Positions 1 to 40,977 of a stretch of DNA of 40,977 bases are shown one piece after another. Under the pieces are notes generated by a model that did no database searches, had not been told where the DNA came from, and saw only the letters and a list, made by a program, of their open reading frames with translations. The stretch lies in the IMG/VR virus record IMGVR_UViG_2563366910_000001. One strand, given 5' to 3'. A program made the position numbers and the translations under genes. This DNA comes from a virus (lineage: Duplodnaviria > Heunggongvirae > Uroviricota > Caudoviricetes). Within the stretch, counting starts at the first letter, position 1, and the number at the start of each line of letters is the position of its first letter.

Positions 1-1143
1 CTATGCTGTTTTGATATCTACGATAATCCAGTCTTTACCACGATCATCATTGTATCGGTCGGTCATTTTTCTGGATTTATGACCTAACAACTTTTGCGTA
101 TCCAGACCCTGTTCCCGATATAACCGTTCTGACAGAGATCGCTGCTCATGAAATGTGGGCGCAGTTCCTGGCTCCCATTTTATGCCACATTTTTCCCTGG
201 CCTTTTTAAAAGCCGTTGTAAGAGTATTTGCAGACACCTGGTCTCCTCTGTTTGCTTGAGAGGTAGTGTGACGGTAATGGACCAGATATTTACTAACAAC
301 AGCATCCCTGCACTGAGATATAACTTCACGAAGGGTAATATTCAGAGCATCGCATTTCAGGTTAAGCGGAATAGCAAGTTTTGAACCGGTTTTTTCCTGA
401 GTAATGTGCAACATGTCGTCCCAGATATCAGAGAATTTCAAATTGCAGATATCGCCTAAACGTTGTCCAGTGACAAGAGCAAGTAGCATCCCGCATTTTA
501 AATAGGGCTGCCGTCTGCTTACGCTGTCAAATATTGCCTGCCATTCGGGCAGTGATAATCTTTGGCGGTTTACTCGATTTCGCGGTTGTTTTGTTGCCTG
601 CGCTGGGTTAAATCCTGGCGGAACATGTCCTGCGTGTTGTGCTTCTTTGAAGACGTCGATCAACACCATTCTCACGACTTGCGCCATCCTGTTATGACCT
701 TCAGCCTTTACAGCATCAATTATTTCGGCAATATCAAGTGCGGTAATATCCTTGAGGTGTTGCATTCCACAATGCTCACGGAAAAGACGAATGGGTTTGC
801 CTTTTTGCCGATAGGAGTTGGGTCTTAGTTCATTATGTTGCAGCCTGTCCTCCTGGATAGAAATATATTTATCAAGCCATTCTGTCACCGTAATGTCTGA
901 GCGCCTGCCTTTCATTCTTTCTAGACGCTCATTGACGCTTAATATTTGTCGGGTACGTTGTTCAGCAATAATGGTATTTGCTTCAGTAGCAACTTGTTTT
1001 GCTTCATTCTCATCAGTTCCTAAGCTATGAAAACGACCGGATAGTGGATGTTTGTATTGCCAATATACCTTTCCGGTTCGCTTATCTAATTTGCAATATA
1101 AATTGGGTATAGAGATTTTGTGAGATCGGGGTCTAGCAGCCAT
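1..1143 (-). CDS. int: Tyrosine recombinase, phage integrase (lambda Int family)
   Basis: 380-aa ORF ending at the window edge. C-terminal catalytic region resembles lambda Int (TFHEQRSLSERLY...LLGHKS...MTDRYNDDRG with the terminal Tyr), as recalled. First gene of the prophage, with xis overlapping upstream. Confidence 0.92.
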   Translation of the reverse strand: MAARPRSHKISIPNLYCKLDKRTGKVYWQYKHPLSGRFHSLGTDENEAKQVATEANTIIAEQRTRQILSVNERLERMKGRRSDITVTEWLDKYISIQEDRLQHNELRPNSYRQKGKPIRLFREHCGMQHLKDITALDIAEIIDAVKAEGHNRMAQVVRMVLIDVFKEAQHAGHVPPGFNPAQATKQPRNRVNRQRLSLPEWQAIFDSVSRRQPYLKCGMLLALVTGQRLGDICNLKFSDIWDDMLHITQEKTGSKLAIPLNLKCDALNITLREVISQCRDAVVSKYLVHYRHTTSQANRGDQVSANTLTTAFKKAREKCGIKWEPGTAPTFHEQRSLSERLYREQGLDTQKLLGHKSRKMTDRYNDDRGKDWIIVDIKTA

Positions 1144-1369
1144 CAGCGATTATCCGTTGGAGTTTTGGGTTTGCGTTTATTGGGAGTTGCGGTTCTGCAA
1201 GCGTTCCTACAAAACGGGAATTTCGGTCAATCATCCAGTAGCGACCAACTTTTATAGCGGGTGGGGCCATCATTTTCCCTTGCGCGTATTTTTTCAGAAC
1301 TCGCTCACTTGGTGCTAAGTCCCCAAATTCTTCTTTAGCCCAGTCCTGTAAAGTGATTAGTCGAGACAT
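1133..1369 (-). CDS. xis: Excisionase (Xis-like)
   Basis: 78-aa ORF overlapping the int start by 11 nt. Small basic protein in the canonical position upstream of int; N-terminal LITLQDWA motif resembles lambda Xis LTLQEWNA as recalled. Confidence 0.75.
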   Translation of the reverse strand: MSRLITLQDWAKEEFGDLAPSERVLKKYAQGKMMAPPAIKVGRYWMIDRNSRFVGTLAEPQLPINANPKLQRIIADGC

Positions 1370-1508
1370 TTGTCCTCCTCTTAGCTGCTGAGGGAGTTTG
1401 TGACCGATATATCTGACATGATATTAAGCTCATGGCAGGTACATCTCTTGACTGGTCATAGAGATAAATTTAATGCTGAGAAATGCAGTATTGAATTTAT
1501 CAATTTTT

Positions 1509-1748
1509 CTATTTCCTGCGTATGGCACGTAACTTCTTAATGTGTTCTGCTGTTTCGATCTCTTCAGCTATCCGATCTGCGTCAGCTTTATTCACAGGTT
1601 CAAAGTCATGATTAAAGCGGAACATGCTGGCGATACATGTTCTGCCTTTTCGGATGTAGTGAACTTTGTTGTGAGTGGAACGCAGGATTTTGCAGGGAGT
1701 GCCGTGGTGGTCGACGTACCAGGTGTTAGGGTAAATCACTCTGAACAT
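1509..1748 (-). CDS. Hypothetical early-left protein (79 aa)
   Basis: ORF in the leftward operon orientation between xis and the accessory genes; no motif recognised. Confidence 0.45.
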   Translation of the reverse strand: MFRVIYPNTWYVDHHGTPCKILRSTHNKVHYIRKGRTCIASMFRFNHDFEPVNKADADRIAEEIETAEHIKKLRAIRRK

Positions 1749-1773
1749 TCTTGACCTTGTGTTGTGCGGATTG

Positions 1774-2058
1774 TTATTCAGTGCCGATATTTACCTTTAT
1801 CGCGTATACCTTTACCGGTTTATCACCGAAGTGCGGATGTGTGATTGTCTTCACTTCATATCCGTCATACGGAACATCAACTCTGCGGCTGGAATCGTCG
1901 CGCTTCGGATATCCCTTTGTGATAATCAGGCGGTCATGCTTACGGTTAACGAGGCGCTTTTTCCAGTAGTCATTACACAGGCGATACTCTTCCGTTTTCT
2001 CTCCGCGAATCATGGCATCGAAGTATTCACCTTTAACGGCAAGTTGCAGGTTAGCCAC
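1774..2058 (-). CDS. ASCH-like small protein (GxKxxExR motif)
   Basis: Proposed GTG start at 2056-2058, preceded on the minus strand by AAGGAG with a 6-nt spacer. Protein contains EYFDAMIRGEKTEEYR, matching the ASCH-type GxKxxExR signature. An in-frame ATG at 2011-2013 would cut into this motif. Confidence 0.5.
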   Translation of the reverse strand: MANLQLAVKGEYFDAMIRGEKTEEYRLCNDYWKKRLVNRKHDRLIITKGYPKRDDSSRRVDVPYDGYEVKTITHPHFGDKPVKVYAIKVNIGTE

Positions 2059-2791
2059 GGTTAACTCCTTGCTGTGTGGCGTCGAGTAATAAATCCCACA
2101 ACCGCTGAGAGCAATTTCCGCATGTACAGCGTTGACCCACAACGTTTATCGCGTTGCTGATTTCCGGCGTTACCTGTTTAGGAACCATAACCCAACCATC
2201 CGGAGTTACCGGAAGCGAGAACGGCAGCACATCTCTGTGAACAAGTTTTTGCTGTGACAGGTTATCCAGAACTTTCTGTACTGCTGCATCACCGAATACA
2301 CCAAGCGCATCTGCCATAACTCCTACAACCTGATAAGCCTCAGCGCATACCGTGGATAAACCATCCGGAATTACCGGAGAGTTGCCGGGTTCTTTAATGT
2401 GCAAGCGAGGCTCACCATCTTTTGGCTCAGGCCACTGGCGCTCCATGTTGATCTTCAATTTATCTTCCATAGCAACGGTAATTTCAGCATCGCTGATGCC
2501 AGCACGGCGCTGTGCATCCCACAACAGAAACTGCATATCAGCCCACTCGCTAAGATCGTCTGGTTCGGCTGCGGCTTCCAGTGCCTCTTTTGAGAGGTGT
2601 TTCAGTGGACCAATGGGGCCAACGCAGCCAAATGTGGAGTCAGACCATTTGGCATGCTCGTGGCGAATCTGTTCGCGTTCCAGTGATGCCAGTGCAATTC
2701 GTGCTAGTTCCATTTGTTCGCCACGAGTAAGCCCGTTTTCAAGCGGATTTTTAATGAACAATTCAATACGTTCTTTGGTAATAGTGGTCAT
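2051..2791 (-). CDS. Hypothetical early-left protein (246 aa) with PVIPDG-type motifs
   Basis: Long ORF in operon orientation; stop overlaps the start of the downstream ASCH-like gene. Contains NSPVIPDGL and PVTPDGW motifs shared with neighbouring genes. Confidence 0.55.
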   Translation of the reverse strand: MTTITKERIELFIKNPLENGLTRGEQMELARIALASLEREQIRHEHAKWSDSTFGCVGPIGPLKHLSKEALEAAAEPDDLSEWADMQFLLWDAQRRAGISDAEITVAMEDKLKINMERQWPEPKDGEPRLHIKEPGNSPVIPDGLSTVCAEAYQVVGVMADALGVFGDAAVQKVLDNLSQQKLVHRDVLPFSLPVTPDGWVMVPKQVTPEISNAINVVGQRCTCGNCSQRLWDLLLDATQQGVNRG

Positions 2792-2997
2792 GTGTTAATC
2801 CTCAAAACTTTATGCCCGGGCGCAAAAGTACGTGTTTTGTCTTTGCTTATTCGCCACCCGTCTTTACGGGCCTCTTTTGCACAACCAGACCATGACGTAC
2901 CGATATACTCACCGAAGTCTGGCACTGGATATACACCTTCCGTACACTGGCGACAATCACAATAGAGATGCATGGTGTAACTTGCGGCAATAGCCAT
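2788..2997 (-). CDS. Cys-rich small protein (69 aa)
   Basis: ATG at 2995-2997 lies 1 nt after the upstream TGA (2999-3001). Contains a CDCRQC cluster; possible zinc-binding. 3' end overlaps the next gene by 4 nt. Confidence 0.45.
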   Translation of the reverse strand: MAIAASYTMHLYCDCRQCTEGVYPVPDFGEYIGTSWSGCAKEARKDGWRISKDKTRTFAPGHKVLRINT

Positions 2998-2998
2998 A

Positions 2999-3607
2999 TC
3001 ACTCTCTTTTTCCCTGAAGCATGGCAGCGTGGCAGGCATCCTCTACGCCCTTAACTGCATCTGCGCAGTAGTTATAGCGATTGCATTCCACTAACTTCTG
3101 CCTGAGATTTTCAATTGCTTGCGCGACATCAGCCTGTATTACAGGAACTGGCGGAACGGCTGTCTGCTGCTCTCGAACGTCATTAGTCGCTATCGGTTCT
3201 GCTGCCAACTGACTGGCATATTTGTTAATGGTAACGATAAGCTCTTGCTCAGCCTCATCCAGACAATCACCGATACCTCGCCTGTCGCCGTCAAAATCAT
3301 CGAAATCAGCACGAACTCTGGCAAATTTCAGGATTGCGGACAACACCTCACCAGGAATTACCGGAGAGTTGGTTGACGTTTCCGAAATTTCCCGAAAATT
3401 ATTGGTTGACGAATTCGCGTTTTCCCGAAAGTTTCCGGCATGAAGCATAGCCGCGCGGCAGGCGTTCCAGCCTCTCACCTCTGCAATAGCGGCAACAGCA
3501 TCGACCGCGTACATGCTAAGAGGGTTAGGCATTGGTTTTTCTTCAGGTACTACTGGCACTGGCTTGGCATATATAGCGGCTGAACATACCAACCCTTTGA
3601 TAACCAA
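2999..3607 (-). CDS. Hypothetical early-left protein (up to 202 aa)
   Basis: ORF in operon orientation with PVPVVPEE and NSPVIPGEV motifs. Start uncertain: in-frame Met codons at 3607, 3532 and 3514, and the upstream gene stops at 3550. Confidence 0.5.
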   Translation of the reverse strand: MVIKGLVCSAAIYAKPVPVVPEEKPMPNPLSMYAVDAVAAIAEVRGWNACRAAMLHAGNFRENANSSTNNFREISETSTNSPVIPGEVLSAILKFARVRADFDDFDGDRRGIGDCLDEAEQELIVTINKYASQLAAEPIATNDVREQQTAVPPVPVIQADVAQAIENLRQKLVECNRYNYCADAVKGVEDACHAAMLQGKRE

Positions 3608-3804
3608 CTGTCAGCAATGTTTTTACTCCTCGTTATTGCCGGAATACCTAAGCCATTGTCTGAATGCAGCCATGCCACCGGATTCTCTTCCAGCGATGCC
3701 AGAGCAATTTCATAAGCCCGGCGCTCAACATTGTCTCGCACATCCAAACTGCTGATACGCTCTTTGATTTCTTTAATCAGTTCTTTGTCGGTAAAAGTGC
3801 TCAT
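3550..3804 (-). CDS. Hypothetical small protein (84 aa)
   Basis: ATG at 3802-3804 lies 1 nt after the upstream stop (3806-3808), the same TGAtATG junction as at 2995-3001. Confidence 0.4.
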   Translation of the reverse strand: MSTFTDKELIKEIKERISSLDVRDNVERRAYEIALASLEENPVAWLHSDNGLGIPAITRSKNIADSWLSKGWYVQPLYMPSQCQ

Positions 3805-3805
3805 A

Positions 3806-4173
3806 TCAATCTCCATTGGTATCAATGTTTACAGCCTGACAAGACTCTTTGAGCACCCAGTCAATAGCGTCTTTCCATGCCTCTGTTTCGACTGGTGGAT
3901 TTTCACGCTTAACCTGTTCATAGAAGCGCACTGCTTTAACCAGTCCTTCCGGTACTACTGGTGATGGCTGTTTAGCTTCTAAATCAGCAATTCTGTCAAC
4001 CACGGCATCGACAGCATCTGAAAAGCCGAACCAGTTGCTCCACTCCGGCTCATCCCCGGTTGCTGCAAAGTACATATCTGCTAAAGCAGATTCAGCATGG
4101 TCACGCTCGTTAATGAGTTGCTCTTCGCTTTTCTCCAGTTCAGCAATACGCTTACCCCCATCCGAGATAACAC
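3806..4173 (-). pseudogene. 5'-truncated early-left gene interrupted by IS911
   Basis: The ORF 3806..4222 continues 49 nt into the IS911 left inverted repeat, so its first ~16 codons are IS-derived. The native portion (coiled-coil-like, with a PSPVVPEGL motif) begins at the IS boundary. Confidence 0.5.
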
Positions 4174-4245
4174 TGAAGTGGTTTACTGAATTTGGCCACC
4201 TGAACAGAGGTGATATGCTCACCTCAGAACAACACAGGTGCCATA

Positions 4246-5393
<1,148 letters not shown>

Positions 5394-5457
5394 CTCGGTG
5401 GCCAGTTTTTGTTGACCACTTCAATTCACCCCTACAGAGAGCAAAAGAGAAACGCCG

Positions 5458-6039
5458 ATGAACAACTCATGGTGGCAGGAACTAATGCATTTTTTCCTGC
5501 AAGGAATGACACTTAAACAGTTGATTCATATGCTAATCATCCTGATCATATTGATTATTGTTATGCCGGTAAGCGTAAAAGAATGGATAAACCTGCATAG
5601 TCCAGAAATCCTTCCTCATTACTGGATGTATTACATCCTGTTGTTTTGCGTTAGCTATGTGCTTAACGGCGTTGTTAATTCCGCTTATCACGCTGTGACT
5701 GAAAGAATTGAGGTATTCGCTGCTCAGAAGCGCAAATCTAAAGAAGAAAAATATGTGCAAGATTTGTTTGATTCGTTAACTCTTGGAGAAAGAGCGTATT
5801 TGGCATTCGCTGTAGCCGCTAATAACCAGCTACAAACGGAAAAGGGCGCTCATGAATCAATTTCATTGCTCAAAAAAGGACTCCTCGTTCGAAGGCCTCC
5901 TGCTGTTGGATATCCTGATACCGACCGTTTCGTTATCCCTGAAAGCTATAGACATGAGTGCTACATTAGGTTTGCCGGGAAGGCAGACAGCCTTATGGAT
6001 GAACTTATCGCTCAGGATAAGCATGGCAAAAACAAGTAA
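5458..6039 (+). CDS. sieB: Superinfection exclusion protein B-like membrane protein
   Basis: 193-aa ORF with a hydrophobic N-terminal region (LIHMLIILIILIIVMPV...YYILLFCVSYVL). Rightward gene convergent with N, immediately left of it, which is the sieB position in lambda. AT-rich. Confidence 0.5.
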   Translation: MNNSWWQELMHFFLQGMTLKQLIHMLIILIILIIVMPVSVKEWINLHSPEILPHYWMYYILLFCVSYVLNGVVNSAYHAVTERIEVFAAQKRKSKEEKYVQDLFDSLTLGERAYLAFAVAANNQLQTEKGAHESISLLKKGLLVRRPPAVGYPDTDRFVIPESYRHECYIRFAGKADSLMDELIAQDKHGKNK

Positions 6040-6055
6040 TTAGCAAATGAATTTA

Positions 6056-6328
6056 TCATCTCGCCGTCAGTTGTTTTGATTTCCGGTAGCCTGCCGCGTA
6101 AAGAGCTACGTTCGGAAGACAAGTTGAACCTTCATATTTTCTGGTCAACGTTGTCAGAGTTATCACTTCTGCTCTCATTGCTGGTTTGAGCTTGCATTGC
6201 AAGACCACTCGTGAAGGGGTTGGCCTGTGTAGCTTGTCGGAGCTGATCGCCTCCTGACTTTGCAGATTTGCGCGACGAGCTCTACGGCGAGAAGCTGCGG
6301 TGCCTTTAAATTCTGTTTTTCTGGACAT
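6056..6328 (-). CDS. N: N-like transcription antitermination protein (arginine-rich motif)
   Basis: Proposed start MSRKTEFKGTAASRRRARRANLQ carries an arginine-rich motif near the N-terminus, like the boxB-binding motifs of lambda/21 N. First gene leftward of the pL/nutL region; RBS GGAGG upstream of the ATG at 6326-6328. Confidence 0.6.
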   Translation of the reverse strand: MSRKTEFKGTAASRRRARRANLQSQEAISSDKLHRPTPSRVVLQCKLKPAMRAEVITLTTLTRKYEGSTCLPNVALYAAGYRKSKQLTAR

Positions 6329-6426
6329 GGATTCCTCCCGAATAAACTTTGGCGATGCAATCTCGAAGCTCCTCCTGAGACGGTTGCTTCGGCATTGCAT
6401 CCCACAGCTTATGTGGTTGGGTGATC

Positions 6427-6471
6427 TGGCTTTTCAGCCACGTAGTCGAGAGTCGACGTTGTTTAAAGAGC
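6427..6471 (-). promoter_or_regulatory. nutL candidate (boxA GCTCTTTAA + boxB hairpin TGGCTGAAAAGCCA)
   Basis: On the minus strand: boxA-like GGCTCTTTAA (6463-6472), a 22-nt spacer, then a 5-bp stem with GAAA loop (6427-6440). Same architecture and spacer motif (AACAACG...CTACG) as the nutR candidate. Confidence 0.5.
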
Positions 6472-6519
6472 CTGCCAGTCTGTTCCATTTGGCTTCCAGC
6501 GTCCTGCTGACGGTTAAAT

Positions 6520-6620
6520 AGTACGATATGTACTTTACAAGATCAATACAATTTGTTGTAAGTTGGCGTGGTTTTTTATAACGCTTTGTATTTAATAGTG
6601 TTGTTTTTTAGCGTGGATGT
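6520..6620 (-). promoter_or_regulatory. Putative pL promoter / OL operator region
   Basis: AT-rich region upstream of nutL/N with short palindromes (AGTACGATATGTACT; ATACAATTTGTTGTA) resembling the TACA/TGTA half-sites between cI and cro. Exact sites not resolved. Confidence 0.3.
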
Positions 6621-6732
6621 ATTGCCTCGGCGATGTAAGGAGAGATCAGAATTGCGTGGTTTAGTGGGTTGCATCTATTTATTTTTCAATAAATATAATT
6701 GGTTATGTGTTTTTAGGTGGGCGAACGTGAGG

Positions 6733-6759
6733 CAAAGAAAACCCGGCGCTGAGGCCGGG
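6733..6759 (-). terminator. Rho-independent terminator after the cI-linked operon (tImm-like)
   Basis: Minus strand: CCCGGCCUCAGCGCCGGG hairpin followed by UUUUCUUU, 6 nt downstream of the stop of gene 6765..7517. Confidence 0.5.
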
Positions 6760-6764
6760 TTGTA

Positions 6765-7517
6765 TTATGCTGCAAGTCTCTTAACCCAAGTCTCTCTTTT
6801 GGAGAATGGTAGAACTTGGCTTGATTCATGGAAGAGTAAGGAGAGTTGTTGCATTTGATCACCAATTGCTTCGCTGTCTATAACAACAAATCTGTTGTTA
6901 TACTCCTCACTTGAAGCTTTAAGATCAATTAGTTTCCCAAGCAATGAGTAAGCACTATTCCAGCTTCCTCCGTGTTTCACGCTTGATGTAAAAACGTATT
7001 TAGGTATGTCGGTTTTTATTGTTACAGGGACGGTAATTTGATGTCCACTCAAGCCATATACGTTTTCACGAAGAGAAAGTGCGTCTCTAAGCTCTGTGTG
7101 ATATAGATAATCAATAACCATACTTTCAAACTTTTCAGCTTGAACTGGCTGATACCAGTCTAACGACAAAGTTGATGCGAGTATACCAGCTCTAATTATG
7201 TTCGATGTAATCGCACCGACATCCTTTTCTGTTGCCCAAGCAATGATTTCTCCTCGAGCATTGAGTTCTGCGCCTTCTTTAAGCAGTAATTGTCGTATCT
7301 CATCAAGTCGTTTTTTGGTAAGCGAGATCCCTCTTGCCTCCATATTCATTAAGGCATCGCATCTGTCACTAACTAAATACCTACCATTGACTTCACGGAT
7401 AAAGGCACCGACATGCTCTCCATCATCACAGTAAGTGAATGGACTGATAATTCTCAAGGTCTTGCCTATTGGATGGCATTCGAAACCTAGTTGTGAGATC
7501 ACTGTTGAGCACATCAT
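6765..7517 (-). CDS. Hypothetical protein (250 aa), distal gene of cI-linked cassette
   Basis: ATG at 7515-7517 overlaps the upstream stop (ATGA coupling). AT-rich relative to flanking phage genes. No motif recognised. Followed by the terminator at 6733-6759. Confidence 0.6.
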   Translation of the reverse strand: MMCSTVISQLGFECHPIGKTLRIISPFTYCDDGEHVGAFIREVNGRYLVSDRCDALMNMEARGISLTKKRLDEIRQLLLKEGAELNARGEIIAWATEKDVGAITSNIIRAGILASTLSLDWYQPVQAEKFESMVIDYLYHTELRDALSLRENVYGLSGHQITVPVTIKTDIPKYVFTSSVKHGGSWNSAYSLLGKLIDLKASSEEYNNRFVVIDSEAIGDQMQQLSLLFHESSQVLPFSKRETWVKRLAA

Positions 7518-8071
7518 ATTCCAAACCCCATTTGCCCCGACTCATCTTCAAGCGGTAAAGGTATTCTCCCAGAGTAAGTTATGTTCAGATGTTTACAGAA
7601 GTAATTCCAATACCCTACCAGGTCATCTGGGTTTATGTCATCTTCGATTGGAAACGCTATTCTATCACTATAGTATCCAGCTTCTTCATAGTATACATGG
7701 TAGTGAGCACCGTAAATGATATCTTGGTACTTCGGATGATCGACCTTGTAACTATTCGTGTGTTTGTCAAAGTGATAGGTATCTACCGCGAAAACCCTCT
7801 TGTTATGATAGAAAGCAATAATATTTATTTTAGGGTAAGAAATCGGGTCATCAGGTTCTGAATCCTGATCTGGTTTCCATTTCAGTTCAAACTTTAGCCC
7901 TTGTATAGGTATACAATCCTCATCCAAGGGGATGATATGGGCTTGTAGCCACATATCAGAGCGACTTGGTTTCTGTTTCCATTTAACGCCAGAAAAGTTA
8001 ACTATTTTTTTACAATAAAGTACTTTATCAACTTCTACTTGGCTTGGCTGATAATCATCTATTTTTGCCAA
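7514..8071 (-). CDS. Hypothetical protein (185 aa), proximal gene of cI-linked cassette
   Basis: ORF begins 39 nt after the cI stop. The only start at the 5' end is TTG (8069-8071) with a weak SD; the next in-frame ATG is at 7954. AT-rich, His/Tyr/Asp-rich C-terminal half. No motif recognised. Confidence 0.5.
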   Translation of the reverse strand: MAKIDDYQPSQVEVDKVLYCKKIVNFSGVKWKQKPSRSDMWLQAHIIPLDEDCIPIQGLKFELKWKPDQDSEPDDPISYPKINIIAFYHNKRVFAVDTYHFDKHTNSYKVDHPKYQDIIYGAHYHVYYEEAGYYSDRIAFPIEDDINPDDLVGYWNYFCKHLNITYSGRIPLPLEDESGQMGFGI

Positions 8072-8110
8072 TGTTTACCGCCCTGTAAATTGTAGATAAA
8101 AGTGGTTTCA

Positions 8111-8764
8111 TCACCCAAACGTCTCTTCAGGCCATTGGCTGGCGATAACTTTCCCCACAACGGAACAACTCTCATTGCATGGGATCATTGGGTATTGTGG
8201 GTTTAGTGGCTGTAGAAACACCTGACCGCTATCCCTGATCAGTTTCTTGAAGGTAAATTCATCACCACCAAGTCTGGCTATGCAGAAATCGCCGGGCTCA
8301 ACAGCTTGCTCAGGGTCAACCAGAATTAACATCCCGTCAGGAAAGCTGGGTTTGGAACCTGTTGGTGCGGTCATTGAGTTACCTTCAACCTCAAGCCAGA
8401 ATGCAGAGTCACTGGCTTTTTTGGTTGTGCTTACCAATCTCTCCGCATCGCCTTTGGTAAAGGTTCTGAGTTCTGGAGAGAACATCCCAGCCTGAACATG
8501 AGAAAAAACAGGGTACTCATATTGTTTTTTAACTGGGGCCGATGAGTATTCGCCAACAGGTGAAAATGTCCCGTCGTGGTTGAATGATATGTTATCAATA
8601 CCAAGGTATTTAAACACCACACCAATATCACTAAGAGATGGATGACGAGATCCGCGCAACCAGTGTCCAATCCCACCCTGCGTCATACCTAGCTCTTCGG
8701 CTAACTTCTCTTGAGTTATGCCGAGCTCTTTCATTCTGGATCTAGCCAGTTCATACCATTTCAT
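8111..8764 (-). CDS. cI: CI-type prophage repressor (HTH_XRE + S24 LexA-like peptidase domain)
   Basis: N-terminal HTH ([20 protein letters not shown]) and a C-terminal S24 autocleavage domain. Start chosen at ATG 8762-8764 (AAGGA 7 nt upstream); alternative starts at 8770, 8806 and 8812. Confidence 0.85.
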
Positions 8765-8881
8765 TTTCATGTCCTTATTATTACGCTCTGTACTGGAACC
8801 ATCCATGCACAATGTGTATTTTTACTTGTATTCGCAAAGTACATATTGTATTTTTTTATTCGTGTTTACTATGGAGGGCAT
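8765..8881. promoter_or_regulatory. Divergent PRM/PR promoter and OR operator region
   Basis: 117-bp AT-rich intergenic region between divergent cI and cro, with repeated ACA-n3-TGT palindromes (ACAATGTGT 8809-8817; TACATATTGTA 8841-8851). Confidence 0.45.
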
Positions 8882-9097
8882 ATGAGCAACCTACGAAAAT
8901 ATCGAGAGTCACTGAATATCTCTCAAACAACACTTGCTAAGGCAGTTGGATGCACACAGGGAGCTATCGGACATTGGGAATCTGGTCGTCGCTTCCCAGA
9001 CCTTAAAACATGCCGTGCTCTTGTTGCGTGCCTAAACAAGTTAGGCGCAAAAGTCAGTCTTGATGACGTGTTCCCGCCGGAACACAAAGCCGCTTAA
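8882..9097 (+). CDS. cro: Cro-like repressor (HTH_XRE, 71 aa)
   Basis: ATG at 8882 with GGAGG 5 nt upstream. HTH motif QTTLAKAVGCTQGAIGHWESG. Divergent from cI, followed by nutR. Confidence 0.75.
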   Translation: MSNLRKYRESLNISQTTLAKAVGCTQGAIGHWESGRRFPDLKTCRALVACLNKLGAKVSLDDVFPPEHKAA

Positions 9098-9107
9098 TAA
9101 GCGGATC

Positions 9108-9153
9108 CGCTCTTTGTAACAACGGACATTCGTCCTACGTCGCTGAAAAGCGA
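9108..9153 (+). promoter_or_regulatory. nutR candidate (boxA CGCTCTTTG + boxB hairpin TCGCTGAAAAGCGA)
   Basis: boxA-like CGCTCTTT at 9108-9115, a 23-24 nt spacer, then a 5-bp stem with GAAA loop at 9140-9153. Mirrors the nutL candidate. Confidence 0.5.
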
Positions 9154-9238
9154 GTTCCAAGATATCTGACCAACTAAGGCCATATGCGTTTCCACGCATA
9201 CCTTTCAACTAACTATTCACTATTGGAAATCTTAAGAA

Positions 9239-9535
9239 ATGGAAAGAACAAGTTACAGCAAACTATCACAGCGTGACGTTGATCGCGCAGAAACAGATTT
9301 ACTTATCAATCTGTCAGCTATTACCCAGCGCGGTCTGGCAAAGATGATTGGCTGTCATGAATCGAAGATAAGCAGAACGGACTGGAGATTTATTGCTTCG
9401 GTCTTGTGTGCTTTCGGAATGGCATCAGACATCAGTCCGATTAGCAGGGCTTTTAAGTATGCGCTTGATGGACTCACCAATAAAAAACGCCCGGCGGCAA
9501 CCGAGCGTTCTGAACAAATCCAGATGGAATTCTGA
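9239..9535 (+). CDS. cII: CII transcriptional activator
   Basis: 98-aa ORF whose C-terminus LTNKKRPAATERSEQIQMEF matches lambda CII as recalled; HTH present; located between cro and O. Confidence 0.88.
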   Translation: MERTSYSKLSQRDVDRAETDLLINLSAITQRGLAKMIGCHESKISRTDWRFIASVLCAFGMASDISPISRAFKYALDGLTNKKRPAATERSEQIQMEF

Positions 9536-9557
9536 GGTCATTACTGGATCAATCCAC
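9481..9557 (-). ncRNA. oop: OOP-like antisense RNA (approximate bounds)
   Basis: Minus-strand hairpin (complement of 9487-9509) followed by a U-run, antisense to the cII 3' end. This is the position of OOP RNA and its terminator in lambda. The 5' end is inferred from the lambda length (~77 nt), not observed. Confidence 0.5.
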
Positions 9558-9567
9558 AGGAGTCATT

Positions 9568-10467
9568 ATGACAAATACAGCAAAAATACTCAACTTCTGC
9601 AGAGGTAACTTTGCCAAACAGGAGCGTAATGTGGCAGATCTCGATGATGGTTACGCCAGACTATCAAATATGCTGCTTGAGGCTTATTCAGGCGCAGATC
9701 TGACCAAGCGACAGTTTAAAGTGCTGCTTGCCATTCTGCGTAAAACCTATGGATGGAATAAACCAATGGACAGAATCACCGATTCTCAACTTAGCGAGAT
9801 TACAAAGTTACCCGTCAAACGGTGCAATGAAGCCAAGTTAGAACTCGTCAGAATGAATATTATCAAGCAGCAAGGCGGCATGTTTGGACCAAATAAAAAC
9901 ATCTCAGAATGGTGTATCCCTCAAAACGAGGGAAAATCCCCTAAAACGAGGGATAAAACATCCCTCAAATTGGGGGATTGCTATCCCTCAAAACAGGGGG
10001 ACACAAAAGACACTATTACAAAAGAAAAAAGAAAAGATTATTCGTCAGAGAATTCTGGCGAATCCTCTGACCAGCCAGAAAACGACCTTTCTGTGGTGAA
10101 ACCGGATGCTGCAATTCAGAGCGGCAGCAAGTGGGGGACAGCAGAAGACCTGACCGCCGCAGAATGGATGTTTGACATGGTGAAGACCATCGCGCCATCA
10201 GCCAGAAAACCGAATTTTGCAGGGTGGGCTAACGATATCCGCCTGATGCGTGAACGTGACGGACGTAACCATCGCGACATGTGTGTACTGTTCCGCTGGG
10301 CATGCCAGGACAACTTCTGGTCCGGTAACGTGCTGAGCCCGGCCAAACTCCGCGACAAGTGGACCCAGCTCGAAATCAACCGTAACAAGCAACAGGCAGG
10401 TGTGACAGCCTGCAAACCAAAACTCGACCTGACAAACACTGACTGGATTTACGGGGTGGATTTATGA
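9568..10467 (+). CDS. O: Replication initiator protein O
   Basis: 299-aa ORF matching recalled lambda O over its whole length, with the ori iterons embedded in the coding sequence. Confidence 0.95.
   Translation: MTNTAKILNFCRGNFAKQERNVADLDDGYARLSNMLLEAYSGADLTKRQFKVLLAILRKTYGWNKPMDRITDSQLSEITKLPVKRCNEAKLELVRMNIIKQQGGMFGPNKNISEWCIPQNEGKSPKTRDKTSLKLGDCYPSKQGDTKDTITKEKRKDYSSENSGESSDQPENDLSVVKPDAAIQSGSKWGTAEDLTAAEWMFDMVKTIAPSARKPNFAGWANDIRLMRERDGRNHRDMCVLFRWACQDNFWSGNVLSPAKLRDKWTQLEINRNKQQAGVTACKPKLDLTNTDWIYGVDL
9915..10045 (+). repeat. ori-lambda-type origin: four ~19-bp iterons plus AT-rich region inside O
   Basis: Four direct repeats of the form ATCCCTCAAAACGAGGGA (9915-10001), followed by an A/T-rich tract (10002-10045). 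Confidence 0.85.
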
Positions 10468-11165
10468 AAAACATCGCCGCACAGATGGTTAATTTTGACC
10501 GTGAGCAGATGCGTCGGATCGCCAACAACATGCCGGAACAGTACGACGAAAAGCCGCAGGTACAGCAGGTAGCGCAGATCATCAACGGTGTGTTCAGCCA
10601 GTTACTGGCAACTTTCCCGGCGAGTCTGGCTAACCGTGACCAGAACGAACTGAACGAAATCCGCCGCCAGTGGGTTCTGGCTTTCCGGGAAAACGGGATC
10701 ACCACAATGGAACAGGTTAACGCAGGAATGCGCGTAGCCCGTCGGCAGAATCGACCATTTCTGCCATCACCCGGGCAGTTTGTTGCATGGTGCCGGGAAG
10801 AAGCATCCGTTATCGCCGGACTGCCAAACGTCAGCGAGCTGGTTGATATGGTTTACGAGTATTGCCGGAAGCGAGGCCTGTATCCGGATGCAGAGTCTTA
10901 TCCGTGGAAATCGAACGCGCACTACTGGCTGGTTACCAACCTGTACCAGAACATGCGGGCCAATGCGCTGACTGACGCGGAATTACGACGCAAGGCTGCC
11001 GATGAACTGACCTGTATGACAGCGCGAATTAACCGTGGTGAGACGATACCTGAACCAGTAAAACAACTTCCTGTCATGGGCGGCAGACCTCTAAATCGTG
11101 TTCAGGCGCTGGCGAAGATCGCAGAAATTAAAGCTAAGTTAGGACTGAAAGGAGCAAGTGTATGA
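10464..11165 (+). CDS. P: Replication protein P (DnaB helicase loader)
   Basis: 233-aa ORF matching recalled lambda P; start overlaps the O stop (ATGA). Confidence 0.95.
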   Translation: MKNIAAQMVNFDREQMRRIANNMPEQYDEKPQVQQVAQIINGVFSQLLATFPASLANRDQNELNEIRRQWVLAFRENGITTMEQVNAGMRVARRQNRPFLPSPGQFVAWCREEASVIAGLPNVSELVDMVYEYCRKRGLYPDAESYPWKSNAHYWLVTNLYQNMRANALTDAELRRKAADELTCMTARINRGETIPEPVKQLPVMGGRPLNRVQALAKIAEIKAKLGLKGASV

Positions 11166-11452
11166 CGGGCAAAGAGGCAATTATTCATTACCTGGGGACG
11201 CATAATAGCTTCTGTGCGCCGGACGTTGCCGCGCTAACAGGCGCAACAGTAACCAGCATAAATCAGGCCGCGGCTAAAATGGCACGGGCAGGTCTTCTGG
11301 TTATCGAAGGTAAGGTCTGGCGAACGGTGTATTACCGGTTTGCTACCAAGGAAGAACGGGAAGGAAAGATGAGCACGAACCTGATTTTTAAGGAGTGTCG
11401 CCAGAGTGCCACGATGAAACGGATATTGGCGGTATATGGAGTTAAAAGATGA
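11162..11452 (+). CDS. ren: Ren protein
   Basis: 96-aa ORF matching recalled lambda Ren; start overlaps the P stop. Confidence 0.85.
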   Translation: MTGKEAIIHYLGTHNSFCAPDVAALTGATVTSINQAAAKMARAGLLVIEGKVWRTVYYRFATKEEREGKMSTNLIFKECRQSATMKRILAVYGVKR

Positions 11453-11478
11453 CCATCTACATCACTGAGCTAATAACA

Positions 11479-11506
11479 GGCCTGCAGGTAATCGCAGGCC
11501 TTTTTA
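11479..11506 (+). terminator. Rho-independent terminator (tR2 position)
   Basis: GGCCTGC-aggtaatc-GCAGGCC hairpin followed by TTTTTATTT, immediately after ren and before ninB. Confidence 0.65.
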
Positions 11507-11525
11507 TTTGGGGGAGAGGGAAGTC

Positions 11526-11966
11526 ATGAAAAAACTAACCTTTGAAATTCGATCTCCGGCACATCAGCAAAACGCTATTCACGCAGTACAGCAAATCCTT
11601 CCAGACCCAACCAAACCAATCGTAGTAACCATTCAGGAACGCAACCGCAGCTTAGACCAAAACAGGAAGCTATGGGCCTGCTTAGGTGACGTCTCTCGTC
11701 AGGTTGAATGGCATGGTCGCTGGCTGGATGCAGAAAGCTGGAAGTGTGTGTTTACCGCAGCATTAAAGCAGCAGGATGTTGTTCCTAACCTTGCCGGGAA
11801 TGGCTTTGTGGTAATAGGCCAGTCAACCAGCAGGATGCGTGTAAGCGAATTTGCGGAGCTATTAGAGCTTATACAGGCATTCGGTACAGAGCGTGGCGTT
11901 AAGTGGTCAGACGAAGCGCGACTGGCTCTCGAATGGAAAGCGCGATGGGGAGATCGGGCTGCATGA
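11526..11966 (+). CDS. ninB: NinB (Orf-family recombination mediator)
   Basis: 146-aa protein starting MKKLTFEIRSPAHQQ, matching recalled lambda NinB. Confidence 0.85.
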   Translation: MKKLTFEIRSPAHQQNAIHAVQQILPDPTKPIVVTIQERNRSLDQNRKLWACLGDVSRQVEWHGRWLDAESWKCVFTAALKQQDVVPNLAGNGFVVIGQSTSRMRVSEFAELLELIQAFGTERGVKWSDEARLALEWKARWGDRAA

Positions 11967-12490
11967 CTATCAAATCAAATACGCCAGCACACGACAAGGA
12001 CTGCTGGCAAACGCCGCTTTGGCTTTTTGATGCACTGGATATTGAGTTTGGATTCTGGCTGGATTCGGCAGCGAGCGACAAAAATGCTCTGTGCGCTCAC
12101 TGGCTAACTGAGGACGACGACGCGCTCAATTCTGAGTGGGTAAGCCACGGTGCAATCTGGAATAACCCACCGTACAGCAATATCAGGCCGTGGGTGGAAA
12201 AAGCCGCTGAGCAGTGTATACAACAGCGACAGACGGTAGTGATGCTTGTGCCAGAGGATATGTCTGTCGGATGGTTCAGCAAGGCTCTGGAGAGTGTTGA
12301 CGAAGTTCGTATTATCACTGATGGACGGATTAATTTTATCGAACCATCGACAGGGCTGGAGAAGAAGGGAAACAGCAAAGGCTCCATGCTGCTGATTTGG
12401 CGACCGTTCATCAGTCCTCGACGGATGTTTACTACCGTATCCAAAGCGGCATTGATGGCGATCGGGCAGGGCGTCAGGAGGGCTGCATGA
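11963..12490 (+). CDS. Phage N6-adenine DNA methyltransferase (Dam-like, NPPY motif)
   Basis: Start overlaps the ninB stop (ATGA). Contains the N6-adenine MTase motif IV (IWNNPPYSN) and the WQTP segment typical of phage Dam-family methyltransferases. No adjacent restriction endonuclease gene. Confidence 0.8.
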
Positions 12491-12663
12491 GACGACAGCG
12501 ACGAAGCATCACCGACATAATCTGCGAAAACTGCAAATACCTTCCAACGAAACGCTCCAGAAATAAACGCAAGCTAATCCCAAAAGAATCTGACGTAAAA
12601 ACCTTCAATTACACAGCCCACCTGTGGGATATCCGGTGGCTAAGATATCGTGCGAGGAAATGA
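12487..12663 (+). CDS. ninE: NinE
   Basis: 58-aa protein [29 protein letters not shown]..., matching recalled lambda/DLP12 NinE. ATGA overlap with the methyltransferase stop. Confidence 0.7.
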
Positions 12664-12665
12664 CA

Positions 12666-13007
12666 ATGGATTATTCACAGTTAAGTGATTTTGAAATTAA
12701 CAGAATGGTAGGAGACATAATTTTTAAAGGCCTTTGGGCAAGTAAACCGGAAACATCAGGGAATAACACCAACAAATGGTATTACGGAAATGCTGATACA
12801 ACTTTTGAGCCATTAAATCATTTGCCTGACTACTGCAATGATCCGAGCGCTTCATGGCCGATTATTGAGAAATACAGGATTTCTATCTTAGACCAGTTAA
12901 CTGAATGGTGTGTGGATGCAAAAGGCGTAAGCCCAATATTTGATACCAGACCTCTCCGCGCCGCCATGATTGTCTTTCTCCTGATGCAGGAGGCCAATAA
13001 TGCTTAG
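12666..13007 (+). CDS. Hypothetical nin-region protein (113 aa)
   Basis: ATG at 12666 with GAGGA 7 nt upstream. Position corresponds to a DLP12-type nin-region ORF; family not confidently recognised. Confidence 0.5.
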
Positions 13008-13194
13008 CCCATCTCAATCCCTTCAATACCTGAAAGAAAGCATAGAGCGGGCTTCAATGTGCACAGAGTGGATTCTATCTAGGTTTAGCGCATACAGAAG
13101 ATTGCCGGTAAAGGGCATGCCAAGCAAGTCGATGCTGCATATGCAAAAGAATGCGCGCTGGAAGGTATGGCGAGAACACAGGTTATGTGGCTGA
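13000..13194 (+). CDS. NinF-like small protein (N-terminus lambda-like, C-terminus divergent)
   Basis: Begins [18 protein letters not shown] like recalled lambda NinF, but the remainder lacks the Cys-rich segment. Confidence 0.45.
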
Positions 13195-13213
13195 AAGAGG
13201 GGGTTATTAAGGC

Positions 13214-13576
13214 GTGAATACCTACAGCATCACATTACCCTGGCCTCCGGGCAATAATCGCTATTACCGCCATAATCGCGGGCGCACGCACGTCAGCGCA
13301 GAGGGGCAGGCATACCGCGATAACGTCGCCCGAATCATTAAAAACGCAATGCTGGATATCGGCCTGGCTATGCCTGTGAAAATCCGCATTGAGTGCCACA
13401 TGCCGGATCGCCGTCGCCGTGACCTGGATAATCTGCAAAAAGCCGCTTTTGACGCACTCACTAAAGCAGGTTTCTGGCTGGATGATGCTCAGGTCGTTGA
13501 TTACCGCGTTGTGAAGATGCCTGTTACCAAAGGTGGGAGGCTGGAACTGACCATCACCGAAATGGGGAATGAATGA
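13214..13576 (+). CDS. rusA: RusA Holliday junction resolvase
   Basis: 120-aa protein [37 protein letters not shown]..., matching recalled E. coli DLP12 RusA. GTG start. Confidence 0.9.
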
Positions 13577-13713
13577 TGTTTGAGTTTAATATGGCAGAAC
13601 TTCTTCGCCACCGCTGGGGGCGTCTGCGCTTATATCGTTTCCTCGGTTCTGTTTTGACCGATTACCGAATACTGAAGAATTACGCCAAAACCCTGACAGG
13701 AACAGGAGTATGA
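13573..13713 (+). CDS. YlcG-like small protein (46 aa)
   Basis: Small ORF ([26 protein letters not shown]...) overlapping the rusA stop, at the ylcG position of DLP12 between rusA and Q. Below the ORF-track size cutoff; found by reading the sequence. Confidence 0.45.
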
Positions 13714-13798
13714 AGTCAGAGATAACAATCAACTAATACTGTTTTGTTGATTTTTGCTTGTAATTGGCGTTCTGGTCTGATTTTTGTGGAGTAAGTTG

Positions 13799-14182
13799 AT
13801 GCGTGATATTCAGATGGTTCTTGAGCGTTGGGGTGCGTGGGCGGCTAATAATCATGAAGATGTGACCTGGTCGTCCATTGCCGCCGGTTTTAAGGGATTA
13901 ATTCCTTCAAAAGTAAAATCTCGCCCGCAATGTTGTGACGATGACGCGATGATCATTTGCGGGTGCATGGCCCGTCTGAAAAAGAACAACAGCGATTTAC
14001 ACGATTTATTAGTAGATTATTATGTATGTGGTATGACATTCATGTCACTGGCAAGTAAGCATTGCTGCTCGGATGGTTATATCGGGAAAAGGTTACAGAA
14101 GGCTGAGGGCATAATTGAAGGGATGTTAATGGCATTAGATATCCGGTTAGATATGGATATCGTTGCTAATAATTCTAATTGA
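13799..14182 (+). CDS. Q: Late antiterminator Q (phage 82/DLP12 QuuD type)
   Basis: 127-aa protein [24 protein letters not shown]... with a Cys-rich zinc-binding segment ([12 protein letters not shown]), matching recalled QuuD. ATG at 13799 with GGAG 7 nt upstream. Confidence 0.85.
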
Positions 14183-14203
14183 TATGCAATTGTTTACTAA
14201 AAG

Positions 14204-14233
14204 TTATTAAAAATGGGGCGTGGAAACGCCCCC
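14204..14233 (-). terminator. Candidate minus-strand terminator downstream of the porin gene
   Basis: GGGGCG-tggaaa-CGCCCC hairpin with a U-run on the minus strand only. Confidence 0.35.
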
Positions 14234-14320
14234 AAAATAAAGGGTAATATATAACAGAAGGTTTATATAGTAAGAAGCAAGGTAGTGCTTCTAAAGGAAG
14301 TGGCTTGAGGGCTCCACTTA

Positions 14321-14359
14321 TATGTTGCGGAGGCAAAGCCTCCCGCAACATATCTTTTT
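14321..14359 (+). terminator. Rho-independent terminator downstream of Q (tR'-like)
   Basis: ~13-bp near-perfect hairpin (TATGTTGCGGAGGC / GCCTCCCGCAACATA) followed by TCTTTTTC, ~140 nt after the Q stop. Geometry matches a PR'-tR' arrangement. Confidence 0.5.
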
Positions 14360-14370
14360 CGTAAGTCAGA

Positions 14371-15453
14371 TTAGAACTGATAAACCAGACCTACAGCGAC
14401 GATGTCGTCGGTATCAATACCAGCTGTTTTGGTAAACTTACTATCGTCAATTAAGTTGATTTTGTAATCAACAAAAGTGGACATGTTTTTATTAAAGTAG
14501 TAAGTAGCACCGACATCGACATACTTGACTAAGTCTCGGTCACCATGAACACCAAGGTCTTTACCTTTTGACTGAAGGTAAGCAACAGATGGACGCAGAC
14601 CGAAGTCAAACTGATATTGTGCTACTGCTTCAAAGTTTTGTGCTTTGTTTGCAATATGGTTATTACCAAAAACGGTCATATTCTGAGTTTCAGAATATGT
14701 GGTAGCCAGATAGATATTGTTCGCATCATATTTCAGGCCTGCAGCCCATACTTCCGCATTTTTGCCGGAGGCATTGAATTTGCTCTTACCATAGGCGACC
14801 TGACCGTCAGTGCGATCTGATTTAGCATAGGTTGCACCCACGCCGAATCCTTCATACTCATAAGTAGTGGAGAAACCGAAACCATCACCATTGGCTTCAG
14901 TTACGTCAGTGCGGTCATTTTTACCCTGATACTGAGCAGCAAAGTTCAGGCCATCGACCAGACCAAAGAAGTCGTTGTTACGATAAGTTGCAACACCAGT
15001 AGTGCGACCAGTCATGAACACATCTGTTTGGGTCCAGGTATCACCACCGAATTCTGGCAGAACGTCAGTCCACGCACCGATGTCGTATGCTACACCGTAG
15101 TTACGGCCGTAATCGATTGAGCCGTAATCACCAAATTTCAGGCCTGCAAATGCAAGACGGGTTTTGTCTTTGGAAGAACCTTGAGATTCAGCACGGTTGC
15201 CTTTGAATTCATATTCCCACTGACCGAAACCAGTCAGTTGATCGTTGATTTGGGTTTCACCTTTGAAGCCAAGACGGGCATAAGTAGTATCACCATCATC
15301 TGCATCATTAGAGGAGAAGTAGTGCTTGGCATTAACTTTCCCGTATAGATCCAGCTTGTTACTGTCTTTATTATAAATTTCAGCTGCCTGAGCAGACATC
15401 GCCATCAGTACTGATGCAGCTACAGCAGAAATTGCCACTGTTAATTTTTTCAT
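14371..15453 (-). CDS. nmpC: Outer-membrane porin, OmpC/NmpC/Lc family (phage-encoded)
   Basis: 360-aa protein with signal peptide ([23 protein letters not shown]), AEIYNKD start of the mature protein, and the C-terminal ...VGLVYQF beta-barrel signature of general porins. Antisense to the late transcript, between Q and the lysis genes as in DLP12/PA-2. Confidence 0.9.
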
Positions 15454-15880
15454 TGTACGCCCTTTTTTTGAACTTTTATTAAAAAATGATGTCACTGCGC
15501 GATAAATATTCATCTAATCAATGTGATTATTTCAAGATGTAAGTTTTAGTTTCTCATTTAATTTGTGAAGTAGATCTCTATTTTTATCTGAACCTTTTCT
15601 ATCTAATCCTATTCATGGCTCTTGTCTGAACAAAAATAAATCTATTAGCTAATTTATATTAATGGCACTTATTTATAAGTGCTCTATAATTCTTTAGCTT
15701 AATTTAAACAAACTAAAAATAACATCGGAAATTATTAACTGGTTATTTGTTGAAGCTTTCTTATGCATTTGTGGTGGTGTTTTGAACACTCGGTGGCATT
15801 CTCACAAATATCATTTAGTAGTTTACGTACGTAAAAAATTGGTTATGCTGTTAAGAGTGGTTACTTCGTCACACAGCTTA

Positions 15881-15912
15881 AACCCGCCGTCGAGCGGGTT
15901 TTTCCATTTTTT
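15881..15912 (+). terminator. Candidate intrinsic terminator upstream of the lysis cassette
   Basis: AACCCGC-cgtcga-GCGGGTT hairpin followed by TTTCCATTTTTT in the AT-rich 528-bp spacer between the porin start and the holin. Confidence 0.45.
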
Positions 15913-16041
15913 GAGTCTCGATATTAGCTGATAACCCAATACCTGAGTTATTCACTGACTCCGAATCTGTTACGTTTCTGCCTTTATTGCGATACGTAGT
16001 ATCCCCTTAATTTACACCCGCTTTGTCTGCGAGGTGGGGTT

Positions 16042-16257
16042 ATGAAATCCATGGATAAGTTAACAACGGGTGTCGCCTATGGTACCTCAGCAGGTAGTGC
16101 CGGGTACTGGTTTTTACAGTTGCTCGATAAAGTCACGCCCTCACAGTGGGCGGCAATAGGTGTGCTGGGTAGCCTGGTATTTGGCCTGCTGACGTACCTG
16201 ACAAACCTTTATTTCAAGATTAAAGAAGATAAGCGCAAGGCTGCGAGAGGTGAATAA
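16042..16257 (+). CDS. Holin, phage-21 S21 (class II, pinholin) type
   Basis: 71-aa protein with two transmembrane segments and a basic C-terminus ([13 protein letters not shown]); matches recalled S21/EssD. Confidence 0.9.
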
Positions 16258-16754
16258 TGCCTCCATCATTACGAAAAGCCGTTGCTGCTGCTATTGGTGG
16301 CGGAGCAATTGCTATAGCATCAGTGTTAATCACTGGCCCAAGTGGTAACGATGGTCTGGAAGGTGTCAGCTACATACCATACAAAGATATTGTTGGTGTA
16401 TGGACTGTATGTCACGGGCATACAGGAAAAGACATCATGCTCGGTAAAACGTATACCAAAGCAGAATGCAAAGCCCTCCTGAATAAAGACCTTGCCACGG
16501 TCGCCAGACAAATTAACCCGTACATCAAAGTCGATATACCGGAAACAATGCGCGGCGCTCTTTACTCATTCGTTTACAACGTGGGTGCTGGCAATTTCAG
16601 AACATCGACGCTTCTTCGCAAAATAAACCAGGGCGATATCAAAGGCGCATGTGATCAGCTACGTCGCTGGACATATGCTGGCGGTAAGCAATGGAAAGGT
16701 CTCATGACTCGTCGTGAGATTGAGCGTGAAATCTGTTTGTGGGGTCAGCAATGA
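16257..16754 (+). CDS. Endolysin (GH24 lysozyme with N-terminal SAR signal-anchor-release domain)
   Basis: 165-aa ORF with a Gly/Ala-rich N-terminal hydrophobic segment ([18 protein letters not shown]) followed by a T4-lysozyme-like catalytic region. Start overlaps the holin stop. Confidence 0.9.
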
Positions 16755-17212
16755 ACAGAGTAACCGCGATTATCTCCGCTCTGGTTATCTGCATCATCGT
16801 CTGCCTGTCATGGGCTGTTAATCATTACCGTGATAACGCCATTACCTACAAAGCCCAGCGCGACAAAAATGCCAGAGAACTGACGCTGGCGAACGCGGCA
16901 ATTACTGACATACAGATGCGTCAGCGTGATGTTGCTGCGCTCGATGCAAAATACACGAAGGAGTTAGCTGATGCGAAAGCTGAAAATGATGCTCTGCGTG
17001 ATGATGTTGCCGCTGGTCGTCGTCGGTTGCACATCAAAGCAGTCTGTCAGTCAGTGCGTGAAGCCACCACCGCCTCCGGCGTGGATAATGCAGCCTCCCC
17101 CCGACTGGCAGACACCGCTGAACGGGATTATTTCACCCTCAGAGAGAGGCTGATCACTATGCAAAAACAACTGGAAGGAACCCAGAAGTATATTAATGAG
17201 CAGTGCAGATAG
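16751..17212 (+). CDS. Rz: Rz i-spanin
   Basis: 153-aa type II membrane protein with an N-terminal TM and coiled-coil periplasmic domain. ATGA overlap with the endolysin stop. Confidence 0.85.
16971..17153 (+). CDS. Rz1: Rz1 o-spanin (lipoprotein embedded in the +1 frame of Rz)
   Basis: 60-aa ORF fully inside Rz with a lipobox (LVVVGC) and proline-rich mature region ([15 protein letters not shown]). Confidence 0.75.
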
Positions 17213-17243
17213 AGCTGCCCATATCGATGGGCAACTCATGCAA

Positions 17244-17537
17244 TTATTGTGAGCAATACACACGCGCTTCCAGCGGAGTATAAATGCCTAAAGTAATAAA
17301 ACCGAGCAATCCATTTACGAATGTTTGCTGGGTTTCTGTTTTAACAACATTTTCTGCACCACCACAAATTTTTGCTGCATCGACAGTTTTCTTCTGCCCA
17401 ATTCCCGAAACGAAGAAATGATGGGTGATGGTTTCCTTTGGTGTTACTGCTGTAGGTTTGTTTCCAACAGTAAACGTCTGTTGAGCACATCCTGTAATAA
17501 GCATTGCCAGAGCGGCAGAAAACAACATTTTTTTCAT
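17244..17537 (-). CDS. bor: Bor lipoprotein (serum-resistance factor)
   Basis: 97-aa protein MKKMLFSAALAMLITGCAQQTFTV... with a lipobox; matches recalled lambda Bor. Opposite strand, just downstream of Rz. Confidence 0.85.
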   Translation of the reverse strand: MKKMLFSAALAMLITGCAQQTFTVGNKPTAVTPKETITHHFFVSGIGQKKTVDAAKICGGAENVVKTETQQTFVNGLLGFITLGIYTPLEARVYCSQ

Positions 17538-18017
17538 CTTATTATCCTGCATTGTTAAAAACGGCAGAATCCTATGTGACAACAATTAAACGATAGTTAA
17601 ATGGATTGATGAAAATTAAAACTACACAGGTGGGCTCAGACTATTGGAGGAAGTTGGGGACACTCAGAATCCTGTGGAATGAAATAAACCGGTCTATCCG
17701 TCCATTACCCTTTTAGCTGCGCTGTATCGTCGCCGTATTCCCGCATTAACCATGACCGTAGCCCGACGGGGAATTCCTTCTGCGTGAGTGTGCGGGAATA
17801 ATTAAAAACGATGCACACCGGGTTTTTACCGCGTTAATGATTCGCGGGTTTATCCCGGTGCGATGGTGGAAGAAACAGGAAGCTGTATTACAGAAAGTGC
17901 TACTACTGTATCCCGATGCGATGTATGTAATGTGAGTCAGATAATGGCACAGGATGTGGTGATGTGGCAGTCTGGAACACAGGATATATTGTCAGAATAA
18001 GACCCGTAGGAATAAAA

Positions 18018-18344
18018 ATGAAAAGACGCCTTTTACTACTTTTTCTGTTATCTGTCCTGGCAGTGGGATGCTCGCAGCAAAAAGCTGATGAGCCCCGGCA
18101 ATTAGTGACGGTGTATCCACGATATCCGGAATATGCTGCAGCAAATTATATCAAGGGGCTGGTTGAGGTTAAGTTCGATATTGGTGCTGATGGGACTGTG
18201 ACACGGATCGTTTTTCTCCGCTCAGAGCCTCATAATTTGTTTCGTGATGAAGTGGTGAAGGCCATGGCGAAATGGCGATTTGAAAAGAATCGCCCCTGTC
18301 AGGGAGTGAAGAGACAATTTATCTTTACGCCGTCACGTCCTTGA
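18018..18344 (+). CDS. Lipoprotein with TonB C-terminal-like domain
   Basis: Signal peptide plus lipobox (LLSVLAVGCSQQ), then YPRYPEYAAANYIKGLVEVKFDIGADGTVTRIVFLRSEP...KWRFE, which resembles the TonB C-terminal fold signature (YP..A...EG.V.V.F.I...G.V). Confidence 0.5.
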   Translation: MKRRLLLLFLLSVLAVGCSQQKADEPRQLVTVYPRYPEYAAANYIKGLVEVKFDIGADGTVTRIVFLRSEPHNLFRDEVVKAMAKWRFEKNRPCQGVKRQFIFTPSRP

Positions 18345-18466
18345 TGCTTCCAGGTAGAGAGGGGCTGGAAGCAGGAGAAAAATGAAAGAGCCAGCGGTTA
18401 TATTTTTGTCATGGCTGACGAGGAATGATGGAAGAAGGCGTTGTATGCCACACAACGCCTCACTGT

Positions 18467-18820
18467 TCATTTCTTCTTTTTCTCTGGTGGAACCCGATGA
18501 ATAAGAGTTGCACTGGTTTCCGATGAGATGGCGATATACTCGGGCAAAGTATGCTGGCAGTTTTCCAACTGGTCAAAAATACCTGCTCTCGTCTGTTGCA
18601 ATGCCTGCAGCATGCGGCGGCAATGCGCCTTGCTTTTACTAACCATCTTTCCTTCCTCTATCAGTCGCTGCGTGAACTCATCATGGAATACCAGGTAAAT
18701 GCGGATGTTATCGGTTTTGGCTACGCAGCATAGTACAAAACGGACAGGTGCATCCCGGGACGGGGGAGGCGTCACATGTCCCTGTGATGGTTGTTCCGGG
18801 TAATGTACTGTGTGGGGCAT
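18467..18820 (-). CDS. Hypothetical protein (possible 3' part of a frameshifted gene)
   Basis: 117-aa ORF overlapping the 3' end of ORF 18708..18959 in another frame; may be a frameshift-disrupted gene or two overlapping genes. Confidence 0.3.
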   Translation of the reverse strand: MPHTVHYPEQPSQGHVTPPPSRDAPVRFVLCCVAKTDNIRIYLVFHDEFTQRLIEEGKMVSKSKAHCRRMLQALQQTRAGIFDQLENCQHTLPEYIAISSETSATLIHRVPPEKKKK

Positions 18821-18959
18821 AAAAATGTCCGATAATTTTACTTTCTACCGCAGTTAGTTGATTCGTTGGTCCTGGTAGCACATTGGGCGAGGATTTAAAT
18901 GCCAGGCAACTGAAGGATGATGTCGCAAGGGAGATAGCGAGAATATTTCTGATTTTCAT
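18708..18959 (-). CDS. Putative secreted protein (signal peptide), possibly 5' part of a frameshifted gene
   Basis: In-frame start MKIRNILAISLATSSFSCLA gives a typical signal peptide; ORF overlaps 18467..18820. Confidence 0.35.
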   Translation of the reverse strand: MKIRNILAISLATSSFSCLAFKSSPNVLPGPTNQLTAVESKIIGHFYAPHSTLPGTTITGTCDASPVPGCTCPFCTMLRSQNR

Positions 18960-19107
18960 TTGATGATGCCTCTGTGTGAAATGACGGTAAACGACGCACT
19001 TGTGCCGGCACATAATAGCAAGCACCATAATAGATCAGATTCGATTCTTGCTGTAAGTGATAATTATTCTCGTTTTCGGGTCCTTTCCGTCGATCCAACA
19101 GGTTACG

Positions 19108-19119
19108 GGGCGGCGACCT
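19108..19119 (+). other. cosN cohesive-end site (GGGCGGCGACCT), inside the cos region
   Basis: The exact 12-nt lambda cohesive-end sequence is present, flanked by lambda-like cosQ/cosB context (CAGGTTACG upstream; CGCGG-TTTT-C-CTATTTATGAAAATTTT downstream) about 190 nt upstream of Nu1. Confidence 0.8.
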
Positions 19120-19295
19120 CGCGGTTTTTCACTATTTATGAAAATTTTTCAGGGAAAATCGTGTCGGTACTTCTCGAATATAACTTTTTGTTTTTTTTAA
19201 TATTGCATCCGTAAAGGTCCGACATGAAAGTGTCCGAAAATGCCTTTTTCTGGCGTTTTCATGTCGGGCCTTGTATTTGATAATGGGTTGTTTTC

Positions 19296-19844
19296 ATGAA
19301 GGTTAATAAAAAGAGGCTTGCCGAAATTTTCAACGTGGACCCGCGGACGATTGAACGCTGGCAGTCTCAGGGACTCCCTTGCGCCTCCAAAGGTAGTAAG
19401 GGCATTGAATCTGTATTTGATACTGCCATGGCAATTCAGTGGTATGCGCAGAGGGAAACTGATATCGAAAACGAAAAGCTCCGCAAAGAACTGGACGATT
19501 TGCGTGCGGCAGCGGAGTCAGATTTACAACCCGGCACCATTGACTATGAACGCTACCGGCTCACAAAAGCGCAGGCAGATGCGCAGGAACTGAAAAATGC
19601 CCGTGAAGACGGAGTAGTGCTGGAAACTGAACTGTTTACCTTCATTCTGCAACGTGTGGCACAGGAGATTTCGGGGATACTTGTGCGTGTGCCGTTGACA
19701 TTACAGCGTAAATATCCGGACATTTCACCATCACACCTTGATGTGGTGAAAACTGAAATCGCGAAAGCCTCCAATGTTGCAGCTAAGGCCGGTGAAAACG
19801 TGGGCGGGTGGATCGATGATTTCAGACGCGCAGAAGGCAGCTAA
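19296..19844 (+). CDS. nu1: Terminase small subunit Nu1
   Basis: 182-aa protein ([28 protein letters not shown]...) closely similar to recalled lambda Nu1. Confidence 0.92.
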
Positions 19845-21744
19845 TGCAGCCGGTGCGATAGCTACAGGGCTTTTATCTCTCATTATTCCTGTTCCACTGA
19901 CGACAGTTCAGTGGGCCAATAAACATTATTACCTTCCTAAAGAGTCGTCTTATACCCCGGGGCGATGGGAAACACTGCCGTTTCAGGTTGGCATCATGAA
20001 CTGTATGGGCAACGATCTGATTCGCACGGTTAACCTGATTAAATCTGCCCGTGTTGGTTATACAAAGATGTTGCTGGGAGTGGAGGCTTATTTTATTGAG
20101 CATAAATCACGCAACAGCCTTCTTTTTCAGCCCACGGACTCAGCTGCTGAAGATTTTATGAAATCTCATGTTGAGCCAACGATAAGGGATGTTCCTGCAT
20201 TGCTGGAGCTGGCTCCATGGTTCGGAAGAAAACACCGCGATAATACGCTCACCCTGAAGCGTTTTTCCTCCGGTGTGGGGTTCTGGTGTCTGGGTGGTGC
20301 GGCAGCAAAAAACTACCGTGAAAAATCCGTGGATGTGGTCTGTTATGACGAGCTTTCCTCGTTCGAACCGGATGTTGAAAAAGAGGGTTCGCCAACCCTG
20401 CTGGGGGATAAACGTATTGAGGGCTCTGTATGGCCAAAATCCATTCGCGGCTCGACGCCTAAAATCAAAGGCTCCTGCCAGATCGAAAAAGCCGCTAACG
20501 AGTCGGCACACTTCATGCGTTTTTATGTGCCCTGTCCGCACTGTGGGGAGGAGCAGTATCTGAAATTTGGCGATGATGCCTCGCCTTTCGGTCTTAAGTG
20601 GGAGAAGAATAAGCCAGAAAGTGTTTTCTACCTTTGTGAGCATCATGGCTGTGTGATCCATCAGTCTGAGCTTGACCAGAGTAACGGGCGGTGGATCTGT
20701 GAAAACACGGGCATGTGGACCCGTGACGGCCTGATGTTTTTCAGCGCCCGGGGTGATGAAATTCCGCCGCCGCGCTCCATCACTTTCCATATCTGGACGG
20801 CGTACAGTCCGTTCACCACCTGGGTACAGATTGTCTATGACTGGCTGGATGCACTGAAAGATCCCAACGGCCTGAAAACCTTTGTGAACACCACGCTGGG
20901 CGAGACCTGGGAAGAGGCTGTGGGCGAAAAACTCGATCACCAGGTGCTGATGGATAAGGTTGTGCGTTACACGGCGGCGGTGCCTGCCCGGGTGGTTTAT
21001 CTGACGGCGGGCATTGACTCGCAGCGAAACCGTTTTGAGATGTATGTCTGGGGATGGGCTCCGGGAGAGGAAGCCTTTCTGGTGGATAAAATCATCATTA
21101 TGGGGCGTCCCGATGAGGAAGAGACGCTGTTACGTGTGGATGCGGCGATCAACAAAAAATACCGCCATGCAGACGGAACCGAAATGACCATTTCCCGTGT
21201 CTGCTGGGACATCGGGGGGATCGATGGCGAAATCGTTTATCAGAGGTCAAAAAAACACGGTGTTTTCCGGGTGCTGCCGGTAAAAGGCGCGTCTGTCTAT
21301 GGCAAGCCGGTGATCACCATGCCGAAAACCCGCAATCAGCGGGGCGTTTATCTGTGTGAAGTGGGGACGGACACCGCAAAAGAAATTCTCTATGCCCGTA
21401 TGAAAGCCGAGCCCACGCCTGCGGATGAAGCCACGTCGTATGCCATCCGTTTTCCTGATGATCCGGAGATTTTTTCGCAGACAGAGGCGCAGCAACTGGT
21501 CGCGGAAGAGCTTGTGGAGAAGTGGGAAAAAGGAAAGATGCGTCTGCTGTGGGATAACAAAAAGCGGCGTAACGAAGCGCTGGACTGCCTGGTGTATGCC
21601 TACGCGGCATTACGTGTGTCCGTGCAACGCTGGCAGCTTGATCTGGCTGTACTGGCAAAATCCCGGGAAGAAGAGACGACCCGGCCAACCCTTAAAGAAC
21701 TGGCAGCGAAGCTGTCCGGAGGAGTGAATGGTTACAGTCGCTGA
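19816..21744 (+). CDS. A: Terminase large subunit A
   Basis: Long ORF closely similar to recalled lambda gpA ([20 protein letters not shown], Walker and nuclease regions). Start at ATG 19816 gives a 29-nt overlap with Nu1, as in lambda. Confidence 0.92.
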
Positions 21745-21934
21745 ACTGCAGGCGCTGCGTCAGGCGCGCCTTGATTTATTAACCGGTAAACGGGTGGTGT
21801 CTGTCCAGAAAGATGGTCGCAGAATTGAATATACGGCGGCTTCTCTGGATGAGCTTAACCGGGCGATCAATGATGCGGAGTCGGTACTGGGGACAACCCG
21901 GTGTCGCCGTCGTCCGCTGGGAGTGAGGTTATGA
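21728..21934 (+). CDS. W: Head-tail joining protein W
   Basis: 68-aa protein with LLTGKRVVSVQKDGRRIEYTAAS, similar to recalled lambda W. Confidence 0.85.
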   Translation: MVTVAELQALRQARLDLLTGKRVVSVQKDGRRIEYTAASLDELNRAINDAESVLGTTRCRRRPLGVRL

Positions 21935-23523
21935 AACGAACGCCTGTCCTGATTGATGTGAACGGCGTTCCGCTTCGTGAGAGTCTCAGCTACAACGGGG
22001 GCGGTGCAGGATTTGGCGGGCAAATGGCTGAGTGGTTGCCACCGGCGCAGAGTGCCGATGCGGCCCTGCTGCCCGCGTTGCGTCTGGGGAATGCCCGGGC
22101 AGATGATCTGGTGCGCAATAACGGAATAGCGGCTAATGCGGTGGCTCTGCATAAGGATCACATTGTCGGGCATATGTTTCTGATCAGCTACCGTCCGAAC
22201 TGGCGCTGGCTGGGGATGCGGGAGACCGCAGCAAAAAGCTTTGTCGATGAGGTGGAGGCGGCCTGGTCGGAATACGCCGAAGGGATGTTTGGCGAGATCG
22301 ACGTGGAAGGAAAACGCACGTTCACGGAATTTATCCGTGAAGGTGTGGGCGTTCATGCGTTTAACGGCGAAATCTTTGTGCAGCCGGTCTGGGATACGGA
22401 AACCACGCAGTTATTCCGTACGCGTTTTAAAGCCGTGAGTCCGAAACGGGTGGACACGCCAGGACACGGTATGGGGAACCGTTTTCTGCGGGCCGGTGTG
22501 GAGGTCGATCGATATGGTCGTGCCGTTGCGTACCATATCTGTGAGGATGATTTTCCGTTCTCTGGTAGTGGACGATGGGAACGGATCCCGCGTGAACTTC
22601 CCACCGGGCGTCCGGCCATGCTGCATATTTTCGAGCCGGTGGAGGACGGGCAGACCCGTGGGGCTAATCAGTTTTACAGCGTCATGGAACGGCTGAAGAT
22701 GCTCGATTCCCTGCAGGCAACACAGCTTCAGTCGGCCATAGTGAAGGCGATGTATGCAGCGACGATTGAAAGTGAACTTGATACCGAAAAGGCCTTTGAA
22801 TATATCGCCGGCGCGCCACAGGAGCAGAAGGATAATCCGCTTATTAATATTCTGGAGAAGTTCTCCAGCTGGTATGACACGAATAACGTGACACTGGGCG
22901 GTGTCAAAATTCCGCACCTTTTCCCTGGTGATGATCTGAAACTACAGACAGCGCAGGATTCAGACAATGGATTTTCTGCGCTTGAACAGGCGCTGCTGCG
23001 GTATATCGCCGCCGGTCTTGGCGTTTCCTACGAACAGTTGTCCCGTGATTACTCGAAGGTCAGTTACTCAAGTGCCCGCGCCTCCGCCAATGAGTCGTGG
23101 CGCTATTTTATGGGGCGGCGAAAATTTATTGCGTCCCGGCTGGCCACGCAGATGTTTTCCTGCTGGCTGGAAGAGGCACTTCTTCGGGGGATTATTCGTC
23201 CGCCACGGGCACGTTTTGATTTTTATCAGGCGCGATCAGCCTGGTCACGGGCTGAGTGGATTGGAGCCGGAAGAATGGCCATTGACGGGCTCAAGGAGGT
23301 TCAGGAATCAGTGATGCGCATTGAGGCCGGACTGAGCACGTATGAGAAAGAGCTGGCGCTGATGGGCGAGGATTATCAGGACATTTTCCGCCAGCAGGTC
23401 AGGGAATCTGCAGAGCGGGAAAAAGCCGGACTCTCACGTCCGGTGTGGATAGCGCAGGCGTATCAGCAGCAGATAGCGGAGAGTCGCAGGCCGGAAGAGG
23501 AGACAACACCACGTGAGACGTAA
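21931..23523 (+). CDS. B: Portal protein B
   Basis: Closely similar to recalled lambda gpB over its full length. ATG at 21931 overlaps the W stop. Confidence 0.92.
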   Translation: MKRTPVLIDVNGVPLRESLSYNGGGAGFGGQMAEWLPPAQSADAALLPALRLGNARADDLVRNNGIAANAVALHKDHIVGHMFLISYRPNWRWLGMRETAAKSFVDEVEAAWSEYAEGMFGEIDVEGKRTFTEFIREGVGVHAFNGEIFVQPVWDTETTQLFRTRFKAVSPKRVDTPGHGMGNRFLRAGVEVDRYGRAVAYHICEDDFPFSGSGRWERIPRELPTGRPAMLHIFEPVEDGQTRGANQFYSVMERLKMLDSLQATQLQSAIVKAMYAATIESELDTEKAFEYIAGAPQEQKDNPLINILEKFSSWYDTNNVTLGGVKIPHLFPGDDLKLQTAQDSDNGFSALEQALLRYIAAGLGVSYEQLSRDYSKVSYSSARASANESWRYFMGRRKFIASRLATQMFSCWLEEALLRGIIRPPRARFDFYQARSAWSRAEWIGAGRMAIDGLKEVQESVMRIEAGLSTYEKELALMGEDYQDIFRQQVRESAEREKAGLSRPVWIAQAYQQQIAESRRPEEETTPRET

Positions 23524-25018
23524 TCTTTCACACATTATTGCCGCAGCATTCAATGAACCGCTGCTTCTGGAGCCCGCCTATGCGCGGGTTTTCTTTTGCG
23601 CGCTCGGGCGCGAGATGGGGGCAGCAAGTCTTTCGGTACCACAACAGCAGGTACAGCTTGATGCACCCGGAATGCTGGCTGAAACGGACGAGTACATGGC
23701 CGGAGGTAAACGACCGGCCCGTGTTTACCGGGTGGTGAACGGTATTGCGGTACTGCCGGTGACCGGCACGCTGGTGCACCGGCTGGGGGGGATGCGGCCA
23801 TTTTCCGGAATGACTGGCTATGACGGCATTGTCGCCTGTCTTCAGCAGGCAATGGCAGATAGCCAGGTGCGGGGCATACTGCTGGACATTGACAGTCCGG
23901 GCGGGCAGGCCGCCGGCGCGTTTGACTGCGCTGACATGATTTACCGCCTCCGGCAGCAGAAGCCGGTCTGGGCACTGTGTAATGACACGGCCTGTTCTGC
24001 AGCCATGCTGCTGGCGTCGGCCTGCTCCCGACGGCTGGTTACCCAGACATCCCGTATCGGCTCCATTGGCGTGATGATGAGCCATGTCAGCTATGCCGGT
24101 CATCTGGCGCAGGCCGGTGTGGATATCACGCTGATTTATGCCGGGGCGCACAAGGTGGATGGCAATCAGTTTGAAGCGTTGCCGGCAGAGGTTCGCCAGG
24201 ACATGCAGCAGCGGATTGATGCGGCGCGCCGGATGTTTGCCGAAAAAGTGGCGATGTATACCGGTCTGTCTGTTGATGCCGTCACGGGAACAGAGGCTGC
24301 CGTTTTTGAAGGTCAGTCCGGCATTGAGGCCGGGCTGGCGGATGAATTAATCAATGCGTCGGATGCCATCAGTGTGATGGCCACGGCGCTGAACAGTAAT
24401 GTCAGAGGAGGCACTATGCCGCAATTAACTGCAACGGAAGCCGCCGTGCAGGAGAACCAGCGAGTGATGGGGATCCTGACATGCCAGGAAGCGAAAGGAC
24501 GTGAACAGCTTGCCACGATGCTGGCAGGGCAACAGGGCATGAGCGTTGAACAGGCCCGGGCGATTCTGGCCGCGGCGGCACCGCAGCAGCCGGTGGCATC
24601 CGCACAGAGTGAAGCCGATCGCATTATGGCGTGTGAAGAAGCGAACGGTCGTGAACAACTGGCAGCAACGCTGGCGGCGATGCCGGAGATGACGGTGGAA
24701 AAAGCCCGCCCGATCCTGGCTGCTTCACCGCAGGCGAATGCCGGGCCCTCACTTCGTGATCAGATCATGGCACTGGATGAGGCAAAAGGGGCTGAGGCGC
24801 AGGCTGAACAGCTGGCTGCCTGCCCGGGAATGACAGTGGAGAGCGCCCGGGCTGTGCTGGCTGCGGGATCAGGTAAGGCAGAACCGGTCTCTGCATCCAC
24901 AACCGCCATGTTTGAACATTTCATGGCGAACCATTCACCGGCAGCGGTACAGGGTGGCGTGGCACAGACGTCAGCAGACGGTGATGCGGACGTGAAAATG
25001 CTCATGGCCATGCCATGA
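23513..25018 (+). CDS. C: Head protease/scaffold C (S49 family; Nu3-like C-terminal region)
   Basis: N-terminal S49/ClpP-like protease region similar to recalled lambda C. C-terminal region carries three tandem ~40-aa repeats. Confidence 0.9.
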   Translation: MRRNLSHIIAAAFNEPLLLEPAYARVFFCALGREMGAASLSVPQQQVQLDAPGMLAETDEYMAGGKRPARVYRVVNGIAVLPVTGTLVHRLGGMRPFSGMTGYDGIVACLQQAMADSQVRGILLDIDSPGGQAAGAFDCADMIYRLRQQKPVWALCNDTACSAAMLLASACSRRLVTQTSRIGSIGVMMSHVSYAGHLAQAGVDITLIYAGAHKVDGNQFEALPAEVRQDMQQRIDAARRMFAEKVAMYTGLSVDAVTGTEAAVFEGQSGIEAGLADELINASDAISVMATALNSNVRGGTMPQLTATEAAVQENQRVMGILTCQEAKGREQLATMLAGQQGMSVEQARAILAAAAPQQPVASAQSEADRIMACEEANGREQLAATLAAMPEMTVEKARPILAASPQANAGPSLRDQIMALDEAKGAEAQAEQLAACPGMTVESARAVLAAGSGKAEPVSASTTAMFEHFMANHSPAAVQGGVAQTSADGDADVKMLMAMP

Positions 25019-25054
25019 AGTCAGTGCTGACCATCAATAGGAGGTTTTTACAAT

Positions 25055-25402
25055 ATGGTGACGAAAACCATCACTGAACAGCGTGCGGAAGTACGTATTT
25101 TTGCCGGTAATGATCCGGCTCATACCGCCACAGGCAGCAGCGGGATTTCCTCGCCAACACCGGCACTGACGCCCCTGATGCTGGATGAAGCCACCGGGAA
25201 ACTGGTGGTCTGGGACGGACAGAAAGCCGGTAGTGCGGTTGGCATACTGGTACTGCCGCTTGAAGGCACAGAGACGGCGCTGACGTATTACAAGTCGGGA
25301 ACCTTTGCGACGGAGGCAATCCACTGGCCTGAAAGTGTGGATGAACACAAAAAGGCCAACGCCTTTGCTGGCAGTGCCCTGAGTCACGCGGCGCTGCCGT
25401 AA
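25055..25402 (+). CDS. D: Head decoration protein D
   Basis: 115-aa protein with DPAHTAT and YKSGTF motifs matching recalled lambda gpD. Confidence 0.9.
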   Translation: MVTKTITEQRAEVRIFAGNDPAHTATGSSGISSPTPALTPLMLDEATGKLVVWDGQKAGSAVGILVLPLEGTETALTYYKSGTFATEAIHWPESVDEHKKANAFAGSALSHAALP

Positions 25403-25459
25403 CACGTTATCAGGCCACCGCGGTGGCCTGACTGATTTCTGAATGAAAGGAACTGATTT

Positions 25460-26488
25460 ATGGGATTGTTTACGACCCGCCAGTTACTCGGTTATACCGA
25501 ACAAAAAGTTAAATTTCGTGCGCTGTTTCTGGAGCTGTTTTTCCGCCGTACGGTGAATTTCCATACCGAAGAGGTGATGCTGGACAAAATTACCGGAAAA
25601 ACGCCGGTGGCGGCCTATGTCTCCCCGGTTGTTGAAGGAAAAGTGCTGCGTCATCGTGGTGGTGAAACCCGCGTGTTGCGTCCGGGCTACGTCAAGCCGA
25701 AACACGAATTTAATTACCAGCAGGCGGTTGAGCGCCTTCCTGGTGAAGATCCATCTCAACTGAATGATCCGGCTTACCGCCGTCTGCGTATCATTACCGA
25801 TAACCTCAAACAGGAAGAGCACGCGATTGTCCAGGTGGAAGAAATGCAGGCGGTAAATGCTGTGTTGTATGGCAAATACACCATGGAAGGAGACCAGTTC
25901 GAGAAAATTGAGGTCGATTTTGGCAGGTCGACGAAGAATAACATCACTCAGGGTAGTGGTAAGGAGTGGTCAAAACAGGATCGTGACACGTTCGATCCTA
26001 CACATGATATTGACCTCTACTGCGACCTGGCCAGCGGTCTTGTGAATATTGCCATTATGGACGGTACCGTCTGGCGTCTTCTGAATGGTTTTAAGCTGTT
26101 CCGCGAAAAACTGGATACCCGTCGCGGTTCAAATTCTCAACTCGAAACGGCAGTGAAAGATCTGGGCGCAGTGGTGTCCTTCAAGGGGTATTACGGCGAT
26201 CTGGCCATTGTGGTGGCGAAAACGTCTTATATAGCAGAAGACGGTATCGAAAAACGTTATCTTCCAGATGGCATGCTGGTTCTGGGGAATACTGCTGCAG
26301 ATGGGATCCGTTGTTACGGTGCCATTCAGGATGCTCAGGCGTTGTCCGAAGGTGTGGTGGCCTCTTCCCGTTATCCGAAACACTGGCTGACGGTAGGGGA
26401 TCCCGCCCGTGAATTTACCATGACGCAGTCCGCGCCGCTGATGGTGTTGCCGGACCCGGATGAGTTTGTGGTGGTACAGGTGAAATAA
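25460..26488 (+). CDS. E: Major capsid protein E
   Basis: 342-aa protein closely similar to recalled lambda gpE (PGYVKPKHE, KEKLDTRRGSNS, TGDPAREFTM). Confidence 0.95.
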   Translation: MGLFTTRQLLGYTEQKVKFRALFLELFFRRTVNFHTEEVMLDKITGKTPVAAYVSPVVEGKVLRHRGGETRVLRPGYVKPKHEFNYQQAVERLPGEDPSQLNDPAYRRLRIITDNLKQEEHAIVQVEEMQAVNAVLYGKYTMEGDQFEKIEVDFGRSTKNNITQGSGKEWSKQDRDTFDPTHDIDLYCDLASGLVNIAIMDGTVWRLLNGFKLFREKLDTRRGSNSQLETAVKDLGAVVSFKGYYGDLAIVVAKTSYIAEDGIEKRYLPDGMLVLGNTAADGIRCYGAIQDAQALSEGVVASSRYPKHWLTVGDPAREFTMTQSAPLMVLPDPDEFVVVQVK

Positions 26489-26497
26489 TCCGTGAGC

Positions 26498-26525
26498 GGG
26501 GGCGAAATGCCCCCGTGTCTTTTTT
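26498..26525 (+). terminator. Candidate partial terminator/attenuator after the major capsid gene
   Basis: GGGGGC-gaaat-GCCCCC hairpin followed by a T-run, 10 nt after the E stop. Confidence 0.45.
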
Positions 26526-26539
26526 CACAGGGGGCTGAT

Positions 26540-26914
26540 ATGGCAACGAAAGAGCAAAATCTGAAACGGCTTGATGAACTGGCCCTGATTCTGGGGCGTG
26601 AGCCGGATATATCCGGGAGTGCCGCAGAGATAGCGCAGCGGGTGGCAGAATGGGAAGAGGAAATGCAGTCATCCGGCGATGATGTACAGGTTATGAATAT
26701 GGATATCCGGGAGCGGGAAACCGCGGCTCATGATGTTCGTGAGGAAACATCCGGCGCGTTAACGCGCATCAGAGTTCTGACCTGCCTCCATCTCTGTGGC
26801 GTTGATGGTGAAACGGGGGAATCCGTTGAGCTTGCGGATGTTGGTCGGGTGATTCTGATTATGTCCTCAGATGCAAAAACACACGTTGATGGTGGAATGG
26901 CTGTTTATGCGTGA
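26540..26914 (+). CDS. FI: DNA packaging protein FI
   Basis: Position and size match lambda FI. ATG at 26540 with AGGGGG upstream. Sequence is more divergent than neighbouring genes. Confidence 0.7.
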   Translation: MATKEQNLKRLDELALILGREPDISGSAAEIAQRVAEWEEEMQSSGDDVQVMNMDIRERETAAHDVREETSGALTRIRVLTCLHLCGVDGETGESVELADVGRVILIMSSDAKTHVDGGMAVYA

Positions 26915-27260
26915 TTTTCAGAATGCCTTTGATGCCGCCCTTGCCGGGGTGGACAGTACGATTGTTGAAGTGATGGGCATCAGTGCGCAGTTCACCTCCG
27001 GTGCACAGCGTGGCGGCGAGGTTCATGGCGTTTTTGACGATCCGGAGTCGCTGGGTTTTGCCAGTAGTGGGATCCGTATTGAAGGAAGTAACCCGTCATT
27101 ATTTGTGCTTACGGATACGGTTTGTGCTGTACGGCGTGGTGACACGCTGACCATTAACGGCGAGATGTTCTGGGTGGACCGTGTTTCTCCGGATGACGGA
27201 GGGAGTTGTTATCTCTGGCTCAACCGGGGGCAACCACCTGCCGCCAGCCGTCGCCGCTGA
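26907..27260 (+). CDS. FII: Head completion protein FII
   Basis: Matches recalled lambda FII (FWVDRVSPDDGGSC.LWL.RG.PPA..RRR C-terminus). Confidence 0.85.
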   Translation: MRDFQNAFDAALAGVDSTIVEVMGISAQFTSGAQRGGEVHGVFDDPESLGFASSGIRIEGSNPSLFVLTDTVCAVRRGDTLTINGEMFWVDRVSPDDGGSCYLWLNRGQPPAASRRR

Positions 27261-27271
27261 AAGGGGGATGT

Positions 27272-27850
27272 ATGGCCATAAAAGGTCTTGAGCAGGCCGT
27301 TGAAAACCTCAGCCGTATCAGCAAAACGGCAGTGCCTGGTGCCGCCGCAATGGCCATTAACCGCGTTGCTTCATCCGCGATATCGCAGTCGGCGTCACTG
27401 GTTGCCCGTGAGACAAAGGTACGCCGGAAACTGGTAAAGGAAAGGGCCAGGCTGAAAAGGGCCACGGTCAAAAATCCGCAGGCCAGAATCAAAGTTAACC
27501 GGGGGGATTTGCCCGTAATCAGGCTGGGTAATGCGCGGGTTGTCCTTTCGCGCCGCAGGCGTCGTAAAAAGGGGCAGCGTTCATCCCTGAAAGGTGGCGG
27601 CAGCGTGCTTGTGGTGGGTAACCGTCGTATTCCCGGCGCGTTTATTCAGCAACTGAAAAATGGCCGCTGGCATGTCATGCAGCGTGTGGCCGGGAAAAAC
27701 CGTTACCCCATTGATGTGGTGAAAATTCCGATGGCGGTGCCGCTGACCACGGCGTTTAAACAGAATATTGAGCGGATACGGCGTGAGCGTCTTCCGAAAG
27801 AGCTGGGCTATGCGCTGCAGCATCAACTGAGGATGGTAATAAAGCGATGA
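27272..27850 (+). CDS. Z: Tail completion protein Z
   Basis: 192-aa protein starting MAIKGLEQAVENLSRISKTAVPGAAAMAINRVASSAISQ, near-identical to recalled lambda Z. Confidence 0.9.
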   Translation: MAIKGLEQAVENLSRISKTAVPGAAAMAINRVASSAISQSASLVARETKVRRKLVKERARLKRATVKNPQARIKVNRGDLPVIRLGNARVVLSRRRRRKKGQRSSLKGGGSVLVVGNRRIPGAFIQQLKNGRWHVMQRVAGKNRYPIDVVKIPMAVPLTTAFKQNIERIRRERLPKELGYALQHQLRMVIKR

Positions 27851-28242
27851 AACATACTGAATTCCGTGCAGCCGTACTGGATGCACTGGAAAAACATGAC
27901 ACCGGGGCGACGCTTTTTGATGGTCGCCCCGCTGTTTTTGATGAGGCGGATTTTCCGGCAATTGCCGTTTATCTCACCGGCGCTGAATACACGGGCGAAG
28001 AGCTGGACAGCGATACCTGGCAGGCGGAGCTGCATATTGAAGTTTTCCTGCCTGCTCAGGTGCCGGATTCAGAGCTGGATTCGTGGATGGAAAGCCGGAT
28101 TTATCCGGCGATGAGCGATATCCCGGCACTGTCAGATTTGATCACCAGTATGGTGGCCAGTGGCTATGACTACCGGCGCGACGATGATGCGGGCCTGTGG
28201 AGTTCAGCCGATCTGACTTATGTCATTACCTATGAAATGTGA
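27847..28242 (+). CDS. U: Tail terminator protein U
   Basis: 131-aa protein matching recalled lambda U; ATGA overlap with Z. Confidence 0.9.
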
Positions 28243-28249
28243 GGACGAT

Positions 28250-28990
28250 ATGCCAACACCAAATCCTCTGGCACCGGTGAAAGGGGCCGGAACCACACTG
28301 TGGGTTTATAACGGGAGCGGCGACCCTTATGCAAACCCGCTTTCAGACAATGACTGGTCGCGTCTGGCAAAAATTAAAGACCTGACGCCCGGCGAACTGA
28401 CCGCTGAGTCCTATGACGACAGTTATCTCGATGATGAAGATGCGGACTGGACCGCGACCGGGCAGGGGCAGAAATCCGCCGGAGATACCAGCTTCACGCT
28501 GGCGTGGATGCCCGGAGAGCAGGGGCAGCAGGCGCTGCTGGCGTGGTTTAATGAAGGTGATACCCGTGCCTATAAAATCCGCTTCCCGAACGGCACGGTC
28601 GATGTGTTCCGTGGCTGGGTCAGCAGTATCGGTAAGGCGGTGACGGCGAAGGAAGTGATCACCCGTACGGTGAAGGTCACCAATGTGGGCCGTCCGTCAA
28701 TGGCAGAAGATCGCAGTACGGTGACGGCGGCAACCGGTATGACCGTGACGCCTGCCAGCTCCTCGGTGGTGAAAGGGCAGAGCACCACGCTGACCGTGGC
28801 CTTCCAGCCGGAGGGCGCAACTGACAAGAGCTTCCGTGCGGTGTCAGCGGATAAAACAAAAGCCACCGTGTCGGTCAGTGGTATGACCATCACCGTGAAC
28901 GGCGTTGCTGCAGGCAAGGTCAACATTCCGGTTGTATCCGGTAATGGTGAACTTGCTGCGGTTGCAGAAATCACTGTCACCGACAGTTAA
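28250..28990 (+). CDS. V: Major tail tube protein V
   Basis: Near-identical to recalled lambda V, including the C-terminal Ig-like domain. ATG at 28250 with GAGGA upstream. Confidence 0.92.
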
Positions 28991-29005
28991 TCCGGAGAGT
29001 CAGCG

Positions 29006-29428
29006 ATGTTCCTGAAAACCGAATCATTTGAACATAACGGCGTGACCGTCACGCTTTCTGAACTGTCAGCCCTGCAGCGTATTGAGCATCTCGCCCTGAT
29101 GAAACAGCAGGCAGAACAGGCGGAGTCAGACAGCAACCGGCAGGTTACTGTGGAAGACGCCATCAGAACCGGTGCTTTTGTGGTGGCGATGTCCCTGTGG
29201 CATAACCATCCGCAGAAGACAAAGCAGCCTTCCATGAATGAAGCCGTTAAACAGATTGAGCAGGAAGTGCTTACCACCTGGCCCGCGGAGGCAATTTCTC
29301 ATGCTGAAAACGTGGTGTACCGGCTGTCCGGTATGTATGGGTTTGTGGTGAATGATGCCCCTGACCAGGCAGAGGACTCCGGGCCTGCAGAGCCTGTTTC
29401 TGCGGGAAAGTGTTCGACGGTGAGCTGA
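29006..29428 (+). CDS. G: Tail assembly chaperone G
   Basis: 140-aa protein matching recalled lambda G. Ends just after the GGGAAAG slippery site. Confidence 0.85.
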   Translation: MFLKTESFEHNGVTVTLSELSALQRIEHLALMKQQAEQAESDSNRQVTVEDAIRTGAFVVAMSLWHNHPQKTKQPSMNEAVKQIEQEVLTTWPAEAISHAENVVYRLSGMYGFVVNDAPDQAEDSGPAEPVSAGKCSTVS

Positions 29429-29844
29429 GTTTTGCCCTGAAACTGGCGCGAGAGATGGGGCGACCTGACTGGCGCGCCATGCTTGCCGGGATGTCATCCA
29501 CGGAGTATGCCGACTGGCACCGCTTTTACAGTACCCATTATTTTCATGATGTTCTGCTGGATATGCACTTTTCCGGGCTGACGTACACTGTGCTCAGCCT
29601 GTTTTTCAGCGATCCGGATATGCATCCGCTGGATTTCAGTTTGCTGAACCGGCGTGAGGATGACGAAGAGCCTGAAGATGATGTGCTGATGCAGAAAGCG
29701 GCAGGGCTTACCGGAGGCGTCCGCTTTGACCCGGACGGAAATGAAGTTATCCCCGCTTCCCCGGATATGGCGGGCATGACGGAGGATGACGTAATGCTGA
29801 TGACAGTATCAGAAGGGATCGCAGGAGGAGTCCGGTATGGCTGA
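29410..29844 (+). CDS. T: Tail assembly protein T (expressed as G-T fusion via -1 frameshift)
   Basis: ORF in the -1 frame relative to G with no start codon of its own. Slippery heptamer G GGA AAG at 29404-29410 is in the correct register, as in lambda. Confidence 0.8.
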   Translation: MFDGELSFALKLAREMGRPDWRAMLAGMSSTEYADWHRFYSTHYFHDVLLDMHFSGLTYTVLSLFFSDPDMHPLDFSLLNRREDDEEPEDDVLMQKAAGLTGGVRFDPDGNEVIPASPDMAGMTEDDVMLMTVSEGIAGGVRYG

Positions 29845-32398
29845 ACCGGTAGGCGATCTGGTCGTTGATTTAAGTCTGGATGCGGCCAGATTTGACGAGC
29901 AGATGGCCAGAGTCAGGCGTCATTTTTCCGGTACGGAAAGTGATGCGAAAAAAACAGCGGCAGTCGTTGAACAGTCGCTGAGCCGACAGGCGCTGGCTGC
30001 ACAGAAAGCGGGGATTTCCGTCGGGCAGTATAAAGCCGCCATGCGTATGCTGCCTGCACAGTTCACCGACGTGGCCACGCAGCTTGCAGGCGGGCAAAGC
30101 CCGTGGCTGATCCTGCTGCAACAGGGTGGTCAGGTTAAGGACTCCTTCGGCGGGATGATCCCCATGTTCCGGGGGCTTGCCGGTGCGATCACCCTGCCGA
30201 TGGTCGGGGCCACCTCGCTGGCGGTGGCGACCGGTGCGCTGGCGTATGCCTGGTATCAGGGTAACTCAACCCTGTCCGATTTCAACAAAACGCTGGTCCT
30301 TTCCGGCAATCAGTCGGGTCTGACGGCAGATCGTATGCTGGTCCTGTCCAGAGCCGGGCAGGCGGCAGGGCTGACGTTTAACCAGACCAGCGAGTCACTC
30401 AGCGCACTGGTTAAGGCGGGAGTAAGCGGTGAGGCTCAGATTGCATCCATCAGCCAGAGTGTGGCGCGTTTCTCCTCTGCATCCGGCGTGGAGGTGGACA
30501 AGGTCGCTGAAGCCTTCGGGAAGCTGACCACTGACCCGACGTCGGGGCTGACGGCGATGGCGCGCCAGTTCCATAACGTAACGGCGGAGCAGATTGCGTA
30601 TGTTGCTCAGTTGCAGCGTTCCGGCGATGAATCCGGGGCATTGCAGGCGGCGAACGAGGCCGCAACGAAAGGGTTTGATGACCAGACCCGACGCCTGAAA
30701 GAGAACATGGGCACGCTGGAAACCTGGGCAGACAGGACAGCACGGGCATTCAAATCCATGTGGGATGCGGTGCTGGATATTGGTCGTCCTGATACCGCTC
30801 AGGAGATGCTGATTAAGGCAGAGGCTGCGTTTAAGAAAGCGGACGACATCTGGAATCTGCGCAAGGATGATTATTTTGTTAACGATGAAGCGCGGGCGCG
30901 TTACTGGGATGATCGTGAAAAGGCCCGTCTTGCGCTTGAAGCCGCCCGAAAGAAGGCTGAACAGCAGAGTCAACAGGACAAAAATGCGCAGCAGCAGAGC
31001 GATACCGAAGCATCACGGCTGAAATATACCGAAGAGGCGCAGAAGGCTTACGAACGGCTGCAGACACCGCTGGAGAAATATACCGCCCGTCAGGAAGAAC
31101 TGAACAAGGCACTGAAAGACGGGAAAATCCTGCAGGCAGATTACAACACGCTGATGGCGGCGGCGAAAAAGGATTATGAAGCGACGCTGAAAAAGCCGAA
31201 ACAGTCCGGCGTGAAGGTGTCTGCGGGCGATCGTCAGGAAGACAGTGCTCATGCTGCCCTGCTGACGCTTCAGGCTGAACTCCGGACGCTGGAGAAGCAT
31301 GCCGGAGCAAATGAGAAAATCAGCCAGCAGCGCCGGGATTTGTGGAAGGCGGAGAGTCAGTTCGCGGTACTGGAGGAGGCGGCGCAACGTCGCCAGCTGT
31401 CTGCACAGGAGAAATCCCTGCTGGCGCATAAAGATGAGACGCTGGAGTACAAACGCCAGCTGGCTGCACTTGGCGACAAGGTTACGTATCAGGAGCGCCT
31501 GAACGCGCTGGCGCAGCAGGCGGATAAATTCGCACAGCAGCAACGGGCAAAACGGGCCGCTATTGATGCGAAAAGCCGGGGGCTGACTGACCGGCAGGCA
31601 GAACGGGAAGCCACGGAACAGCGCCTGAAGGAACAGTATGGCGATAATCCTCTGGCGCTGAATAACGTCATGTCAGAGCAGAAAAAGACCTGGGCGGCTG
31701 AAGACCTGCTTCGCGGGAACTGGATGGCAGGCCTGAAGTCCGGCTGGAGTGAGTGGGAAGAGAGTGCCACGGACAGTATGTCGCAGGTTAAAAGTGCTGC
31801 CACGCAGACCTTTGATGGTATTGCGCAGAATATGGCGGCGATGCTGACCGGCAGTGAACAGAACTGGCGCAGCTTCACCCGTTCCGTGCTGTCCATGATG
31901 ACAGAAATTCTGCTTAAGCAGGCAATGGTGGGGATTGTCGGGAGTATCGGCAGCGCTATTGGCGGGGCTGTTGGTGGCGGCGCATCCGCGTCAGGCGGTA
32001 CAGCCATTCAGGCCGCTGCGGCGAAACTCCATTTTGCAACCGGAGGATTTACGGGAACCGGCGGCAAATATGAGCCAGCGGGGATTGTTCACCGTGGTGA
32101 ATTTGTCTTCACGAAGGAGGCAACCAGCCGGATTGGCGTGGGAAATCTCTACCGGCTGATGCGCGGCTATGCCACCGGCGGTTATGTCGGTGGCACCGGA
32201 AGTCCGGCGCAAATGCGGCGTTCAGAGGGTATCAGGTTTGAGCAGAACAACAACGTGGTGATTCAGAACGACGGTACGAATGGTCTGCCAGGTCCACAGA
32301 TGATGAAGGCGGTGTATGACATGGCCCGCAAGGGTGCCCGTGATGAAATCCAGGCACAGATGCGCGATGGTGGTCTGTTCTCCGGAGGTGGACGATGA
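29837..32398 (+). CDS. H: Tail tape measure protein H
   Basis: 853 aa, the same length as lambda gpH and near-identical to it as recalled. Confidence 0.95.
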   Translation: MAEPVGDLVVDLSLDAARFDEQMARVRRHFSGTESDAKKTAAVVEQSLSRQALAAQKAGISVGQYKAAMRMLPAQFTDVATQLAGGQSPWLILLQQGGQVKDSFGGMIPMFRGLAGAITLPMVGATSLAVATGALAYAWYQGNSTLSDFNKTLVLSGNQSGLTADRMLVLSRAGQAAGLTFNQTSESLSALVKAGVSGEAQIASISQSVARFSSASGVEVDKVAEAFGKLTTDPTSGLTAMARQFHNVTAEQIAYVAQLQRSGDESGALQAANEAATKGFDDQTRRLKENMGTLETWADRTARAFKSMWDAVLDIGRPDTAQEMLIKAEAAFKKADDIWNLRKDDYFVNDEARARYWDDREKARLALEAARKKAEQQSQQDKNAQQQSDTEASRLKYTEEAQKAYERLQTPLEKYTARQEELNKALKDGKILQADYNTLMAAAKKDYEATLKKPKQSGVKVSAGDRQEDSAHAALLTLQAELRTLEKHAGANEKISQQRRDLWKAESQFAVLEEAAQRRQLSAQEKSLLAHKDETLEYKRQLAALGDKVTYQERLNALAQQADKFAQQQRAKRAAIDAKSRGLTDRQAEREATEQRLKEQYGDNPLALNNVMSEQKKTWAAEDLLRGNWMAGLKSGWSEWEESATDSMSQVKSAATQTFDGIAQNMAAMLTGSEQNWRSFTRSVLSMMTEILLKQAMVGIVGSIGSAIGGAVGGGASASGGTAIQAAAAKLHFATGGFTGTGGKYEPAGIVHRGEFVFTKEATSRIGVGNLYRLMRGYATGGYVGGTGSPAQMRRSEGIRFEQNNNVVIQNDGTNGLPGPQMMKAVYDMARKGARDEIQAQMRDGGLFSGGGR

Positions 32399-32724
32399 AA
32401 ACCTTCCGCTGGAAAGTGAAACCCGGGATGGATGTGACATCGGCTCCTTCCGTCAGGGAGGTGCGCTTTGGTGATGGCTATTCCCAGCGTGCGCCTGCCG
32501 GGCTGAACGCTGACCTGAAAACGTACAGCGTGACGCTGTCTGTCTCCCGTGAGGAGGCCACGGCGCTGGAGTCGTTTCTGGCTGAGCACGGGGGCTGGAA
32601 GGCCTTTCTGTGGACGCCGCCTTATGGTTACAGGCAGATAAAGGTGACCTGCGCAAAATGGTCGTCGCGGGTCAGTATGCTGCGTGTTGAGTTCAGCGCA
32701 GAGTTTGAACAGGTGGTGAACTGA
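32395..32724 (+). CDS. M: Tail tip protein M
   Basis: 109-aa protein near-identical to recalled lambda M. Confidence 0.9.
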   Translation: MKTFRWKVKPGMDVTSAPSVREVRFGDGYSQRAPAGLNADLKTYSVTLSVSREEATALESFLAEHGGWKAFLWTPPYGYRQIKVTCAKWSSRVSMLRVEFSAEFEQVVN

Positions 32725-33422
32725 TGCAGGATATCCGGCAGGAAACATTGAATGAATGCACCCGTGCGGAGCAGTCGGCCAGCGTGGTGCTCTGGGAAAT
32801 CGATCTGACAGAGGTCGGTGGAGAACGTTATTTTTTCTGTAATGAGCAGAACGAAAAAGGTGAGCCGGTCACCTGGCAGGGGCGACAGTATCAGCCGTAT
32901 CCCATTCAGGGGAGTAGTTTTGAACTGAATGGCAAAGGCACCAGTACGCGCCCCACGCTGACGGTTTCTAACCTGTACGGTATGGTCACCGGGATGGTGG
33001 AAGATCTGCAGAGTCTGGTCGGCGGAACGGTGGTCAGGCGTAAGGTTTACGCCCGTTTTCTGGATGCGGTGAACTTCGTCAACGGAAACAGCGACGCCGA
33101 TCCGGAGCAGGAGGTGATCAGCCGCTGGCGCATCGAGCAGTGCAGCGAACTGAGTGCGGTCAGTGCCTCCTTTGTACTGTCCACACCGACGGAAACGGAT
33201 GGTGCCGTTTTTCCGGGGCGCATCATGCTGGCTAATACCTGCACCTGGACCTATCGCGGTGATGAGTGCGGTTATCACGGTCCGGCGGTCGCGGATGAAT
33301 ATGATCAGCCGACTTCCGATATCACGAAGGATAAATGCAGCAAATGCCTGAGCGGCTGTAAGTTTCGCAATAACGTCGGCAACTTTGGCGGCTTCCTTTC
33401 CATTAACAAACTTTCGCAGTAA
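32724..33422 (+). CDS. L: Tail tip protein L
   Basis: 232-aa protein matching recalled lambda L, including the C-terminal Cys cluster (CSKCLSGC). Confidence 0.9.
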   Translation: MQDIRQETLNECTRAEQSASVVLWEIDLTEVGGERYFFCNEQNEKGEPVTWQGRQYQPYPIQGSSFELNGKGTSTRPTLTVSNLYGMVTGMVEDLQSLVGGTVVRRKVYARFLDAVNFVNGNSDADPEQEVISRWRIEQCSELSAVSASFVLSTPTETDGAVFPGRIMLANTCTWTYRGDECGYHGPAVADEYDQPTSDITKDKCSKCLSGCKFRNNVGNFGGFLSINKLSQ

Positions 33423-33427
33423 ATCCC

Positions 33428-34171
33428 ATGACAGAGACAGAATCAGCGATTCTGGCGCATGCCCGGCGATGTGCGCCAGCGGAGTCGTGCGGCTTCGTGG
33501 TGAGAGCGCCGGAGGGGGAAAGATATTTTCCCTGCGTGAATATCTCCGGTGAGCCGGAGGCGTATTTCCGGATGGCTCCGGAGGACTGGCTGCAGGCAGA
33601 GATGCAGGGTGAGATTGTGGCGCTGGTCCACAGTCATCCCGGTGGTCTGCCCTGGCTGAGTGAGGCCGACCGGCGGCTGCAGGTGCAGAGTGATTTGCCG
33701 TGGTGGCTGGTCTGCCGGGGGGCGATTCATAAGTTCCGCTGTGTGCCGCATCTCACCGGGCGGCGCTTTGAGCACGGGGTGACGGACTGTTACACGCTGT
33801 TCCGGGACGCTTACCATCTGGCGGGGATTGAGATGCCGGACTTTCATCGTGAGGATGACTGGTGGCGTAACGGCCAGAATCTCTATCTTGATAATCTGGA
33901 GGCCACAGGGCTGTATCAGGTGCCGTTGTCAGCGGCGCAGCCGGGCGATGTGCTGCTGTGCTGCTTTGGTTCATCGGTGCCGAATCATGCCGCTATTTAC
34001 TGTGGTGACGGCGAGCTGCTGCACCATATTCCTGAACAACTGAGTAAACGAGAGAGGTATACCGACAAATGGCAGCGACGCACACACTCCCTCTGGCGTC
34101 ACCGGGCATGGCGCGCATCTGCCTTTACGGGGATTTACAACGATTTGGCCGCCGCATCGACCTTCGTGTGA
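33428..34171 (+). CDS. K: Tail tip assembly protein K (MPN/JAMM + NlpC/P60-like domains)
   Basis: HSHP...SxxD JAMM-type motif and a C-terminal NlpC/P60-like region with Cys. The longest ORF is given; an internal start at 33572 would yield the 199 aa I recall for lambda K. Confidence 0.8.
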   Translation: MTETESAILAHARRCAPAESCGFVVRAPEGERYFPCVNISGEPEAYFRMAPEDWLQAEMQGEIVALVHSHPGGLPWLSEADRRLQVQSDLPWWLVCRGAIHKFRCVPHLTGRRFEHGVTDCYTLFRDAYHLAGIEMPDFHREDDWWRNGQNLYLDNLEATGLYQVPLSAAQPGDVLLCCFGSSVPNHAAIYCGDGELLHHIPEQLSKRERYTDKWQRRTHSLWRHRAWRASAFTGIYNDLAAASTFV

Positions 34172-34740
34172 AAACGGGGGCTGAAGCCATCCGCGCACTG
34201 GCCACACAGCTCCCGGTGTTTCGTCAGAAACTGAGCGACGGCTGGTATCAGGTACGGATTGCCGGGCGGGACGTCAGCACGTCCGGGTTAACGGCGCAGT
34301 TACATGAGACTCTGCCTGATGGCGCTGTGATTCATATTGTTCCCAGAGTCGCCGGGGCCAAGTCAGGTGGCGTATTCCAGATTGTCCTGGGGGCTGCCGC
34401 CATTGCCGGATCATTCTTTACCGCCGGAGCCACCCTTGCAGCATGGGGGGCAGCCATTGGGGCCGGTGGTATGACCGGCATCCTGTTTTCTCTCGGTGCC
34501 AGTATGGTGCTCGGTGGTGTGGCGCAGATGCTGGCACCGAAAGCCAGAACTCCCCGTACACAGACAACGGATAACGGCAAACAGAACACCTATTTCTCCT
34601 CACTGGATAACATGGTTGCCCAGGGCAATGTTCTGCCGGTTCTGTACGGTGAAATGCGCGTGGGGTCACGCGTGGTTTCTCAGGAGATCAGCACGGCAGA
34701 CGAAGGGGATGGTGGTCAGGTTGTGGTGATTGGTCGCTGA
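34069..34740 (+). CDS. I: Tail tip assembly protein I
   Basis: 223-aa ORF with a Gly/Ala-rich hydrophobic C-terminal region, as in lambda I. Overlaps the K 3' end; an alternative start lies at 34108. Confidence 0.8.
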   Translation: MAATHTLPLASPGMARICLYGDLQRFGRRIDLRVKTGAEAIRALATQLPVFRQKLSDGWYQVRIAGRDVSTSGLTAQLHETLPDGAVIHIVPRVAGAKSGGVFQIVLGAAAIAGSFFTAGATLAAWGAAIGAGGMTGILFSLGASMVLGGVAQMLAPKARTPRTQTTDNGKQNTYFSSLDNMVAQGNVLPVLYGEMRVGSRVVSQEISTADEGDGGQVVVIGR

Positions 34741-34800
34741 TGCAAAATGTTTTATGTGAAACCGCCTCCGGGCGGTTTTATCGTTTATGGAGCATGAGGA

Positions 34801-37800
34801 ATGGGTAAAGGCAGCAGTAAGGGGCATACCCCGCGCGAAGCGAAGGACAACCTGAAATCATCCCAGATGCTGAGCGTGATAGACGCCATCAGCGAAGGGC
34901 CGGTTGAAGGTCCGGTGGATGGATTAAAAAGCGTGCTGCTGAACAGTACGCCGGTGCTGGACAGTGAGGGGAATACCAATATATTCGGCGTCACGGTGGT
35001 GTTCCGGGCCGGTGAGCAGGAGCAGACACCGCCGGAGGGATTTGAATCCTCCGGCTCCGAGACGGTGCTCGGTACAGAAGTGAAATATGACACGCCGATC
35101 ACCCGGACCATCACGTCGGCAAACATTGACCGTCTGCGTTTTACTTTCGGCGTGCAGGCACTGGTGGAAACCACCTCAAAGGGGGACAGGAATCCATCGG
35201 AAGTCCGCCTGCTGGTTCAGATTCAACGTAACGGTGGCTGGGTGACGGAAAAAGACATCACCATTAAGGGCAAAACCACGTCGCAGTATCTGGCCTCGGT
35301 GGTGGTGGATAACCTGCCGCCGCGCCCGTTTAATATCCGGATGCGCAGGATGACGCCGGACAGCACCACAGACCAGTTGCAGAACAAAACGCTCTGGTCG
35401 TCATACACCGAAATCATCGATGTGAAACAGTGCTACCCGAACACGGCACTGGTCGGCGTACAGGTGGACTCGGAGCAGTTCGGCAGCCAGCAGGTGAGCC
35501 GTAATTATCATCTTCGCGGGCGCATTCTGCAGGTGCCGTCGAACTATAACCCGCAGACGCGGCAATACAGCGGTATCTGGGACGGAACGTTTAAGCCAGC
35601 ATACAGCAACAACATGGCCTGGTGTCTGTGGGATATGCTGACCCATCCGCGCTACGGCATGGGGAAACGTCTTGGTGCGGCAGATGTGGATAAATGGGCG
35701 CTGTATGTCATCGGCCAGAATTGCGACCAGTCAGTGCCGGACGGCTTTGGCGGCACGGAGCCGCGCATCACCTGTAATGCGTACCTGACCACACAGCGCA
35801 AGGCGTGGGATGTGCTCAGTGATTTTTGCTCGGCGATGCGCTGTATGCCGGTATGGAACGGGCAGACGCTGACATTCGTGCAGGACCGACCGTCGGATAA
35901 GGTGTGGACCTATAACCGCAGTAATGTGGTGATGCCGGATGATGGCGCGCCGTTCCGCTACAGCTTCAGCGCCCTGAAAGACCGCCATAATGCCGTTGAG
36001 GTGAACTGGATTGACCCGGATAACGGCTGGGAGACGGCGACAGAGCTTGTGGAGGACACGCAGGCCATTGCCCGTTACGGTCGTAACGTCACGAAGATGG
36101 ATGCCTTTGGCTGTACCAGCCGGGGGCAGGCACACCGCGCCGGGCTGTGGCTGATTAAAACGGAGCTGCTGGAAACGCAGACCGTGGACTTCAGCGTGGG
36201 TGCAGAAGGGCTTCGCCATGTACCGGGCGATGTCATTGAAATCTGTGATGATGACTATGCGGGGATCAGCATCGGCGGGCGCGTGCTGGCGGTGAACAAC
36301 CAGACGCGGACACTGACGCTCGACCGTGAAATCACGCTGCCATCCTCCGGCACCACGCTGATAAGCCTGGCTGACGGACAGGGGAATCCGGTCAGCGTGG
36401 AGGTCCAGTCCGTCACCGACGGCGTGAAGGTAAAAGTGAGCCGTGTTCCTGACGGCGTTGCAGAATACAGCGTGTGGGGGCTGAAGTTGCCAACGTTGCG
36501 CCAGCGCCTGTTCCGCTGTGTGAGTATCCGTGAGAACGATGACGGCACGTATGCCATCACTGCCGTGCAGCATGTACCGGAAAAAGAGGCCATCGTGGAT
36601 AACGGGGCGCACTTTGACGGCGACCAGAGCGGCACGGTGAATGGTGTCACGCCGCCAGCGGTGCAGCACCTGACTGCCGAAGTCACCGCAGACAGCGGGG
36701 AATATCAGGTGCTGGCGCGCTGGGACACGCCGAAGGTGGTGAAGGGGGTGAGCTTTATGCTTCGCCTGACCGTGGCAGCGGATGACGGCAGTGAGCGGCT
36801 GGTCAGCACGGCCCGGACGACGGAAACCACATACCGCTTCAGGCAACTGGCGCTGGGGAACTACAGGCTGACAGTCCGGGCGGTAAATGCGTGGGGGCAG
36901 CAGGGCGATCCGGCATCGGTATCGTTCCGGATTGCCGCACCGGCAGCGCCGTCGCAGATTGAGCTGACACCGGGGTATTTTCAGATAACCGCCACGCCGC
37001 ATCTTGCGGTTTATGATCCGACGGTACAGTTTGAGTTCTGGTTCTCGGAAAAGCGGATTGCGGATATCAGGCAGGTTGAAACCACAGCACGCTATCTTGG
37101 CACGGCGCTGTACTGGATAGCCGCCAGTATCAATATCAAACCGGGCCATGATTATTATTTTTACATCCGCAGTGTGAACACCGTTGGCAAATCGGCATTT
37201 GTGGAGGCTGTTGGCCAGCCGAGTGATGATGCATCCGGCTATCTGAATTTTTTCAAAGGAGAGATAGGGAAAACCCATCTGGCTCAGGAGTTGTGGACGC
37301 AGATTGATAACGGTCAGCTTGCGCCTGACCTGGCTGAAATCAGGACGTCCATTACGGGTGTCAGCAATGAAATCACGCAGACCGTCAATAAGAAACTGGA
37401 AGACCAGAGTGCAGCGATCCAGCAGATACAGAAGGTTCAGGTTGATACAAATAATAACCTGAACAGCATGTGGGCTGTGAAGCTGCAGCAGATGCAGGAC
37501 GGACGCCTTTATATCGCGGGTATTGGTGCCGGTGTTGAGAATACTCCTGACGGTATGCAGAGTCAGGTGCTGCTGGCGGCGGACAGGATTGCGATGATTA
37601 ATCCTGCGAATGGCAACACAAAGCCGATGTTTGTTGGGCAGGGCGATCAGATATTCATGAACGAAGTGTTCCTGAAATATCTGACGGCTCCCACCATTAC
37701 CAGCGGTGGCAATCCCCCAACGTTTTCACTGACACCTGATGGTCGACTTTCTGCGAAAAATGCGGATATCAGCGGTAACGTGAACGCGAACTCCGGGACG

Positions 37801-38277
37801 CTCAACAACGTCACGATTAATCAGAACTGTCGGATTCTGGGAAAACTGTCAGCTAACCAGATTGAAGGTGATATTGTCAAAACGGTGGGAAAAGCCTTTC
37901 CGAGAAATGGCAGTTATGCCAGCGGTACAATAACGGTCACTGTGTACGATGACCAGGCTTTTGACCGTCAGATAGTAGTCCCCCCCGTTCTGTTTCGTGG
38001 GGGTAAGCATGAAAACTTCAACAGCAACAACCAACAGTCATACTGGTATTCAACCTGTAAGCTGCAGGTACTGAAGAACGGACAGGAAATCTTTCAGCAA
38101 CCCGCGACGGATGTCAGCAGGGTATTTTCATCAGTCATTGATATGCCTGCCGGACACGGCCATGTCACCCTGACTTTCAATGTTTCTTCATATGGTGCTA
38201 ATAACTGGACGCCAACGACCAGTATCAGCGACCTTCTTGTTGTTGTGATGAAGAAATCTACAGCCGGTATCAGTTGA
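34801..38277 (+). CDS. J: Central tail fibre / host specificity protein J
   Basis: 1158-aa ORF. The N-terminal ~900 aa closely follow recalled lambda J; the C-terminal ~250 aa differ. Confidence 0.95.
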
Positions 38278-38295
38278 ATTTTATAACCCAGATAC

Positions 38296-38324
38296 GGGCG
38301 CCAGAAATGGCGCCTTTTTTATTT
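38296..38324 (+). terminator. Rho-independent terminator after J
   Basis: GGGCGCC-agaaat-GGCGCC hairpin followed by TTTTTTATTT, 19 nt after the J stop. Confidence 0.6.
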
Positions 38325-38335
38325 GTGGAGTGAAT

Positions 38336-40396
38336 ATGGCAGTACAGATTTCAGGCGTGCTGAAAGACGGTGCAGGAAAACCGATACAGAACTGCACCAT
38401 TCAGCTCAAAGCAAAACGTAACAGCACCACGGTTGTGGTGAACACGGTGGCCTCAGAAAATCCGGATGAAGCCGGACGTTACAGCATGGATGTCGAGTAT
38501 GGCCAGTACAGCGTTATCCTGCTGGTTGAAGGTTTTCCGCCTTCACATGCCGGGGCCATCACCGTGTATGAGGATTCTAAGCCGGGGACATTGAATGATT
38601 TTCTGGGCGCTGCAACAGAAGATGATGTTCGTCCGGAGGCACTGTATCGTTTTGAAAAGATGGTGGAAGAGGTGGCACGCAACGCTGAAGCCGCCTCTCA
38701 GAGCGCAGCGGCAGCAAAGAAATCAGAAACAGCAGCGGCATCGTCCAGGAATGCGGCGAAAACATCAGAGACGAATGCAGGTAACAGCGCGAAAGCGGCA
38801 GCTTCTTCAAAAACAGCCGCACAAAACGCAGCAACAGCGGCAGAACGTTCAGAGACAAATGCCCGTGCGTCAGAAGAAGCCTCCGCAGACAGTGAAGAGG
38901 CTTCCCGCCGTAATGCAGAGTCAGCCGCTGAAAATGCCGGAGTCGCCACCACAAAAGCGCGGGAGGCCGCAGCAGACGCAACAAAGGCCGGGCAGAAAAA
39001 GGATGAGGCTCTGTCGGCAGCGACACGGGCTGAAAAGGCGGCAGACCGCGCAGAAGTCGCAGCGGAAGTGACTGCAGAGCCCTATGCGAATATAGTGCCG
39101 CCGCTGCCTGATGTGTGGATACCGTTTAACGATTCACTGGATATGATTGCGGGTTTTTCTCCGGGCTATAAAAAAATAGCTATTGGTGACGATGTGGTTC
39201 AGGTCGCCAGTGATAAACAGGTTAATTTCAGTCGCGCATCAACGGCAACATATATCAACAAATCTGGCGAACTGAAAACGGCGGAAATTAATGAGCCGCG
39301 ATTTGAGTGTGATGGCCTGCTTATTGAGGGACAAAGAACGAACTACATGCTCAATTCGGAAAGTCCAGCCAGCTGGGGGAAGTCATCAAACATGGATGTG
39401 CCCGAAACCGGGACAGATAGTTTTGGTTTTACTTATGGAAAGTTTGTCTGCAACGATTCTCTGGTTGGGCAAACTTCGGCTATTAATATGGCATCAATTG
39501 CTGCAACAAAGTCAGTTGATGTCTCAGGCGATAACAAGTACGTGACAACCTCATGCCGTTTTAAAACAGAACGACAGGTAAGGTTACGTATACGGTTTGA
39601 TAAGTATGATGGTAGTGCAACAACTTTTCTTGGCGATGCGTACATTGATACGCAAACGCTTGAAATTAATATGACAGGTGGGGCTGCCGGCAGAATTACG
39701 GCACGAGTCAGGAAGGATAAGACCACAGGCTGGATTTTTGCAGAGGCAACGATTCAGGCAATTGATGGTGAGTTAAAAATAGGCTCTCAGATACAGTATT
39801 CTCCTGAGCGGGGTGGGGCAACAGTATCTGGTGACTATATTTATCTTGCCACCCCACAAGTAGAGAATGGGCCGTGTGTATCATCATTTATTATTTCAGG
39901 AGGCAGCGCAACGACAAGAGCCAGTGATTTGGTTAGTATCCCCACCAGAAATAATCTTTATAAGTTACCATTTACTTTTTTACTTGAGATTCATAAAAAC
40001 TGGGATATTGCACCAAACGCCGCACCCCGCGTGTGGGATATAGCAGCAGCCAATACCGGGCAATCAGCAATTGCAGCAATCAACAGAGGTAGTGGTAAGT
40101 TATATATGAGTCTGTCAAACCCTTCAGGCTTGTATGTTAATAGCGCAGCGACAGATGTATTTGCAGAGAAAACCACATTTGGATGTATTGCAAAAGCTGA
40201 TGGTCACTTTCATGTGGTGACAAATGGTAAAGCGGTTAATGAAGTTTATTGTGAATATAATGGTGTGACCGCTGATAAAAATATCCGATTTGGAGGGCAG
40301 ACGAATACTGGAGAACGACATCTGTTTGGCCATATTCGCAATTTCCGCATATGGCATAAAGAATTAAATGACAGGCAATTAAAAGAGGTCGTATGA
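38336..40396 (+). CDS. stf: Side tail fibre protein (Stf-like N-terminus, lectin-like C-terminal domain)
   Basis: ATG at 38336 with GGAG 5 nt upstream. The N-terminal ~100 aa match recalled lambda Stf (ISGVLKDGAGKPIQNCTIQLKAKRNSTTVVVNT...), then an Ala/Ser/Glu-rich repeat shaft. The C-terminal region ends ...FGHIRNFRIWHKELNDRQLKEV, resembling the terminal motif of concanavalin-A/LamG-like jelly-roll domains. Confidence 0.8.
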   Translation: MAVQISGVLKDGAGKPIQNCTIQLKAKRNSTTVVVNTVASENPDEAGRYSMDVEYGQYSVILLVEGFPPSHAGAITVYEDSKPGTLNDFLGAATEDDVRPEALYRFEKMVEEVARNAEAASQSAAAAKKSETAAASSRNAAKTSETNAGNSAKAAASSKTAAQNAATAAERSETNARASEEASADSEEASRRNAESAAENAGVATTKAREAAADATKAGQKKDEALSAATRAEKAADRAEVAAEVTAEPYANIVPPLPDVWIPFNDSLDMIAGFSPGYKKIAIGDDVVQVASDKQVNFSRASTATYINKSGELKTAEINEPRFECDGLLIEGQRTNYMLNSESPASWGKSSNMDVPETGTDSFGFTYGKFVCNDSLVGQTSAINMASIAATKSVDVSGDNKYVTTSCRFKTERQVRLRIRFDKYDGSATTFLGDAYIDTQTLEINMTGGAAGRITARVRKDKTTGWIFAEATIQAIDGELKIGSQIQYSPERGGATVSGDYIYLATPQVENGPCVSSFIISGGSATTRASDLVSIPTRNNLYKLPFTFLLEIHKNWDIAPNAAPRVWDIAAANTGQSAIAAINRGSGKLYMSLSNPSGLYVNSAATDVFAEKTTFGCIAKADGHFHVVTNGKAVNEVYCEYNGVTADKNIRFGGQTNTGERHLFGHIRNFRIWHKELNDRQLKEVV

Positions 40397-40671
40397 AAGA
40401 TTTAACTTTGAAGTTTCATGACAAACTGCAGTTTAAGGCCTTCCTGTCATCTCTTGACTGGGAGGAGGATGAAGACCTCCAGAATAAACTGTTAGTCGAT
40501 GAAATTGGTTTCACCTACACAGAAACAGGGGTAACAGAAGAGGGAGAACCTGTCTGTGTCCGGAATGACGGTTATTTTGTCAACATTCGCATTCTTGATG
40601 ACTTGTTTGATGTTTCTGTATTCTCTGATTATGTCGTGGAGCTGGAAACACCGCTTCGGGAATGGAGCTGA
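40393..40671 (+). CDS. Hypothetical acidic protein (92 aa), translationally coupled to the tail fibre gene
   Basis: ATG overlaps the stf stop (ATGA). Acidic protein with no recognised motif; occupies the position where a tail fibre assembly chaperone (Tfa) is usually found but is shorter and unlike Tfa as recalled. Confidence 0.45.
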   Translation: MKDLTLKFHDKLQFKAFLSSLDWEEDEDLQNKLLVDEIGFTYTETGVTEEGEPVCVRNDGYFVNIRILDDLFDVSVFSDYVVELETPLREWS

Positions 40672-40683
40672 AAGGAGGAAATA

Positions 40684-40977
40684 ATGGATATAAGCCCCTT
40701 ACTTCATGCGCTTTGTGCTGTGGCTGCGCAGATACTGGTTGGTCTTTTTACCGGAAACTGGGCTTACGGAGCGATAGCCGGTTGTACGTTCTTCATTGCG
40801 CGTGAACATACCCAGGCAGAATATCGCTGGATTGAAATGTTCGGGCATGGCAAGCGAATGAATATGCCGTGGTGGGGCGGTTTTGATCCGCGAGCTTGGG
40901 ATGTGGCAAGCCTGATGGATTTTGCTGTGCCGGTGGTGGCGTGTCTGCTGGTCTGGCTGTTGGTTAATCGTGGGTGA
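40684..40977 (+). CDS. Hypothetical small membrane protein (97 aa)
   Basis: Complete ORF (stop at 40975-40977) with GGAGG 4 nt upstream of the ATG and two predicted hydrophobic helices (LCAVAAQILVGLF; FAVPVVACLLVWLLV). Confidence 0.4.
   Translation: MDISPLLHALCAVAAQILVGLFTGNWAYGAIAGCTFFIAREHTQAEYRWIEMFGHGKRMNMPWWGGFDPRAWDVASLMDFAVPVVACLLVWLLVNRG

What the first reader, a model, noticed from the sequence alone, without database searches (positions are those of the whole stretch)
2051..4173. Recurrent N/S-P-V-I/V-P-D/E-G peptide motif and an identical 18-nt DNA segment across consecutive early-left genes
Three adjacent genes encode the same short proline-containing motif: NSPVIPDGL and PVTPDGW (2051..2791), PVPVVPEE, NSPVIPGEV and PVPVIQ (2999..3607), and PSPVVPEGL (3806..4173). 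At DNA level, GGAATTACCGGAGAGTTG is identical at 2367-2384 and 3354-3371. Two gene junctions also use the same TGAtATG stop/start heptamer (2995-3001 and 3802-3808). Possible explanations are a shared short linear interaction motif or repeated modular shuffling within a paralogous accessory family.
Basis: seen in the sequence. Interest (0 to 1): 0.4.

Follow-up and report, generated by a model that had tools for sequence, protein, structure and literature searches.

The report
Conserved linker where phage protein domains swap
The repeated proline motif is a short linker between protein domains, written in nearly the same DNA in hundreds of prophages, and it marks the points where unrelated domains of early phage proteins have been exchanged in frame.

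Summary
GGAATTACCGGAGAGTTG occurs at 2367-2384 and 3354-3371. It is the only exact direct repeat of 16 nt or more in the 41-kb window (0.012 expected). PV[IVT]P occurs five times in these minus-strand genes.

The three genes are not paralogues, because their similarity is confined to the motifs. The motifs fall into two related linker classes: (G)NSPV[IT]P[DG][GE] and P[AVS]PVVPE[EG]. They lie between domains. Pfam DUF550 ends at N137 and DUF551 starts at the GW of PVTPDGW. AlphaFold confidence collapses at 139-143 and 183-207.

In other prophages the class-1 linker joins 48 unrelated upstream flank families to 53 downstream ones in 101 combinations. A codon-free scan found only variants within 2 nt of one 27-mer, so this is one DNA lineage and not convergent peptides. 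Homology to relatives stops at every motif site.

The best explanation is an in-frame joint for domain shuffling, probably by short-homology recombination. The short-linear-motif reading has no support. TGAtATG is not significantly enriched.

In this window one gene is frameshifted and another is cut by an IS element.

The principle is known. I found no prior description of this particular joint.

The parts
2357..2384 (-). Class-1 linker, copy 1: NSPVIPDGL (residues 137-145 of the DUF550 protein). Contains the 18-mer at 2367-2384.
   Evidence: D2. Pfam DUF550 ends at residue 137. AF2 pLDDT is below 50 at 139-143. blastn HSP endpoints pile up at 2348-2395. k-mer context diversity reaches 7x7 flank families.
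2192..2212 (-). Class-1 linker, copy 2: PVTPDGW (residues 194-200 of the same protein).
   Evidence: D2, 74% to copy 1. 52 HSP endpoints at 2192-2215. Strongest context-diversity peak, up to 20x8 families. Homologues carry at least 4 unrelated C-terminal modules after it. DUF551 starts at G199/W200 in homologues. AF2 low-confidence coil at 183-207.
3347..3371 (-). Class-1 linker, copy 3: NSPVIPGE (residues 80-87 of the 2999-3607 ORF). Contains the 18-mer at 3354-3371.
   Evidence: The PGAP pseudogene alignment in relatives ends at window 3353. tblastn matches of relatives begin at residues 53-55 in the 177-aa numbering. HSP endpoints at 3368-3379.
3539..3564 (-). Class-2 linker, copy 1: (K)PVPVVPEE.
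   Evidence: D4. HSP endpoints at 3560-3571. Relatives join many N-side modules (..YAAPP[AV]) here to KPMPNPL.. or ATPENVEML...
3941..3969 (-). Class-2 linker, copy 2: (Q)PSPVVPEGL in the Ead/Ea22-like remnant (residue 202 of the intact 254-aa protein).
   Evidence: (D4, 83% to copy 1). HSP endpoints at 3944-3979. Natural recombinants join the same N side (DRIADLEAKQPS) to the C side of the other window copy (EKPMPNPLSMYAVDAV).
3134..3151 (-). Half-linker PVPVIQ.
   Evidence: Relatives read AVPPVPVTPDGWISC.. (full linker plus DUF551), AVPPVPEIQADV or AVPPIQADV. The window shares GTT CCN GTA A and then diverges. 35 HSP endpoints at 3128-3139.
2051..2791 (-). Gene for a 246-aa multi-module protein: N-terminal module, IALASLE joint, DUF550 (MazG-like dATP/dGTP pyrophosphohydrolase) domain, linker, two-helix module, linker, C-terminal module.
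   Evidence: Pfam PF04447 E 8e-42, residues 42-137. Piecewise PHROG hits. AF2 pLDDT 79-94 for residues 1-120. Best fold match is cyanophage S-2L MazG-like pyrophosphohydrolase 7ODY, probability 1.00, TM 0.70 of the target.
2999..3804 (-). One multi-module gene broken by a frameshift. Upstream ORF 3550-3804, downstream ORF 2999-3607 (possible restart ATG at 3532).
   Evidence: PGAP annotates the equivalent of 3353-3804 as 'frameshifted; missing C-terminus'. phrog_5117 is matched by 3550-3804 (profile positions 1-83) and by the start of 2999-3607 (positions 84-122). Intact relatives read ..GWYVQPLYIAKPVPVVPD...
3568..3569 (-). Frameshift site. One base of the TATATA run is missing relative to intact relatives (CTATATATAGCC versus CTATATATGCC on the coding strand). 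It lies two codons upstream of the class-2 linker.
   Evidence: and sequence.
3806..4173 (-). 3' remnant (last 121 codons plus stop) of an Ead/Ea22-like gene.
   Evidence: 100% identical to the 3' part of WP_001289890.1 in relatives. Pfam Ead_Ea22 covers residues 2-146 of the intact protein.
2678..2698 (-). Second kind of joint: IALASLE (residues 32-38 of the DUF550 protein).
   Evidence: N-terminal modules swap before it. 23 HSP endpoints at 2672-2683. Context diversity up to 8x6. Representative hits begin at residues 24-39.
3688..3708 (-). IALASLE joint, second copy (residues 33-39 of the 3550-3804 ORF).
   Evidence: Context diversity up to 12x8. A-D BLASTP alignment.
3443..3472 (-). Third kind of joint: GWNACRAAML.
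   Evidence: 46 HSP endpoints at 3464-3475. Context diversity 4x8. In relatives ..ACRAAMLQAG directly precedes NSPV[IT]P.
3011..3037 (-). ACHAAMLQG, second copy of that joint, at the C-terminus of the 2999-3607 ORF.
   Evidence: 45 HSP endpoints at 3008-3019. Context diversity 7x5.
2995..3001 (-). TGAtATG stop/start junction between the 2999-3607 ORF and the 69-aa gene 2788-2997.
   Evidence: The surrounding 14-mer GAGAGTGATATGGC occurs in 5x14 flank families, so it is an ordinary between-gene mosaic boundary.
3802..3808 (-). TGAtATG stop/start junction between the Ea22-like remnant and the 3550-3804 ORF.
   Evidence: The heptamer is not significantly enriched.
4171..5423 (+). IS3-family element (ISEc52-like) that truncates the Ea22-like gene. 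It is not part of the motif system but bounds the finding.
   Evidence: 99.9% identity over 1253 nt to the ISEc52 copies in relatives.

Best explanation
The motif is a short proline-rich inter-domain linker of 'beads-on-a-string' early-left proteins of lambdoid prophages. These proteins combine Ead/Ea22-like, DUF550, DUF551 and many unnamed small modules. The linker comes in two related classes: (G)NSPV[IT]P[DG][GE] and P[AVS]PVVPE[EG].

Shown here:
- The linkers lie between independently folding or independently recognised domains.
- The linker is encoded by essentially one DNA sequence, GGC AAC TCT CCG GTA AYT CCK GAT GGT TGG, wherever it occurs.
- Unrelated modules are found in many combinations on both sides of it.
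- Homology between relatives breaks within a few nucleotides of it.

Inferred: the 20-33-nt island of shared DNA is itself the crossover site. Short-homology recombination would act between co-resident phages and prophages, or between linker copies in one genome. The agent would be Red-beta/Rad52-like phage annealases or RecA. Because every copy is read in the same codon phase, each exchange gives an in-frame chimera, so domains are reassorted without breaking them.

The three window genes share the motif because each is such a chimera. Two of them have since decayed, one by a 1-nt frameshift and one by IS truncation.
For: Position at domain boundaries:
- Pfam DUF550 ends at N137. DUF551 starts at G199/W200 of PVTPDGW in homologues.
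- In the AF2 model built on 137 sequences, the DUF550 part has pLDDT 79-94. Confidence falls below 50 at 139-143 and 183-207, both in non-regular stretches.

Mosaic breakpoints:
- tblastn ranges of relatives end or begin at the motif residues.
- blastn HSP endpoints against 159 loci pile up at all six motif sites.
- An unbiased 14-mer context-diversity scan peaks at the motif sites, up to 20x8 flank families against a median of 1x1.
- Among 150 representatives drawn from 1.84 billion proteins, the matched stretch almost always ends at residues 134-153.

Combinatorial assortment:
- Searches show the same N side with different C sides and the reverse.
- 144 unique contexts of the linker DNA give 48 left and 53 right flank families in 101 combinations. 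Divergence points lie at -1..-8 on one side and +13..+29 on the other.
- After the DUF550 end, 32 representatives carry class 1 (22 different continuations) and at least 55 carry class 2 (47 continuations).
- Natural recombinants join the N side of window copy 3941-3969 to the C side of window copy 3539-3564.

One DNA lineage:
- The same codons appear in all contexts.
- A codon-agnostic scan for NSPV[IT]PDGW found 112 contexts, all within 2 nt of one 27-mer. Ser is TCT in 111 of 112.

Crossovers inside the island:
- The I/T codon travels mostly with the C-side module: DUF551 82 T and 12 I, GEVLSAI 10 I and 0 T. The exceptions go both ways, and each N-side family carries both alleles.

Mechanistic plausibility:
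- The minimal pairing segment is 23-27 bp for Red-beta and 31-34 bp for RecA. Red promotes mosaicism by relaxed homologous recombination (PMC3945230, PMC2327257).
- Relatives carry exo, bet and gam in the same operon.
Against: - No recombination event was observed directly.
- The pattern could also arise if junctions form anywhere and selection keeps only those in linkers, with the linker DNA carried along by one partner.
- The exact identity between the two window copies is only 18 nt (21 of 23), below the published minimal pairing segments.
- The class-2 copies in the window are only 83% identical.
- The flexible-linker claim rests on Pfam boundaries and low AF2 confidence. The two downstream modules are themselves predicted with low confidence.
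- Many of the loci are near-identical prophages, so raw endpoint counts are inflated. The family-level counts correct for this.
Confidence: 0.75

Rival explanations
1. Short linear interaction motif: the exposed P-V-[IV]-P-[DE]-G peptide is a docking site for a host or phage protein, and it recurs because several early proteins must bind the same partner.
For: The peptide is proline-rich and lies in low-confidence, non-regular segments, which is where linear motifs usually sit. It is well conserved at the peptide level across many proteins.
Against: Conservation extends to synonymous positions, and all instances are within 2 nt of one 27-mer. That indicates shared descent of DNA, not selection on a peptide reached independently. 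Every instance coincides with a mosaic breakpoint and a domain boundary. The C-terminal half varies with the following module (DG, GE, EE, DS). Half-sites such as PVPVIQ persist. No candidate partner is known, and no paper mentions the peptide. This reading is not exclusive of the linker reading.
Confidence: 0.1
2. Selection-only mosaicism: illegitimate recombination happens everywhere, and only junctions that fall in inter-domain linkers survive. The linker DNA plays no role in the exchange and is simply inherited with one of the partners.
For: This is the prevalent model for phage mosaicism, as summarised in PMC2327257. The half-linker PVPVIQ and the indel variants AVPPIQ / AVPPVPEIQ look like imprecise events. 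So does the frameshift two codons from a linker.
Against: Illegitimate joints should each have their own sequence. Here 48x53 flank families share one 20-33-nt island bounded sharply on both sides, including the same rare codons TCT and GTA. The internal I/T polymorphism recombines with both flanks.
Confidence: 0.12
3. Chance, low complexity or whole-gene paralogy: the genes are tandem duplicates, or the repeat is a compositional accident.
For: The genes are adjacent, on the same strand and in the same reading phase.
Against: Only 0.012 pairs of 18 nt or more are expected in the window, none of 100 shuffles gave a match, and this is the only exact repeat of >=16 nt. BLASTP among the proteins finds no similarity outside the linkers. 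TRF finds no tandem array.
Confidence: 0.01
4. Sequence-specific DNA site: the small inverted repeat TCCGG-AATTA-CCGGA (2364-2378) inside the linker is recognised by a dedicated recombinase or nuclease.
For: The inverted repeat is present in the commonest variants (CCG GTA AYT CCG GAT), as the sequences show.
Against: The window's second copy reads CCAGG-AATTA-CCGGA, and the whole GEVLSAI class uses CCT GGT, which breaks the stem. These are still junctions. Class-2 linkers lack the repeat. Divergence points are spread over about 30 nt rather than at one phosphodiester. No candidate enzyme was identified.
Confidence: 0.02

Closest known systems
Short conserved boundary ('linker') sequences of modular lambdoid-phage evolution, with Red-mediated relaxed homologous recombination (Martinsohn et al. 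2008, PMC2327257; De Paepe et al. 2014, PMC3945230)
   Same: A short DNA stretch is shared by otherwise unrelated neighbours, lies at module boundaries, and has flanks assorted combinatorially. The island length of 20-33 nt is in the range of the Red-beta minimal pairing segment of 23-27 bp. Relatives carry exo, bet and gam in the same operon.
   Different: Here the joint is intragenic, always in one codon phase, and encodes a peptide linker between protein domains. It is present in several copies per gene and per genome. Recombination at it has not been demonstrated.
Mosaic Ea22 proteins and the 'portable' DUF551 domain (Sci Rep 2024, PMC10834534)
   Same: It is the same gene neighbourhood and the same families (Ead_Ea22, DUF551, DUF550/MazZ-like). 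That paper notes block-wise mosaicism and that DUF551 is found fused to many partners.
   Different: A term search of the paper's text found no mention of linkers, junctions, boundaries or recombination. It reports only that two variants share a 16-aa segment. The window's Ea22-like gene is a truncated remnant.
Demarcation motifs of polymorphic toxins (VENN in CdiA, PxxxxDPxGL in Rhs) and the glycine-rich motifs or 'His boxes' of T-even tail-fibre adhesins (from my own knowledge, not checked here)
   Same: A short conserved peptide and DNA motif marks the point where variable modules are exchanged by recombination, giving in-frame chimeras.
   Different: No toxin/immunity pairs and no arrays of orphan cassettes were noted in the regions examined (not specifically searched). 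Both the N-side and the C-side partners vary. The modules' functions are unknown apart from DUF550.
Pfam DUF550 (PF04447) dATP/dGTP pyrophosphohydrolase, MazG-like fold (cyanophage S-2L MazZ, PDB 7ODY)
   Same: Residues 42-137 match the full profile at E 8e-42. The confident part of the AF2 model matches 7ODY (probability 1.00, target TM 0.70, 28% identity).
   Different: This names only one bead of one of the three genes. It does not explain the recurring motif.

Membership tests
Conserved recombination joint / module-boundary sequence of mosaic phages | Short DNA segment conserved among contexts that are otherwise unrelated | tested here: met
   144 unique contexts with 48 left and 53 right flank families share AACTCTCCGGTAAYTCC. 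The codon-agnostic scan gives only variants within 2 nt.
Conserved recombination joint / module-boundary sequence of mosaic phages | Located where homology between relatives starts or stops | tested here: met
   HSP endpoints, tblastn ranges, k-mer context-diversity peaks, representative-library match ends.
Conserved recombination joint / module-boundary sequence of mosaic phages | Flanking modules occur in multiple combinations (reassortment on both sides) | tested here: met
   101 combinations. 14 left families have more than one right partner (maximum 10). 17 right families have more than one left partner (maximum 8).
Conserved recombination joint / module-boundary sequence of mosaic phages | Crossovers actually occur within the conserved segment and depend on its homology | not testable with these tools
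   Only indirect evidence: divergence points bracket the island, and the internal I/T codon recombines with both flanks. Genetic crosses with a recoded linker are needed.
Flexible inter-domain protein linker | Lies between independently defined domains | tested here: met
   The PF04447 match ends at residue 137. PF04448 starts at residue 199 in P0010.
Flexible inter-domain protein linker | Lacks regular structure or is flexible | tested here: inconclusive
   AF2 pLDDT is below 50 and the chain is coil at 139-143 and 183-207, while DUF550 is confident. However, the downstream modules are also low-confidence. There is no experimental structure.
Short linear interaction motif (SLiM) | Peptide conserved by selection independently of the DNA, with synonymous variation or independent origins | tested here: not met
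   All instances descend from one DNA sequence. Ser is TCT in 111 of 112 and never AGY.
Short linear interaction motif (SLiM) | A specific binding partner | not testable with these tools
   No partner is known. No paper mentions the peptide strings.
Paralogous gene family (tandem duplicates) | Similarity along the length of the proteins | tested here: not met
   BLASTP among the five window proteins finds only the linkers, plus a weak match between the N-terminal modules of the 2051-2791 and 3550-3804 proteins (E 0.026).
Pfam PF04447 (DUF550, dATP/dGTP pyrophosphohydrolase): gene 2051-2791 | Score above the Pfam gathering threshold over the whole profile | tested here: met
   141.8 bits against a cut-off of 23, profile positions 1-96 of 97. 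The fold matches MazG-like 7ODY. Catalytic activity was not tested.
Pfam PF13935 (Ead/Ea22-like): gene 3806-4173 | Match to the Ead_Ea22 profile | tested here: not met
   The window fragment has no Pfam hit. The intact allele in relatives matches at residues 2-146, and the window keeps only residues 134-254. So it is the tail of such a gene, not a functional member.
Polymorphic-toxin-type demarcation motif (VENN / DPxGL) | Variable C-terminal toxin with a cognate immunity gene, and orphan cassettes | not tested
   No toxin or immunity families appear in the Pfam, NCBIfam or PHROG results for these genes. The PADLOC and toxin libraries were not searched. The resemblance is in mechanism only.

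The most novel reading that the evidence does not exclude
The linker may not be a passive by-product. It could be a DNA-level 'in-frame splice site' maintained because it lets temperate enterobacterial phages reassort a large library of small early-protein domains. These domains might be host-takeover or anti-defence modules, which is speculation. In this reading the phage's own Red-type annealase is the engine. The linker would form a grammar of universal joints together with IALASLE, GWNACRAAML and AAAPQQEV. That would make it a phage counterpart of the VENN/DPxGL cassette-exchange systems of polymorphic toxins.
Probability: 0.2. Interest if true: 0.7.

Novelty: new member of a known kind. 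Interest (0 to 1): 0.45.

Why it matters
Whether phage mosaicism arises from homology-guided exchange or from random illegitimate joining followed by selection is a long-running question. Here a single sharply bounded island of 20-33 nt is shared by about 50 x 50 unrelated flanks. It contains an internal polymorphism that recombines with both sides. This gives a concrete and easily manipulated test case: recode the linker synonymously and measure in-frame recombinants with and without Red-beta or RecA.

There are two practical consequences. First, it explains why homology-based annotation fragments these genes. PGAP splits the 246-aa ORF and calls neighbouring pieces 'incomplete'. Second, the linkers give a simple rule for cutting these multi-domain early proteins into modules for functional study.

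Tried and rejected
- Tandem Repeats Finder on 1400-4300 found nothing.
- NCBIfam gave no family for the three genes.
- The first AF2 run, on a shallow alignment of 20 sequences at >=82% identity, was unusable (mean pLDDT 39). It was repeated with 137 diverse representatives.
- PDB sequence searches with the DUF550 protein and the intact Ea22-like protein found nothing.
- The genome-contig scan with the 17-mer returned mostly chance hits in unrelated phyla. By my estimate, about 140 are expected in 596 Gb. Only the in-frame hits followed by DGW, DGY and the like were used, and these are nearly all in Enterobacterales.
- The 15-base class-2 pattern also returned many chance or low-complexity proline-rich hits and had to be filtered by context.
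- TGAtATG as a meaningful shared signal was rejected: 11 found against 5.65 expected.
- The hairpin or site-specific-recombinase idea was rejected because the small inverted repeat is absent from many working joints.
- Literature searches for the peptide strings and for DUF550, DUF551 and Ea22 found no description of the joint.


Full report
**Context**

The window starts at the left end of a lambdoid prophage integrated next to icd. The integrase gene is at 1-1143 and the excisionase gene at 1133-1369. Early-left genes follow on the minus strand. Bases 1-4173 are 100% identical to the prophage of E. coli ATCC 25922. Bases 1700-4173, the part searched, are also identical in other E. coli genomes (for example ABU 83972) and in phages ev017 and PhiR57_1.

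The genes under the finding are:
- 2051-2791: a 246-aa protein with a DUF550 domain.
- 2788-2997: a 69-aa protein (phrog_926).
- 2999-3804: one gene broken by a frameshift into ORFs 3550-3804 and 2999-3607.
- 3806-4173: the last 121 codons of a 254-aa Ead/Ea22-like gene. It is cut by an ISEc52-like IS3-family element at 4171-5423.

**Checking the observation**

The 18-mer is exact at both stated positions. It has no further copy even with two mismatches, and none of 100 shuffles gave a match. It is the only exact direct repeat of >=16 nt in the window, where 0.012 pairs of >=18 nt are expected. It encodes N-S-P-V-I-P in both genes.

All peptide instances are present. PV[IVT]P occurs ten times in the six-frame translation of the 41 kb. 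Five of these are the listed instances. The other five are also on the minus strand, at positions where the long ORFs run on the plus strand.

The repeat finder independently grouped the DNA into two families:
- D2: 2197-2219, 2362-2384 and 3349-3371. These are class 1, NSPV[IT]P[DG][GE].
- D4: 3541-3564 and 3946-3969. These are class 2, P[VS]PVVPE[EG].

TGAtATG is present at both junctions. The heptamer occurs 11 times in the window against 5.65 expected, and 4 of 100 shuffles reached 11. It is an ordinary closely spaced stop/start.

**The genes are not paralogues**

BLASTP among the five proteins finds similarity only at the motifs:
- 2051-2791 against 2999-3607: anchored on NSPVIP, E 0.09.
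- 2051-2791 against the Ea22-like remnant: on SPV[IV]P[DE]GL, E 0.01.
- 2999-3607 against the Ea22-like remnant: on PVVPE.

The one exception is a weak match between the N-terminal modules of the 2051-2791 and 3550-3804 proteins, which includes IALASLE (E 0.026). PHROG hits to each protein are piecewise, with the pieces changing at the motif positions.

**The motifs are inter-domain linkers**

The Pfam DUF550 match covers residues 42-137 and ends at the N of NSPVIP. In homologues, DUF551 begins at G199/W200 of PVTPDGW.

An AF2 model built on 137 diverse sequences gives pLDDT 79-94 for the DUF550 part. The best PDB fold match is the MazG-like pyrophosphohydrolase of cyanophage S-2L, 7ODY. Confidence falls below 50 at 139-143 and 183-207. 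Both motifs lie in the two long non-helical stretches, 118-146 and 181-208. This structural evidence is suggestive only, because the downstream modules are also poorly predicted.

**The motifs are the mosaic breakpoints**

Close homologues of the 246-aa protein keep LPFSLPVTPDGW and then continue with at least four unrelated C-terminal modules. One of these is DUF551, in many variants. Different N-terminal modules also precede IALASLE.

tblastn ranges of relatives end at residues 144-157 or at 201 of this protein. For the next gene they begin at 53-55 or end at 127-131 in the 177-aa numbering, which are the motif positions.

blastn of 1700-4200 against 159 distinct loci puts intragenic HSP endpoints at these positions:

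| Window range | Endpoints | Motif |
|---|---|---|
| 2192-2215 | 52 | PVTPDGW |
| 2348-2395 | 34 | NSPVIPDGL |
| 3128-3139 | 35 | PVPVIQ |
| 3368-3379 | 13 | edge of the 18-mer |
| 3560-3571 | 16 | PVPVVPEE |
| 3944-3979 | 13 | PSPVVPEGL |

These counts are inflated by redundant prophages. I therefore scanned every 14-mer of 1760-4160 for the number of distinct flank families it has in loci that were fetched by protein homology, not by the linker. The median is 1x1. The peaks are the motif sites, up to 20x8 at 2192-2213 and 7x7 at 2371-2384 and 3358-3371. Two further joints also peak, IALASLE and GWNAC[RH]AAML, as do the gene starts.

In a search of 1.84 billion representative proteins, 3847 match at E <= 1e-3. 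Among the best 150, the matched stretch nearly always starts at residues 24-39 and ends at 134-153.

**Combinatorial assortment**

In loci retrieved by protein homology, at least 9 N-side modules and at least 5 C-side modules are joined by the class-1 linker in mixed combinations.

Wherever the reading frame is open around it, the sequence reads NSPV[IT]P, usually with G before it and DGW, DGL, GEV or EGY after it.

The 144 unique contexts fall into 48 left and 53 right flank families, in 101 combinations. Sequences sharing one side diverge at -1 to -8 on the N side, with a mode at -4. On the C side they diverge at +13 to +29, or at +50, after the conserved WISCSERMP start of DUF551. The shared island is therefore about 20-33 nt long.

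Downstream of the DUF550 end (PRLHIK), 32 representative proteins carry the class-1 linker, with 22 different continuations. At least 55 carry class 2 (QPAPVVP[DE]), with 47 continuations. Hybrids such as QPAPVIPDGWISCSE show that the two classes are related.

For class 2, natural recombinants join the Ea22-like N side (DRIADLEAKQPS) either to GLVKAVRFYEQ, as at window 3941-3969, or to EKPMPNPLSMYAVDAV, as at window 3539-3564.

PVPVIQ is a half-site. Relatives read AVPPVPVTPDGWISC.., AVPPVPEIQADV or AVPPIQADV.

**One DNA lineage, not convergent peptides**

In all contexts the codons are GGC AAC TCT CCG GTA AYT CCK GRT. A codon-agnostic scan for NSPV[IT]PDGW found 112 unique contexts with 20 distinct 27-mers. 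All are within 2 nt of AAC TCT CCG GTA AYT CCG GAT GGT TGG. Ser is TCT in 111 of 112 and never AGY.

In one-genome-per-species contigs, in-frame hits with the typical flanks occur in Escherichia, Klebsiella, Citrobacter, Kluyvera, Shimwellia, Trabulsiella, Entomohabitans and Brenneria. Two records are labelled otherwise (a Segatella copri MAG and a Chryseobacterium isolate). Hits in other phyla are out of frame or lack these flanks, at about the number I estimate by chance.

The internal I/T codon travels mainly with the C-side module. DUF551 has 82 T and 12 I, and GEVLSAI has 10 I and 0 T. There are exceptions in both directions, and each N-side family carries both alleles. This places crossovers within the island, on either side of that codon.

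**Mechanism**

Shown: the position between domains, the shared DNA, the sharp bounds of the island, and the reassortment on both sides.

Inferred: the island is itself the substrate of short-homology recombination. Published minimal pairing segments are 23-27 bp for Red-beta and 31-34 bp for RecA. Red-type recombinases have been shown to build mosaics by relaxed homologous recombination (PMC3945230, PMC2327257). Relatives of this prophage carry exo, bet and gam in the same operon. Those copies have no match in the window. Since all copies are in the same codon phase, each exchange is in frame.

The main rival is illegitimate joining with selection for linker positions. It fits the imprecise variants. 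It does not explain one conserved island across about 50x50 flanks.

The linear-motif reading has no positive evidence and is contradicted by the synonymous-site conservation. It is not mutually exclusive with the linker reading.

**State of the genes in this window**

The gene 3804->2999 lacks one base of a TATATA run at 3568/3569, two codons upstream of the class-2 linker. Intact relatives read ..GWYVQPLYIAKPVPVVPD... PGAP calls the equivalent region frameshifted and lacking its C-terminus, and its alignment ends at window 3353, the edge of the 18-mer. The Ea22-like gene is truncated by the IS. So in this window only the DUF550 gene is an intact linker-containing gene.

**Comparison with what is known**

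Mosaicism of Ea22 proteins and the portability of DUF551 have been described (PMC10834534). Short conserved boundary sequences and Red-driven mosaicism are established concepts.

I found no description of this joint. The peptide strings occur in no searchable paper, though subscription-only literature was not searchable.

In mechanism it resembles the demarcation motifs of polymorphic toxins and the glycine-rich motifs of T-even adhesins. That comparison rests on my own knowledge and was not tested here.

I rate it a new member of a known kind, of moderate interest.

Noticed in passing
window 4171-5423: An ISEc52-like IS3-family element (1253 nt, 99.9% identical to the copies in relatives) truncates the Ead/Ea22-like gene. 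The sequence to its right (5424 onward) does not match the ATCC 25922 prophage. The N-terminal 133 codons of that gene, and the TraR/DksA, DUF1382, DUF1317, exo, bet and gam genes seen in relatives, have no match in the window. Related prophages carry the same IS at other positions in this operon: in ATCC 25922 it is in the DUF1382 gene, and in THO-006 it lies between the pseudogene and the Ea22-like gene.
   Followed up: partly
window 3568-3569 (gene 2999-3804): A one-base loss in a TATATA run splits a multi-module gene into ORFs 3550-3804 and 2999-3607. The DNA just downstream of the site (CCA GTA GTA CCT) differs at synonymous sites from the intact relatives (CCG GTG GTG CCA). The frameshift therefore sits at the edge of a recombination joint and might date from that event.
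   Followed up: partly
window 3369-3400 and 3402-3433: An imperfect 33-nt tandem duplication (78% identity) encodes NFRENANSST / NFREISETST immediately upstream of the NSPVIPGE linker. In relatives ..AMLQAG is followed directly by NSPV[IT]P, so this looks like an insertion between 'AGN' and 'SPVIP'. TRF did not report it.
   Followed up: partly
Both are breakpoint and context-diversity peaks. Relatives also end modules with AAAPQQEV(K). Together with the proline linkers these look like a small grammar of joints.
   Followed up: partly
window 2051-2791 as annotated in relatives (L001 2852-3592, L002, L450): PGAP does not annotate the 246-aa ORF as one gene. It calls a shorter DUF550 CDS from an internal start, whose position differs between assemblies, plus a separate 126-nt 'incomplete' pseudogene for the N-terminal module. 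This appears to be an annotation artefact of the mosaic architecture.
   Followed up: no
window 2651-2667 / 2717-2733: A 17-nt inverted repeat (88% complementary, 49 nt apart) inside the N-terminal part of the DUF550 gene, flanking the IALASLE joint.
   Followed up: no
window 2991-3006: The 14-mer around the first TGAtATG (GAGAGTGATATGGC on the coding strand) occurs 67 times in the fetched loci, with 5x14 flank families. This between-gene boundary upstream of the 69-aa gene is itself a conserved mosaic joint.
   Followed up: partly
loci L334, L337, L340, L341, L360, L409, L414 (genome contigs): Several Bacteroidota genomes contain the same 17-mer in frame as ..G(S/A/K)T-NSPVTP-VF(M/L)KG.. inside what looks like a conserved chromosomal gene. 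It is unrelated to the phage linker and is a coincidental match.
   Followed up: no

What the first reader, a model, noticed from the sequence alone, without database searches (positions are those of the whole stretch)
6427..6471. Matching nutL and nutR sites with a 14-nt GAAA-loop boxB, distinct from lambda boxB
Both candidate nut sites share the same architecture: boxA GCTCTTT, a 22-23 nt spacer containing AACAACG...CTACG, then a 5-bp stem with GAAA loop (nutL TGGCTGAAAAGCCA on the minus strand; nutR TCGCTGAAAAGCGA at 9140-9153). The paired occurrence at the expected positions supports a functional N/nut system. Its boxB differs from lambda's 15-nt GCCCTGAAAAAGGGC, consistent with the different arginine-rich motif of this N protein.
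Basis: seen in the sequence. Interest (0 to 1): 0.45.

Follow-up and report, generated by a model that had tools for sequence, protein, structure and literature searches.

The report
Known phage nut sites, tetraloop boxB
These are the two N-utilisation (nut) RNA sites of a common VT2-Sakai-type lambdoid prophage, already annotated as putative sites in GenBank, so the finding is correct but ordinary; the only unusual detail is that their boxB hairpin has a true 4-base GNRA loop instead of the 5-base loop of lambda and P22.

Summary
nutL (6427-6471, minus) and nutR (9109-9153, plus) are two 45-nt elements in transcript sense. One lies between pL and N, the other between cro and tR1/cII. Each has boxA GCUCUUU, a spacer, and a 5-bp boxB stem with a GAAA loop.

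That hairpin is the hallmark of H-19B/933W-type nut sites.

Both sites are 45/45 identical to the features "putative N-utilization leftward/rightward" in the VT2-Sakai record AP000422.1. N is 98.9% identical to VT2-Sakai N and belongs to Pfam N_peptide. The nutL segment occurs in 746 of 5,426 complete E. coli genomes.

Across relatives, both hairpins are kept by compensatory changes: 96.9% of cells pair, against 70% in shuffles.

The loop type tracks the N arginine-rich motif without exception. Twenty-four distinct N-termini with RRRxRRAxLQ-like motifs go with GNRA tetraloops (GAAA or GCAA). Six with RRRERLKAKALA go with GACAA pentaloops.

Verdict: functional N/nut sites of a known, already annotated kind. 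No experimental study of this tetraloop/N pair was found. Low interest.

The parts
6427..6471 (-). nutL: boxA, spacer with hairpin, and boxB, in the pL transcript about 98 nt upstream of the N start
   Evidence: It is 45/45 identical to the feature 'putative N-utilization leftward' of AP000422.1.
6464..6471 (-). boxA-L, GCUCUUUA
   Evidence: Read directly from the sequence. The same core GCTCTTTAAC is annotated as boxA in P22 nutL and in phage 21.
6445..6457 (-). nutL spacer hairpin, GUCGA-CUC-UCGAC
   Evidence: Folding. Across relatives the stem is kept while the loop varies, and other phages use different complementary stems.
6427..6440 (-). boxB-L, UGGCU-GAAA-AGCCA: 5-bp stem with a GNRA tetraloop
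   Evidence: Compensatory stem variants are AGGCU/AGCCU, CGGCU/AGCCG and UGGCC/GGCCA.
9109..9153 (+). nutR: boxA, spacer with hairpin, and boxB, in the pR transcript 12 nt after the cro stop and before tR1/cII
   Evidence: It is 45/45 identical to the feature 'putative N-utilization rightward' of AP000422.1.
9124..9135 (+). nutR spacer hairpin, GGAC-AUUC-GUCC, identical to the hairpin in the H-19B/933W nutR spacer
   Evidence: H-19B oligo RS663 in the supplement of PMC3526286. 933W nutR. The variant GGCC/GGCC is compensatory.
9140..9153 (+). boxB-R, UCGCU-GAAA-AGCGA
   Evidence: H-19B/933W have the same stem with loop GACAA. The variant UAGCU/AGCUA is compensatory.
6056..6328 (-). N gene, 90 aa from MSRKTEFKG, preceded by the Shine-Dalgarno sequence GGGAGGA. 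The arginine-rich motif is residues ~9-26, GTAASRRRARRANLQSQE. The mechanical ORF list runs upstream to 6400.
   Evidence: Pfam PF25694 N_peptide, 112.5 bits. 98.9% identical to VT2-Sakai N, which AP000422.1 annotates from the same short start.
6518..6546 (-). pL placed by position: TTGATC, 17-nt spacer, TACTAT. This puts boxA-L about 40 nt into the transcript.
   Evidence: Coordinates transferred from the feature 'putative major leftward promoter' of AP000422.1 onto the sequence. The simple promoter scan did not report it because it matches 8 of 12 positions. Inferred.
9183..9208 (+). tR1 region downstream of nutR
   Evidence: Coordinates transferred from the feature 'putative rho dependent terminator for pR transcript' of AP000422.1. 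Inferred.

Best explanation
These are the nutL and nutR RNA sites of a VT2-Sakai-type lambdoid prophage.

Proposed mechanism:
1. The sites are transcribed from pL and pR.
2. Each nascent site folds into two local hairpins.
3. The 3' hairpin (boxB, a 5-bp stem closed by U-A and capped by a GNRA tetraloop) is bound by the N-terminal arginine-rich helix of the 90-aa N protein encoded just downstream of nutL.
4. The 5' single-stranded boxA (GCUCUUUA/G) can recruit NusB-S10.
5. NusA joins through N and the spacer.
6. The conserved P22/H-19B-like C-terminus of N (LPNVALYAAGYRKSKQLTAR) engages RNA polymerase. Polymerase then reads through tR1, tL1 and later terminators into the delayed-early genes.
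7. The spacer hairpin most likely keeps the spacer from mispairing with boxA or boxB, so that boxB forms co-transcriptionally. In nutR it overlaps the site where Rho and NusA were footprinted in H-19B.

Shown here: anatomy, position, conservation, covariation of both hairpins, and co-variation of the loop with the arginine-rich motif.

Inferred: every binding step and antitermination itself.
For: Position and orientation:
- nutL lies between pL and N. nutR lies between the cro stop and tR1/cII. Both are in transcript sense.
- N is a Pfam N_peptide member.
- Both sites are 45/45 identical to the annotated putative nut sites of VT2-Sakai.

Relation to the characterised H-19B system:
- The architecture AAYG, hairpin, CUACG, 5-bp stem is shared with H-19B/933W/HK97.
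- H-19B N and its nutR are active in in-vitro and in-vivo antitermination assays. The H-19B nutR is described as having two hairpins, with N on the boxB loop and NusA and Rho on the spacer (PMC3526286 and PMC4499122).

Covariation on 35 distinct nut sites in a fixed, unfitted register:
- 96.9% of cells pair, against 70.0% in shuffles.
- The covariation score is 0.632 against 0.127, with 0 of 500 shuffles reaching it.
- Every slid register scores 0.095 or less.
- Six of 10 pairs change on both sides.
- RNAalifold predicts the same two hairpins de novo on that alignment.
- With no pairing filter, all 321 N-linked boxB sites pair at the two variable positions. In loci without N, 100 of 157 fail.

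Loop against arginine-rich motif:
- 24 distinct N-termini with RRRxRRAxLQ-like motifs go with GAAA or GCAA in both nutL and nutR.
- 6 distinct N-termini with RRRERLKAKALA-like motifs go with GACAA.
- There are no mixed cases.
- The only loop variants seen, GAAA and GCAA, both satisfy GNRA.
Against: - No experiment on this N/boxB pair was found. The VT2-Sakai annotation says 'putative'.
- Thermodynamic prediction alone is weak. In 61-nt and 191-nt contexts the minimum-energy fold pairs boxA with the 3' half of boxB instead of forming boxB. The z-scores of the 45- and 61-nt folds are modest, -1.3 to -2.6.
- The loci used for the loop/motif association were partly recruited by loop-specific DNA patterns and are phylogenetically related. 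The six pentaloop N-termini are close variants of essentially one lineage.
- Similarity of arginine-rich motifs does not predict loop type. The phage 21 motif GTAKSRYKARRAELIAER matches this one at 10 of 18 positions, yet its boxB is a 7-bp stem with a CUAACC hexaloop.
- An IS element sits in the pL operon downstream, so this particular prophage copy may not be fully functional.
Confidence: 0.9

Rival explanations
1. The elements are inherited but no longer functional. The prophage is decaying (an IS sits in the pL operon), and the conservation seen only reflects recent common ancestry of near-identical prophages.
For: Most loci with this N are 98-100% identical to it. An IS911-like element interrupts the pL operon at 4174-5423.
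Against: Diverged relatives, with N 45-65% identical, keep both hairpins through compensatory changes and keep GNRA loops. The same N/nut block occurs in phages deposited as complete phage genomes: ev207, ev017, PhiR57_1 and the Stx2 phages. N, cI, cro and cII are all intact in the window.
Confidence: 0.05
2. The inverted repeats act at the DNA level as palindromic protein-binding sites, or act as intrinsic terminators or attenuators, and not as N-binding RNA.
For: Both hairpins are perfect short inverted repeats. The generic scan lists the nutL spacer repeat as terminator-like on the opposite strand.
Against: No U-run follows either boxB in transcript sense. The asymmetric parts (boxA, CUACG, the GAAA loop) keep the same transcript-sense order in two divergent operons. 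Complementarity is conserved, not sequence, which is the signature of an RNA helix. The closely related H-19B nutR was footprinted as RNA bound by N and NusA.
Confidence: 0.02
3. The sites are nut sites, but the spacer hairpin is the functionally dominant element, for example as a specific NusA or Rho loading structure, and not merely a passive insulator of boxB.
For: The spacer hairpin shows more covariation than boxB: 4 of its 5 pairs change on both sides, using five different stems. In H-19B nutR both Rho and NusA protect the spacer. The frame AAYG...CUACG is invariant in all sites collected.
Against: From my own recollection of Neely & Friedman 2000 (paper not held): deleting the H-19B dyad had little effect, one-arm mutations were inactivating, and compensatory changes restored activity. 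That fits an anti-misfolding role. CTACG was part of my search patterns, so its invariance is partly by construction for the pattern-derived loci. Lambda, P22 and phage 21 nut sites work without such a hairpin.
Confidence: 0.25

Closest known systems
VT2-Sakai (Sp5) putative nutL/nutR and N (GenBank AP000422.1); also Stx2 II, phage 1717, ev207 and ev017
   Same: nutL and nutR are 45/45 identical. N is 98.9-100% identical. The placement relative to pL, cro, tR1 and cII is the same.
   Different: Nothing inside the sites differs. Only flanking bases and the gene cassette between cI and pL differ. The record marks the sites 'putative'.
H-19B / 933W / HK97 N-nut system, the experimentally studied relative
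   Same: Same layout: boxA, AAYG, spacer hairpin, CUACG, then a 5-bp boxB stem closed by U-A. The nutR spacer hairpin and boxB stem are identical base for base. The N N-terminus (M-T/S-R-R/K-T-x-F-K-G) and C-terminus (LPNVA-L/I-YAAGYRKSKQLTAR) are shared.
   Different: The loop is GACAA (5 nt) there and GAAA (4 nt) here, in both sites. The motif is RRRERLKAKALANGV there and RRRARRANLQSQE here. N is 127 aa and only about 41% identical. 933W/H-19B have a degenerate boxA in nutR (GCTATTT) and none recognisable in nutL, whereas this phage has consensus boxA in both.
P22 gp24 (N) and its boxB
   Same: Same C-terminal RNAP-binding end. boxA is GCTCTTTAAC. The boxB stem ends in GCU...AGC with a U-A closing pair.
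   Different: P22 has a GACAA pentaloop whose C is looped out and contacted by the peptide (PMC12550061). Here that base is absent. P22 has no spacer hairpin. Its motif is KTRRHERRRKLAIER.
Lambda N and boxB
   Same: The motif core is similar: TRRRERRAEKQAQ against SRRRARRANLQSQ. Both have a 5-bp stem with a U-A closing pair and a GNRA-type fold.
   Different: Lambda loops are GAAAA/GAAGA, with one extra base that is extruded. Lambda has an 8-9-nt spacer without a hairpin, a different stem (GCCCU), a different C-terminal domain of N, and Trp18 where this N has Glu.
Phage 21 N and boxB
   Same: boxA is GCTCTTTAAC. The motif GTAKSRYKARRAELIAER matches this N at 10 of 18 positions.
   Different: boxB is a 6-7-bp stem with a CUAACC hexaloop. 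The C-terminal domain is lambda-like.

Membership tests
Lambdoid nut site (boxA-spacer-boxB RNA element) | One copy lies in the pL transcript upstream of N and one in the pR transcript between cro and tR1/cII, both in transcript sense | tested here: met
   ORF map and Pfam for N, cI, Cro and CII. Sites at 6427-6471 (-) and 9109-9153 (+). Same layout as the annotated VT2-Sakai, 933W, lambda, P22 and phage 21 records.
Lambdoid nut site (boxA-spacer-boxB RNA element) | A boxA close to the consensus (C)GCUCUU(U)A lies 5' of boxB | tested here: met
   nutL has GCTCTTTA and nutR has CGCTCTTTG. Compare lambda CGCTCTTA, and P22 and phage 21 GCTCTTTAAC.
Lambdoid nut site (boxA-spacer-boxB RNA element) | boxB is a short hairpin whose pairing is maintained in evolution | tested here: met
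   All 321 N-linked sites pair with no filter applied. Two stem positions show compensatory changes.
Lambdoid nut site (boxA-spacer-boxB RNA element) | [quoted passage not shown] | tested here: met
   PF25694, 112.5 bits. 24 tetraloop-linked and 6 pentaloop-linked distinct N-termini, with no mixed case.
Lambdoid nut site (boxA-spacer-boxB RNA element) | N- and Nus-dependent read-through of terminators | not testable with these tools
   This needs a reporter or an in-vitro transcription assay. It has been shown only for the H-19B relative.
H-19B/933W-type nut site | A region of dyad symmetry (a hairpin) lies in the spacer between boxA and boxB | tested here: met
   Hairpins at 6445-6457 and 9124-9135. 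The nutR hairpin is identical to that of H-19B. Covariation.
H-19B/933W-type nut site | boxB loop is GACAA and N is the 127-aa type with RRRERLKAKALA | tested here: not met
   The loop is GAAA in both sites. N is 90 aa, about 41% identical, with motif RRRARRANLQ.
H-19B/933W-type nut site | N acts independently of boxA, NusB and S10 | not testable with these tools
   This property is recalled from Neely & Friedman 2000, which is not held. Here both sites have consensus boxA, unlike 933W nutL. That hints that the requirement may differ.
P22-type boxB (GNRA-like pentaloop with the third base out) | GACAA pentaloop with a looped-out C | tested here: not met
   The loop has 4 nt, GAAA, with no C. 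P22 sequence and structure.
Pfam PF25694 N_peptide | Score above the gathering threshold over the whole protein | tested here: met
   112.5 bits against 27.9, covering residues 1-90 and model positions 5-100 of 100.

The most novel reading that the evidence does not exclude
The RRRxRRAxLQ-type arginine-rich motif together with a true GNRA tetraloop boxB (GAAA or GCAA, no looped-out base) is a separate N specificity class inside the P22/H-19B N clade. It would be functionally orthogonal to the GACAA-reading 933W/H-19B N proteins, so different lambdoid prophages would not cross-activate each other through N. Because it lacks the extruded loop base, it would assemble with NusA differently from lambda.
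Probability: 0.4. Interest if true: 0.4.

Novelty: already known. Interest (0 to 1): 0.22.

Why it matters
The practical value is for annotation. The window carries a standard VT2-Sakai-type early regulatory region, and its nut sites can be labelled with confidence.

There is also a modest biological point. One clade of N proteins shows a clean natural co-switch between the boxB loop (GNRA tetraloop or GACAA pentaloop) and the C-terminal half of the arginine-rich motif. This module is shuffled independently of the RNAP-binding C-terminus.

That gives a ready-made natural pair for testing two things: how arginine-rich helices discriminate between a 4-nt and a 5-nt GNRA fold, and whether different lambdoid prophages can cross-activate each other through N.

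It does not open a long-standing question, and it would not surprise a specialist.

Tried and rejected
- **Full-length degenerate pattern.** It found nothing because the two spacers differ by a 1-nt register shift inside the hairpin. I replaced it with core-motif searches.
- **First site-parsing script.** It used a greedy regex and missed all tetraloops. Corrected.
- **Collection scans with 13 specified bases.** I redesigned the patterns.
- **Plain MAFFT alignment A1.** It put the eight 933W-type nutL rows out of register. RNAalifold on it recovered only 3 spacer pairs and no boxB. I replaced it with a fixed-register, N-padded alignment A2 in which no position is fitted to pairing.
- **Rfam.** No family matches either site. 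The only hits had E > 1.
- **PDB sequence search with N.** No hit even at E <= 10.
- **Generic sigma-70 scan.** It reported neither pL nor pR. pL was placed by transferring the VT2-Sakai annotation.
- **Papers not held.** Neely & Friedman 2000 and the two Cocozaki/Ghattas/Smith 2008 papers are missing. Statements about H-19B boxA/NusB independence and about deleting the dyad therefore rest on my memory and are marked as such.
- **Literature searches for a natural tetraloop boxB or for Sakai-type nut sites.** Nothing found. This library lacks most subscription journals, so that is not evidence that no description exists.
- **Considered and rejected.** Terminator, DNA operator and chance explanations (see the rival explanations). 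Also the boxA:boxB alternative pairing seen in minimum-energy folds, as a conserved structure: several relatives keep boxB while lacking boxA in nutL.

Full report
**1. The observation**

- nutL, minus strand 6471->6427: GCTCTTT-AAACAAC-G-TCGA-CTC-TCGA-C-TACG-TGGCT-GAAA-AGCCA.
- nutR, plus strand 9109-9153: GCTCTTT-GTAACAAC-G-GAC-ATTC-GTC-C-TACG-TCGCT-GAAA-AGCGA.

Both are 45 nt long.

The boxB core GCTGAAAAGC occurs only at these two places in the window, against 0.10 expected by chance. GCTCTTT alone is common, with 12 matches against 5.75 expected. The evidence therefore lies in the combination and the placement.

As isolated 45-mers, both sites fold into two adjacent hairpins.

**2. Context**

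The surrounding genes are a textbook lambdoid immunity region:

| Gene | Coordinates | Evidence |
|---|---|---|
| N | 6056-6328 (-) | Pfam N_peptide, 112.5 bits against a cut-off of 27.9 |
| cI-like repressor | 8111-8812 (-) | HTH_3 plus Peptidase_S24 |
| Cro-like HTH protein | 8882-9097 (+) | HTH_3 |
| CII | 9239-9535 (+) | Pfam Phage_CII |
| O and P homologues | downstream of CII | |

nutL lies about 98 nt upstream of the N start. By transfer of the VT2-Sakai annotation, it lies about 40 nt downstream of pL (TTGATC, 17 nt, TACTAT at 6546-6518).

nutR begins 12 nt after the cro stop and precedes the region annotated as Rho-dependent tR1 in VT2-Sakai.

Both sites read boxA then boxB in the direction of transcription, although the two operons diverge.

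**3. The element is already on record**

- The block 6000-9600 is 100% identical to phages ev207, ev017, PhiR57_1 and PhiR63_2, and about 95% identical to many Stx-converting phages.
- N is 98.9% identical to the N of VT2-Sakai, Stx2 II and phage 1717.
- GenBank AP000422.1 (VT2-Sakai) carries the features 'putative N-utilization leftward' and 'putative N-utilization rightward'. They cover exactly these elements, and both 45-nt sites are identical to the window. That record also starts N at the short 90-aa ORF.
- The nutL segment is present in 746 of 5,426 complete E. coli genomes, including O157:H7, Nissle 1917 and the type strain.
- 452 IMG/VR stretches encode a relative of this N.

**4. The closest characterised relative**

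Oligonucleotides in the supplement of PMC3526286 give the H-19B nutR sequence. The spacer is CACAATGGACATTCGTCCTACG and boxB is TCGCT-GACAA-AGCGA. 933W has the same nutR.

The window's nutR therefore has the same spacer hairpin and the same boxB stem as H-19B. It differs in the loop (GAAA instead of GACAA) and in boxA (GCTCTTTG instead of GCTATTTT).

The same paper states that the H-19B nutR has two hairpins. N protects the boxB loop, and NusA and Rho protect the spacer. H-19B N with its nutR is active in antitermination assays.

933W and HK97 nutL have the same frame with yet another hairpin: ACAACG-ATTC-GAATAT-GAAT-CTACG-GCGCT-GACAA-AGCGC. They have no recognisable boxA.

From memory (Neely & Friedman 2000, not held), the spacer dyad symmetry is the published hallmark of H-19B nut sites, and H-19B N needs NusA but not NusB, S10 or boxA.

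**5. Comparative test of the structure**

I collected nut sites from three sources:
- loci found through N similarity;
- two loop-agnostic-stem DNA scans;
- annotated phage records.

This gave 67 distinct flanked sites linked to an N gene. I reduced them to 35 distinct rows in a fixed register, anchored only on the first AAYG and on CTACG. Each row has four arm positions on each side, whether or not they pair.

Pair counts:

| Measure | Observed | Control |
|---|---|---|
| Cells forming a standard pair | 96.9% | 70.0% (sd 1.6) in shuffles |
| Covariation score | 0.632 | 0.127; 0 of 500 shuffles reach it |
| Any slid register | - | paired 45% or less, score 0.095 or less |

The spacer hairpin uses five different stems: GUCGA/UCGAC, GAUUC/GAAUC, GGUGA/UCACC, GGAC/GUCC and GGCC/GGCC. 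Four of its five pairs change on both sides.

The boxB stem varies at its two outer pairs. U-A, A-U, G-C and C-G are seen at the first, and G-C, C-G and A-U at the second.

My site filter had required a paired boxB, so I repeated the count without it. All 321 N-linked sites still pair at both variable positions, whereas 100 of 157 pattern matches in loci without N do not.

RNAalifold on the fixed-register alignment predicts exactly these two hairpins. On the plain MAFFT alignment, which is out of register for eight rows, it finds only three spacer pairs.

One caveat applies. CTACG and the inner GCU/AGC of boxB were part of my search patterns, so their invariance is partly by construction for the pattern-derived loci.

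**6. Loop type follows the arginine-rich motif**

I linked each site to the N gene in the same locus.

- 24 distinct N N-termini go with tetraloops in nutL and nutR: GAAA, or less often GCAA. Their motif is (S/G/A)RRR(A/E)(R/H/Q)R(A/S)x(L/V)Q, or the variants RRREARKHLQ and RRRERRLHLQ.
- 6 distinct N-termini with RRRERLKA(K/Q)A(L/I)A go with GACAA in both sites.
- No locus mixes the two.

The tetraloop class includes N proteins of 88-121 aa. Some have the long 933W-like middle region, and one (L092) has a lambda-like C-terminus (...KVRGKSIPLI). The motif/boxB module therefore moves independently of the rest of N.

The two natural loop variants both satisfy GNRA. One distant member (L138) has UGGCC-GCAA-GGCCA, where the closing pair has changed on both sides.

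Limits of this result: the sequences are related by descent, the pentaloop class is essentially one lineage, and recruitment was partly by loop-specific patterns.

**7. Relation to lambda, P22 and phage 21**

All sequences below were verified from records.

| Phage | Arginine-rich motif | boxB |
|---|---|---|
| Lambda | TRRRERRAEKQAQW | GCCCU-GAAAA/GAAGA-AGGGC |
| P22 | KTRRHERRRKLAIER | GCGCU-GACAA-AGCGC |
| Phage 21 | GTAKSRYKARRAELIAER | 6-7-bp stem with CUAACC |
| This window | GTAASRRRARRANLQSQE | UGGCU/UCGCU-GAAA-AGCCA/AGCGA |

Published structures say that P22's C is looped out of a GNRA-like fold and touches the peptide (PMC12550061). Lambda N reads a GNRNA pentaloop folded as GNRA with one base extruded, plus the U-A closing pair (PMC12027372).

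The window's boxB is therefore the bare GNRA fold with the U-A closing pair and no extra base.

Its motif core resembles lambda's at 8 of 13 positions. It also resembles the phage 21 motif at 10 of 18, and phage 21 reads a completely different loop. Motif similarity is therefore suggestive only.

**8. Mechanism and confidence**

- I am about 90% confident that these are the working nut sites for this N.
- I am about 80% confident that the GNRA tetraloop, with its U-A closing pair, is the feature read by the arginine-rich helix.
- The role of the spacer hairpin (passive anti-misfolding or active NusA/Rho platform) is open.
- Minimum-energy folds of longer transcripts pair boxA with the 3' half of boxB around the spacer hairpin. 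That alternative is not conserved, because several relatives lack boxA in nutL but keep boxB. It does show why thermodynamics alone does not settle the structure. It also fits the idea that local co-transcriptional hairpins, or Nus factor binding to boxA, matter.

**9. Verdict**

The element is a known, already annotated kind: identical to the VT2-Sakai putative nutL/nutR, and a loop variant of the experimentally studied H-19B type.

What this work adds:
- the overlooked spacer hairpin;
- formal covariation support for both hairpins;
- the clean tetraloop/pentaloop co-switch with the arginine-rich motif.

I found no experimental work on the tetraloop class, but most of the relevant subscription literature is not in the searchable library. 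Interest is low.

Noticed in passing
window 4174-5423: A 1,250-bp IS3-family element resembling IS911. It has 27-nt imperfect terminal inverted repeats (4174-4200 and 5397-5423), orfA at 4246-4548 and orfB at 4575-5393. It is inserted in the pL operon between sieB and the next leftward ORF (3806-4222), and it may truncate or polarise the delayed-early leftward genes.
   Followed up: partly
window 6765-8071 (-): Two overlapping genes (7514-8071 and 6765-7517) occupy the position that rexA/rexB hold in lambda, between cI and pL. Pfam gives DUF6978 (weak) and DUF1828. PADLOC gives the candidate defence system PDC-M24, with A at E = 5e-4 and B at E = 5e-10. A terminator-like hairpin follows at 6761-6740. 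VT2-Sakai and 933W carry different cassettes at this spot.
   Followed up: partly
window 6328-6426 (-): The N leader between boxB-L and the N start contains a long hairpin (GGGAUGCAAUGCCGAAG...CUUCGAGAUUGCAUCGCC), followed shortly by the N Shine-Dalgarno sequence. The 191-nt leader fold has z = -3.1. From memory, the position is analogous to the RNase III-processed hairpin of the lambda N leader that controls N translation.
   Followed up: partly
window 9090-9104 (+): A perfect 6-bp hairpin, CCGCUU-AAU-AAGCGG, spans the cro stop codon. It ends 4 nt before the G of boxA-R (3 nt before CGCTCTTT). It is also present in VT2-Sakai. Its function is unknown.
   Followed up: no
window 6427-6471 and 9109-9153, with flanks: In longer contexts the minimum-energy fold pairs boxA (GCUCUUU) with the loop and 3' arm of boxB (GAAAAGC), enclosing the spacer hairpin. 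This is an alternative structure that would mask both boxA and boxB. It is not conserved in relatives that lack boxA in nutL, but it could matter kinetically here.
   Followed up: partly
L092 (IMGVR_UViG_3300012995_000046), N ORF starting at oriented position 10985: This N has a Sakai-like arginine-rich motif (GRRRERRAHLQSE) and tetraloop nut sites, but a lambda-like C-terminus (...GRQIHAVQKVRGKSIPLI). It is a natural chimera, showing that the RNA-binding module and the RNAP-binding module of N recombine.
   Followed up: no
window 5458-6039 (+): A SieB superinfection-exclusion homologue (Pfam SieB, E = 9e-22) lies directly downstream of N on the opposite strand, as in P22.
   Followed up: no
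window 6329-6400 (-): The mechanical ORF for N extends 24 codons upstream (MQCRSNRLRRSFEIASPKFIREES...). Several database records (AP000363, AP005153) annotate this long form. The RefSeq lambda record likewise annotates an N-terminally extended N. The short start, with a strong Shine-Dalgarno sequence and the arginine-rich motif near the N-terminus, is the more plausible one.
   Followed up: partly

What the first reader, a model, noticed from the sequence alone, without database searches (positions are those of the whole stretch)
6765..8071. Uncharacterised two-gene cassette in the cI-to-pL (rexAB) slot: candidate lysogen-expressed anti-phage system
Two translationally coupled genes (185 aa then 250 aa, ATGA overlap at 7514-7517) lie directly downstream of cI on the same strand. 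They end in an intrinsic terminator (6733-6759) just before the pL/nutL region. This is the architecture of lambda cI-rexA-rexB-tImm, and in lambdoid phages that slot holds lysogen-expressed exclusion or abortive-infection genes. Both genes are visibly more AT-rich than the flanking phage genes, suggesting separate acquisition. Neither protein has a motif I can assign: no kinase, nuclease or HTH signature, and no clear transmembrane segments, so they do not look like RexB-type channels. The first gene has only a TTG start.
Basis: partly seen in the sequence, partly recalled or inferred. Interest (0 to 1): 0.85.

Follow-up and report, generated by a model that had tools for sequence, protein, structure and literature searches.

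The report
Untested defence-like gene pair replacing rexAB
A lambda-like prophage (the one in E. coli Nissle 1917) carries, exactly where phage lambda keeps its rexA-rexB exclusion genes, a conserved pair of uncharacterised genes that two published computational screens flag as probable anti-phage defence, but no study I could read has tested it.

Summary
Two overlapping minus-strand genes, A (7514-8071, 185 aa, TTG start) and B (6765-7517, 250 aa), lie 39 nt downstream of cI and end at a hairpin terminator.

Alignment with phage lambda shows homology up to the cI stop codon and again from the tImm hairpin. The cassette is therefore a base-exact replacement of rexA-rexB.

The A-B pair is conserved across Enterobacterales, Aeromonas and Pasteurellaceae. 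It almost always sits just downstream of an S24 repressor, whichever repressor that is. About 5.5% of complete E. coli genomes carry one of two variants.

- **B:** DUF1828 (a type III secretion chaperone/YbjN-like fold) plus DUF1829 (a PD-(D/E)xK-like fold lacking the canonical acidic residues).
- **A:** a small beta-rich protein with no fold match, an invariant Asp/His/Asn cluster and a non-ATG start in every lineage examined.

Both proteins weakly match PADLOC's untested candidate PDC-M24. Both exact proteins are listed as "Predicted novel defense gene" in DefensePredictor's tables but are absent from its screening table.

Verdict: a real, lysogen-expressed candidate defence operon. It has already been predicted computationally, and its function and mechanism are unproven.

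The parts
8111..8806 (-). cI repressor. RefSeq starts it at ATG 8806; the ORF is open back to TTG 8812. It has an HTH N-terminal domain and an S24 C-terminal domain that is nearly identical in DNA to the lambda cI C-terminal domain.
   Evidence: Pfam Peptidase_S24 (E 1e-28) and HTH_3. Alignment with lambda and with an imm-lambda prophage. RefSeq annotation in E. coli Nissle 1917.
8072..8110 (-). 39-nt spacer between the cI stop codon and the start of gene A. No terminator-like site was found here. Homology with lambda ends at the cI stop codon.
   Evidence: A promoter-like match at 8089-8061 is no better than the shuffled expectation.
7514..8071 (-). Gene A: 185 aa, TTG start, acidic, beta-rich, with no known fold. 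Invariant across the family: K22, W31, R92, D97, N106, G121, H123, H125, F158, P173. H104 is nearly invariant. The C-terminal tail is conserved in close homologues but modelled at low confidence.
   Evidence: Weak matches to DUF6978 and PDC-M24A. RefSeq WP_001062368.1.
7514..7517 (-). ATGA overlap: the stop of A and the start of B share these bases, which suggests translational coupling.
   Evidence: The same ATGA junction occurs in the Klebsiella-type and Aeromonas loci. Other loci show 4- to 13-nt overlaps, one locus a 1-nt overlap and one a 10-nt gap.
6765..7517 (-). Gene B: 250 aa. Residues about 1-116 are DUF1828 with a YbjN / type III secretion chaperone-like fold. Residues about 129-250 are DUF1829 with a PD-(D/E)xK-like fold that lacks the canonical acidic catalytic residues.
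6732..6761 (-). Intrinsic terminator homologous to lambda tImm. Homology with lambda resumes at its first base.
   Evidence: Similar hairpins follow B in the enterobacterial loci examined.
6516..6560 (-). OL operator-like sequence and probable pL. It shares AAAGTACATAT with the cI-cro intergenic region at 8836-8856.
   Evidence: The promoter assignment is inferred from position.
6423..6445 (-). nutL boxB-like hairpin, paired as an inverted repeat with nutR at 9135-9157.
   Evidence: N gene at 6056-6400 (Pfam N_peptide, E 1e-32).

Best explanation
**What it most likely is.** The cassette is a prophage 'moron' operon that takes the place of lambda rexA-rexB.

**Expression (inferred).** It is most likely transcribed together with cI in the lysogen, by read-through from PRM and, during establishment, from PRE. 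Transcription would stop at the tImm-like terminator.

**Function (inferred).** It most likely encodes a cytoplasmic two-protein system that protects the lysogen against superinfecting phages.

**Proposed division of labour (inferred, low confidence).**
- A is the effector. It carries an invariant Asp/His/Asn cluster (D97, H104, N106, H123, H125) that could be a metal or catalytic site. Its synthesis is kept low by a non-ATG start codon, which is conserved in every lineage examined.
- B is the sensor or restrainer. Its N-terminal domain resembles type III secretion chaperones and YbjN, and could hold A, possibly through A's conserved flexible C-terminal tail. It could instead bind a phage protein.
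- B's C-terminal DUF1829 domain has a degenerate PD-(D/E)xK fold. It could bind DNA, or perhaps cut it using non-canonical residues.
- Infection would release or activate the effector. The result would be a block to phage development or an abortive infection.

**Shown here:** gene structure, exact placement, conservation of the pair, fold assignments and family relationships.

**Inferred:** expression in the lysogen, the defence role and the roles of each protein.
For: **Placement.** Homology to lambda runs to the cI stop codon and resumes at the tImm hairpin. No terminator-like site lies between cI and A.

**Conservation of the layout.** The order repressor, A, B is found with S24 repressors of 210 to 262 aa. 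Hosts include Klebsiella-type enterics, Aeromonas, E. coli variant 2 (including prophages with true lambda cI), Izhakiella, Yersinia, Xenorhabdus, Providencia, Rodentibacter and metagenomic contigs.

**The pair is autonomous.** One pair sits between housekeeping genes with no prophage genes nearby. The function therefore does not depend on a particular repressor.

**The pair is obligate.** Every A-family gene whose neighbourhood was examined is followed by a DUF1828 gene, down to 21% identity. Divergence of A and B is correlated, r = 0.95.

**Links to defence.**
- A matches PDC-M24A (E 5e-4).
- B matches PDC-M24B (E 5e-10, full length).
- PADLOC's PDC candidates, the set PDC-M24 belongs to, are cassettes found embedded in BREX, DISARM or type I RM loci.
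- DefensePredictor gives mean log-odds of 5.6 for B and 4.9-5.4 for A. Its strict cut-off is 4, and 45% of its tested predictions were validated.
- DUF1829 occurs in the validated HipAD system.

**The slot is a cargo hotspot.** It holds rexAB in lambda, a 283-aa orphan in phage 2G7b and DUF3024 plus an NYN-domain protein in Stx2a phages. In LF82 prophage Perceval it holds a 340-aa protein plus a 168-aa transmembrane protein. Both Perceval genes are transcribed in the lysogen, at 27 and 578 against a prophage background of about 5.

**Other features.** Cassette GC is below the flanks in all seven lineages checked, as for rexAB. A starts with TTG or GTG in every lineage examined.
Against: - No experiment on this pair or on any homologue was found in the literature I could read. 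Brenes & Laub 2025 could not be read.
- The match of A to PDC-M24A/DUF6978 is weak and covers only the C-terminal third.
- DefensePredictor is described as using genomic context as well as sequence. Its score is therefore probably not independent of the prophage location (this point rests on my understanding of the method).
- About half of its tested predictions did not validate.
- B lacks invariant acidic residues at the canonical PD-(D/E)xK positions, so nuclease activity is doubtful.
- A has no fold or family that indicates an activity.
- Lysogenic transcription of this particular cassette is inferred, not measured.
Confidence: 0.55

Rival explanations
1. A toxin-antitoxin-like addiction module. 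Its main role would be to stabilise the prophage or island through post-segregational killing, with no specific anti-phage function.
For: - Two small overlapping genes that co-evolve.
- A conserved weak start codon on the upstream gene, consistent with limiting a toxic product.
- One copy lies outside any prophage.
Against: - No match to any TA family in Pfam, NCBIfam or PADLOC.
- Almost every copy sits in the repressor-adjacent slot where lambda keeps rexAB and related phages keep other variable cargo.
- Many TA modules also act in defence, so this rival overlaps with the main explanation.
Confidence: 0.12
2. An accessory of the lysis-lysogeny switch. The proteins would modulate repressor function or induction, as has been proposed for lambda RexA (from my own knowledge), rather than excluding other phages.
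For: - Position in the cI operon.
- B has a DNA-enzyme-like fold that could bind DNA.
Against: - The same pair is coupled to many unrelated repressors and operator sets, and once occurs with no prophage at all.
- A factor that works through one repressor or its operators would be expected to co-vary with the immunity type.
Confidence: 0.08
3. A lysogenic-conversion function unrelated to phages, such as a host stress, colonisation or virulence trait.
For: - The same prophage type carries other morons such as a porin.
- The close relative Perceval carries sitABCD.
- The cassette is common in ExPEC and commensal strains.
Against: - Both proteins are cytoplasmic with no signal peptide or transmembrane segment.
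- The only family links are to defence candidates.
Confidence: 0.1
4. A counter-defence or host-takeover function that the phage uses during its own infection. It would be expressed from PRE early in infection rather than for the benefit of the lysogen.
For: cII-activated PRE transcripts would also cross the cassette. This is inferred from lambda's layout.
Against: - A terminator directly after B and placement inside the repressor operon fit maintenance-phase expression.
- One copy is chromosomal and not in a prophage.
Confidence: 0.05

Closest known systems
Phage lambda RexA-RexB exclusion system
   Same: - Identical genomic place: between the cI stop codon and the tImm terminator, on the cI strand.
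- Two genes.
- AT-rich relative to the flanking genes.
- Presumed expression in the lysogen.
   Different: - No sequence relationship. The PADLOC RexA and RexB models hit lambda's proteins at E 1e-109 and 1e-60 but neither A nor B.
- RexB is a membrane protein (from my own knowledge); A and B have no transmembrane segment.
- The genes overlap by ATGA instead of being separated.
PADLOC phage defence candidate PDC-M24 (cassette CAS_00098, Payne et al. 2024 preprint)
   Same: - Two-gene cassette in the same order: a DUF6978-like protein followed by a DUF1828-containing protein.
- B aligns over the full length of the PDC-M24B model (E 5e-10).
- A matches PDC-M24A weakly.
- Untested, like this pair.
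   Different: - PADLOC's candidates, PDC-M24 among them, were picked because they are embedded in BREX, DISARM or type I RM loci. This branch lives in prophage immunity regions.
- A is very divergent. It scores below Pfam's DUF6978 threshold, and only its C-terminal third aligns.
- The A family is tiny: 20 clusters among 1.84 billion representative proteins.
HipAD (DS-6), a validated two-gene defence system (DefensePredictor paper)
   Same: A two-protein system whose second protein carries a DUF1829 domain of the PD-(D/E)xK clan, as B does.
   Different: - HipAD's effector is a HipA-family kinase. A shows no kinase match.
- HipAD's partner protein pairs DUF1829 with DUF3037, not with DUF1828.
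Other repressor-adjacent prophage defences, for example BstA of Salmonella phage BTP1
   Same: A prophage-borne defence gene placed beside the repressor gene and acting on heterologous phages. The placement of bstA is from my own knowledge of Owen et al. 2021 (listed); I did not re-read it here.
   Different: BstA is a single protein with its own anti-BstA self-immunity element. It has no homology to A or B.

Membership tests
Lambda RexAB | RexA homologue | tested here: not met
   The PADLOC RexA model hits lambda RexA at E 9e-110 but neither A nor B at E <= 1.
Lambda RexAB | RexB homologue (a membrane protein) | tested here: not met
   No RexB model hit. No hydrophobic stretch long enough for a membrane span.
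Lambda RexAB | Location between cI and tImm on the cI strand | tested here: met
   Alignments with lambda.
Lambda RexAB | Co-transcription with cI in the lysogen, and exclusion of superinfecting phages | not testable with these tools
   The layout allows read-through. No expression or plaque data exist for this cassette.
PADLOC PDC-M24 | Second gene matches the PDC-M24B model | tested here: met
   E 4.7e-10, residues 2-249 against model positions 4-254 of 256.
PADLOC PDC-M24 | First gene matches the PDC-M24A model | tested here: inconclusive
   E 4.8e-4, and only residues 104-163 against model positions 79-134 of 148. Three PDC-M24A models are each matched by only 1-3 of the 15 family members scanned.
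PADLOC PDC-M24 | Adjacent genes on the same strand in the order A then B | tested here: met
PADLOC PDC-M24 | Embedded in BREX, DISARM or type I RM loci (the criterion by which PADLOC's candidates were discovered) | tested here: not met
   All loci examined are prophage immunity regions, apart from one housekeeping site and one unclassified metagenomic contig.
PD-(D/E)xK nucleases | Alpha-beta-beta-beta-alpha-beta core fold | tested here: met
PD-(D/E)xK nucleases | Catalytic Asp on strand 2 and (D/E)xK on strand 3 | tested here: not met
   No invariant acidic residue lies on or just before strands 160-167 and 173-178. The invariant residues there are S157, G158, H159, I161, P164, K173, F176 and T177.
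DUF1828-DUF1829 proteins (Pfam) | N-terminal DUF1828 domain | tested here: met
   E 5e-8, above the Pfam cut-off. All 20 aligned homologues match.
DUF1828-DUF1829 proteins (Pfam) | C-terminal DUF1829 domain | tested here: inconclusive
   hmmscan finds no DUF1829 match even at E <= 10. A published HHblits search does find it at 98.8% probability, residues 155-241.
Type II toxin-antitoxin modules | One product is toxic and the other neutralises it by binding | not testable with these tools
   Only the gene layout (overlap, weak first start codon) is suggestive. No TA family match.
HipAD (DS-6) | HipA-family kinase as first gene | tested here: not met
   A has no kinase match in Pfam, NCBIfam or PADLOC.

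The most novel reading that the evidence does not exclude
A and B form a mechanistically new kind of abortive-infection system. A would be a new-fold, metal-dependent effector enzyme held inactive through its conserved C-terminal tail by the secretion-chaperone-like domain of B. B's degenerate nuclease-fold domain would act as the sensor of incoming phage DNA or of a replication intermediate.

As a corollary, this cassette would be the 'unidentified factor' of prophage 3 that Bury et al. 2018 proposed to explain the resistance of E. coli Nissle 1917 to lambda and Stx phages.
Probability: 0.15. Interest if true: 0.75.

Novelty: new variant of a known kind. Interest (0 to 1): 0.5.

Why it matters
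If the pair is a working defence system, three things follow.

- **A new protein family in phage immunity.** It would add a family with no known fold (A), together with the DUF1828/DUF1829 architecture.
- **The rexAB position as a cargo slot.** It would show that the classic rexAB position is a general exchange point for exclusion genes in lambdoid phages of several bacterial orders.
- **A candidate for an open question in Nissle 1917.** It would offer a concrete candidate for the unexplained prophage-dependent resistance of the probiotic E. coli Nissle 1917 to lambda and Shiga-toxin phages.

The cassette is present in about one in twenty complete E. coli genomes, including ExPEC and O104:H4 strains. 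It could therefore affect phage-therapy host range and the spread of Stx phages.

If it is not a defence system, it is one more conserved prophage moron of unknown role.

Tried and rejected
**Searches that found nothing.**
1. Sequence searches of A and B against PDB, as single sequences and as profiles, gave nothing credible.
3. hmmscan of B and 19 homologues did not detect DUF1829 or any nuclease family. The assignment rests on fold and on a published HHblits result.
4. NCBIfam gave nothing.
5. Rfam found no RNA family in the window. The promoter-like matches were no more numerous than in shuffled sequence.

**An apparent hit rejected as an artefact.**
The profile of A seemed to hit the designed Kelch-like protein SAKe6 at E 3e-12. 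This comes from summing six identical weak repeat matches of about 7 bits each.

**Searches for distant relatives that failed.**
- Three single-protein scans of genome or viral contigs found no relatives.
- Direct contig look-ups then worked for four distant members.

**Literature.**
- No held paper discusses DUF1828, DUF6978 or PDC-M24 functionally, or cites the RefSeq accessions.
- The supplements of Vassallo et al. 2022 do not list the proteins.
- Brenes & Laub 2025 is not held. I cannot exclude that it tested this pair.

**Transcription data from a relative.**
LF82 prophage Perceval was checked as a possible source of expression data. It carries different genes in the slot, so it supports expression of the slot only, not of this cassette.

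**Hypotheses about A considered and dropped.**
Full report
**1. The observation**

The two minus-strand ORFs exist exactly as described. Gene A runs 7514..8071 (185 aa). TTG at 8071 is the first possible start after the upstream stop. Gene B runs 6765..7517 (250 aa, ATG start). The two share an ATGA overlap at 7514-7517.

They follow cI (8111..8806; Peptidase_S24 E 1e-28 plus HTH_3) after a 39-nt gap. The scan found no terminator-like site in that gap.

Four bases after B's stop codon comes the hairpin AACCCGGCC/GGCCGGGTT with a T-rich tail (6761-6732). It folds at -17.2 kcal/mol, z = -2.3.

Further downstream on the same strand lie:
- an operator-like sequence shared with the cI-cro intergenic region (6516-6536 and 8836-8856);
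- a nutL/nutR inverted pair (6423-6445 and 9135-9157);
- the N gene at 6056-6400.

A and B are AT-rich. GC is 0.38 and 0.41, and GC3 is 0.36 and 0.34. For comparison, cI is 0.46/0.44, O and P have GC 0.47-0.53, and the window is 0.506. Neither protein has a hydrophobic stretch long enough to span a membrane.

**2. Exact placement**

I aligned the window with phage lambda (NC_001416). DNA homology runs through the C-terminal domain of cI up to its stop codon and then stops. It starts again at the first base of the terminator hairpin. That hairpin is lambda's tImm, and the sequence continues nearly identical for about 100 nt.

The segment 6762-8110 is therefore a base-exact replacement of lambda rexA-rexB.

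A second, divergent version of the pair (A' 180 aa with a GTG start, B' 258 aa; 41% and about 50% identical) occupies the same place. Some of the prophages carrying it have the true lambda cI protein.

**3. Conservation and distribution**

- The exact cassette is in 239 of 5,426 complete E. coli genomes. These include Nissle 1917, the type strain ATCC 11775 and NU14.
- Variant 2 is in 61 more, including O104:H4.
- The cassette is also in phages ev017, ev207, PhiR57_1 and PhiR63_2 (100% identical) and in one Stx1a phage (99.5%).
- The window matches Nissle 1917 gene for gene around the cassette, including the neighbouring IS.

Homologous pairs were found in the following hosts.

| Host or source |
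|---|
| Klebsiella/Enterobacter-type genomes |
| Aeromonas |
| Izhakiella, Yersinia, Xenorhabdus, Providencia |
| Rodentibacter |
| Metagenomic contigs |

A-family proteins alone were also recorded from Actinobacillus and Glaesserella.

In nearly every locus the order is S24 repressor, then A, then B. The repressors range from 210 to 262 aa and have different partners on the cro side. In three loci an extra DUF3024-like gene lies between the repressor and A.

One pair lies between housekeeping genes with no prophage genes in view.

Every A-family gene whose neighbourhood I could examine is followed by a DUF1828 gene, down to 21% identity. Divergence of A and B is tightly correlated (r = 0.95 over 36 comparisons), with A evolving faster.

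The A family is small. There are 20 clusters at 50% identity among 1.84 billion representative proteins, all 76-184 aa, with no fusions to other domains.

A's start codon is TTG or GTG in every lineage examined. Cassette GC lies below that of the flanking DNA in all seven lineages checked, as it does for lambda rexAB.

**4. What the proteins are**

*Protein B.* It matches Pfam DUF1828 in its N-terminal half (E 5e-8; all 20 aligned homologues match).

The AlphaFold2 model (pLDDT 81) has two domains.

A published HHblits table gives the same split for this exact protein. It lists DUF1828 at residues 25-114 (99.5%) and DUF1829 at residues 155-241 (98.8%, clan PDDEXK).

The canonical acidic catalytic residues are not conserved. 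Around the second and third core strands the invariant residues are S157, G158, H159, I161, P164, K173, F176 and T177. The domain may therefore bind nucleic acid rather than cut it, or it may use an unusual active site.

The N-terminal domain has a striking invariant acidic/His cluster (D31 D32 G33 E34 H35, D51, D54, N58, E60) plus C3 and C14. I cannot explain this cluster.

Across the whole family the invariant residues are K22, W31, R92, D97, N106, G121, H123, H125, F158 and P173. H104 is nearly invariant. This pattern suggests a metal or catalytic site.

Its C-terminal tail (residues 173-185) is conserved in close homologues but modelled at low confidence.

A matches DUF6978 only weakly, below Pfam's threshold.

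**5. Links to known or proposed defence systems**

*PADLOC.* A matches PDC-M24A (E 5e-4, partial). B matches PDC-M24B (E 5e-10, full length). PADLOC's PDC candidates were chosen because they are embedded inside BREX, DISARM or type I RM loci. PDC-M24 is one of 145 explicitly untested candidates and is recorded as a two-family cassette.

*DefensePredictor (Science 2026).* Its supplementary tables list these exact proteins, WP_001062368.1 and WP_000968518.1 (accessions), as 'Predicted novel defense gene'. Mean log-odds are 4.9-5.4 for A and 5.6 for B, above the paper's strict cut-off of 4. They do not appear in the table of transcription units that were cloned and screened.

Overall, 42 of the 94 predictions tested in that study were validated. 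The same paper reports DUF1829 as newly implicated in defence through the validated HipAD system.

*Rex.* The Rex models do not match A or B, although they match lambda's own proteins strongly.

**6. The slot is a cargo hotspot**

With similar flanks, the slot holds different genes in different phages.

| Phage or prophage | Cargo in the slot |
|---|---|
| Lambda | rexA-rexB |
| 2G7b | 283-aa protein with no family match |
| Stx2a phages | DUF3024 protein plus an NYN-domain protein |
| LF82 Perceval | 340-aa protein plus a 168-aa transmembrane protein |

Both Perceval genes are transcribed in the lysogen. Their normalised expression is 27 and 578, against 78 for cI and about 5 for repressed prophage genes. 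This supports lysogenic expression of the slot in general. It does not show expression of this cassette.

**7. Most likely function**

The most likely reading is a lysogen-expressed, two-protein anti-phage system. My confidence is about 0.55 for defence, and much lower for any mechanistic detail.

I propose that A is the effector and B the sensor or restrainer. The reasons are:
- A's conserved weak start codon;
- the overlap of the two genes;
- B's chaperone-like domain;
- A's conserved flexible tail.

All of these steps are inference.

The rivals are:
- a plain addiction module;
- a modulator of the lysis-lysogeny switch, which is disfavoured because the pair travels with many unrelated repressors and once with none;
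- a moron unrelated to phages;
- a function used by the phage during its own infection.

**8. Novelty and limits**

This is not a member of the Rex family. It is best described as a divergent, prophage-borne branch of an untested candidate class (PDC-M24-like, DUF1828/DUF1829). It sits in a well-known exclusion slot.

The defence idea is already in print as a computational prediction, so the finding is not new as a hypothesis. No functional or mechanistic work was found in the library available to me. One directly relevant paper could not be read.

**9. Scores**

I score interest at 0.5. The pair is a concrete and easily tested candidate. It occurs in a medically relevant probiotic and includes a protein of unknown fold. 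However, it is one of hundreds of similar published predictions.

Noticed in passing
window 8111-8806: The cI gene looks chimeric. Its C-terminal S24 domain is nearly identical in DNA to that of lambda cI, while the N-terminal DNA-binding domain is different. This fits a different immunity specificity. A Providencia stuartii prophage repressor (L022) has a similar N-terminus (MKMKWYELA...).
   Followed up: partly
window 9193-9562: The primers that Bury et al. 2018 used to clone the 'phage repressor (pr)' of E. coli Nissle 1917 map here, one of them with a single mismatch. That gene lowered lambda and Stx phage plating more than 200-fold. The amplicon covers the cII-like gene (9239-9535), not cI.
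   Followed up: yes
window 4210-5393: An IS3-family insertion sequence (two ORFs) lies just upstream of the sieB-like gene. In E. coli Nissle 1917 the same element is annotated as a frameshifted ISEc52-family transposase.
   Followed up: partly
window 5458-6039: A SieB-family superinfection-exclusion gene (Pfam SieB E 9e-22; phrog_1301) lies on the opposite strand next to N. The immunity region therefore carries a second exclusion-type gene.
   Followed up: partly
L017 5075-5416; L018 3104-3445; L021 3110-3451; L022 3109-3450: A 113-aa DUF3024-type gene recurs directly after the repressor with different downstream cargo. In Stx2a phages the cargo is an NYN-domain protein. In Izhakiella and Providencia prophages it is the A-B pair. 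The Pfam match was run only on the Stx2a copy; the other three were judged by sequence similarity. It may be a separate module of this slot.
   Followed up: partly
L015 4091-4942: In phage 2G7b the slot between the repressor gene and the tImm-like site holds a 283-aa protein. It has no Pfam or PADLOC match and is another uncharacterised candidate.
   Followed up: partly
L029 6001-7303: A 35%-identical A-B pair sits between housekeeping genes (an ABC substrate-binding protein and a U32 peptidase), with no prophage genes nearby. Here the two genes are separated by 10 nt rather than overlapping.
   Followed up: partly
E. coli LF82 prophage Perceval (CU651637.1 1178432-1180797), from the supplement of PMC9928086: This close relative of ev207 carries a 340-aa protein and a 168-aa transmembrane protein after cI. 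The layout resembles Rex. The transmembrane gene is transcribed about 7 times more strongly than cI in the lysogen.
   Followed up: partly
window 14371-15513: A porin gene of the OmpC/NmpC type (signal peptide followed by AEIYNKD...) lies on the minus strand inside the prophage. It resembles the NmpC moron reported for Perceval.
   Followed up: no
window 6768-7517 (protein B residues 3-60): The N-terminal, chaperone-like domain of B has an unusually dense set of invariant residues: C3, E13, C14, D31, D32, G33, E34, H35, D51, D54, N58 and E60. This looks more like a metal or ligand site than a simple protein-binding surface.
   Followed up: no

Follow-up and report, generated by a model that had tools for sequence, protein, structure and literature searches.

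A phage-type Dam adenine methyltransferase gene between ninB and ninE of a lambda-like phage

Enzymes of the E. coli and T4 Dam family carry a DPPY motif and a target-recognition domain that is inserted between the motifs. The Dam proteins of phages HP1 (orf13, 173 aa) and T1 (gp20, 237 aa) belong to Pfam family PF05869 (E 7e-75 and 1.7e-70, respectively). Both are orphan enzymes annotated as DNA methyltransferases, and their specificity is GATC. The HP1 gene lies in a P2-like early operon, the T1 gene in a virulent siphovirus. An Stx-phage twin of the protein described here was reportedly cloned and identified as a GATC methylase in 2001. HP1 and VT-2 are listed among the phages with Dam-like genes (PMC7556043), and M.EcoVT2Dam of prophage VT2-Sa is given, in a passage of PMC6602927 that cites Radlinska & Bujnicki (2001), as an orphan enzyme with GATC as its stated target. 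PamA, from phi11-like prophages of Staphylococcus aureus, renders DNA sensitive to DpnI and methylates GATC in vivo; mutants in its NPPY motif are inactive (PMC12435837). The host of PamA has no chromosomal Dam, so that the enzyme introduces a new mark and alters host gene expression and virulence, whereas E. coli already has Dam. PamA thus illustrates that a phage methylase can reprogram host virulence where the host lacks Dam. M.EcoPA8orf6770P resembles the gene product described below in being prophage-encoded and in its annotation, in lambdoid E. coli phages, as an adenine methyltransferase of DNA. It is an MT-A70 enzyme with DPPW as its motif, is encoded near int in the early-left region, prefers 16S rRNA and needs the winged-helix subunit PNB-2, which is encoded directly upstream (PMC10810198).

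The window (the whole 40,977-nt stretch of viral DNA that was analysed) encodes a protein of the PF05869 type in its nin region. The genes involved are arranged as follows:

11526–11966, + strand: ninB (orf), recombination mediator, upstream neighbour; PF05772, E 1.1e-54; NinB in the identical locus of E. coli Nissle 1917
11963–12490, + strand: dam-like methyltransferase gene, 175 codons plus stop; PF05869 / TIGR01712
12487–12663, + strand: ninE, downstream neighbour; PF05322, E 1.8e-41; 'NinE family protein' in the Nissle annotation

The dam frame opens with ATG at 11963–11965 and closes with TGA at 12488–12490. Its start codon shares bases with the ninB stop codon (TGA, 11964–11966) and its stop codon with the ninE start codon (ATG, 12487–12489), creating an ATGA junction at each end. 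Shine–Dalgarno-like purine runs precede the dam start (GGGGAG, 11947–11952) and the ninE start (AGGAGG, 12476–12481). A NinX gene, recognized by Pfam, is next after ninE. The original prediction described a 175-aa ORF with an NPPY motif, inserted between ninB and ninE and translationally coupled on both sides. The ORF is present with NPPY at residues 68–71, and the Pfam matches of the flanking genes to PF05772 and PF05322 confirm its placement. For coupling, the overlaps stand as observed and the coupling itself is read from them: because stop and start codons overlap as ATGA on both sides, translation probably runs on from ninB through dam to ninE. Overlaps of this kind are typical of lambdoid nin regions (PMC8022706).

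In profile searches the protein scores well over the curated cut-offs of its family. The protein matches PF05869 'Dam' with 219.1 bits (cut-off 28.1; E 3.7e-65) over profile positions 1–167 of 169, and the NCBIfam equivalog TIGR01712 'phage N-6-adenine-methyltransferase' with 265.6 bits (cut-off 97.05) over positions 1–165 of 165. It also matches PHROG 111, 'DNA methyltransferase', over its full length, and its top PADLOC model is 'orphan methyltransferase' (oMTase). The full-length matches to PF05869 and TIGR01712 bear out the earlier assignment to an intact N6-adenine methyltransferase of the phage 'Dam' family. The 'Dam-family' label is correct in this Pfam sense and does not extend to the family of E. 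coli and T4 Dam (MethyltransfD12), for which the protein has no Pfam match.

The PF05869 family is found in 1906 of 50,697 phage records, and an exhaustive homologue search (E up to 1e-3) returned 8973 clusters at 50% identity. From this search 56 diverse full-length relatives, with 32–66% identity, were drawn for a conservation alignment with the dam protein (n = 57). Columns M1, T17, D34, N68, P70 and R122 are invariant, and P18, F31, A37, W59, P69, Y71, L95 and F125 are conserved in at least 90% of sequences. The dam protein carries the consensus residue at every one of these columns. Disruption of the catalytic motifs, which the original prediction had named as a possible objection, is therefore absent from the alignment, the catalytic and other conserved residues all being intact. 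Three motifs are located on the DNA as follows:

12005–12016, + strand: W15-Q16-T17-P18, N-terminal 'WxTP'; T17 invariant, P18 conserved in at least 90%
12059–12076, + strand: L33-D34-S35-A36-A37-S38, conserved 'LDxAAS'; D34 invariant, A37 conserved in at least 90%
12164–12175, + strand: N68-P69-P70-Y71, motif IV, catalytic adenine-binding loop; N68 and P70 invariant, P69 and Y71 conserved in at least 90%

The HP1 and T1 enzymes also have W15, T17 and P18, and all four NPPY residues are kept in the proteins of HP1, T1 and Staphylococcus phage 52A. LDxAAS closes the first beta-strand, which is predicted at residues 31–36 of the AlphaFold2 model; judged by this position in a Rossmann methyltransferase, it is the putative AdoMet-binding motif I. 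A further conserved segment, GRxxF, is also intact (R122 invariant, F125 conserved in at least 90%). Some distant relatives of 500–690 aa carry a C-terminal Dam domain, so that multidomain versions of the family exist. In some database entries the Dam domain is fused to NinE, NinB or RusA, probably through frameshifts or through gene calling across ATGA overlaps.

Comparison with individual enzymes narrows the likely target. The dam protein is identical at 174 of 175 aa to orf32 of VT2-Sakai (NP_050531, an Stx2 phage), which has the same length; the single substitution is D51 in the window protein versus A51 in orf32. The two genes share their position between ninB and ninE, and an equivalent gene is found in 933W-like and other Stx phages. 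The phages themselves differ: VT2-Sakai is a short-tailed Stx phage, that of the window a lambda-like, long-tailed prophage that lacks stx and is integrated beside icd, as the prophage of Nissle 1917 is. Orf32 is the only methyltransferase annotated in the VT2-Sakai record (86 features), and we infer on this strong ground that M.EcoVT2Dam is orf32. Another candidate for 'VT-2 dam', VT2-Sakai orf4, which occupies the place of the MT-A70-type enzyme, was rejected as a DUF551 protein and no methyltransferase. The HP1 and T1 enzymes, with 35% and 32% identity to the window protein, share with it the WxTP, LDxxA, NPPYS and R..F segments. T1 Dam has in addition an N-terminal extension of about 45 aa and a 14-aa insertion. 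Staphylococcus phage 52A ORF032 belongs to PF05869, is 141 aa long, has NPPY at 64–67 and ends in Q141, and displays all the features published for PamA; this PamA-type protein has about 34% identity to the window protein over residues 15–147 and a shorter C-terminus. We infer GATC specificity for the dam protein because this specificity is reported for the 174/175-identical VT2 protein and for other family members.

A relaxed or non-GATC adenine methylation of DNA, giving general protection against many restriction systems, would be the main departure from this specificity. Such behaviour might be expected of a 175-aa enzyme without a target-recognition domain, and relaxed specificity is seen in the orphan adenine methyltransferase of Serratia prophage OS31 (PMC7556043); homologues of M.EcoGI/GII are listed as nonspecific (PMC6602927). 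Membership of PF05869 is not established for OS31 and M.EcoGI/GII-type enzymes, however, whereas PamA-type members give the DpnI phenotype expected of GATC and the 99%-identical VT2 enzyme is reported, in the cited passage, to be GATC-specific. Relaxed specificity is accordingly regarded as unlikely.

The structural relationships of the protein were approached by structure prediction and fold search, since no meaningful match to a PDB entry was obtained by sequence (best E 0.31). The AlphaFold2 model, built with 57 homologues, has a mean pLDDT of 89.9 and a pTM of 0.87. It comprises one alpha/beta Rossmann-type domain without a separate target-recognition domain, consistent with the length of 175 aa. 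In the fold search the best single structural neighbour is PCIF1, an RNA cap methyltransferase, and the DNA methyltransferases M.TaqI, M.BseCI, MmeI and HsdM score nearly as high. The model aligns solely to the catalytic domains of these much larger enzymes. METTL3/METTL14 and METTL4 are weak Foldseek matches (E at least 0.03). E. coli Dam and T4 Dam (alpha-class, MethyltransfD12) share with the window protein the N6-adenine chemistry, the reported GATC target and the Rossmann superfold. By profile search and predicted fold, the phage family and host Dam are nevertheless not of a homologous class, the closest solved folds being PCIF1 and the catalytic domains of the M.TaqI type.

The model raises two points against GATC methylation of DNA: it offers no separate recognition domain to account for the reading of four bases, and its best neighbour would suggest an RNA substrate. 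A third, by analogy, may be that 16S rRNA is the preferred substrate of a 'DNA adenine methyltransferase' of Stx phages that belongs to another family (PMC10810198). The physiological substrate might then be rRNA or another RNA, and the enzyme would modulate translation or prophage induction. The MT-A70 precedent has DPPW, a site near int and a winged-helix partner, whereas the window protein has NPPY, NinB and NinE as its flanks and no MT-A70 Pfam match; the gene directly upstream is ninB. Identity with the Stx-prophage rRNA methyltransferase of 2023 was rejected for these differences, DPPW, the near-int location and a PNB-2 partner all being absent here. M.TaqI, M.BseCI, MmeI and HsdM score almost equal to PCIF1, and methylation of GATC in DNA is reported for family members in the part of the literature cited above. 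An RNA substrate is for these reasons considered extremely unlikely. A broader proposal was entertained because the protein lacks a recognition domain and has PCIF1 as its nearest solved fold. It holds that the enzyme is more than a second Dam and could have an additional or different substrate in vivo (single-stranded or recombination-intermediate DNA, or RNA), linked to the neighbouring ninB and rusA; separately, the gene could be a repeat-marked mobile cassette. We consider this very unlikely. A literature search for ninB in combination with Dam methyltransferase found nothing specific.

DNA methylation by the dam protein would take place outside a restriction–modification pair. The Nissle 1917 prophage beside icd is 99.86% identical to window positions 5434–32490, and no restriction enzyme is annotated in it across this part. 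Pfam and PADLOC scans of the window ORFs outside the Nissle overlap gave no restriction endonuclease; they returned only the integrase, a dATP/dGTP pyrophosphohydrolase, SieB, N, the DUF1828/DUF6978 pair and lambda-type tail proteins. The sole endonuclease among these annotations and matches is RusA, a Holliday-junction resolvase. The gene does not belong to a Type II restriction–modification system, as the window has no endonuclease gene with which the methyltransferase could pair. The claim that dam has no restriction partner is in this way supported by both the Nissle annotation and the scans of the remaining ORFs.

The boundaries of the gene are marked by a short direct repeat:

11956–11966, + strand: left copy of the 11-nt direct repeat GGGCTGCATGA; holds the ninB stop and the dam start
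12480–12490, + strand: right copy of the 11-nt direct repeat GGGCTGCATGA; holds the dam stop and the ninE start

Just two copies of GGGCTGCATGA occur in the window, against 0.04 expected by chance, and they bracket the dam ORF exactly. A synthetic 'deleted' junction was assembled from the last 200 nt of ninB and the first 200 nt past the second repeat. This junction matches phages JEP4, CUS-3, HK106 and mEp234 as one unbroken 400-nt piece with 96–97.5% identity. The empty site of HK106 reads ninB-GGCTGCATGA-ninE, and both genes are annotated. Because relatives carry a precise empty site, the wording 'inserted between ninB and ninE' is literally correct, as borne out in HK106, mEp234, CUS-3 and JEP4. 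By these comparisons dam is an optional presence/absence module, the gain or loss of which would keep the ATGA coupling. Gene-boundary mosaicism is well known in lambdoid phages, and the cassette structure fits it. The 11-nt repeat could be the mark of a module exchanged among phages through recombination at short homologies.

The location of dam also suggests when it is expressed. Upstream of ninB the following element is found:

11478–11510, + strand: terminator-like hairpin and T-run between ren and ninB; hairpin 11478–11501, 8-pair stem with 6 GC pairs, then TTTTTATTT

The element lies at what we take to be the position of lambda tR2, with which it is provisionally identified on that basis. 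A gene for N (PF25694) is present at 6056–6400 on the − strand. A scan of the region for sigma-70-like promoters gave 9 sites versus 8.6 expected and hence no evidence of an independent promoter. Going by the anatomy of lambdoid phages, transcripts that begin at the rightward early promoter and are antiterminated by N most likely supply all expression of dam, which would be limited to infection and to the time after induction. In the lysogen the gene is probably silent, because it is located behind a terminator in an N-dependent delayed-early operon.

These features are best combined in the following model, which we hold to be very probably correct: dam encodes a delayed-early, N-dependent orphan GATC methylase that acts on replicating phage DNA. 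(i) After prophage induction or infection, N would read through the terminator upstream of ninB, so that Dam is made from the rightward delayed-early nin operon. (ii) The product would be a small, single-domain, AdoMet-dependent DNA N6-adenine methyltransferase (PF05869) acting without a restriction partner. (iii) Its target would be the adenine in GATC, the same mark as that of host Dam. (iv) Its substrate would be rapidly replicating phage DNA, which host Dam presumably cannot keep fully modified. (v) With its GATC sites fully methylated, progeny DNA would resist cleavage by methylation-sensitive enzymes of the MboI/DpnII type that cut at GATC. (vi) Full methylation would also remove hemimethylated and unmethylated GATC sites, so that incision by MutH could be avoided during recombination-dependent replication. 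The benefit could be protection from GATC endonucleases, avoidance of MutH, or both.

Phages P22 and lambda do not carry this dam gene. Their virion DNA is reported to be under-methylated at host Dam sites (PMC8022706). The window contains 114 GATC sites against 188 expected from a second-order Markov model (ratio 0.61), which makes GATC its second most depleted 4-base palindrome; CTAG is the first (0.31). This depletion is consistent with selection on GATC in the phage. A selective benefit is not obvious, because in E. coli host Dam already provides GATC methylation. The roles originally suggested, anti-restriction or epigenetic regulation, are generic, and the GATC specificity reported for the near-identical VT2 enzyme duplicates that of host Dam. 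The general question is why many phages of Dam-positive hosts carry a GATC methylase of their own.

The gene is an already annotated, very common gene of lambdoid phages and is already known. Annotated genes of identical sequence (100% at the DNA level) are present in phages ev207, ev017, PhiR57_1 and PhiR63_2, and also in E. coli Nissle 1917, ATCC 11775 (the type strain), NU14 and others. The Nissle copy is WP_000153286.1, 'phage N-6-adenine-methyltransferase', located between 'recombination protein NinB' and 'NinE family protein'. At a nucleotide identity of at least 95% the gene is found in 244 phage records, many of them Stx1- or Stx2-converting, and in 1566 of 5426 complete E. coli genomes. 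The present copy adds no new angle, except that it neatly illustrates an optional cassette with exact boundaries.

This distribution bears on whether dam has no function and is carried along passively in a prophage that is itself partly degraded, as a remnant that is decaying or not expressed. An IS3-family insertion in the early-left region (window 4174–5425) would fit decay, and the absence of dam from close relatives indicates that it is dispensable. The ORF is nevertheless full-length with each conserved residue intact, 100% identical copies are carried by the viable phages ev207, ev017 and PhiR57_1, and an identity of at least 95% at the nucleotide level is kept across 1566 genomes. A passenger state is thus exceedingly improbable. 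Near-identity to the VT2 enzyme, intact motifs and strong conservation are the reasons why all the rival explanations are placed low, and an active orphan GATC methylase remains the preferred reading.

Several other features of the window were recorded. An intact lambda-type integrase of 380 aa is encoded at 1–1143 (− strand). Early-left genes of about 3.7 kb (429–4173) are present in the window and missing from the Nissle prophage. With its intact integrase and extra early-left genes, the window represents a relative of the icd-linked Nissle prophage that has undergone less degradation. The IS3-family element at 4174–5425 is 100% identical to the Nissle copy and has the opposite orientation. 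At 2051–2791 (− strand) the early-left region also contains the gene for a protein of 246 aa whose dATP/dGTP pyrophosphohydrolase domain matches PF04447 (E 8e-42).

Two genes at 6765–8071 (− strand) occupy the place that rexAB has in lambda, with the cI-like repressor on one side and N on the other. They encode a DUF1828 protein of 250 aa and a protein of 185 aa that matches DUF6978 weakly, and the pair matches the PADLOC candidate defence models PDC-M24B (E 4.7e-10) and PDC-M24A (E 4.8e-4). A prophage-encoded anti-phage pair is a possible interpretation of these sequence matches.

Opposite-strand cargo of the lysogenic-conversion type includes an OmpC-like porin at 14371–15513 (− strand), between the Q antiterminator and the lysis genes. 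An Iss/Bor serum-survival lipoprotein is encoded past the lysis genes at about 17244–17585 (− strand), going by the annotation of the near-identical Nissle locus. Just 5' of rusA, at about 13128–13217, the stretch is annotated in the matching Nissle locus as a truncated DUF1364 (NinF-like) pseudogene that lacks its N-terminus; such a truncation points to small deletions in the nin region.

Follow-up and report, generated by a model that had tools for sequence, protein, structure and literature searches.

The 40,977-nt stretch of caudoviricete DNA that we analyzed (IMG/VR record IMGVR_UViG_2563366910_000001; here called the window) very probably carries a classical lysogenic-conversion (“moron”) module of the lambdoid phages of the DLP12/PA-2 type. 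The module comprises an NmpC/Lc porin gene with the promoter region belonging to it and a 3′ untranslated region (UTR) of the IpeX type, and it is placed antisense between gene Q and the lysis genes in a phage that elsewhere resembles phage 21. By sequence comparison, the porin and its module belong to the NmpC/Lc prophage type, which is already known and occurs in many lambda-like prophages of E. coli: descriptions of the nmpC/lc porin of qsr′-type prophages go back to the 1970s-80s, and those of IpeX to 2006. The features of the region are listed in Table 1.

Table 1. Features of the porin module and of related loci in the window
Feature	Position	Strand	Remarks
Late-gene antiterminator Q (QuuD type)	13799..14182	+	PF06530, E 7.7e-54; RefSeq quuD; part of DLP12-type module
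3′ UTR of porin transcript, IpeX equivalent	14205..14370	-	Several stem-loops, terminator at end
Intrinsic terminator of porin/IpeX transcript	14215..14232	-	GGGGCG stem then AUUUUU; scan; fold -13.8 kcal/mol; conserved in K-12 and PA-2
Long hairpin with U-tract CUUUUU	14320..14353	+	Folds on both strands, z about -6; conserved in K-12 and PA-2
Porin gene (NmpC/Lc/OmpD type)	14371..15453	-	ORF, Pfam, NCBIfam, RefSeq coordinates, homology
Porin upstream regulatory region	15454..16041	-	588 bp, 33.5% G+C, no insertion sequence
CRP (cAMP receptor protein) site 1, predicted	15561..15581	-	About 108-128 nt before start codon; 21/21 identical to J02580 misc_binding
CRP site 2, predicted	15856..15876	-	Adjoins the 15880-15901 hairpin; 21/21 identical to second J02580 CRP feature
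Intrinsic terminator, rightward transcription	15880..15901	+	UUUUUCCAUUUUUU follows on + strand; scan; fold; between porin promoter region and holin
P21-type holin (EssD/S21)	16042..16257	+	PF04971, E 2e-35; first late gene past porin module
Central tail fibre J	34801..38277	+	1157/1158 identical to phage 21 J

The porin gene is antisense to its neighbours, with Q on one side and the genes for holin, lysozyme, Rz/Rz1 and Bor/Iss on the other. The open reading frames and Pfam matches thus bear out an earlier note on this DNA, which had described the porin gene in this place and in this orientation relative to the late operon. The order Q-porin-holin and the opposite orientation of the porin gene are common to CFT073, K-12 DLP12, ev017, 434B and NC-SV. 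DLP12 (qsr′) has the same order rusA-ylcG-quuD-nmpC-essD-rrrD-rzpD-borD, and the lc gene of PA-2 (J02580) is likewise located upstream of, and antisense to, the lysis genes. Homology to phage 21 stops at about position 12660 and starts again exactly at 16041, with 98.2% identity over 16041-19107; at the position of the window's QuuD, phage 21 has a different Q followed by tRNAs. The 2.6-kb region surrounding the porin (13700-16300) is 100% identical at the DNA level to CFT073, Nissle 1917, ATCC 25922 and phage ev017, and 2393 of the 5426 complete E. coli genomes contain 80% or more of it. CFT073 differs from the window in having a disrupted cI gene and insertions of ISEc10 and of IS3, none of which is found in the window.

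The porin ORF, which ends with a stop codon at 14371-14373 on the minus strand, is complete and encodes a product of 360 aa. Its start is the ATG at 15453 (MKKLTVAIS...), which is used by RefSeq and by the peptide annotation of J02580; a 380-aa reading frame from the ATG at 15513 was rejected, being merely the longest ORF. The signal peptide comprises 23 aa, the mature protein begins with AEIYNKD and ends with ...VGLVYQF, and the boundaries of signal and mature peptide are as annotated in the PA-2 lc record. Pfam Porin_1 (PF00267) was matched over all its profile positions (1-337/337; E 1.9e-151; 504.7 bits versus a cut-off of 23.7) and the NCBIfam “porin OmpC” subfamily NF007841 was passed with 521 bits (cut-off 484); these matches confirm the previously noted complete OmpC/NmpC-family gene. 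The top PDB matches were OmpC, OmpK36 and PhoE (E about 1e-137), and a beta-barrel of 16 strands was present in an AF2 model, the confidence of which is only moderate (pLDDT 70). Across 32 homologues, little or no variation was seen in the L3 constriction loop (PEFGGD) and in the C-terminal YQF. By these profile and sequence matches, the product is a general bacterial porin of the OmpC/OmpF/PhoE type, and homology suggests that it would form a trimeric outer-membrane diffusion channel. No match for the porin was obtained with PADLOC.

Comparison with the known members of the family showed where this porin stands. It is 91% identical to PA-2 Lc (331/365), from which it differs by being five residues shorter, whereas the signal peptides are identical; it is also 91% identical to K-12 NmpC (over 346 aa). 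The next closest relative is OmpD of Salmonella and Citrobacter, which belongs to the same subfamily (about 79% identity) and shares the invariant L3 loop and the C-terminal YQF, but its gene lies on the chromosome and not in a prophage, and it starts with another signal peptide (MKLKLVAVA...). The chromosomal OmpC of K-12 belongs to the same Pfam and NCBIfam families but is only 63% identical; the long insertion in loop L4 of OmpC is missing in the window porin, and other loops differ as well. The exact porin protein is present on at least 1000 contigs, under the names “porin OmpC” or “outer membrane porin protein LC”. In view of the 63% identity, the RefSeq label “porin OmpC” is a family name and does not denote an orthologue of K-12 OmpC, and it hides the prophage NmpC/Lc allele.

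The differences from Lc and NmpC map almost exclusively to the modelled loops L4-L8, so that the window porin represents another L4-L8 surface-loop allele than either of them. At the DNA level, identity to lc is 97% at codons 1-175 and falls to 75% at codons 176-360. Judged by sequence, the 3′ half of the gene, which encodes L4-L8, is a recombinant segment.

The region upstream of the porin is AT-rich, as had been noted: its G+C content is 33.5% over 15454-16041 and 29% over 15454-15880, versus 50.6% in the window. The length of 528 bp (15514-16041) given for it was wrong, and 588 bp is right, because the gene starts at 15453 and not at 15513. The observation that no insertion sequence is present held, since the region is colinear with the DNA upstream of K-12 nmpC (95% identity with a single 17-bp indel, which adjoins the holin gene) and of PA-2 lc (91%). 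The contrast with K-12 that this observation implied did not hold, because the K-12 IS5B element sits after codon 346, at the 3′ end of the coding sequence of what is annotated as a pseudogene, and upstream of the gene K-12 shows no more disruption than the window; what does differ is that the window copy of the gene is complete.

A suggestion that the leader may hold regulatory signals was strengthened by the two CRP sites annotated in J02580, which the earlier note had missed and which are both kept without a single difference. Scans of the minus strand upstream of the porin with the sigma-70 consensus, in a standard and a relaxed form, did not reveal a convincing promoter; the best weak candidate was TTGAAA-18/19-GAATAT/AATATT at 15535-15505. 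The lack of a strong sigma-70 consensus fits an activator-dependent promoter. For the late promoter pR′, the same scans did not give a convincing sigma-70 candidate between Q and position 14320.

The porin had been described as bracketed by terminator hairpins. A consensus scan detected three terminator-like sites versus 1.8 ± 1.1 expected, a count that alone is not significant, and the case for the hairpins is therefore carried by folding and conservation. Folding gave z scores of -2.6 to -6.0 for the three hairpins, each of which is conserved in K-12, PA-2 or both; the one at 15880-15901 is identical in K-12 and has one stem mismatch in PA-2, and the one at 14320-14353 was overlooked by the scan owing to a one-base bulge. 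Thus, all three are real, but a single one of them, 14215-14232, is a terminator of the porin transcript; the other two have the opposite orientation and terminate rightward transcription of the late operon. The hairpin at 14320-14353 likely ends a short rightward leader transcript downstream of Q, a tR′-like role that we infer; read on the minus strand, it forms the first of the IpeX stem-loops.

The 3′ UTR that follows the porin gene, an IpeX equivalent not recognized in the earlier note, folds at -53.6 kcal/mol (z = -6.1) and is 166 nt long, versus 167 nt reported for IpeX. It is about 94-95% identical to the sequence after K-12 nmpC (about 95%) and PA-2 lc (94%, with the same terminator). 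In both of these, IpeX occupies the same place directly after the porin stop codon and is strongly structured, and the window variant is about 10 substitutions or indels away. By its sequence, the window 3′ UTR corresponds to the IpeX region found in DLP12 and PA-2. A search of the whole window against Rfam at gathering thresholds gave no matches, so that neither IpeX nor a late leader RNA of the 6S type is backed at the level of an RNA family; as IpeX is without an Rfam model, its assignment here rests on sequence identity. According to reviews, IpeX is made from the porin transcript and represses OmpC and OmpF post-transcriptionally, and an IpeX-type RNA of the window would, if it has the function described in the literature, lower the levels of both. 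The IpeX-type 3′ UTR is unannotated in the RefSeq records inspected (CFT073, K-12 and NC101).

Another small RNA, RybB, is reported to have nmpC among its targets. A RybB seed match on the porin mRNA (CAGUGGC, 15440-15434, -13.9 kcal/mol) was rejected as too weak, being equalled by 6% of shuffles.

On the basis of the characterized homologues, from which its steps are carried over, the module may work as follows. A cAMP-CRP-responsive promoter belonging to the porin gene would drive its leftward transcription in the lysogen, regardless of the repression of the late operon, as far as the terminator at 14215-14232. The protein would be inserted in the outer membrane as a trimeric general porin, and the 3′ UTR would yield IpeX RNA, causing a post-transcriptional drop in OmpC and OmpF. 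Since IpeX would lower OmpC and OmpF, the cell would partly swap its own porins for that of the phage. That phage porins of this type alter the outer-membrane composition, as had been stated, is known for PA-2 Lc plus IpeX. The exchange would alter permeability and take away OmpC and OmpF as receptors for other phages and colicins; protection against other phages that use OmpC or OmpF is plausible. During lytic growth, Q-modified RNA polymerase would read rightward past 14320-14353 and 15880-15901, antisense across the porin gene, to S-R-Rz.

Expression in the lysogen had been proposed as plausible, and data on CFT073 keep it so. The NmpC protein c1560 of this strain has been detected and is induced in urine (PMC2680622), and it is up at 37 °C (PMC12890032). 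Judged by its position in the gene order, c1560 is most likely the product of the CFT073 locus that is 100% identical to that of the window.

The same data allow a reading in which the module is mainly host-fitness or virulence cargo, that is, an alternative porin regulated by 37 °C and nutrients that, in the gut or urinary tract, affects antigenicity, permeability or the tolerance of stress or heat. We regard this as possible, if somewhat doubtful. Besides the up-regulation in urine and at 37 °C, it would account for NmpC being detected in 89% of the outer-membrane proteomes of UPEC, and NmpC has been linked to heat resistance in AW1.7 (as cited in PMC12890032). The porin also adjoins other surface cargo that is expressed in lysogens (Bor/Iss and a TonB_C lipoprotein), the CRP sites are consistent with nutrient control, and variation of the surface loops is compatible with selection by the immune system as much as by phages. 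This reading does not exclude the porin-exchange module described above, as both effects can coexist.

A more specific proposal starts from the receptor of the phage itself. Its J is nearly identical to that of phage 21, the native receptor of which is LamB, and a phage 21-type J can reach OmpC with as little as one mutation in the receptor-binding protein (PMC11336670). In a LamB-using phage of this kind, porin and IpeX together might guard the lysogen against unrelated phages that use OmpC or OmpF and close first the OmpC and then the OmpF escape route of the phage 21-type J, with the recombinant L4-L8 segment keeping the substitute porin from being used as a receptor. We consider this combination unlikely. 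The prophage NC-SV of the adherent-invasive strain NC101 is relevant to it: NC-SV lowers the adsorption of virulent phages, an effect credited to the sRNA svsR, and it encodes an identical porin protein in a module that is 99.2% identical. The text of the NC-SV paper does not mention the porin, nmpC or IpeX. Since NC-SV carries the same module, which its paper did not consider, part of the adsorption phenotype could stem from this module.

PA-2 uses OmpC as its receptor. In its lysogens, the lc transcript, which contains IpeX, reportedly yields Lc and causes the loss of OmpC. The earlier note had hinted at receptor-based superinfection exclusion; in a form like that described for PA-2, the phage would adsorb to OmpC (or OmpF) via a novel C-terminus of J, and the lysogen would replace this receptor with the phage porin, so that sister phages could not adsorb. 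The C-terminus does differ from that of lambda J: the proteins are 83% identical and diverge after about residue 820. However, this divergent part is not a novel receptor-binding domain, because J matches that of phage 21 at 1157 of 1158 positions and its side tail fibre and that of phage 21 are 100% identical. With LamB rather than OmpC as the native receptor of this J, in which the phage 21-like backbone of the window differs from PA-2, an exchange of OmpC and OmpF for the phage porin would not exclude phages of its own kind. Moreover, the same porin module occurs with different J C-termini, for example in NC-SV, which argues that porin and receptor-binding domain are not coupled, and the prophage also encodes cI immunity and a SieB protein. 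Exclusion directed at its own kind was therefore not supported, and we consider it very improbable. An association between porin allele and J type was ruled out as well, since NC-SV has the porin with another J C-terminus and phage 21 has the J without the porin. A literature search on the receptors of ev017 and of the PhiR phages gave nothing usable.

Equally improbable in our view is an intact but silent gene without effect on the lysogen, for which the lack of a strong promoter consensus and the quiescence of nmpC in K-12 and E. coli B (reported in references of a citing paper) would speak, but the silence in K-12 has been attributed to the IS5 insertion that the window gene lacks, the identical CFT073 locus is most likely the source of the NmpC protein detected there, and Lc is made in lysogens of PA-2, whose upstream DNA is 91% identical and whose CRP sites do not differ.

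As a discovery, the module has little weight, its exact sequence being present in the standard strains CFT073, Nissle 1917 and ATCC 25922. The region of the porin module occurs in nearly half of the complete E. coli genomes. If heterologous protection is real, part of the reduced adsorption seen with NC-SV could come from the porin-IpeX module. The IpeX-type 3′ UTR, which thousands of genomes contain and which the inspected RefSeq records leave unannotated, may also easily escape notice when OmpC/OmpF levels, antibiotic permeability or phage susceptibility of clinical isolates are interpreted.

The window contains a complete porin gene of the OmpC/NmpC family that is antisense to the late operon, exactly where the earlier note had placed it. 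The product of the longest reading, a 380-aa ORF at 14371-15513 on the minus strand, matches Pfam Porin_1 across the entire profile (E 1.9e-151) and passes the NCBI curated 'porin OmpC' subfamily cut-off; those of the OmpF and PhoE subfamilies are not reached. The real start is the ATG at 15453 (MKKLTVAIS...), as indicated by the CFT073 RefSeq annotation and by the GenBank record of lc, the porin gene of lambdoid phage PA-2, in which a 23-aa signal peptide and a mature protein beginning with AEIYNKD... match this start. The 20 surplus codons of the 380-aa ORF are an artefact of choosing the longest ORF. Consequently, the gene product has 360 aa, and 588 bp (15454-16041) separate the porin and holin genes; the previous figure of 528 bp had been counted from 15513.

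Features of the porin module and of related loci (window positions unless stated otherwise)
Feature	Position	Strand	Remarks
RusA, YlcG, Q (QuuD type, PF06530)	before porin	+	Pfam/RefSeq
Hairpin, then AUUUUU	14215-14232	-	terminates porin/IpeX transcript
Hairpin, then CUUUUU	14320-14353	+	terminator for rightward transcription
Porin CDS	14371-15453	-	360 aa; Porin_1
CRP site	15561-15581		21/21 identical to PA-2 annotation; sequence comparison
CRP site	15856-15876		21/21 identical to PA-2 annotation; sequence comparison
Hairpin, then UUUUUCCAUUUUUU	15880-15901	+	terminator for rightward transcription
P21-type holin, lysozyme, Rz/Rz1	after porin	+	Pfam/RefSeq
Bor/Iss	17247-17540	-	next to lysis genes
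J	34801-38277		83% identical to lambda J
Upstream region			91% identity to PA-2 lc DNA
Porin gene, first part	codons 1-175		97% identity to PA-2 lc DNA
Porin gene, second part	codons 176-360		75% identity to PA-2 lc DNA
IpeX region			94% identity to PA-2 lc DNA
Loop L4 difference	residues 177-190		
Loop L5 difference	residues 214-231		
Loop L6 difference	residues 263-265		
Loop L7 difference	residues 299-305		
Loop L8 difference	residues 334-350		
NC-SV locus	NZ_CP072787, 2125603-2168253		porin at locus 14989-16071

The genes flanking the porin gene, Q on one side and the lysis genes on the other, agree with the earlier reading, and DLP12, the cryptic prophage of K-12, has the same order (rusA-ylcG-quuD-nmpC-essD-rrrD-rzpD-borD). 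The G+C content upstream of the porin gene is 33.5% (29% for 15454-15880), and that of the entire window is 50.6%. This upstream region is colinear with that of K-12 (95% identity, with a single 17-bp indel near the holin gene) and with that of PA-2 (91% identity). As had been claimed, it is intact and lacks an insertion sequence; however, this does not distinguish it from K-12, whose upstream region is equally intact, nmpC being split by IS5B after codon 346, at the 3' coding end. Regulatory signals had been suspected in this AT-rich leader, and both CRP sites annotated upstream of lc in the PA-2 record are indeed conserved. Consensus scans of the minus strand did not detect a good sigma-70 consensus, and the start site could not be placed by sequence; the missing consensus would be compatible with an activator-dependent porin promoter. 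The Bor homologue, named 'increased serum survival lipoprotein Iss' in CFT073 and NC101, is a second surface cargo gene adjoining the porin module. Between Bor/Iss and the terminase genes, 17964-18344 (+) encodes a protein of 126 aa that combines a lipoprotein-like signal with a C-terminal TonB domain (PF03544, E 1e-12); phage 21, CFT073 and NC-SV, a prophage of NC101, have it as well.

All three hairpins said to bracket the porin gene do fold, and the leftmost one ends the porin transcript. The other two, however, have their U-tracts on the plus strand and are therefore terminators of the opposite, rightward transcription. The hairpin at 14320-14353 may, in the manner of tR', end a short leader transcript that is synthesised downstream of Q, and that at 15880-15901 may insulate the lysis genes; the holin gene would then be reached only by Q-modified polymerase reading through both terminators, antisense across the porin gene. 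A late promoter was not found by consensus scan.

The 166 nt from the porin stop codon to the U-tract at ~14205 are 94-95% identical to the DNA downstream of K-12 nmpC and PA-2 lc, and their predicted fold is a series of stem-loops (-53.6 kcal/mol, z -6.1). In 2006, Castillo-Keller et al. reportedly placed ipeX in the noncoding sequence that separates the nmpC stop codon from the terminator, and the ipeX-carrying lc transcript is said to inhibit OmpC. Judged by its sequence, the porin 3' UTR is this ipeX region; Rfam gave no match for it. Elsewhere, ipeX is reported to lower both OmpC and OmpF (PMC12197685; PMC5069750; PMC8065619; PMC7177473).

The window porin is 91% identical to K-12 NmpC and to PA-2 Lc (331/365 for the latter), ~79% to OmpD of Salmonella and Citrobacter, which are the next relatives, and 63% to the chromosomal OmpC of K-12. 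An AlphaFold model built with 32 homologues, which is of moderate confidence (mean pLDDT 70), has the expected 16 strands, and the long loops hold the residues that differ between the window porin and Lc/NmpC. Nearly all indels in the family fall in these same loops (L4-L8), and L3 is invariant. Together with the segment identities, the loop differences suggest that the 3' half of the gene is a recombinant segment by which the exposed surface is altered. Database porin P0047 (alignment A3), with an OmpF-like N-terminal quarter and a remainder identical to the window porin, represents either more evidence of porin-gene recombination or a chimeric assembly.

The porin had been linked to a divergent C-terminus of the central tail fibre J, hinting at receptor-based superinfection exclusion. 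J indeed diverges from lambda J after ~residue 820, but it is identical to phage 21 J at 1157 of 1158 residues, and the following gene is the phage 21 side tail fibre (100%). From the holin gene to cos, the window resembles phage 21, with 98.2% identity for 16041-19107. Phage 21 contains no porin gene, and has Q21, its pR' and two tRNAs at the position of QuuD-IpeX-porin. The genome as a whole is of the phage 21 type (Jouyvirus), with a ninX-rusA-ylcG-Q-IpeX-porin block (12660-16040) in place of ninF/G/H-Q21-pR'-tRNA, and the right-hand junction of this block coincides exactly with the region of the holin start codon (16041). Since phage 21 combines the same J with the lack of a porin, the porin module and the receptor-binding domain are independent cassettes. 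The native receptor of phage 21 is LamB; a single mutation in its receptor-binding protein leads to OmpC use, and further J mutations to OmpF use (PMC11336670). The porin module thus does not remove the phage's own receptor, and a self-directed receptor exclusion is not supported.

Lambdoid prophage NC-SV, located at icd in the adherent-invasive strain NC101, encodes the identical porin protein (WP_000737271.1), and window 13128-16244 has a 99.2% match in it. According to a 2026 paper, NC-SV lowers the adsorption of virulent phages, which was credited to an sRNA at the cI end (PMC12803456); porin, nmpC and IpeX are not mentioned in its text, although the porin module may contribute to this effect. 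Between ral and N, the window (5458-6039, +) encodes a superinfection exclusion protein of the SieB family (PF14163, E 9e-22), so exclusion in this prophage already has its own gene, in addition to cI immunity. At the rexAB position, directly downstream of cI (8111-8812), two genes (6765-8071, -) encode a DUF1828 protein of 250 aa and a second protein, of 185 aa, that matches DUF6978 weakly. In PADLOC, the two match components B (E 4.7e-10) and A (E 4.8e-4) of PDC-M24, a candidate defence system, and could be a defence pair expressed in the lysogen.

Expression has been reported for CFT073, in which the NmpC (c1560) protein is up in urine (PMC2680622) and 37 C favours the transcript as well as the protein (PMC12890032); by gene-order rank alone, c1560 should be the gene identical to the window porin. 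According to a review (PMC9609314), 89% of the outer-membrane proteomes of UPEC contained NmpC. The gene is silent in K-12, where it carries IS5, and has been described as quiescent in E. coli B.

Chromosomes that carry window 13700-16300 at 100% identity include those of CFT073, Nissle 1917 and ATCC 25922. Among isolated temperate phages, ev017 and PhiR57_1 also match it at 100%, and ~12 others at 99%. The CFT073 copy of the prophage (1400500-1424936) is degraded, with insertions of ISEc10 (ea22 region) and IS3 (upstream of ninB) and a fragmented cI; this damage is absent from the window, though the two copies share a porin module of 100% identity. Phage 434B (OL657227) carries the K-12 DLP12 nmpC::IS5 region as a substitution. 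More distant nmpC-type porins (~75% DNA identity) are present in plasmid prophage P7 (AF503408) and its relatives, so porin cargo also extends beyond lambdoid phages. The exact porin protein, named 'porin OmpC' or 'outer membrane porin protein LC', is found on at least 1000 contigs, and its 90% cluster has 2741 members. Matches to window 13700-16300 were detected in 4672 of 5426 complete E. coli genomes (at least 80% in one place in 2393). The window porin is a textbook prophage cargo gene, already known and with a described mechanism (porin plus IpeX), that almost half of the complete E. coli genomes carry, and its module may plausibly protect against other OmpC/OmpF-dependent phages.

What the first reader, a model, noticed from the sequence alone, without database searches (positions are those of the whole stretch)
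18018..18344. Secreted lipoprotein with TonB C-terminal-like domain near cos
Next to bor sits a lipoprotein whose mature part resembles the TonB C-terminal domain that docks onto TonB-box receptors. A phage-encoded lipoprotein of this kind could interfere with TonB-dependent receptors such as FhuA or BtuB, and so with infection by TonB-dependent phages or colicins. The idea is analogous to the Cor exclusion lipoproteins of other lambdoid phages, though this protein is not Cor-like in sequence. The call rests on a motif pattern only.
Basis: inference. Interest (0 to 1): 0.5.

Follow-up and report, generated by a model that had tools for sequence, protein, structure and literature searches.

The report
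Prophage lipoprotein copy of TonB's tip
A phage-21-type prophage carries a small outer-membrane lipoprotein that closely copies the receptor-docking end of the bacterial TonB protein but lacks its energy-coupling parts; it is already annotated and known to be expressed in lysogens, its function is untested, and the best guess is that it interferes with TonB-dependent uptake used by some phages and colicins.

Summary
Window 18018..18344 (+) encodes a 108-aa protein with a lipoprotein signal peptide (lipobox AVG|C18, Ser at +2). Its mature part is a complete TonB C-terminal domain: Pfam TonB_C E 7e-13, an ungapped ~38% identical match to E. coli TonB 151-230, and an AF2 model about 1 Å rmsd from receptor-bound TonB.

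The gene is not new. It is identical to phage 21 CPT_21_73 ("TonB C-terminal domain protein"). It occurs in 1225 of 5426 complete E. coli genomes as "TonB family protein". In the LF82 prophage Perceval it was reported as a moron transcribed in lysogens.

New findings here:
- It is under strong purifying selection (dN/dS 0.10-0.14).
- It belongs to a family of ~110-aa lipoproteins. A second subfamily sits at the same lysis-to-terminase junction in other lambdoid prophages. Distant members are chromosomal in Klebsiella, Raoultella, Serratia and Erwinia loci.
- It is not a spanin (the PHROG label) and not Cor/Llp-like.

No functional test was found. The best explanation is an outer-membrane-tethered, energy-uncoupled TonB mimic acting as a dominant-negative decoy, which is inferred, not shown (about 0.4).

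The parts
18018..18344 (+). CDS for a 108-aa prolipoprotein with a TonB C-terminal domain. It is identical to phage 21 CPT_21_73 and RefSeq WP_000830178.1, 'TonB family protein'.
   Evidence: ORF list and sequence. 100% identity to phage 21, ev017 and PhiR57_1. RefSeq annotation. dN/dS 0.10-0.14 against subfamily B.
18018..18071 (+). Lipoprotein signal peptide, M1-C18: n-region MKRR, hydrophobic core, lipobox A-V-G-C. C18 would be the lipidated first residue of the mature protein. [quoted passage not shown]
   Evidence: Sequence. Cys invariant in 29 of 29 family members, lipobox regex met in 28 of 29, and +2 is S/A/T/V. The sorting rule comes from established knowledge. Lipidation itself was not tested.
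18072..18092 (+). Short tether, S19-E25 (SQQKADE), between the lipid anchor and the folded domain.
   Evidence: Lower pLDDT before about residue 26 in the AF2 model. Variable in length and sequence across the family.
18093..18329 (+). TonB C-terminal domain, about P26-T104, equivalent to E. coli TonB 153-231. It keeps Y36-P37 (= Y163-P164), F53 (F180), G59 (G186), F75 (F202), W86 (W213), F88 (Y215), F103 (F230) and strand beta3 (V97-F103 = I224-F230).
   Evidence: Pfam and TIGRFAM hits. Ungapped phmmer alignment to 1u07, 2gsk and 2grx. AF2 pLDDT 96-98 over residues 31-100. Foldseek rmsd about 1 Å. Residue mapping by alignment.
18008..18011 (+). Shine-Dalgarno sequence AGGA, 6 nt upstream of the ATG.
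   Evidence: Sequence. The phage 21 record marks an RBS at the same place.
17988..18003 (+). Conserved block ATTGTCAGAATAAGAC, a candidate extended -10 promoter (TG at 17990-17991, CAGAAT at 17993-17998). It would give the gene its own transcript in lysogens.
   Evidence: The block is kept in subfamilies A and B although flanking non-coding sequence and synonymous sites have diverged. Autonomous transcription in the Perceval lysogen (PMC9928086). The consensus promoter scan did not call it, so the assignment is inferred, not shown.
18346..18372 (+). Perfect 8-bp inverted repeat (GCTTCCAG, 11 nt, CTGGAAGC) starting 2 nt after the stop codon, with no T-run. It could be a transcript-end or stabilising hairpin. 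Function unknown.
   Evidence: Read directly from the sequence. Not called as an intrinsic terminator.

Best explanation
The gene is a lysogenic-conversion gene (moron) of phage-21-type and related lambdoid prophages.

Proposed localisation. The product is exported, lipidated at Cys18 and sorted to the periplasmic face of the outer membrane. A tether of about 8 residues holds a complete TonB C-terminal domain there.

Proposed activity. The protein has TonB's receptor-docking module but lacks the N-terminal membrane anchor that couples to ExbB/ExbD and lacks the proline-rich spacer. It therefore cannot transmit energy. The most likely activity is that of a natural dominant-negative TonB. It would engage partners of the TonB C-terminal domain unproductively. 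Those partners are the TonB boxes of outer-membrane transporters or of incoming group-B colicins, or TonB/ExbD themselves. The effect would be to damp or selectively block TonB-dependent entry of phages (T1, phi80, H8 type), colicins or microcins into the lysogen.

What is shown: gene, lipobox, fold, purifying selection, transcription in lysogens.
What is inferred: lipidation and outer-membrane location, any binding partner, any phenotype.
For: 1. The domain is a full, close copy of TonB residues 151-230: ungapped, about 38-40% identity. The model superposes at 0.9-1.0 Å on TonB as seen bound to BtuB (2gsk_B) and FhuA (2grx_C).
2. The YP motif, all core aromatics and strand beta3 are kept. By my recollection of the 2006 complex structures, beta3 pairs with the TonB box.
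3. The energy-coupling parts are absent. The protein is 108 aa, with a signal peptide where TonB has its transmembrane helix. NCBIfam TonB equivalog scores are 45-69 bits against cutoffs of 265-448.
4. The lipobox is invariant and +2 is never Asp in 29 relatives.
5. Periplasmically exported TonB fragments 33-239, 103-239 and 122-239 inhibit TonB-system activity (bioRxiv 10.1101/2020.01.05.895219).
6. T5 Llp and the Cor proteins are precedents for small inner-leaflet outer-membrane lipoproteins that silence FhuA from the periplasm (bioRxiv 10.64898/2026.03.26.714494).
7. The 99.7% identical gene in prophage Perceval of E. coli LF82 is transcribed 8-fold above prophage background in LB. Its log2(fpkm+5) is 5.0-6.6 in all five conditions, while the flanking Rz, endolysin and terminase genes are at 2.3-4.4. 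That is comparable with host tonB at 4.2-7.2 (PMC9928086).
8. dN/dS is 0.10-0.14 with dS above 1.3 between the two prophage subfamilies. The gene is intact in 1221 of 1225 carrier genomes.
9. Both subfamilies occupy the same slot, after the lysis genes and before the terminase genes, in prophages with different packaging modules. This is typical of a mobile accessory gene.
Against: - No experiment on this protein or its relatives was found.
- The positions equivalent to TonB Q160, R158 and R166 are Y33, T31 and Y39 here and vary in the family. I recall these residues as TonB-box or cork contacts.
- mRNA abundance is only about that of tonB. TonB-dependent transporters outnumber TonB (established knowledge), so a simple receptor-titration model needs a stable, accumulating protein or a low-copy target such as TonB/ExbD.
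- Many carriers are ExPEC or commensal strains such as Nissle 1917. By general knowledge these depend on TonB-dependent siderophore uptake, so a strong general block would be costly.
- Distant family members are chromosomal genes outside prophages. The ancestral role may therefore be physiological rather than defensive.
- PADLOC has no matching defence model.
- The steric feasibility of an outer-membrane-tethered domain reaching a TonB box was not modelled.
Confidence: 0.4

Rival explanations
1. An envelope or virulence-type conversion factor unrelated to TonB transport. The TonB-C fold would serve as a generic periplasmic binding module that attaches the outer membrane to another partner, such as peptidoglycan, OmpA/Lpp or a periplasmic protein. 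The benefit would be to envelope robustness or host-associated survival, like the neighbouring Bor/Iss.
For: - The gene sits beside bor/iss and in the same prophage as the NmpC-like porin. In near-identical phages sitABCD is also present. All of these are surface or uptake morons expressed in lysogens (PMC9928086).
- TonB_C domains occur in thousands of non-TonB architectures, including multi-repeat proteins.
- Chromosomal homologues lie in non-phage, non-iron contexts.
- The Q160-region residues are not conserved.
- Interactions of the TonB C-terminal domain with peptidoglycan, Lpp and OmpA have been reported (recalled from the literature, not checked here).
Against: - Similarity to TonB itself is high, about 38-40% and ungapped, and beta3 and the aromatic core are retained.
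- Unlike bor, the gene is not induced in DMEM or macrophages.
- No partner can be named from the data.
Confidence: 0.25
2. A selective trap rather than a general inhibitor. The diverged Q160-region would tune the domain to the TonB boxes of invading proteins, meaning group-B colicins, pesticin-like toxins or phage proteins. Siderophore receptors would be left largely untouched.
For: - It uses the same structural evidence as the best explanation.
- It would reconcile low expression and carriage by siderophore-dependent ExPEC strains with a protective role.
- The variable N-terminal strand region differs between subfamilies A (TVYPRYP) and B (KALPQYP) while the core is fixed.
Against: - Purely inferential, and no binding data exist.
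- TonB-box recognition is mostly backbone beta-augmentation (recalled from the literature), which argues against fine selectivity.
Confidence: 0.12
3. A helper of uptake rather than a blocker. Together with the prophage's porin and the TonB-independent SitABCD Fe/Mn importer, it would re-route metal acquisition, or it would hold TonB-dependent transporters in a particular state.
For: - All 6 distinct subfamily-A phages in the phage collection also carry sitABCD.
- Phage 21 and PhiR57_1 have sitABCD just beyond the tail-fibre genes.
- The NmpC-type porin, SitABCD and this gene are all morons in Perceval.
Against: - The association is one-sided. At least 15 sit-carrying phages lack the gene, and the 7 subfamily-B records (Stx1a phages and others) lack sitA.
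- No Fur box lies upstream: the best match is 11 of 19, no better than shuffles.
- Expression does not follow fepA or tonB.
- A domain without an energy source cannot drive transport.
Confidence: 0.08
4. A lysis accessory or o-spanin-like protein, as the PHROG 1267 label 'Rz-like spanin' implies.
For: - PHROG 1267 matches over the full length at E 5e-43 and is labelled as a spanin.
- The gene lies just after the lysis cassette on the late-gene strand, and the product is an outer-membrane lipoprotein.
Against: - A complete Rz/Rz1 pair already exists at 16739..17212 and 16971..17153, with a proline-rich Rz1 lipoprotein.
- The mature domain is a globular TonB-C fold, not a spanin.
- The gene is transcribed in lysogens when holin, endolysin and Rz are at background.
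- bor, on the opposite strand, separates it from Rz.
- The label is most simply an annotation transfer error.
Confidence: 0.03
5. A non-functional leftover, a 'TonB fragment' or 'partial tonB-like' gene captured from the host and merely hitch-hiking.
For: Database names such as 'TonB fragment' and 'Partial tonB-like membrane protein'. Very high identity among carriers could reflect recent spread rather than selection.
Against: - dN/dS is 0.10-0.14 at saturated synonymous divergence.
- A functional-looking lipoprotein signal peptide replaces the TonB N-terminus and is conserved family-wide.
- The domain is complete, not truncated.
- Its closest relatives are full-length ~110-aa lipoproteins, not tonB genes.
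- It is transcribed.
Confidence: 0.05

Closest known systems
E. coli TonB C-terminal domain (residues ~150-239; PDB 1u07, 1xx3, 2gsk, 2grx)
   Same: Same fold, rmsd about 1 Å. About 38-40% identity, ungapped over 80 residues. The YP motif, G186, the core aromatic positions (Y215 is Phe here) and strand beta3 are conserved.
   Different: - No N-terminal transmembrane anchor, no proline-rich spacer and no link to ExbBD.
- Anchored to the outer membrane by a predicted lipid instead of to the inner membrane.
- Ends 4 residues earlier than TonB.
- The Q160, R158 and R166 equivalents differ.
- Falls far below the NCBIfam TonB equivalog cutoffs.
Engineered periplasmic TonB fragments (signal-peptide fusions of TonB 33-239, 103-239, 122-239)
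   Same: A TonB C-terminal domain delivered to the periplasm without energy coupling. These constructs inhibit TonB-system activity (bioRxiv 10.1101/2020.01.05.895219).
   Different: - The fragments are soluble, over-expressed laboratory constructs that include the spacer.
- This gene is a natural product with a lipid anchor, a minimal domain and modest expression.
- Inhibition by it has not been tested.
T5 Llp and lambdoid Cor superinfection-exclusion lipoproteins
   Same: Small phage-encoded lipoproteins of the inner leaflet of the outer membrane. They act on a TonB-dependent transporter (FhuA) from the periplasmic side (bioRxiv 10.64898/2026.03.26.714494).
   Different: - Different fold and no sequence relation. 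The BFVD search gave no hit at E <= 1e-3, whereas the preprint reports many small phage proteins in BFVD for the Llp fold, and all strong PDB hits are TonB domains.
- Llp works allosterically on the FhuA plug. The mode proposed here is TonB-box or TonB mimicry.
- The carrying phage's J tip resembles lambda J (54% identity) rather than being identifiable as a FhuA binder.
Uncharacterised ~105-130-aa 'TonB family protein' lipoproteins of Enterobacterales (loci in Klebsiella, Raoultella, Serratia and Erwinia; source names also give Salmonella, Pantoea and Rahnella)
   Same: Same architecture, lipobox plus one TonB_C domain. 31-49% identity and shared signature residues (S-x-P-x-H-L-F-D, K-W-R-F-E, Y-A-x-x-N). 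They rank above true TonBs in profile searches.
   Different: They are chromosomal, in non-prophage neighbourhoods, for example between ycgN-like and dsbB genes in Serratia. No function is known for them either.
Bor/Iss and other lambdoid morons (Lom, NmpC porin, SitABCD)
   Same: Accessory envelope genes of the same prophage, expressed during lysogeny (PMC9928086). Bor is also an outer-membrane lipoprotein next door.
   Different: Unrelated sequences and folds. Bor is strongly induced in DMEM and macrophages, whereas this gene is roughly constitutive.

Membership tests
TonB_C domain (Pfam PF03544 / TIGR01352) | Profile HMM score above the curated threshold | tested here: met
   PF03544: 49.2 bits against 24.6, E 7.3e-13. 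TIGR01352: 47.4 bits against 27.1.
TonB_C domain (Pfam PF03544 / TIGR01352) | Three-dimensional fold of solved TonB C-terminal domains | tested here: met
   AF2 pLDDT 86.9. Foldseek against 1u07, 2gsk_B and 2grx_C: rmsd 0.9-1.2 Å, target TM 0.88-0.92, probability 1.00.
TonB_C domain (Pfam PF03544 / TIGR01352) | Conserved YP motif and aromatic core (TonB Y163, P164, F180, F202, W213, Y215, F230) | tested here: met
   Y36, P37, F53, F75, W86, F88 and F103 align to these positions. Most are invariant or nearly so in 29 relatives.
Bona fide TonB energy transducer (NCBIfam PRK10819 equivalogs) | N-terminal inner-membrane anchor that couples to ExbB/ExbD | tested here: not met
   The N-terminus is a cleavable lipoprotein signal peptide. 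Only the C-terminal ~80 residues of the TonB models are matched, at 45-69 bits against cutoffs of 265-448.
Bona fide TonB energy transducer (NCBIfam PRK10819 equivalogs) | Proline-rich periplasm-spanning spacer | tested here: not met
   Only about 8 residues (SQQKADE) separate Cys18 from the domain, and the whole protein is 108 aa.
Bacterial outer-membrane lipoprotein | Lipobox with an invariant Cys after a signal peptide, and no Asp at +2 | tested here: met
   AVG|C18-S19. The PROSITE-type rule is met in 28 of 29 family members, the Cys is invariant, and +2 is S/A/T/V.
Bacterial outer-membrane lipoprotein | Actual lipidation and outer-membrane localisation | not testable with these tools
   Needs globomycin or palmitate labelling and membrane fractionation.
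Cor/Llp superinfection-exclusion lipoproteins | Cor/Llp fold or sequence family | tested here: not met
   No BFVD hit at E <= 1e-3. All strong PDB hits are TonB domains. The only Pfam hit is TonB_C.
Cor/Llp superinfection-exclusion lipoproteins | Blocks infection by FhuA-dependent phages when expressed | not testable with these tools
   Requires plating assays. No report was found.
Rz1 / o-spanin (label of PHROG 1267) | Short proline-rich outer-membrane lipoprotein encoded within or next to the i-spanin gene and needed for lysis | tested here: not met
   The true Rz1 is at 16971..17153 inside Rz, 16739..17212. This protein has a globular TonB-C fold, is separated from Rz by bor, and is transcribed when the lysis genes are silent. 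PHROG 1267 does match (E 5e-43), but its label does not fit.
Prophage moron (autonomously expressed accessory gene) | Transcribed in the lysogen above the prophage background | tested here: met
   Published RNA-seq for the 99.7% identical Perceval gene LF82_160: 8-fold above background in LB and expressed in all 5 conditions (PMC9928086). Not measured for this window's own host.
Prophage moron (autonomously expressed accessory gene) | Own promoter and terminator | tested here: inconclusive
   The consensus scan finds no + strand promoter in 17586-18017. A conserved TGTyAGAAT extended -10 candidate lies at 17990-17998. A hairpin without a T-run follows the stop codon.
Known anti-phage defence systems (PADLOC) | Match to a defence-system protein model | tested here: not met
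   No PADLOC family at E <= 0.1.

The most novel reading that the evidence does not exclude
The lipoprotein is a natural molecular mimic of TonB that the prophage, and some Enterobacterales chromosomes, deploy at the inner face of the outer membrane. There it would capture the TonB boxes of incoming group-B colicins, microcin-loaded or phage-engaged receptors. This would be a fold-level decoy defence distinct from Cor/Llp, carried by about a quarter of sequenced E. coli. It could also shift susceptibility to TonB-dependent 'Trojan horse' antibiotics such as cefiderocol and albomycin.
Probability: 0.3. Interest if true: 0.75.

Novelty: new variant of a known kind. Interest (0 to 1): 0.52.

Why it matters
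If the decoy idea is right, a very common prophage gene (1225 of 5426 complete E. coli genomes, including Nissle 1917, the type strain ATCC 11775 and AIEC LF82) would modulate the single energy gateway used by siderophores, vitamin B12, group-B colicins, several microcins, phages T1/phi80/H8 and siderophore-conjugated antibiotics.

- It would add a mechanistically new class of lysogenic conversion or superinfection exclusion: mimicry of a host energy transducer.
- It would explain why a classic phage (21) carries a 'TonB fragment'.
- It would give a handle on an uncharacterised chromosomal lipoprotein family in Enterobacterales.
- The hypothesis can be tested directly with standard plating, colicin and uptake assays.

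If it is wrong, the gene is still a conserved, expressed envelope moron of unknown role. The 'spanin', 'fragment' and 'partial' labels in databases should be corrected either way.

Tried and rejected
- Single-sequence AF2 gave an unusable model (pLDDT 50.8). It was redone with a 29-sequence alignment.
- The search for related loci with the 13-sequence alignment failed for lack of a conserved stretch. It worked with 6 sequences.
- tblastn of all window ORFs against the Klebsiella, Raoultella, Serratia and Erwinia loci found no shared phage genes, so those homologues are not in related prophages.
- Pfam, PHROG and PADLOC on neighbouring small ORFs (17863..18000, 18382..18504, 18467..18820, 18551..18733, 18708..19028, 18895..19098) gave nothing informative.
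- The promoter and terminator consensus scan found no + strand promoter upstream and no terminator downstream.
- The Fur-box scan was negative.
- Rfam found no family in 17200-19400 at E <= 1 other than chance-level hits, and nothing in the whole window at gathering thresholds. No tRNAs were found.
- Ten literature searches found no functional study of this protein. The only direct mention was the Perceval moron table.
- Spanin reading: rejected (see rivals).
- Decayed tonB fragment reading: rejected on dN/dS and family evidence.
- A 'TonB-bypass package' with SitABCD was considered and downgraded, because the co-occurrence is one-sided.
Full report
**1. The observation**

Window 18018..18344 (+) is an ATG-initiated ORF of 108 codons plus TGA. 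An AGGA ribosome-binding site lies 6 nt upstream.

The longer GTG-initiated version from 17964, used in some records, is not supported. All relatives start at the M-K/x-R/K n-region.

The N-terminus MKRRLLLLFLLSVLAVG|C18-S fits the lipobox rule. In a 29-member family alignment the Cys is invariant, 28 of 29 members pass a PROSITE-type lipobox regex, and the +2 residue is S, A, T or V and never Asp. By the established Lol-sorting rule this predicts the inner leaflet of the outer membrane. That location is inferred, not tested.

**2. The TonB resemblance is real homology, not a motif**

- Pfam TonB_C scores 49.2 bits (cutoff 24.6, E 7e-13), and TIGR01352 gives E 2e-12.
- phmmer against all PDB sequences puts E. 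coli TonB C-terminal-domain chains first (1u07, 1xx3, 2gsk_B, 2grx_C; E about 1e-14). The alignment is ungapped, with residues 24-103 matching TonB 151-230.
- A single-sequence AF2 model was poor. With 29 family sequences the model has mean pLDDT 86.9 and 96-98 across the domain.
- Foldseek against the PDB returns TonB domains only at the top. Hits include TonB as bound to BtuB and FhuA, with rmsd 0.9-1.2 Å and target TM 0.88-0.92.

Mapping by TonB number = residue number + 127 shows which positions are kept:

- Kept: Y163-P164 (Y36-P37), F180 (F53), G186 (G59), F202 (F75), W213 (W86), Y215 (F88), F230 (F103) and strand beta3 (V97-F103).
- Not kept: the equivalents of Q160, R158 and R166 are Y33, T31 and Y39.

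What is missing matters as much. There is no transmembrane anchor and no proline-rich spacer. The NCBIfam TonB equivalog models are matched only over their last ~80 positions, far below cutoff. So this is a TonB C-terminal domain, not a TonB.

**3. What the element is and where it lives**

The window is a phage-21-type lambdoid prophage. The 2.1-kb region around the gene is 100% identical to phages PhiR57_1 and PhiR63_2 over its full length. It is also 100% identical to classic phage 21 over the 91% that lies before the end (cos) of that linear record. There the gene is CPT_21_73, 'TonB C-terminal domain protein'.

The gene order is S, R, Rz/Rz1, then bor/iss on the minus strand, then about 480 bp non-coding, this gene, about 950 bp, and Nu1.

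The gene is found at >=95% identity in 1225 of 5426 complete E. coli genomes. It covers >=80% of the query in 1221 of them and is annotated 'TonB family protein'. Carriers include Nissle 1917 and the type strain. Other database names are 'TonB fragment', 'Partial tonB-like membrane protein encoded within prophage CP-933N' and, in PHROG 1267, 'Rz-like spanin'.

The spanin label is wrong for this protein, for three reasons:

- A complete Rz/Rz1 pair exists at 16739..17212 and 16971..17153.
- The fold is globular TonB-C.
- The gene is transcribed when the lysis genes are silent.

**4. Relatives**

A second subfamily, about 70% identical and also 108 aa with a lipobox, sits in prophages with a different packaging module (HNH, Terminase_2, TerL). 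These include Stx1a-converting phages. It again lies between Rz1 and the terminase genes on the late-gene strand, and bor is absent.

Between the two subfamilies dS is 1.3-2.2 and dN/dS is 0.10-0.14, in the signal peptide as well as the mature part. This is a selected protein-coding gene, not a decaying fragment.

An exhaustive profile search shows that the next-closest proteins are not TonBs but other ~105-130-aa lipoproteins with one TonB_C domain, at 31-49% identity. Located members, in Klebsiella, Raoultella, Serratia and Erwinia loci and a contig named Salmonella by its source, lie in ordinary chromosomal neighbourhoods with no shared phage genes. Pantoea and Rahnella members are known only from source names. 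The prophage gene therefore most likely derives from this uncharacterised host lipoprotein family rather than from a truncation of tonB.

BFVD holds no viral protein with this fold at E <= 1e-3. The fold is therefore rare among catalogued phage proteins, and the protein is not of the Cor/Llp type.

**5. Expression**

Published RNA-seq of E. coli LF82, whose prophage Perceval carries a 99.7% identical copy, lists 'LF82_160 TonB fragment' among the morons, 8-fold above prophage background in LB (PMC9928086).

The supplementary tables give log2(fpkm+5) values for five conditions: two DMEM time points, LB, and macrophages at 1 h and 6 h.

| Gene | log2(fpkm+5) range |
|---|---|
| LF82_160 (this gene's copy) | 5.0-6.6 |
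| Flanking Rz, endolysin and terminase genes | 2.3-4.4 |
| Host tonB | 4.2-7.2 |
| Host fepA | 3.2-7.0 |

The gene does not follow the iron-regulated pattern of tonB and fepA. Consistently, there is no Fur box upstream.

A 16-nt block, ATTGTyAGAATAAGAC (window 17988-18003), is conserved between subfamilies although its surroundings have diverged. It reads as an extended -10 promoter (TG-n-CAGAAT/TAGAAT). That reading is an inference, because the consensus scan did not call a promoter.

**6. Mechanism**

Shown: an exported, lipobox-bearing, complete TonB C-terminal domain that lacks the energy-coupling parts, is conserved by selection, and is transcribed during lysogeny.

Inferred: it sits on the periplasmic face of the outer membrane and engages partners of the TonB C-terminal domain unproductively.

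Two precedents support this inference:

- Periplasmically exported TonB fragments inhibit TonB-system activity (bioRxiv 10.1101/2020.01.05.895219).
- Llp and Cor show that small inner-leaflet lipoproteins can shut down FhuA from the periplasm (bioRxiv 10.64898/2026.03.26.714494).

I put about 0.4 on the dominant-negative or decoy reading in its broad form, where the target is receptor TonB boxes, colicin TonB boxes, or TonB/ExbD.

Points against this reading:

- No experiment exists on this protein.
- The Q160-region residues differ.
- The mRNA is only tonB-like in abundance, whereas receptors outnumber TonB.
- Carriers include strains that rely on siderophores.
- The chromosomal relatives suggest a physiological ancestral role.

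Rivals are a TonB-unrelated envelope or virulence role (0.25), a selective trap for invading TonB-box proteins (0.12), an uptake-helper role linked to SitABCD (0.08), a dead fragment (0.05) and a spanin (0.03).

**7. The SitABCD lead**

Phage 21 and PhiR57_1 carry the TonB-independent Fe/Mn importer sitABCD immediately after the ORF that ends this window. All six distinct subfamily-A phages in the collection have sitA.

However, at least 15 sit-carrying phages lack the TonB-domain gene, and the subfamily-B phages lack sit. The link may simply be shared ancestry of one phage lineage.

**8. Comparison and novelty**

The gene and its domain annotation are already in GenBank and RefSeq, and its moron status is published.

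New here:

- The demonstration that it is a complete, selected, lipid-anchored TonB-domain mimic.
- Membership in a wider lipoprotein family.
- Correction of the 'fragment' and 'spanin' labels.
- An explicit, testable decoy mechanism.

If that mechanism holds, it would be a new variant of outer-membrane-lipoprotein exclusion (Cor/Llp) and a natural counterpart of laboratory dominant-negative TonB fragments.

**9. Verdict**

- Observation: confirmed.
- Interpretation: partly supported. The fold and localisation signals hold, and the function is untested.
- Novelty: new variant of a known kind.
- Interest: about 0.5.

Noticed in passing
window 17715-17886 (+), between bor and the TonB-domain gene: A discrete ~170-190-nt non-coding element with sharp ends and variable flanks.
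- Its presence does not depend on its neighbours. In 80 IMG/VR loci, 11 have the TonB-domain gene downstream, always +294 to +322 nt from the pattern, and 57 do not. Bor lies upstream in only 21.
- The first ~110 nt are also in lambda and HK629, where a minus-strand promoter is annotated.
- RNAalifold gives 35 pairs that are 98.6% kept, with 2 compensatory pairs in the 3' hairpin. Majority U·G pairs favour a + strand RNA. The middle hairpin is replaced wholesale between variants.
- No Rfam family matches.
It could be a structured RNA of the late region, a moron-insertion landmark or a recombination linker. It remains undetermined.
   Followed up: partly
PHROG 1267 (matched by window 18018..18341): The PHROG family that contains this protein is labelled 'Rz-like spanin' in the lysis category (E 5e-43, full length). 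The protein is a TonB_C lipoprotein and the real Rz/Rz1 lie upstream, so the label looks like an annotation error that will propagate to phage genomes.
   Followed up: yes
window 14371..15513 (-): A 380-aa Gram-negative porin gene (Pfam Porin_1, E 2e-151; annotated OmpD/NmpC in related phages) lies upstream of the lysis cassette (lysozyme gene from 16257). Phage 21 has tRNA-Asn and tRNA-Thr between its antiterminator and holin genes, and this window has no tRNA. The Perceval copy is a moron, 10-fold above background in LF82.
   Followed up: partly
just beyond window end (after 40684..40977); L027 3799-7248 in PhiR57_1; phage 21 21967-25416: Near-identical phages carry the sitABCD Fe/Mn ABC importer immediately after the last ORF of this window. 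All six subfamily-A TonB-domain phages have it, but many sit-carrying phages lack the TonB-domain gene.
   Followed up: partly
window 17244..17537 (-): The bor homologue here is the allele that RefSeq names 'increased serum survival lipoprotein Iss' in Nissle 1917 and ATCC 11775. In LF82 it is strongly induced in DMEM and macrophages (log2 about 8-11 against about 4 in LB), unlike its TonB-domain neighbour.
   Followed up: partly
L016 ~3345-3361, and L020, L036, L051, L055, L086 (subfamily-B leader): In subfamily B the candidate -10 region forms a perfect 8-bp palindrome, AGAATAAG-A-CTTATTCT, directly upstream of the gene. It is a possible operator. Subfamily A, including this window, lacks the second half because of a 13-nt deletion.
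   Followed up: no
window 18345-19295: About 950 bp between the gene and nu1 is annotated inconsistently between records: + strand 40-aa and 60-aa ORFs in phage 21, minus strand 117-aa and 67-aa ORFs in PhiR57_1. Only PHROGs of unknown function match (3744 and 4843, on opposite strands of the same DNA). ORF 18708..19028 (-) has a signal-peptide-like N-terminus but no family hit. The coding status of this stretch is unresolved.
   Followed up: partly
window 1..4500 compared with PhiR57_1: The window and PhiR57_1 share the integrase end coordinates, but the lysis region is offset by 3218 bp. The window's early region is therefore about 3.2 kb shorter than in that otherwise near-identical phage.
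   Followed up: no
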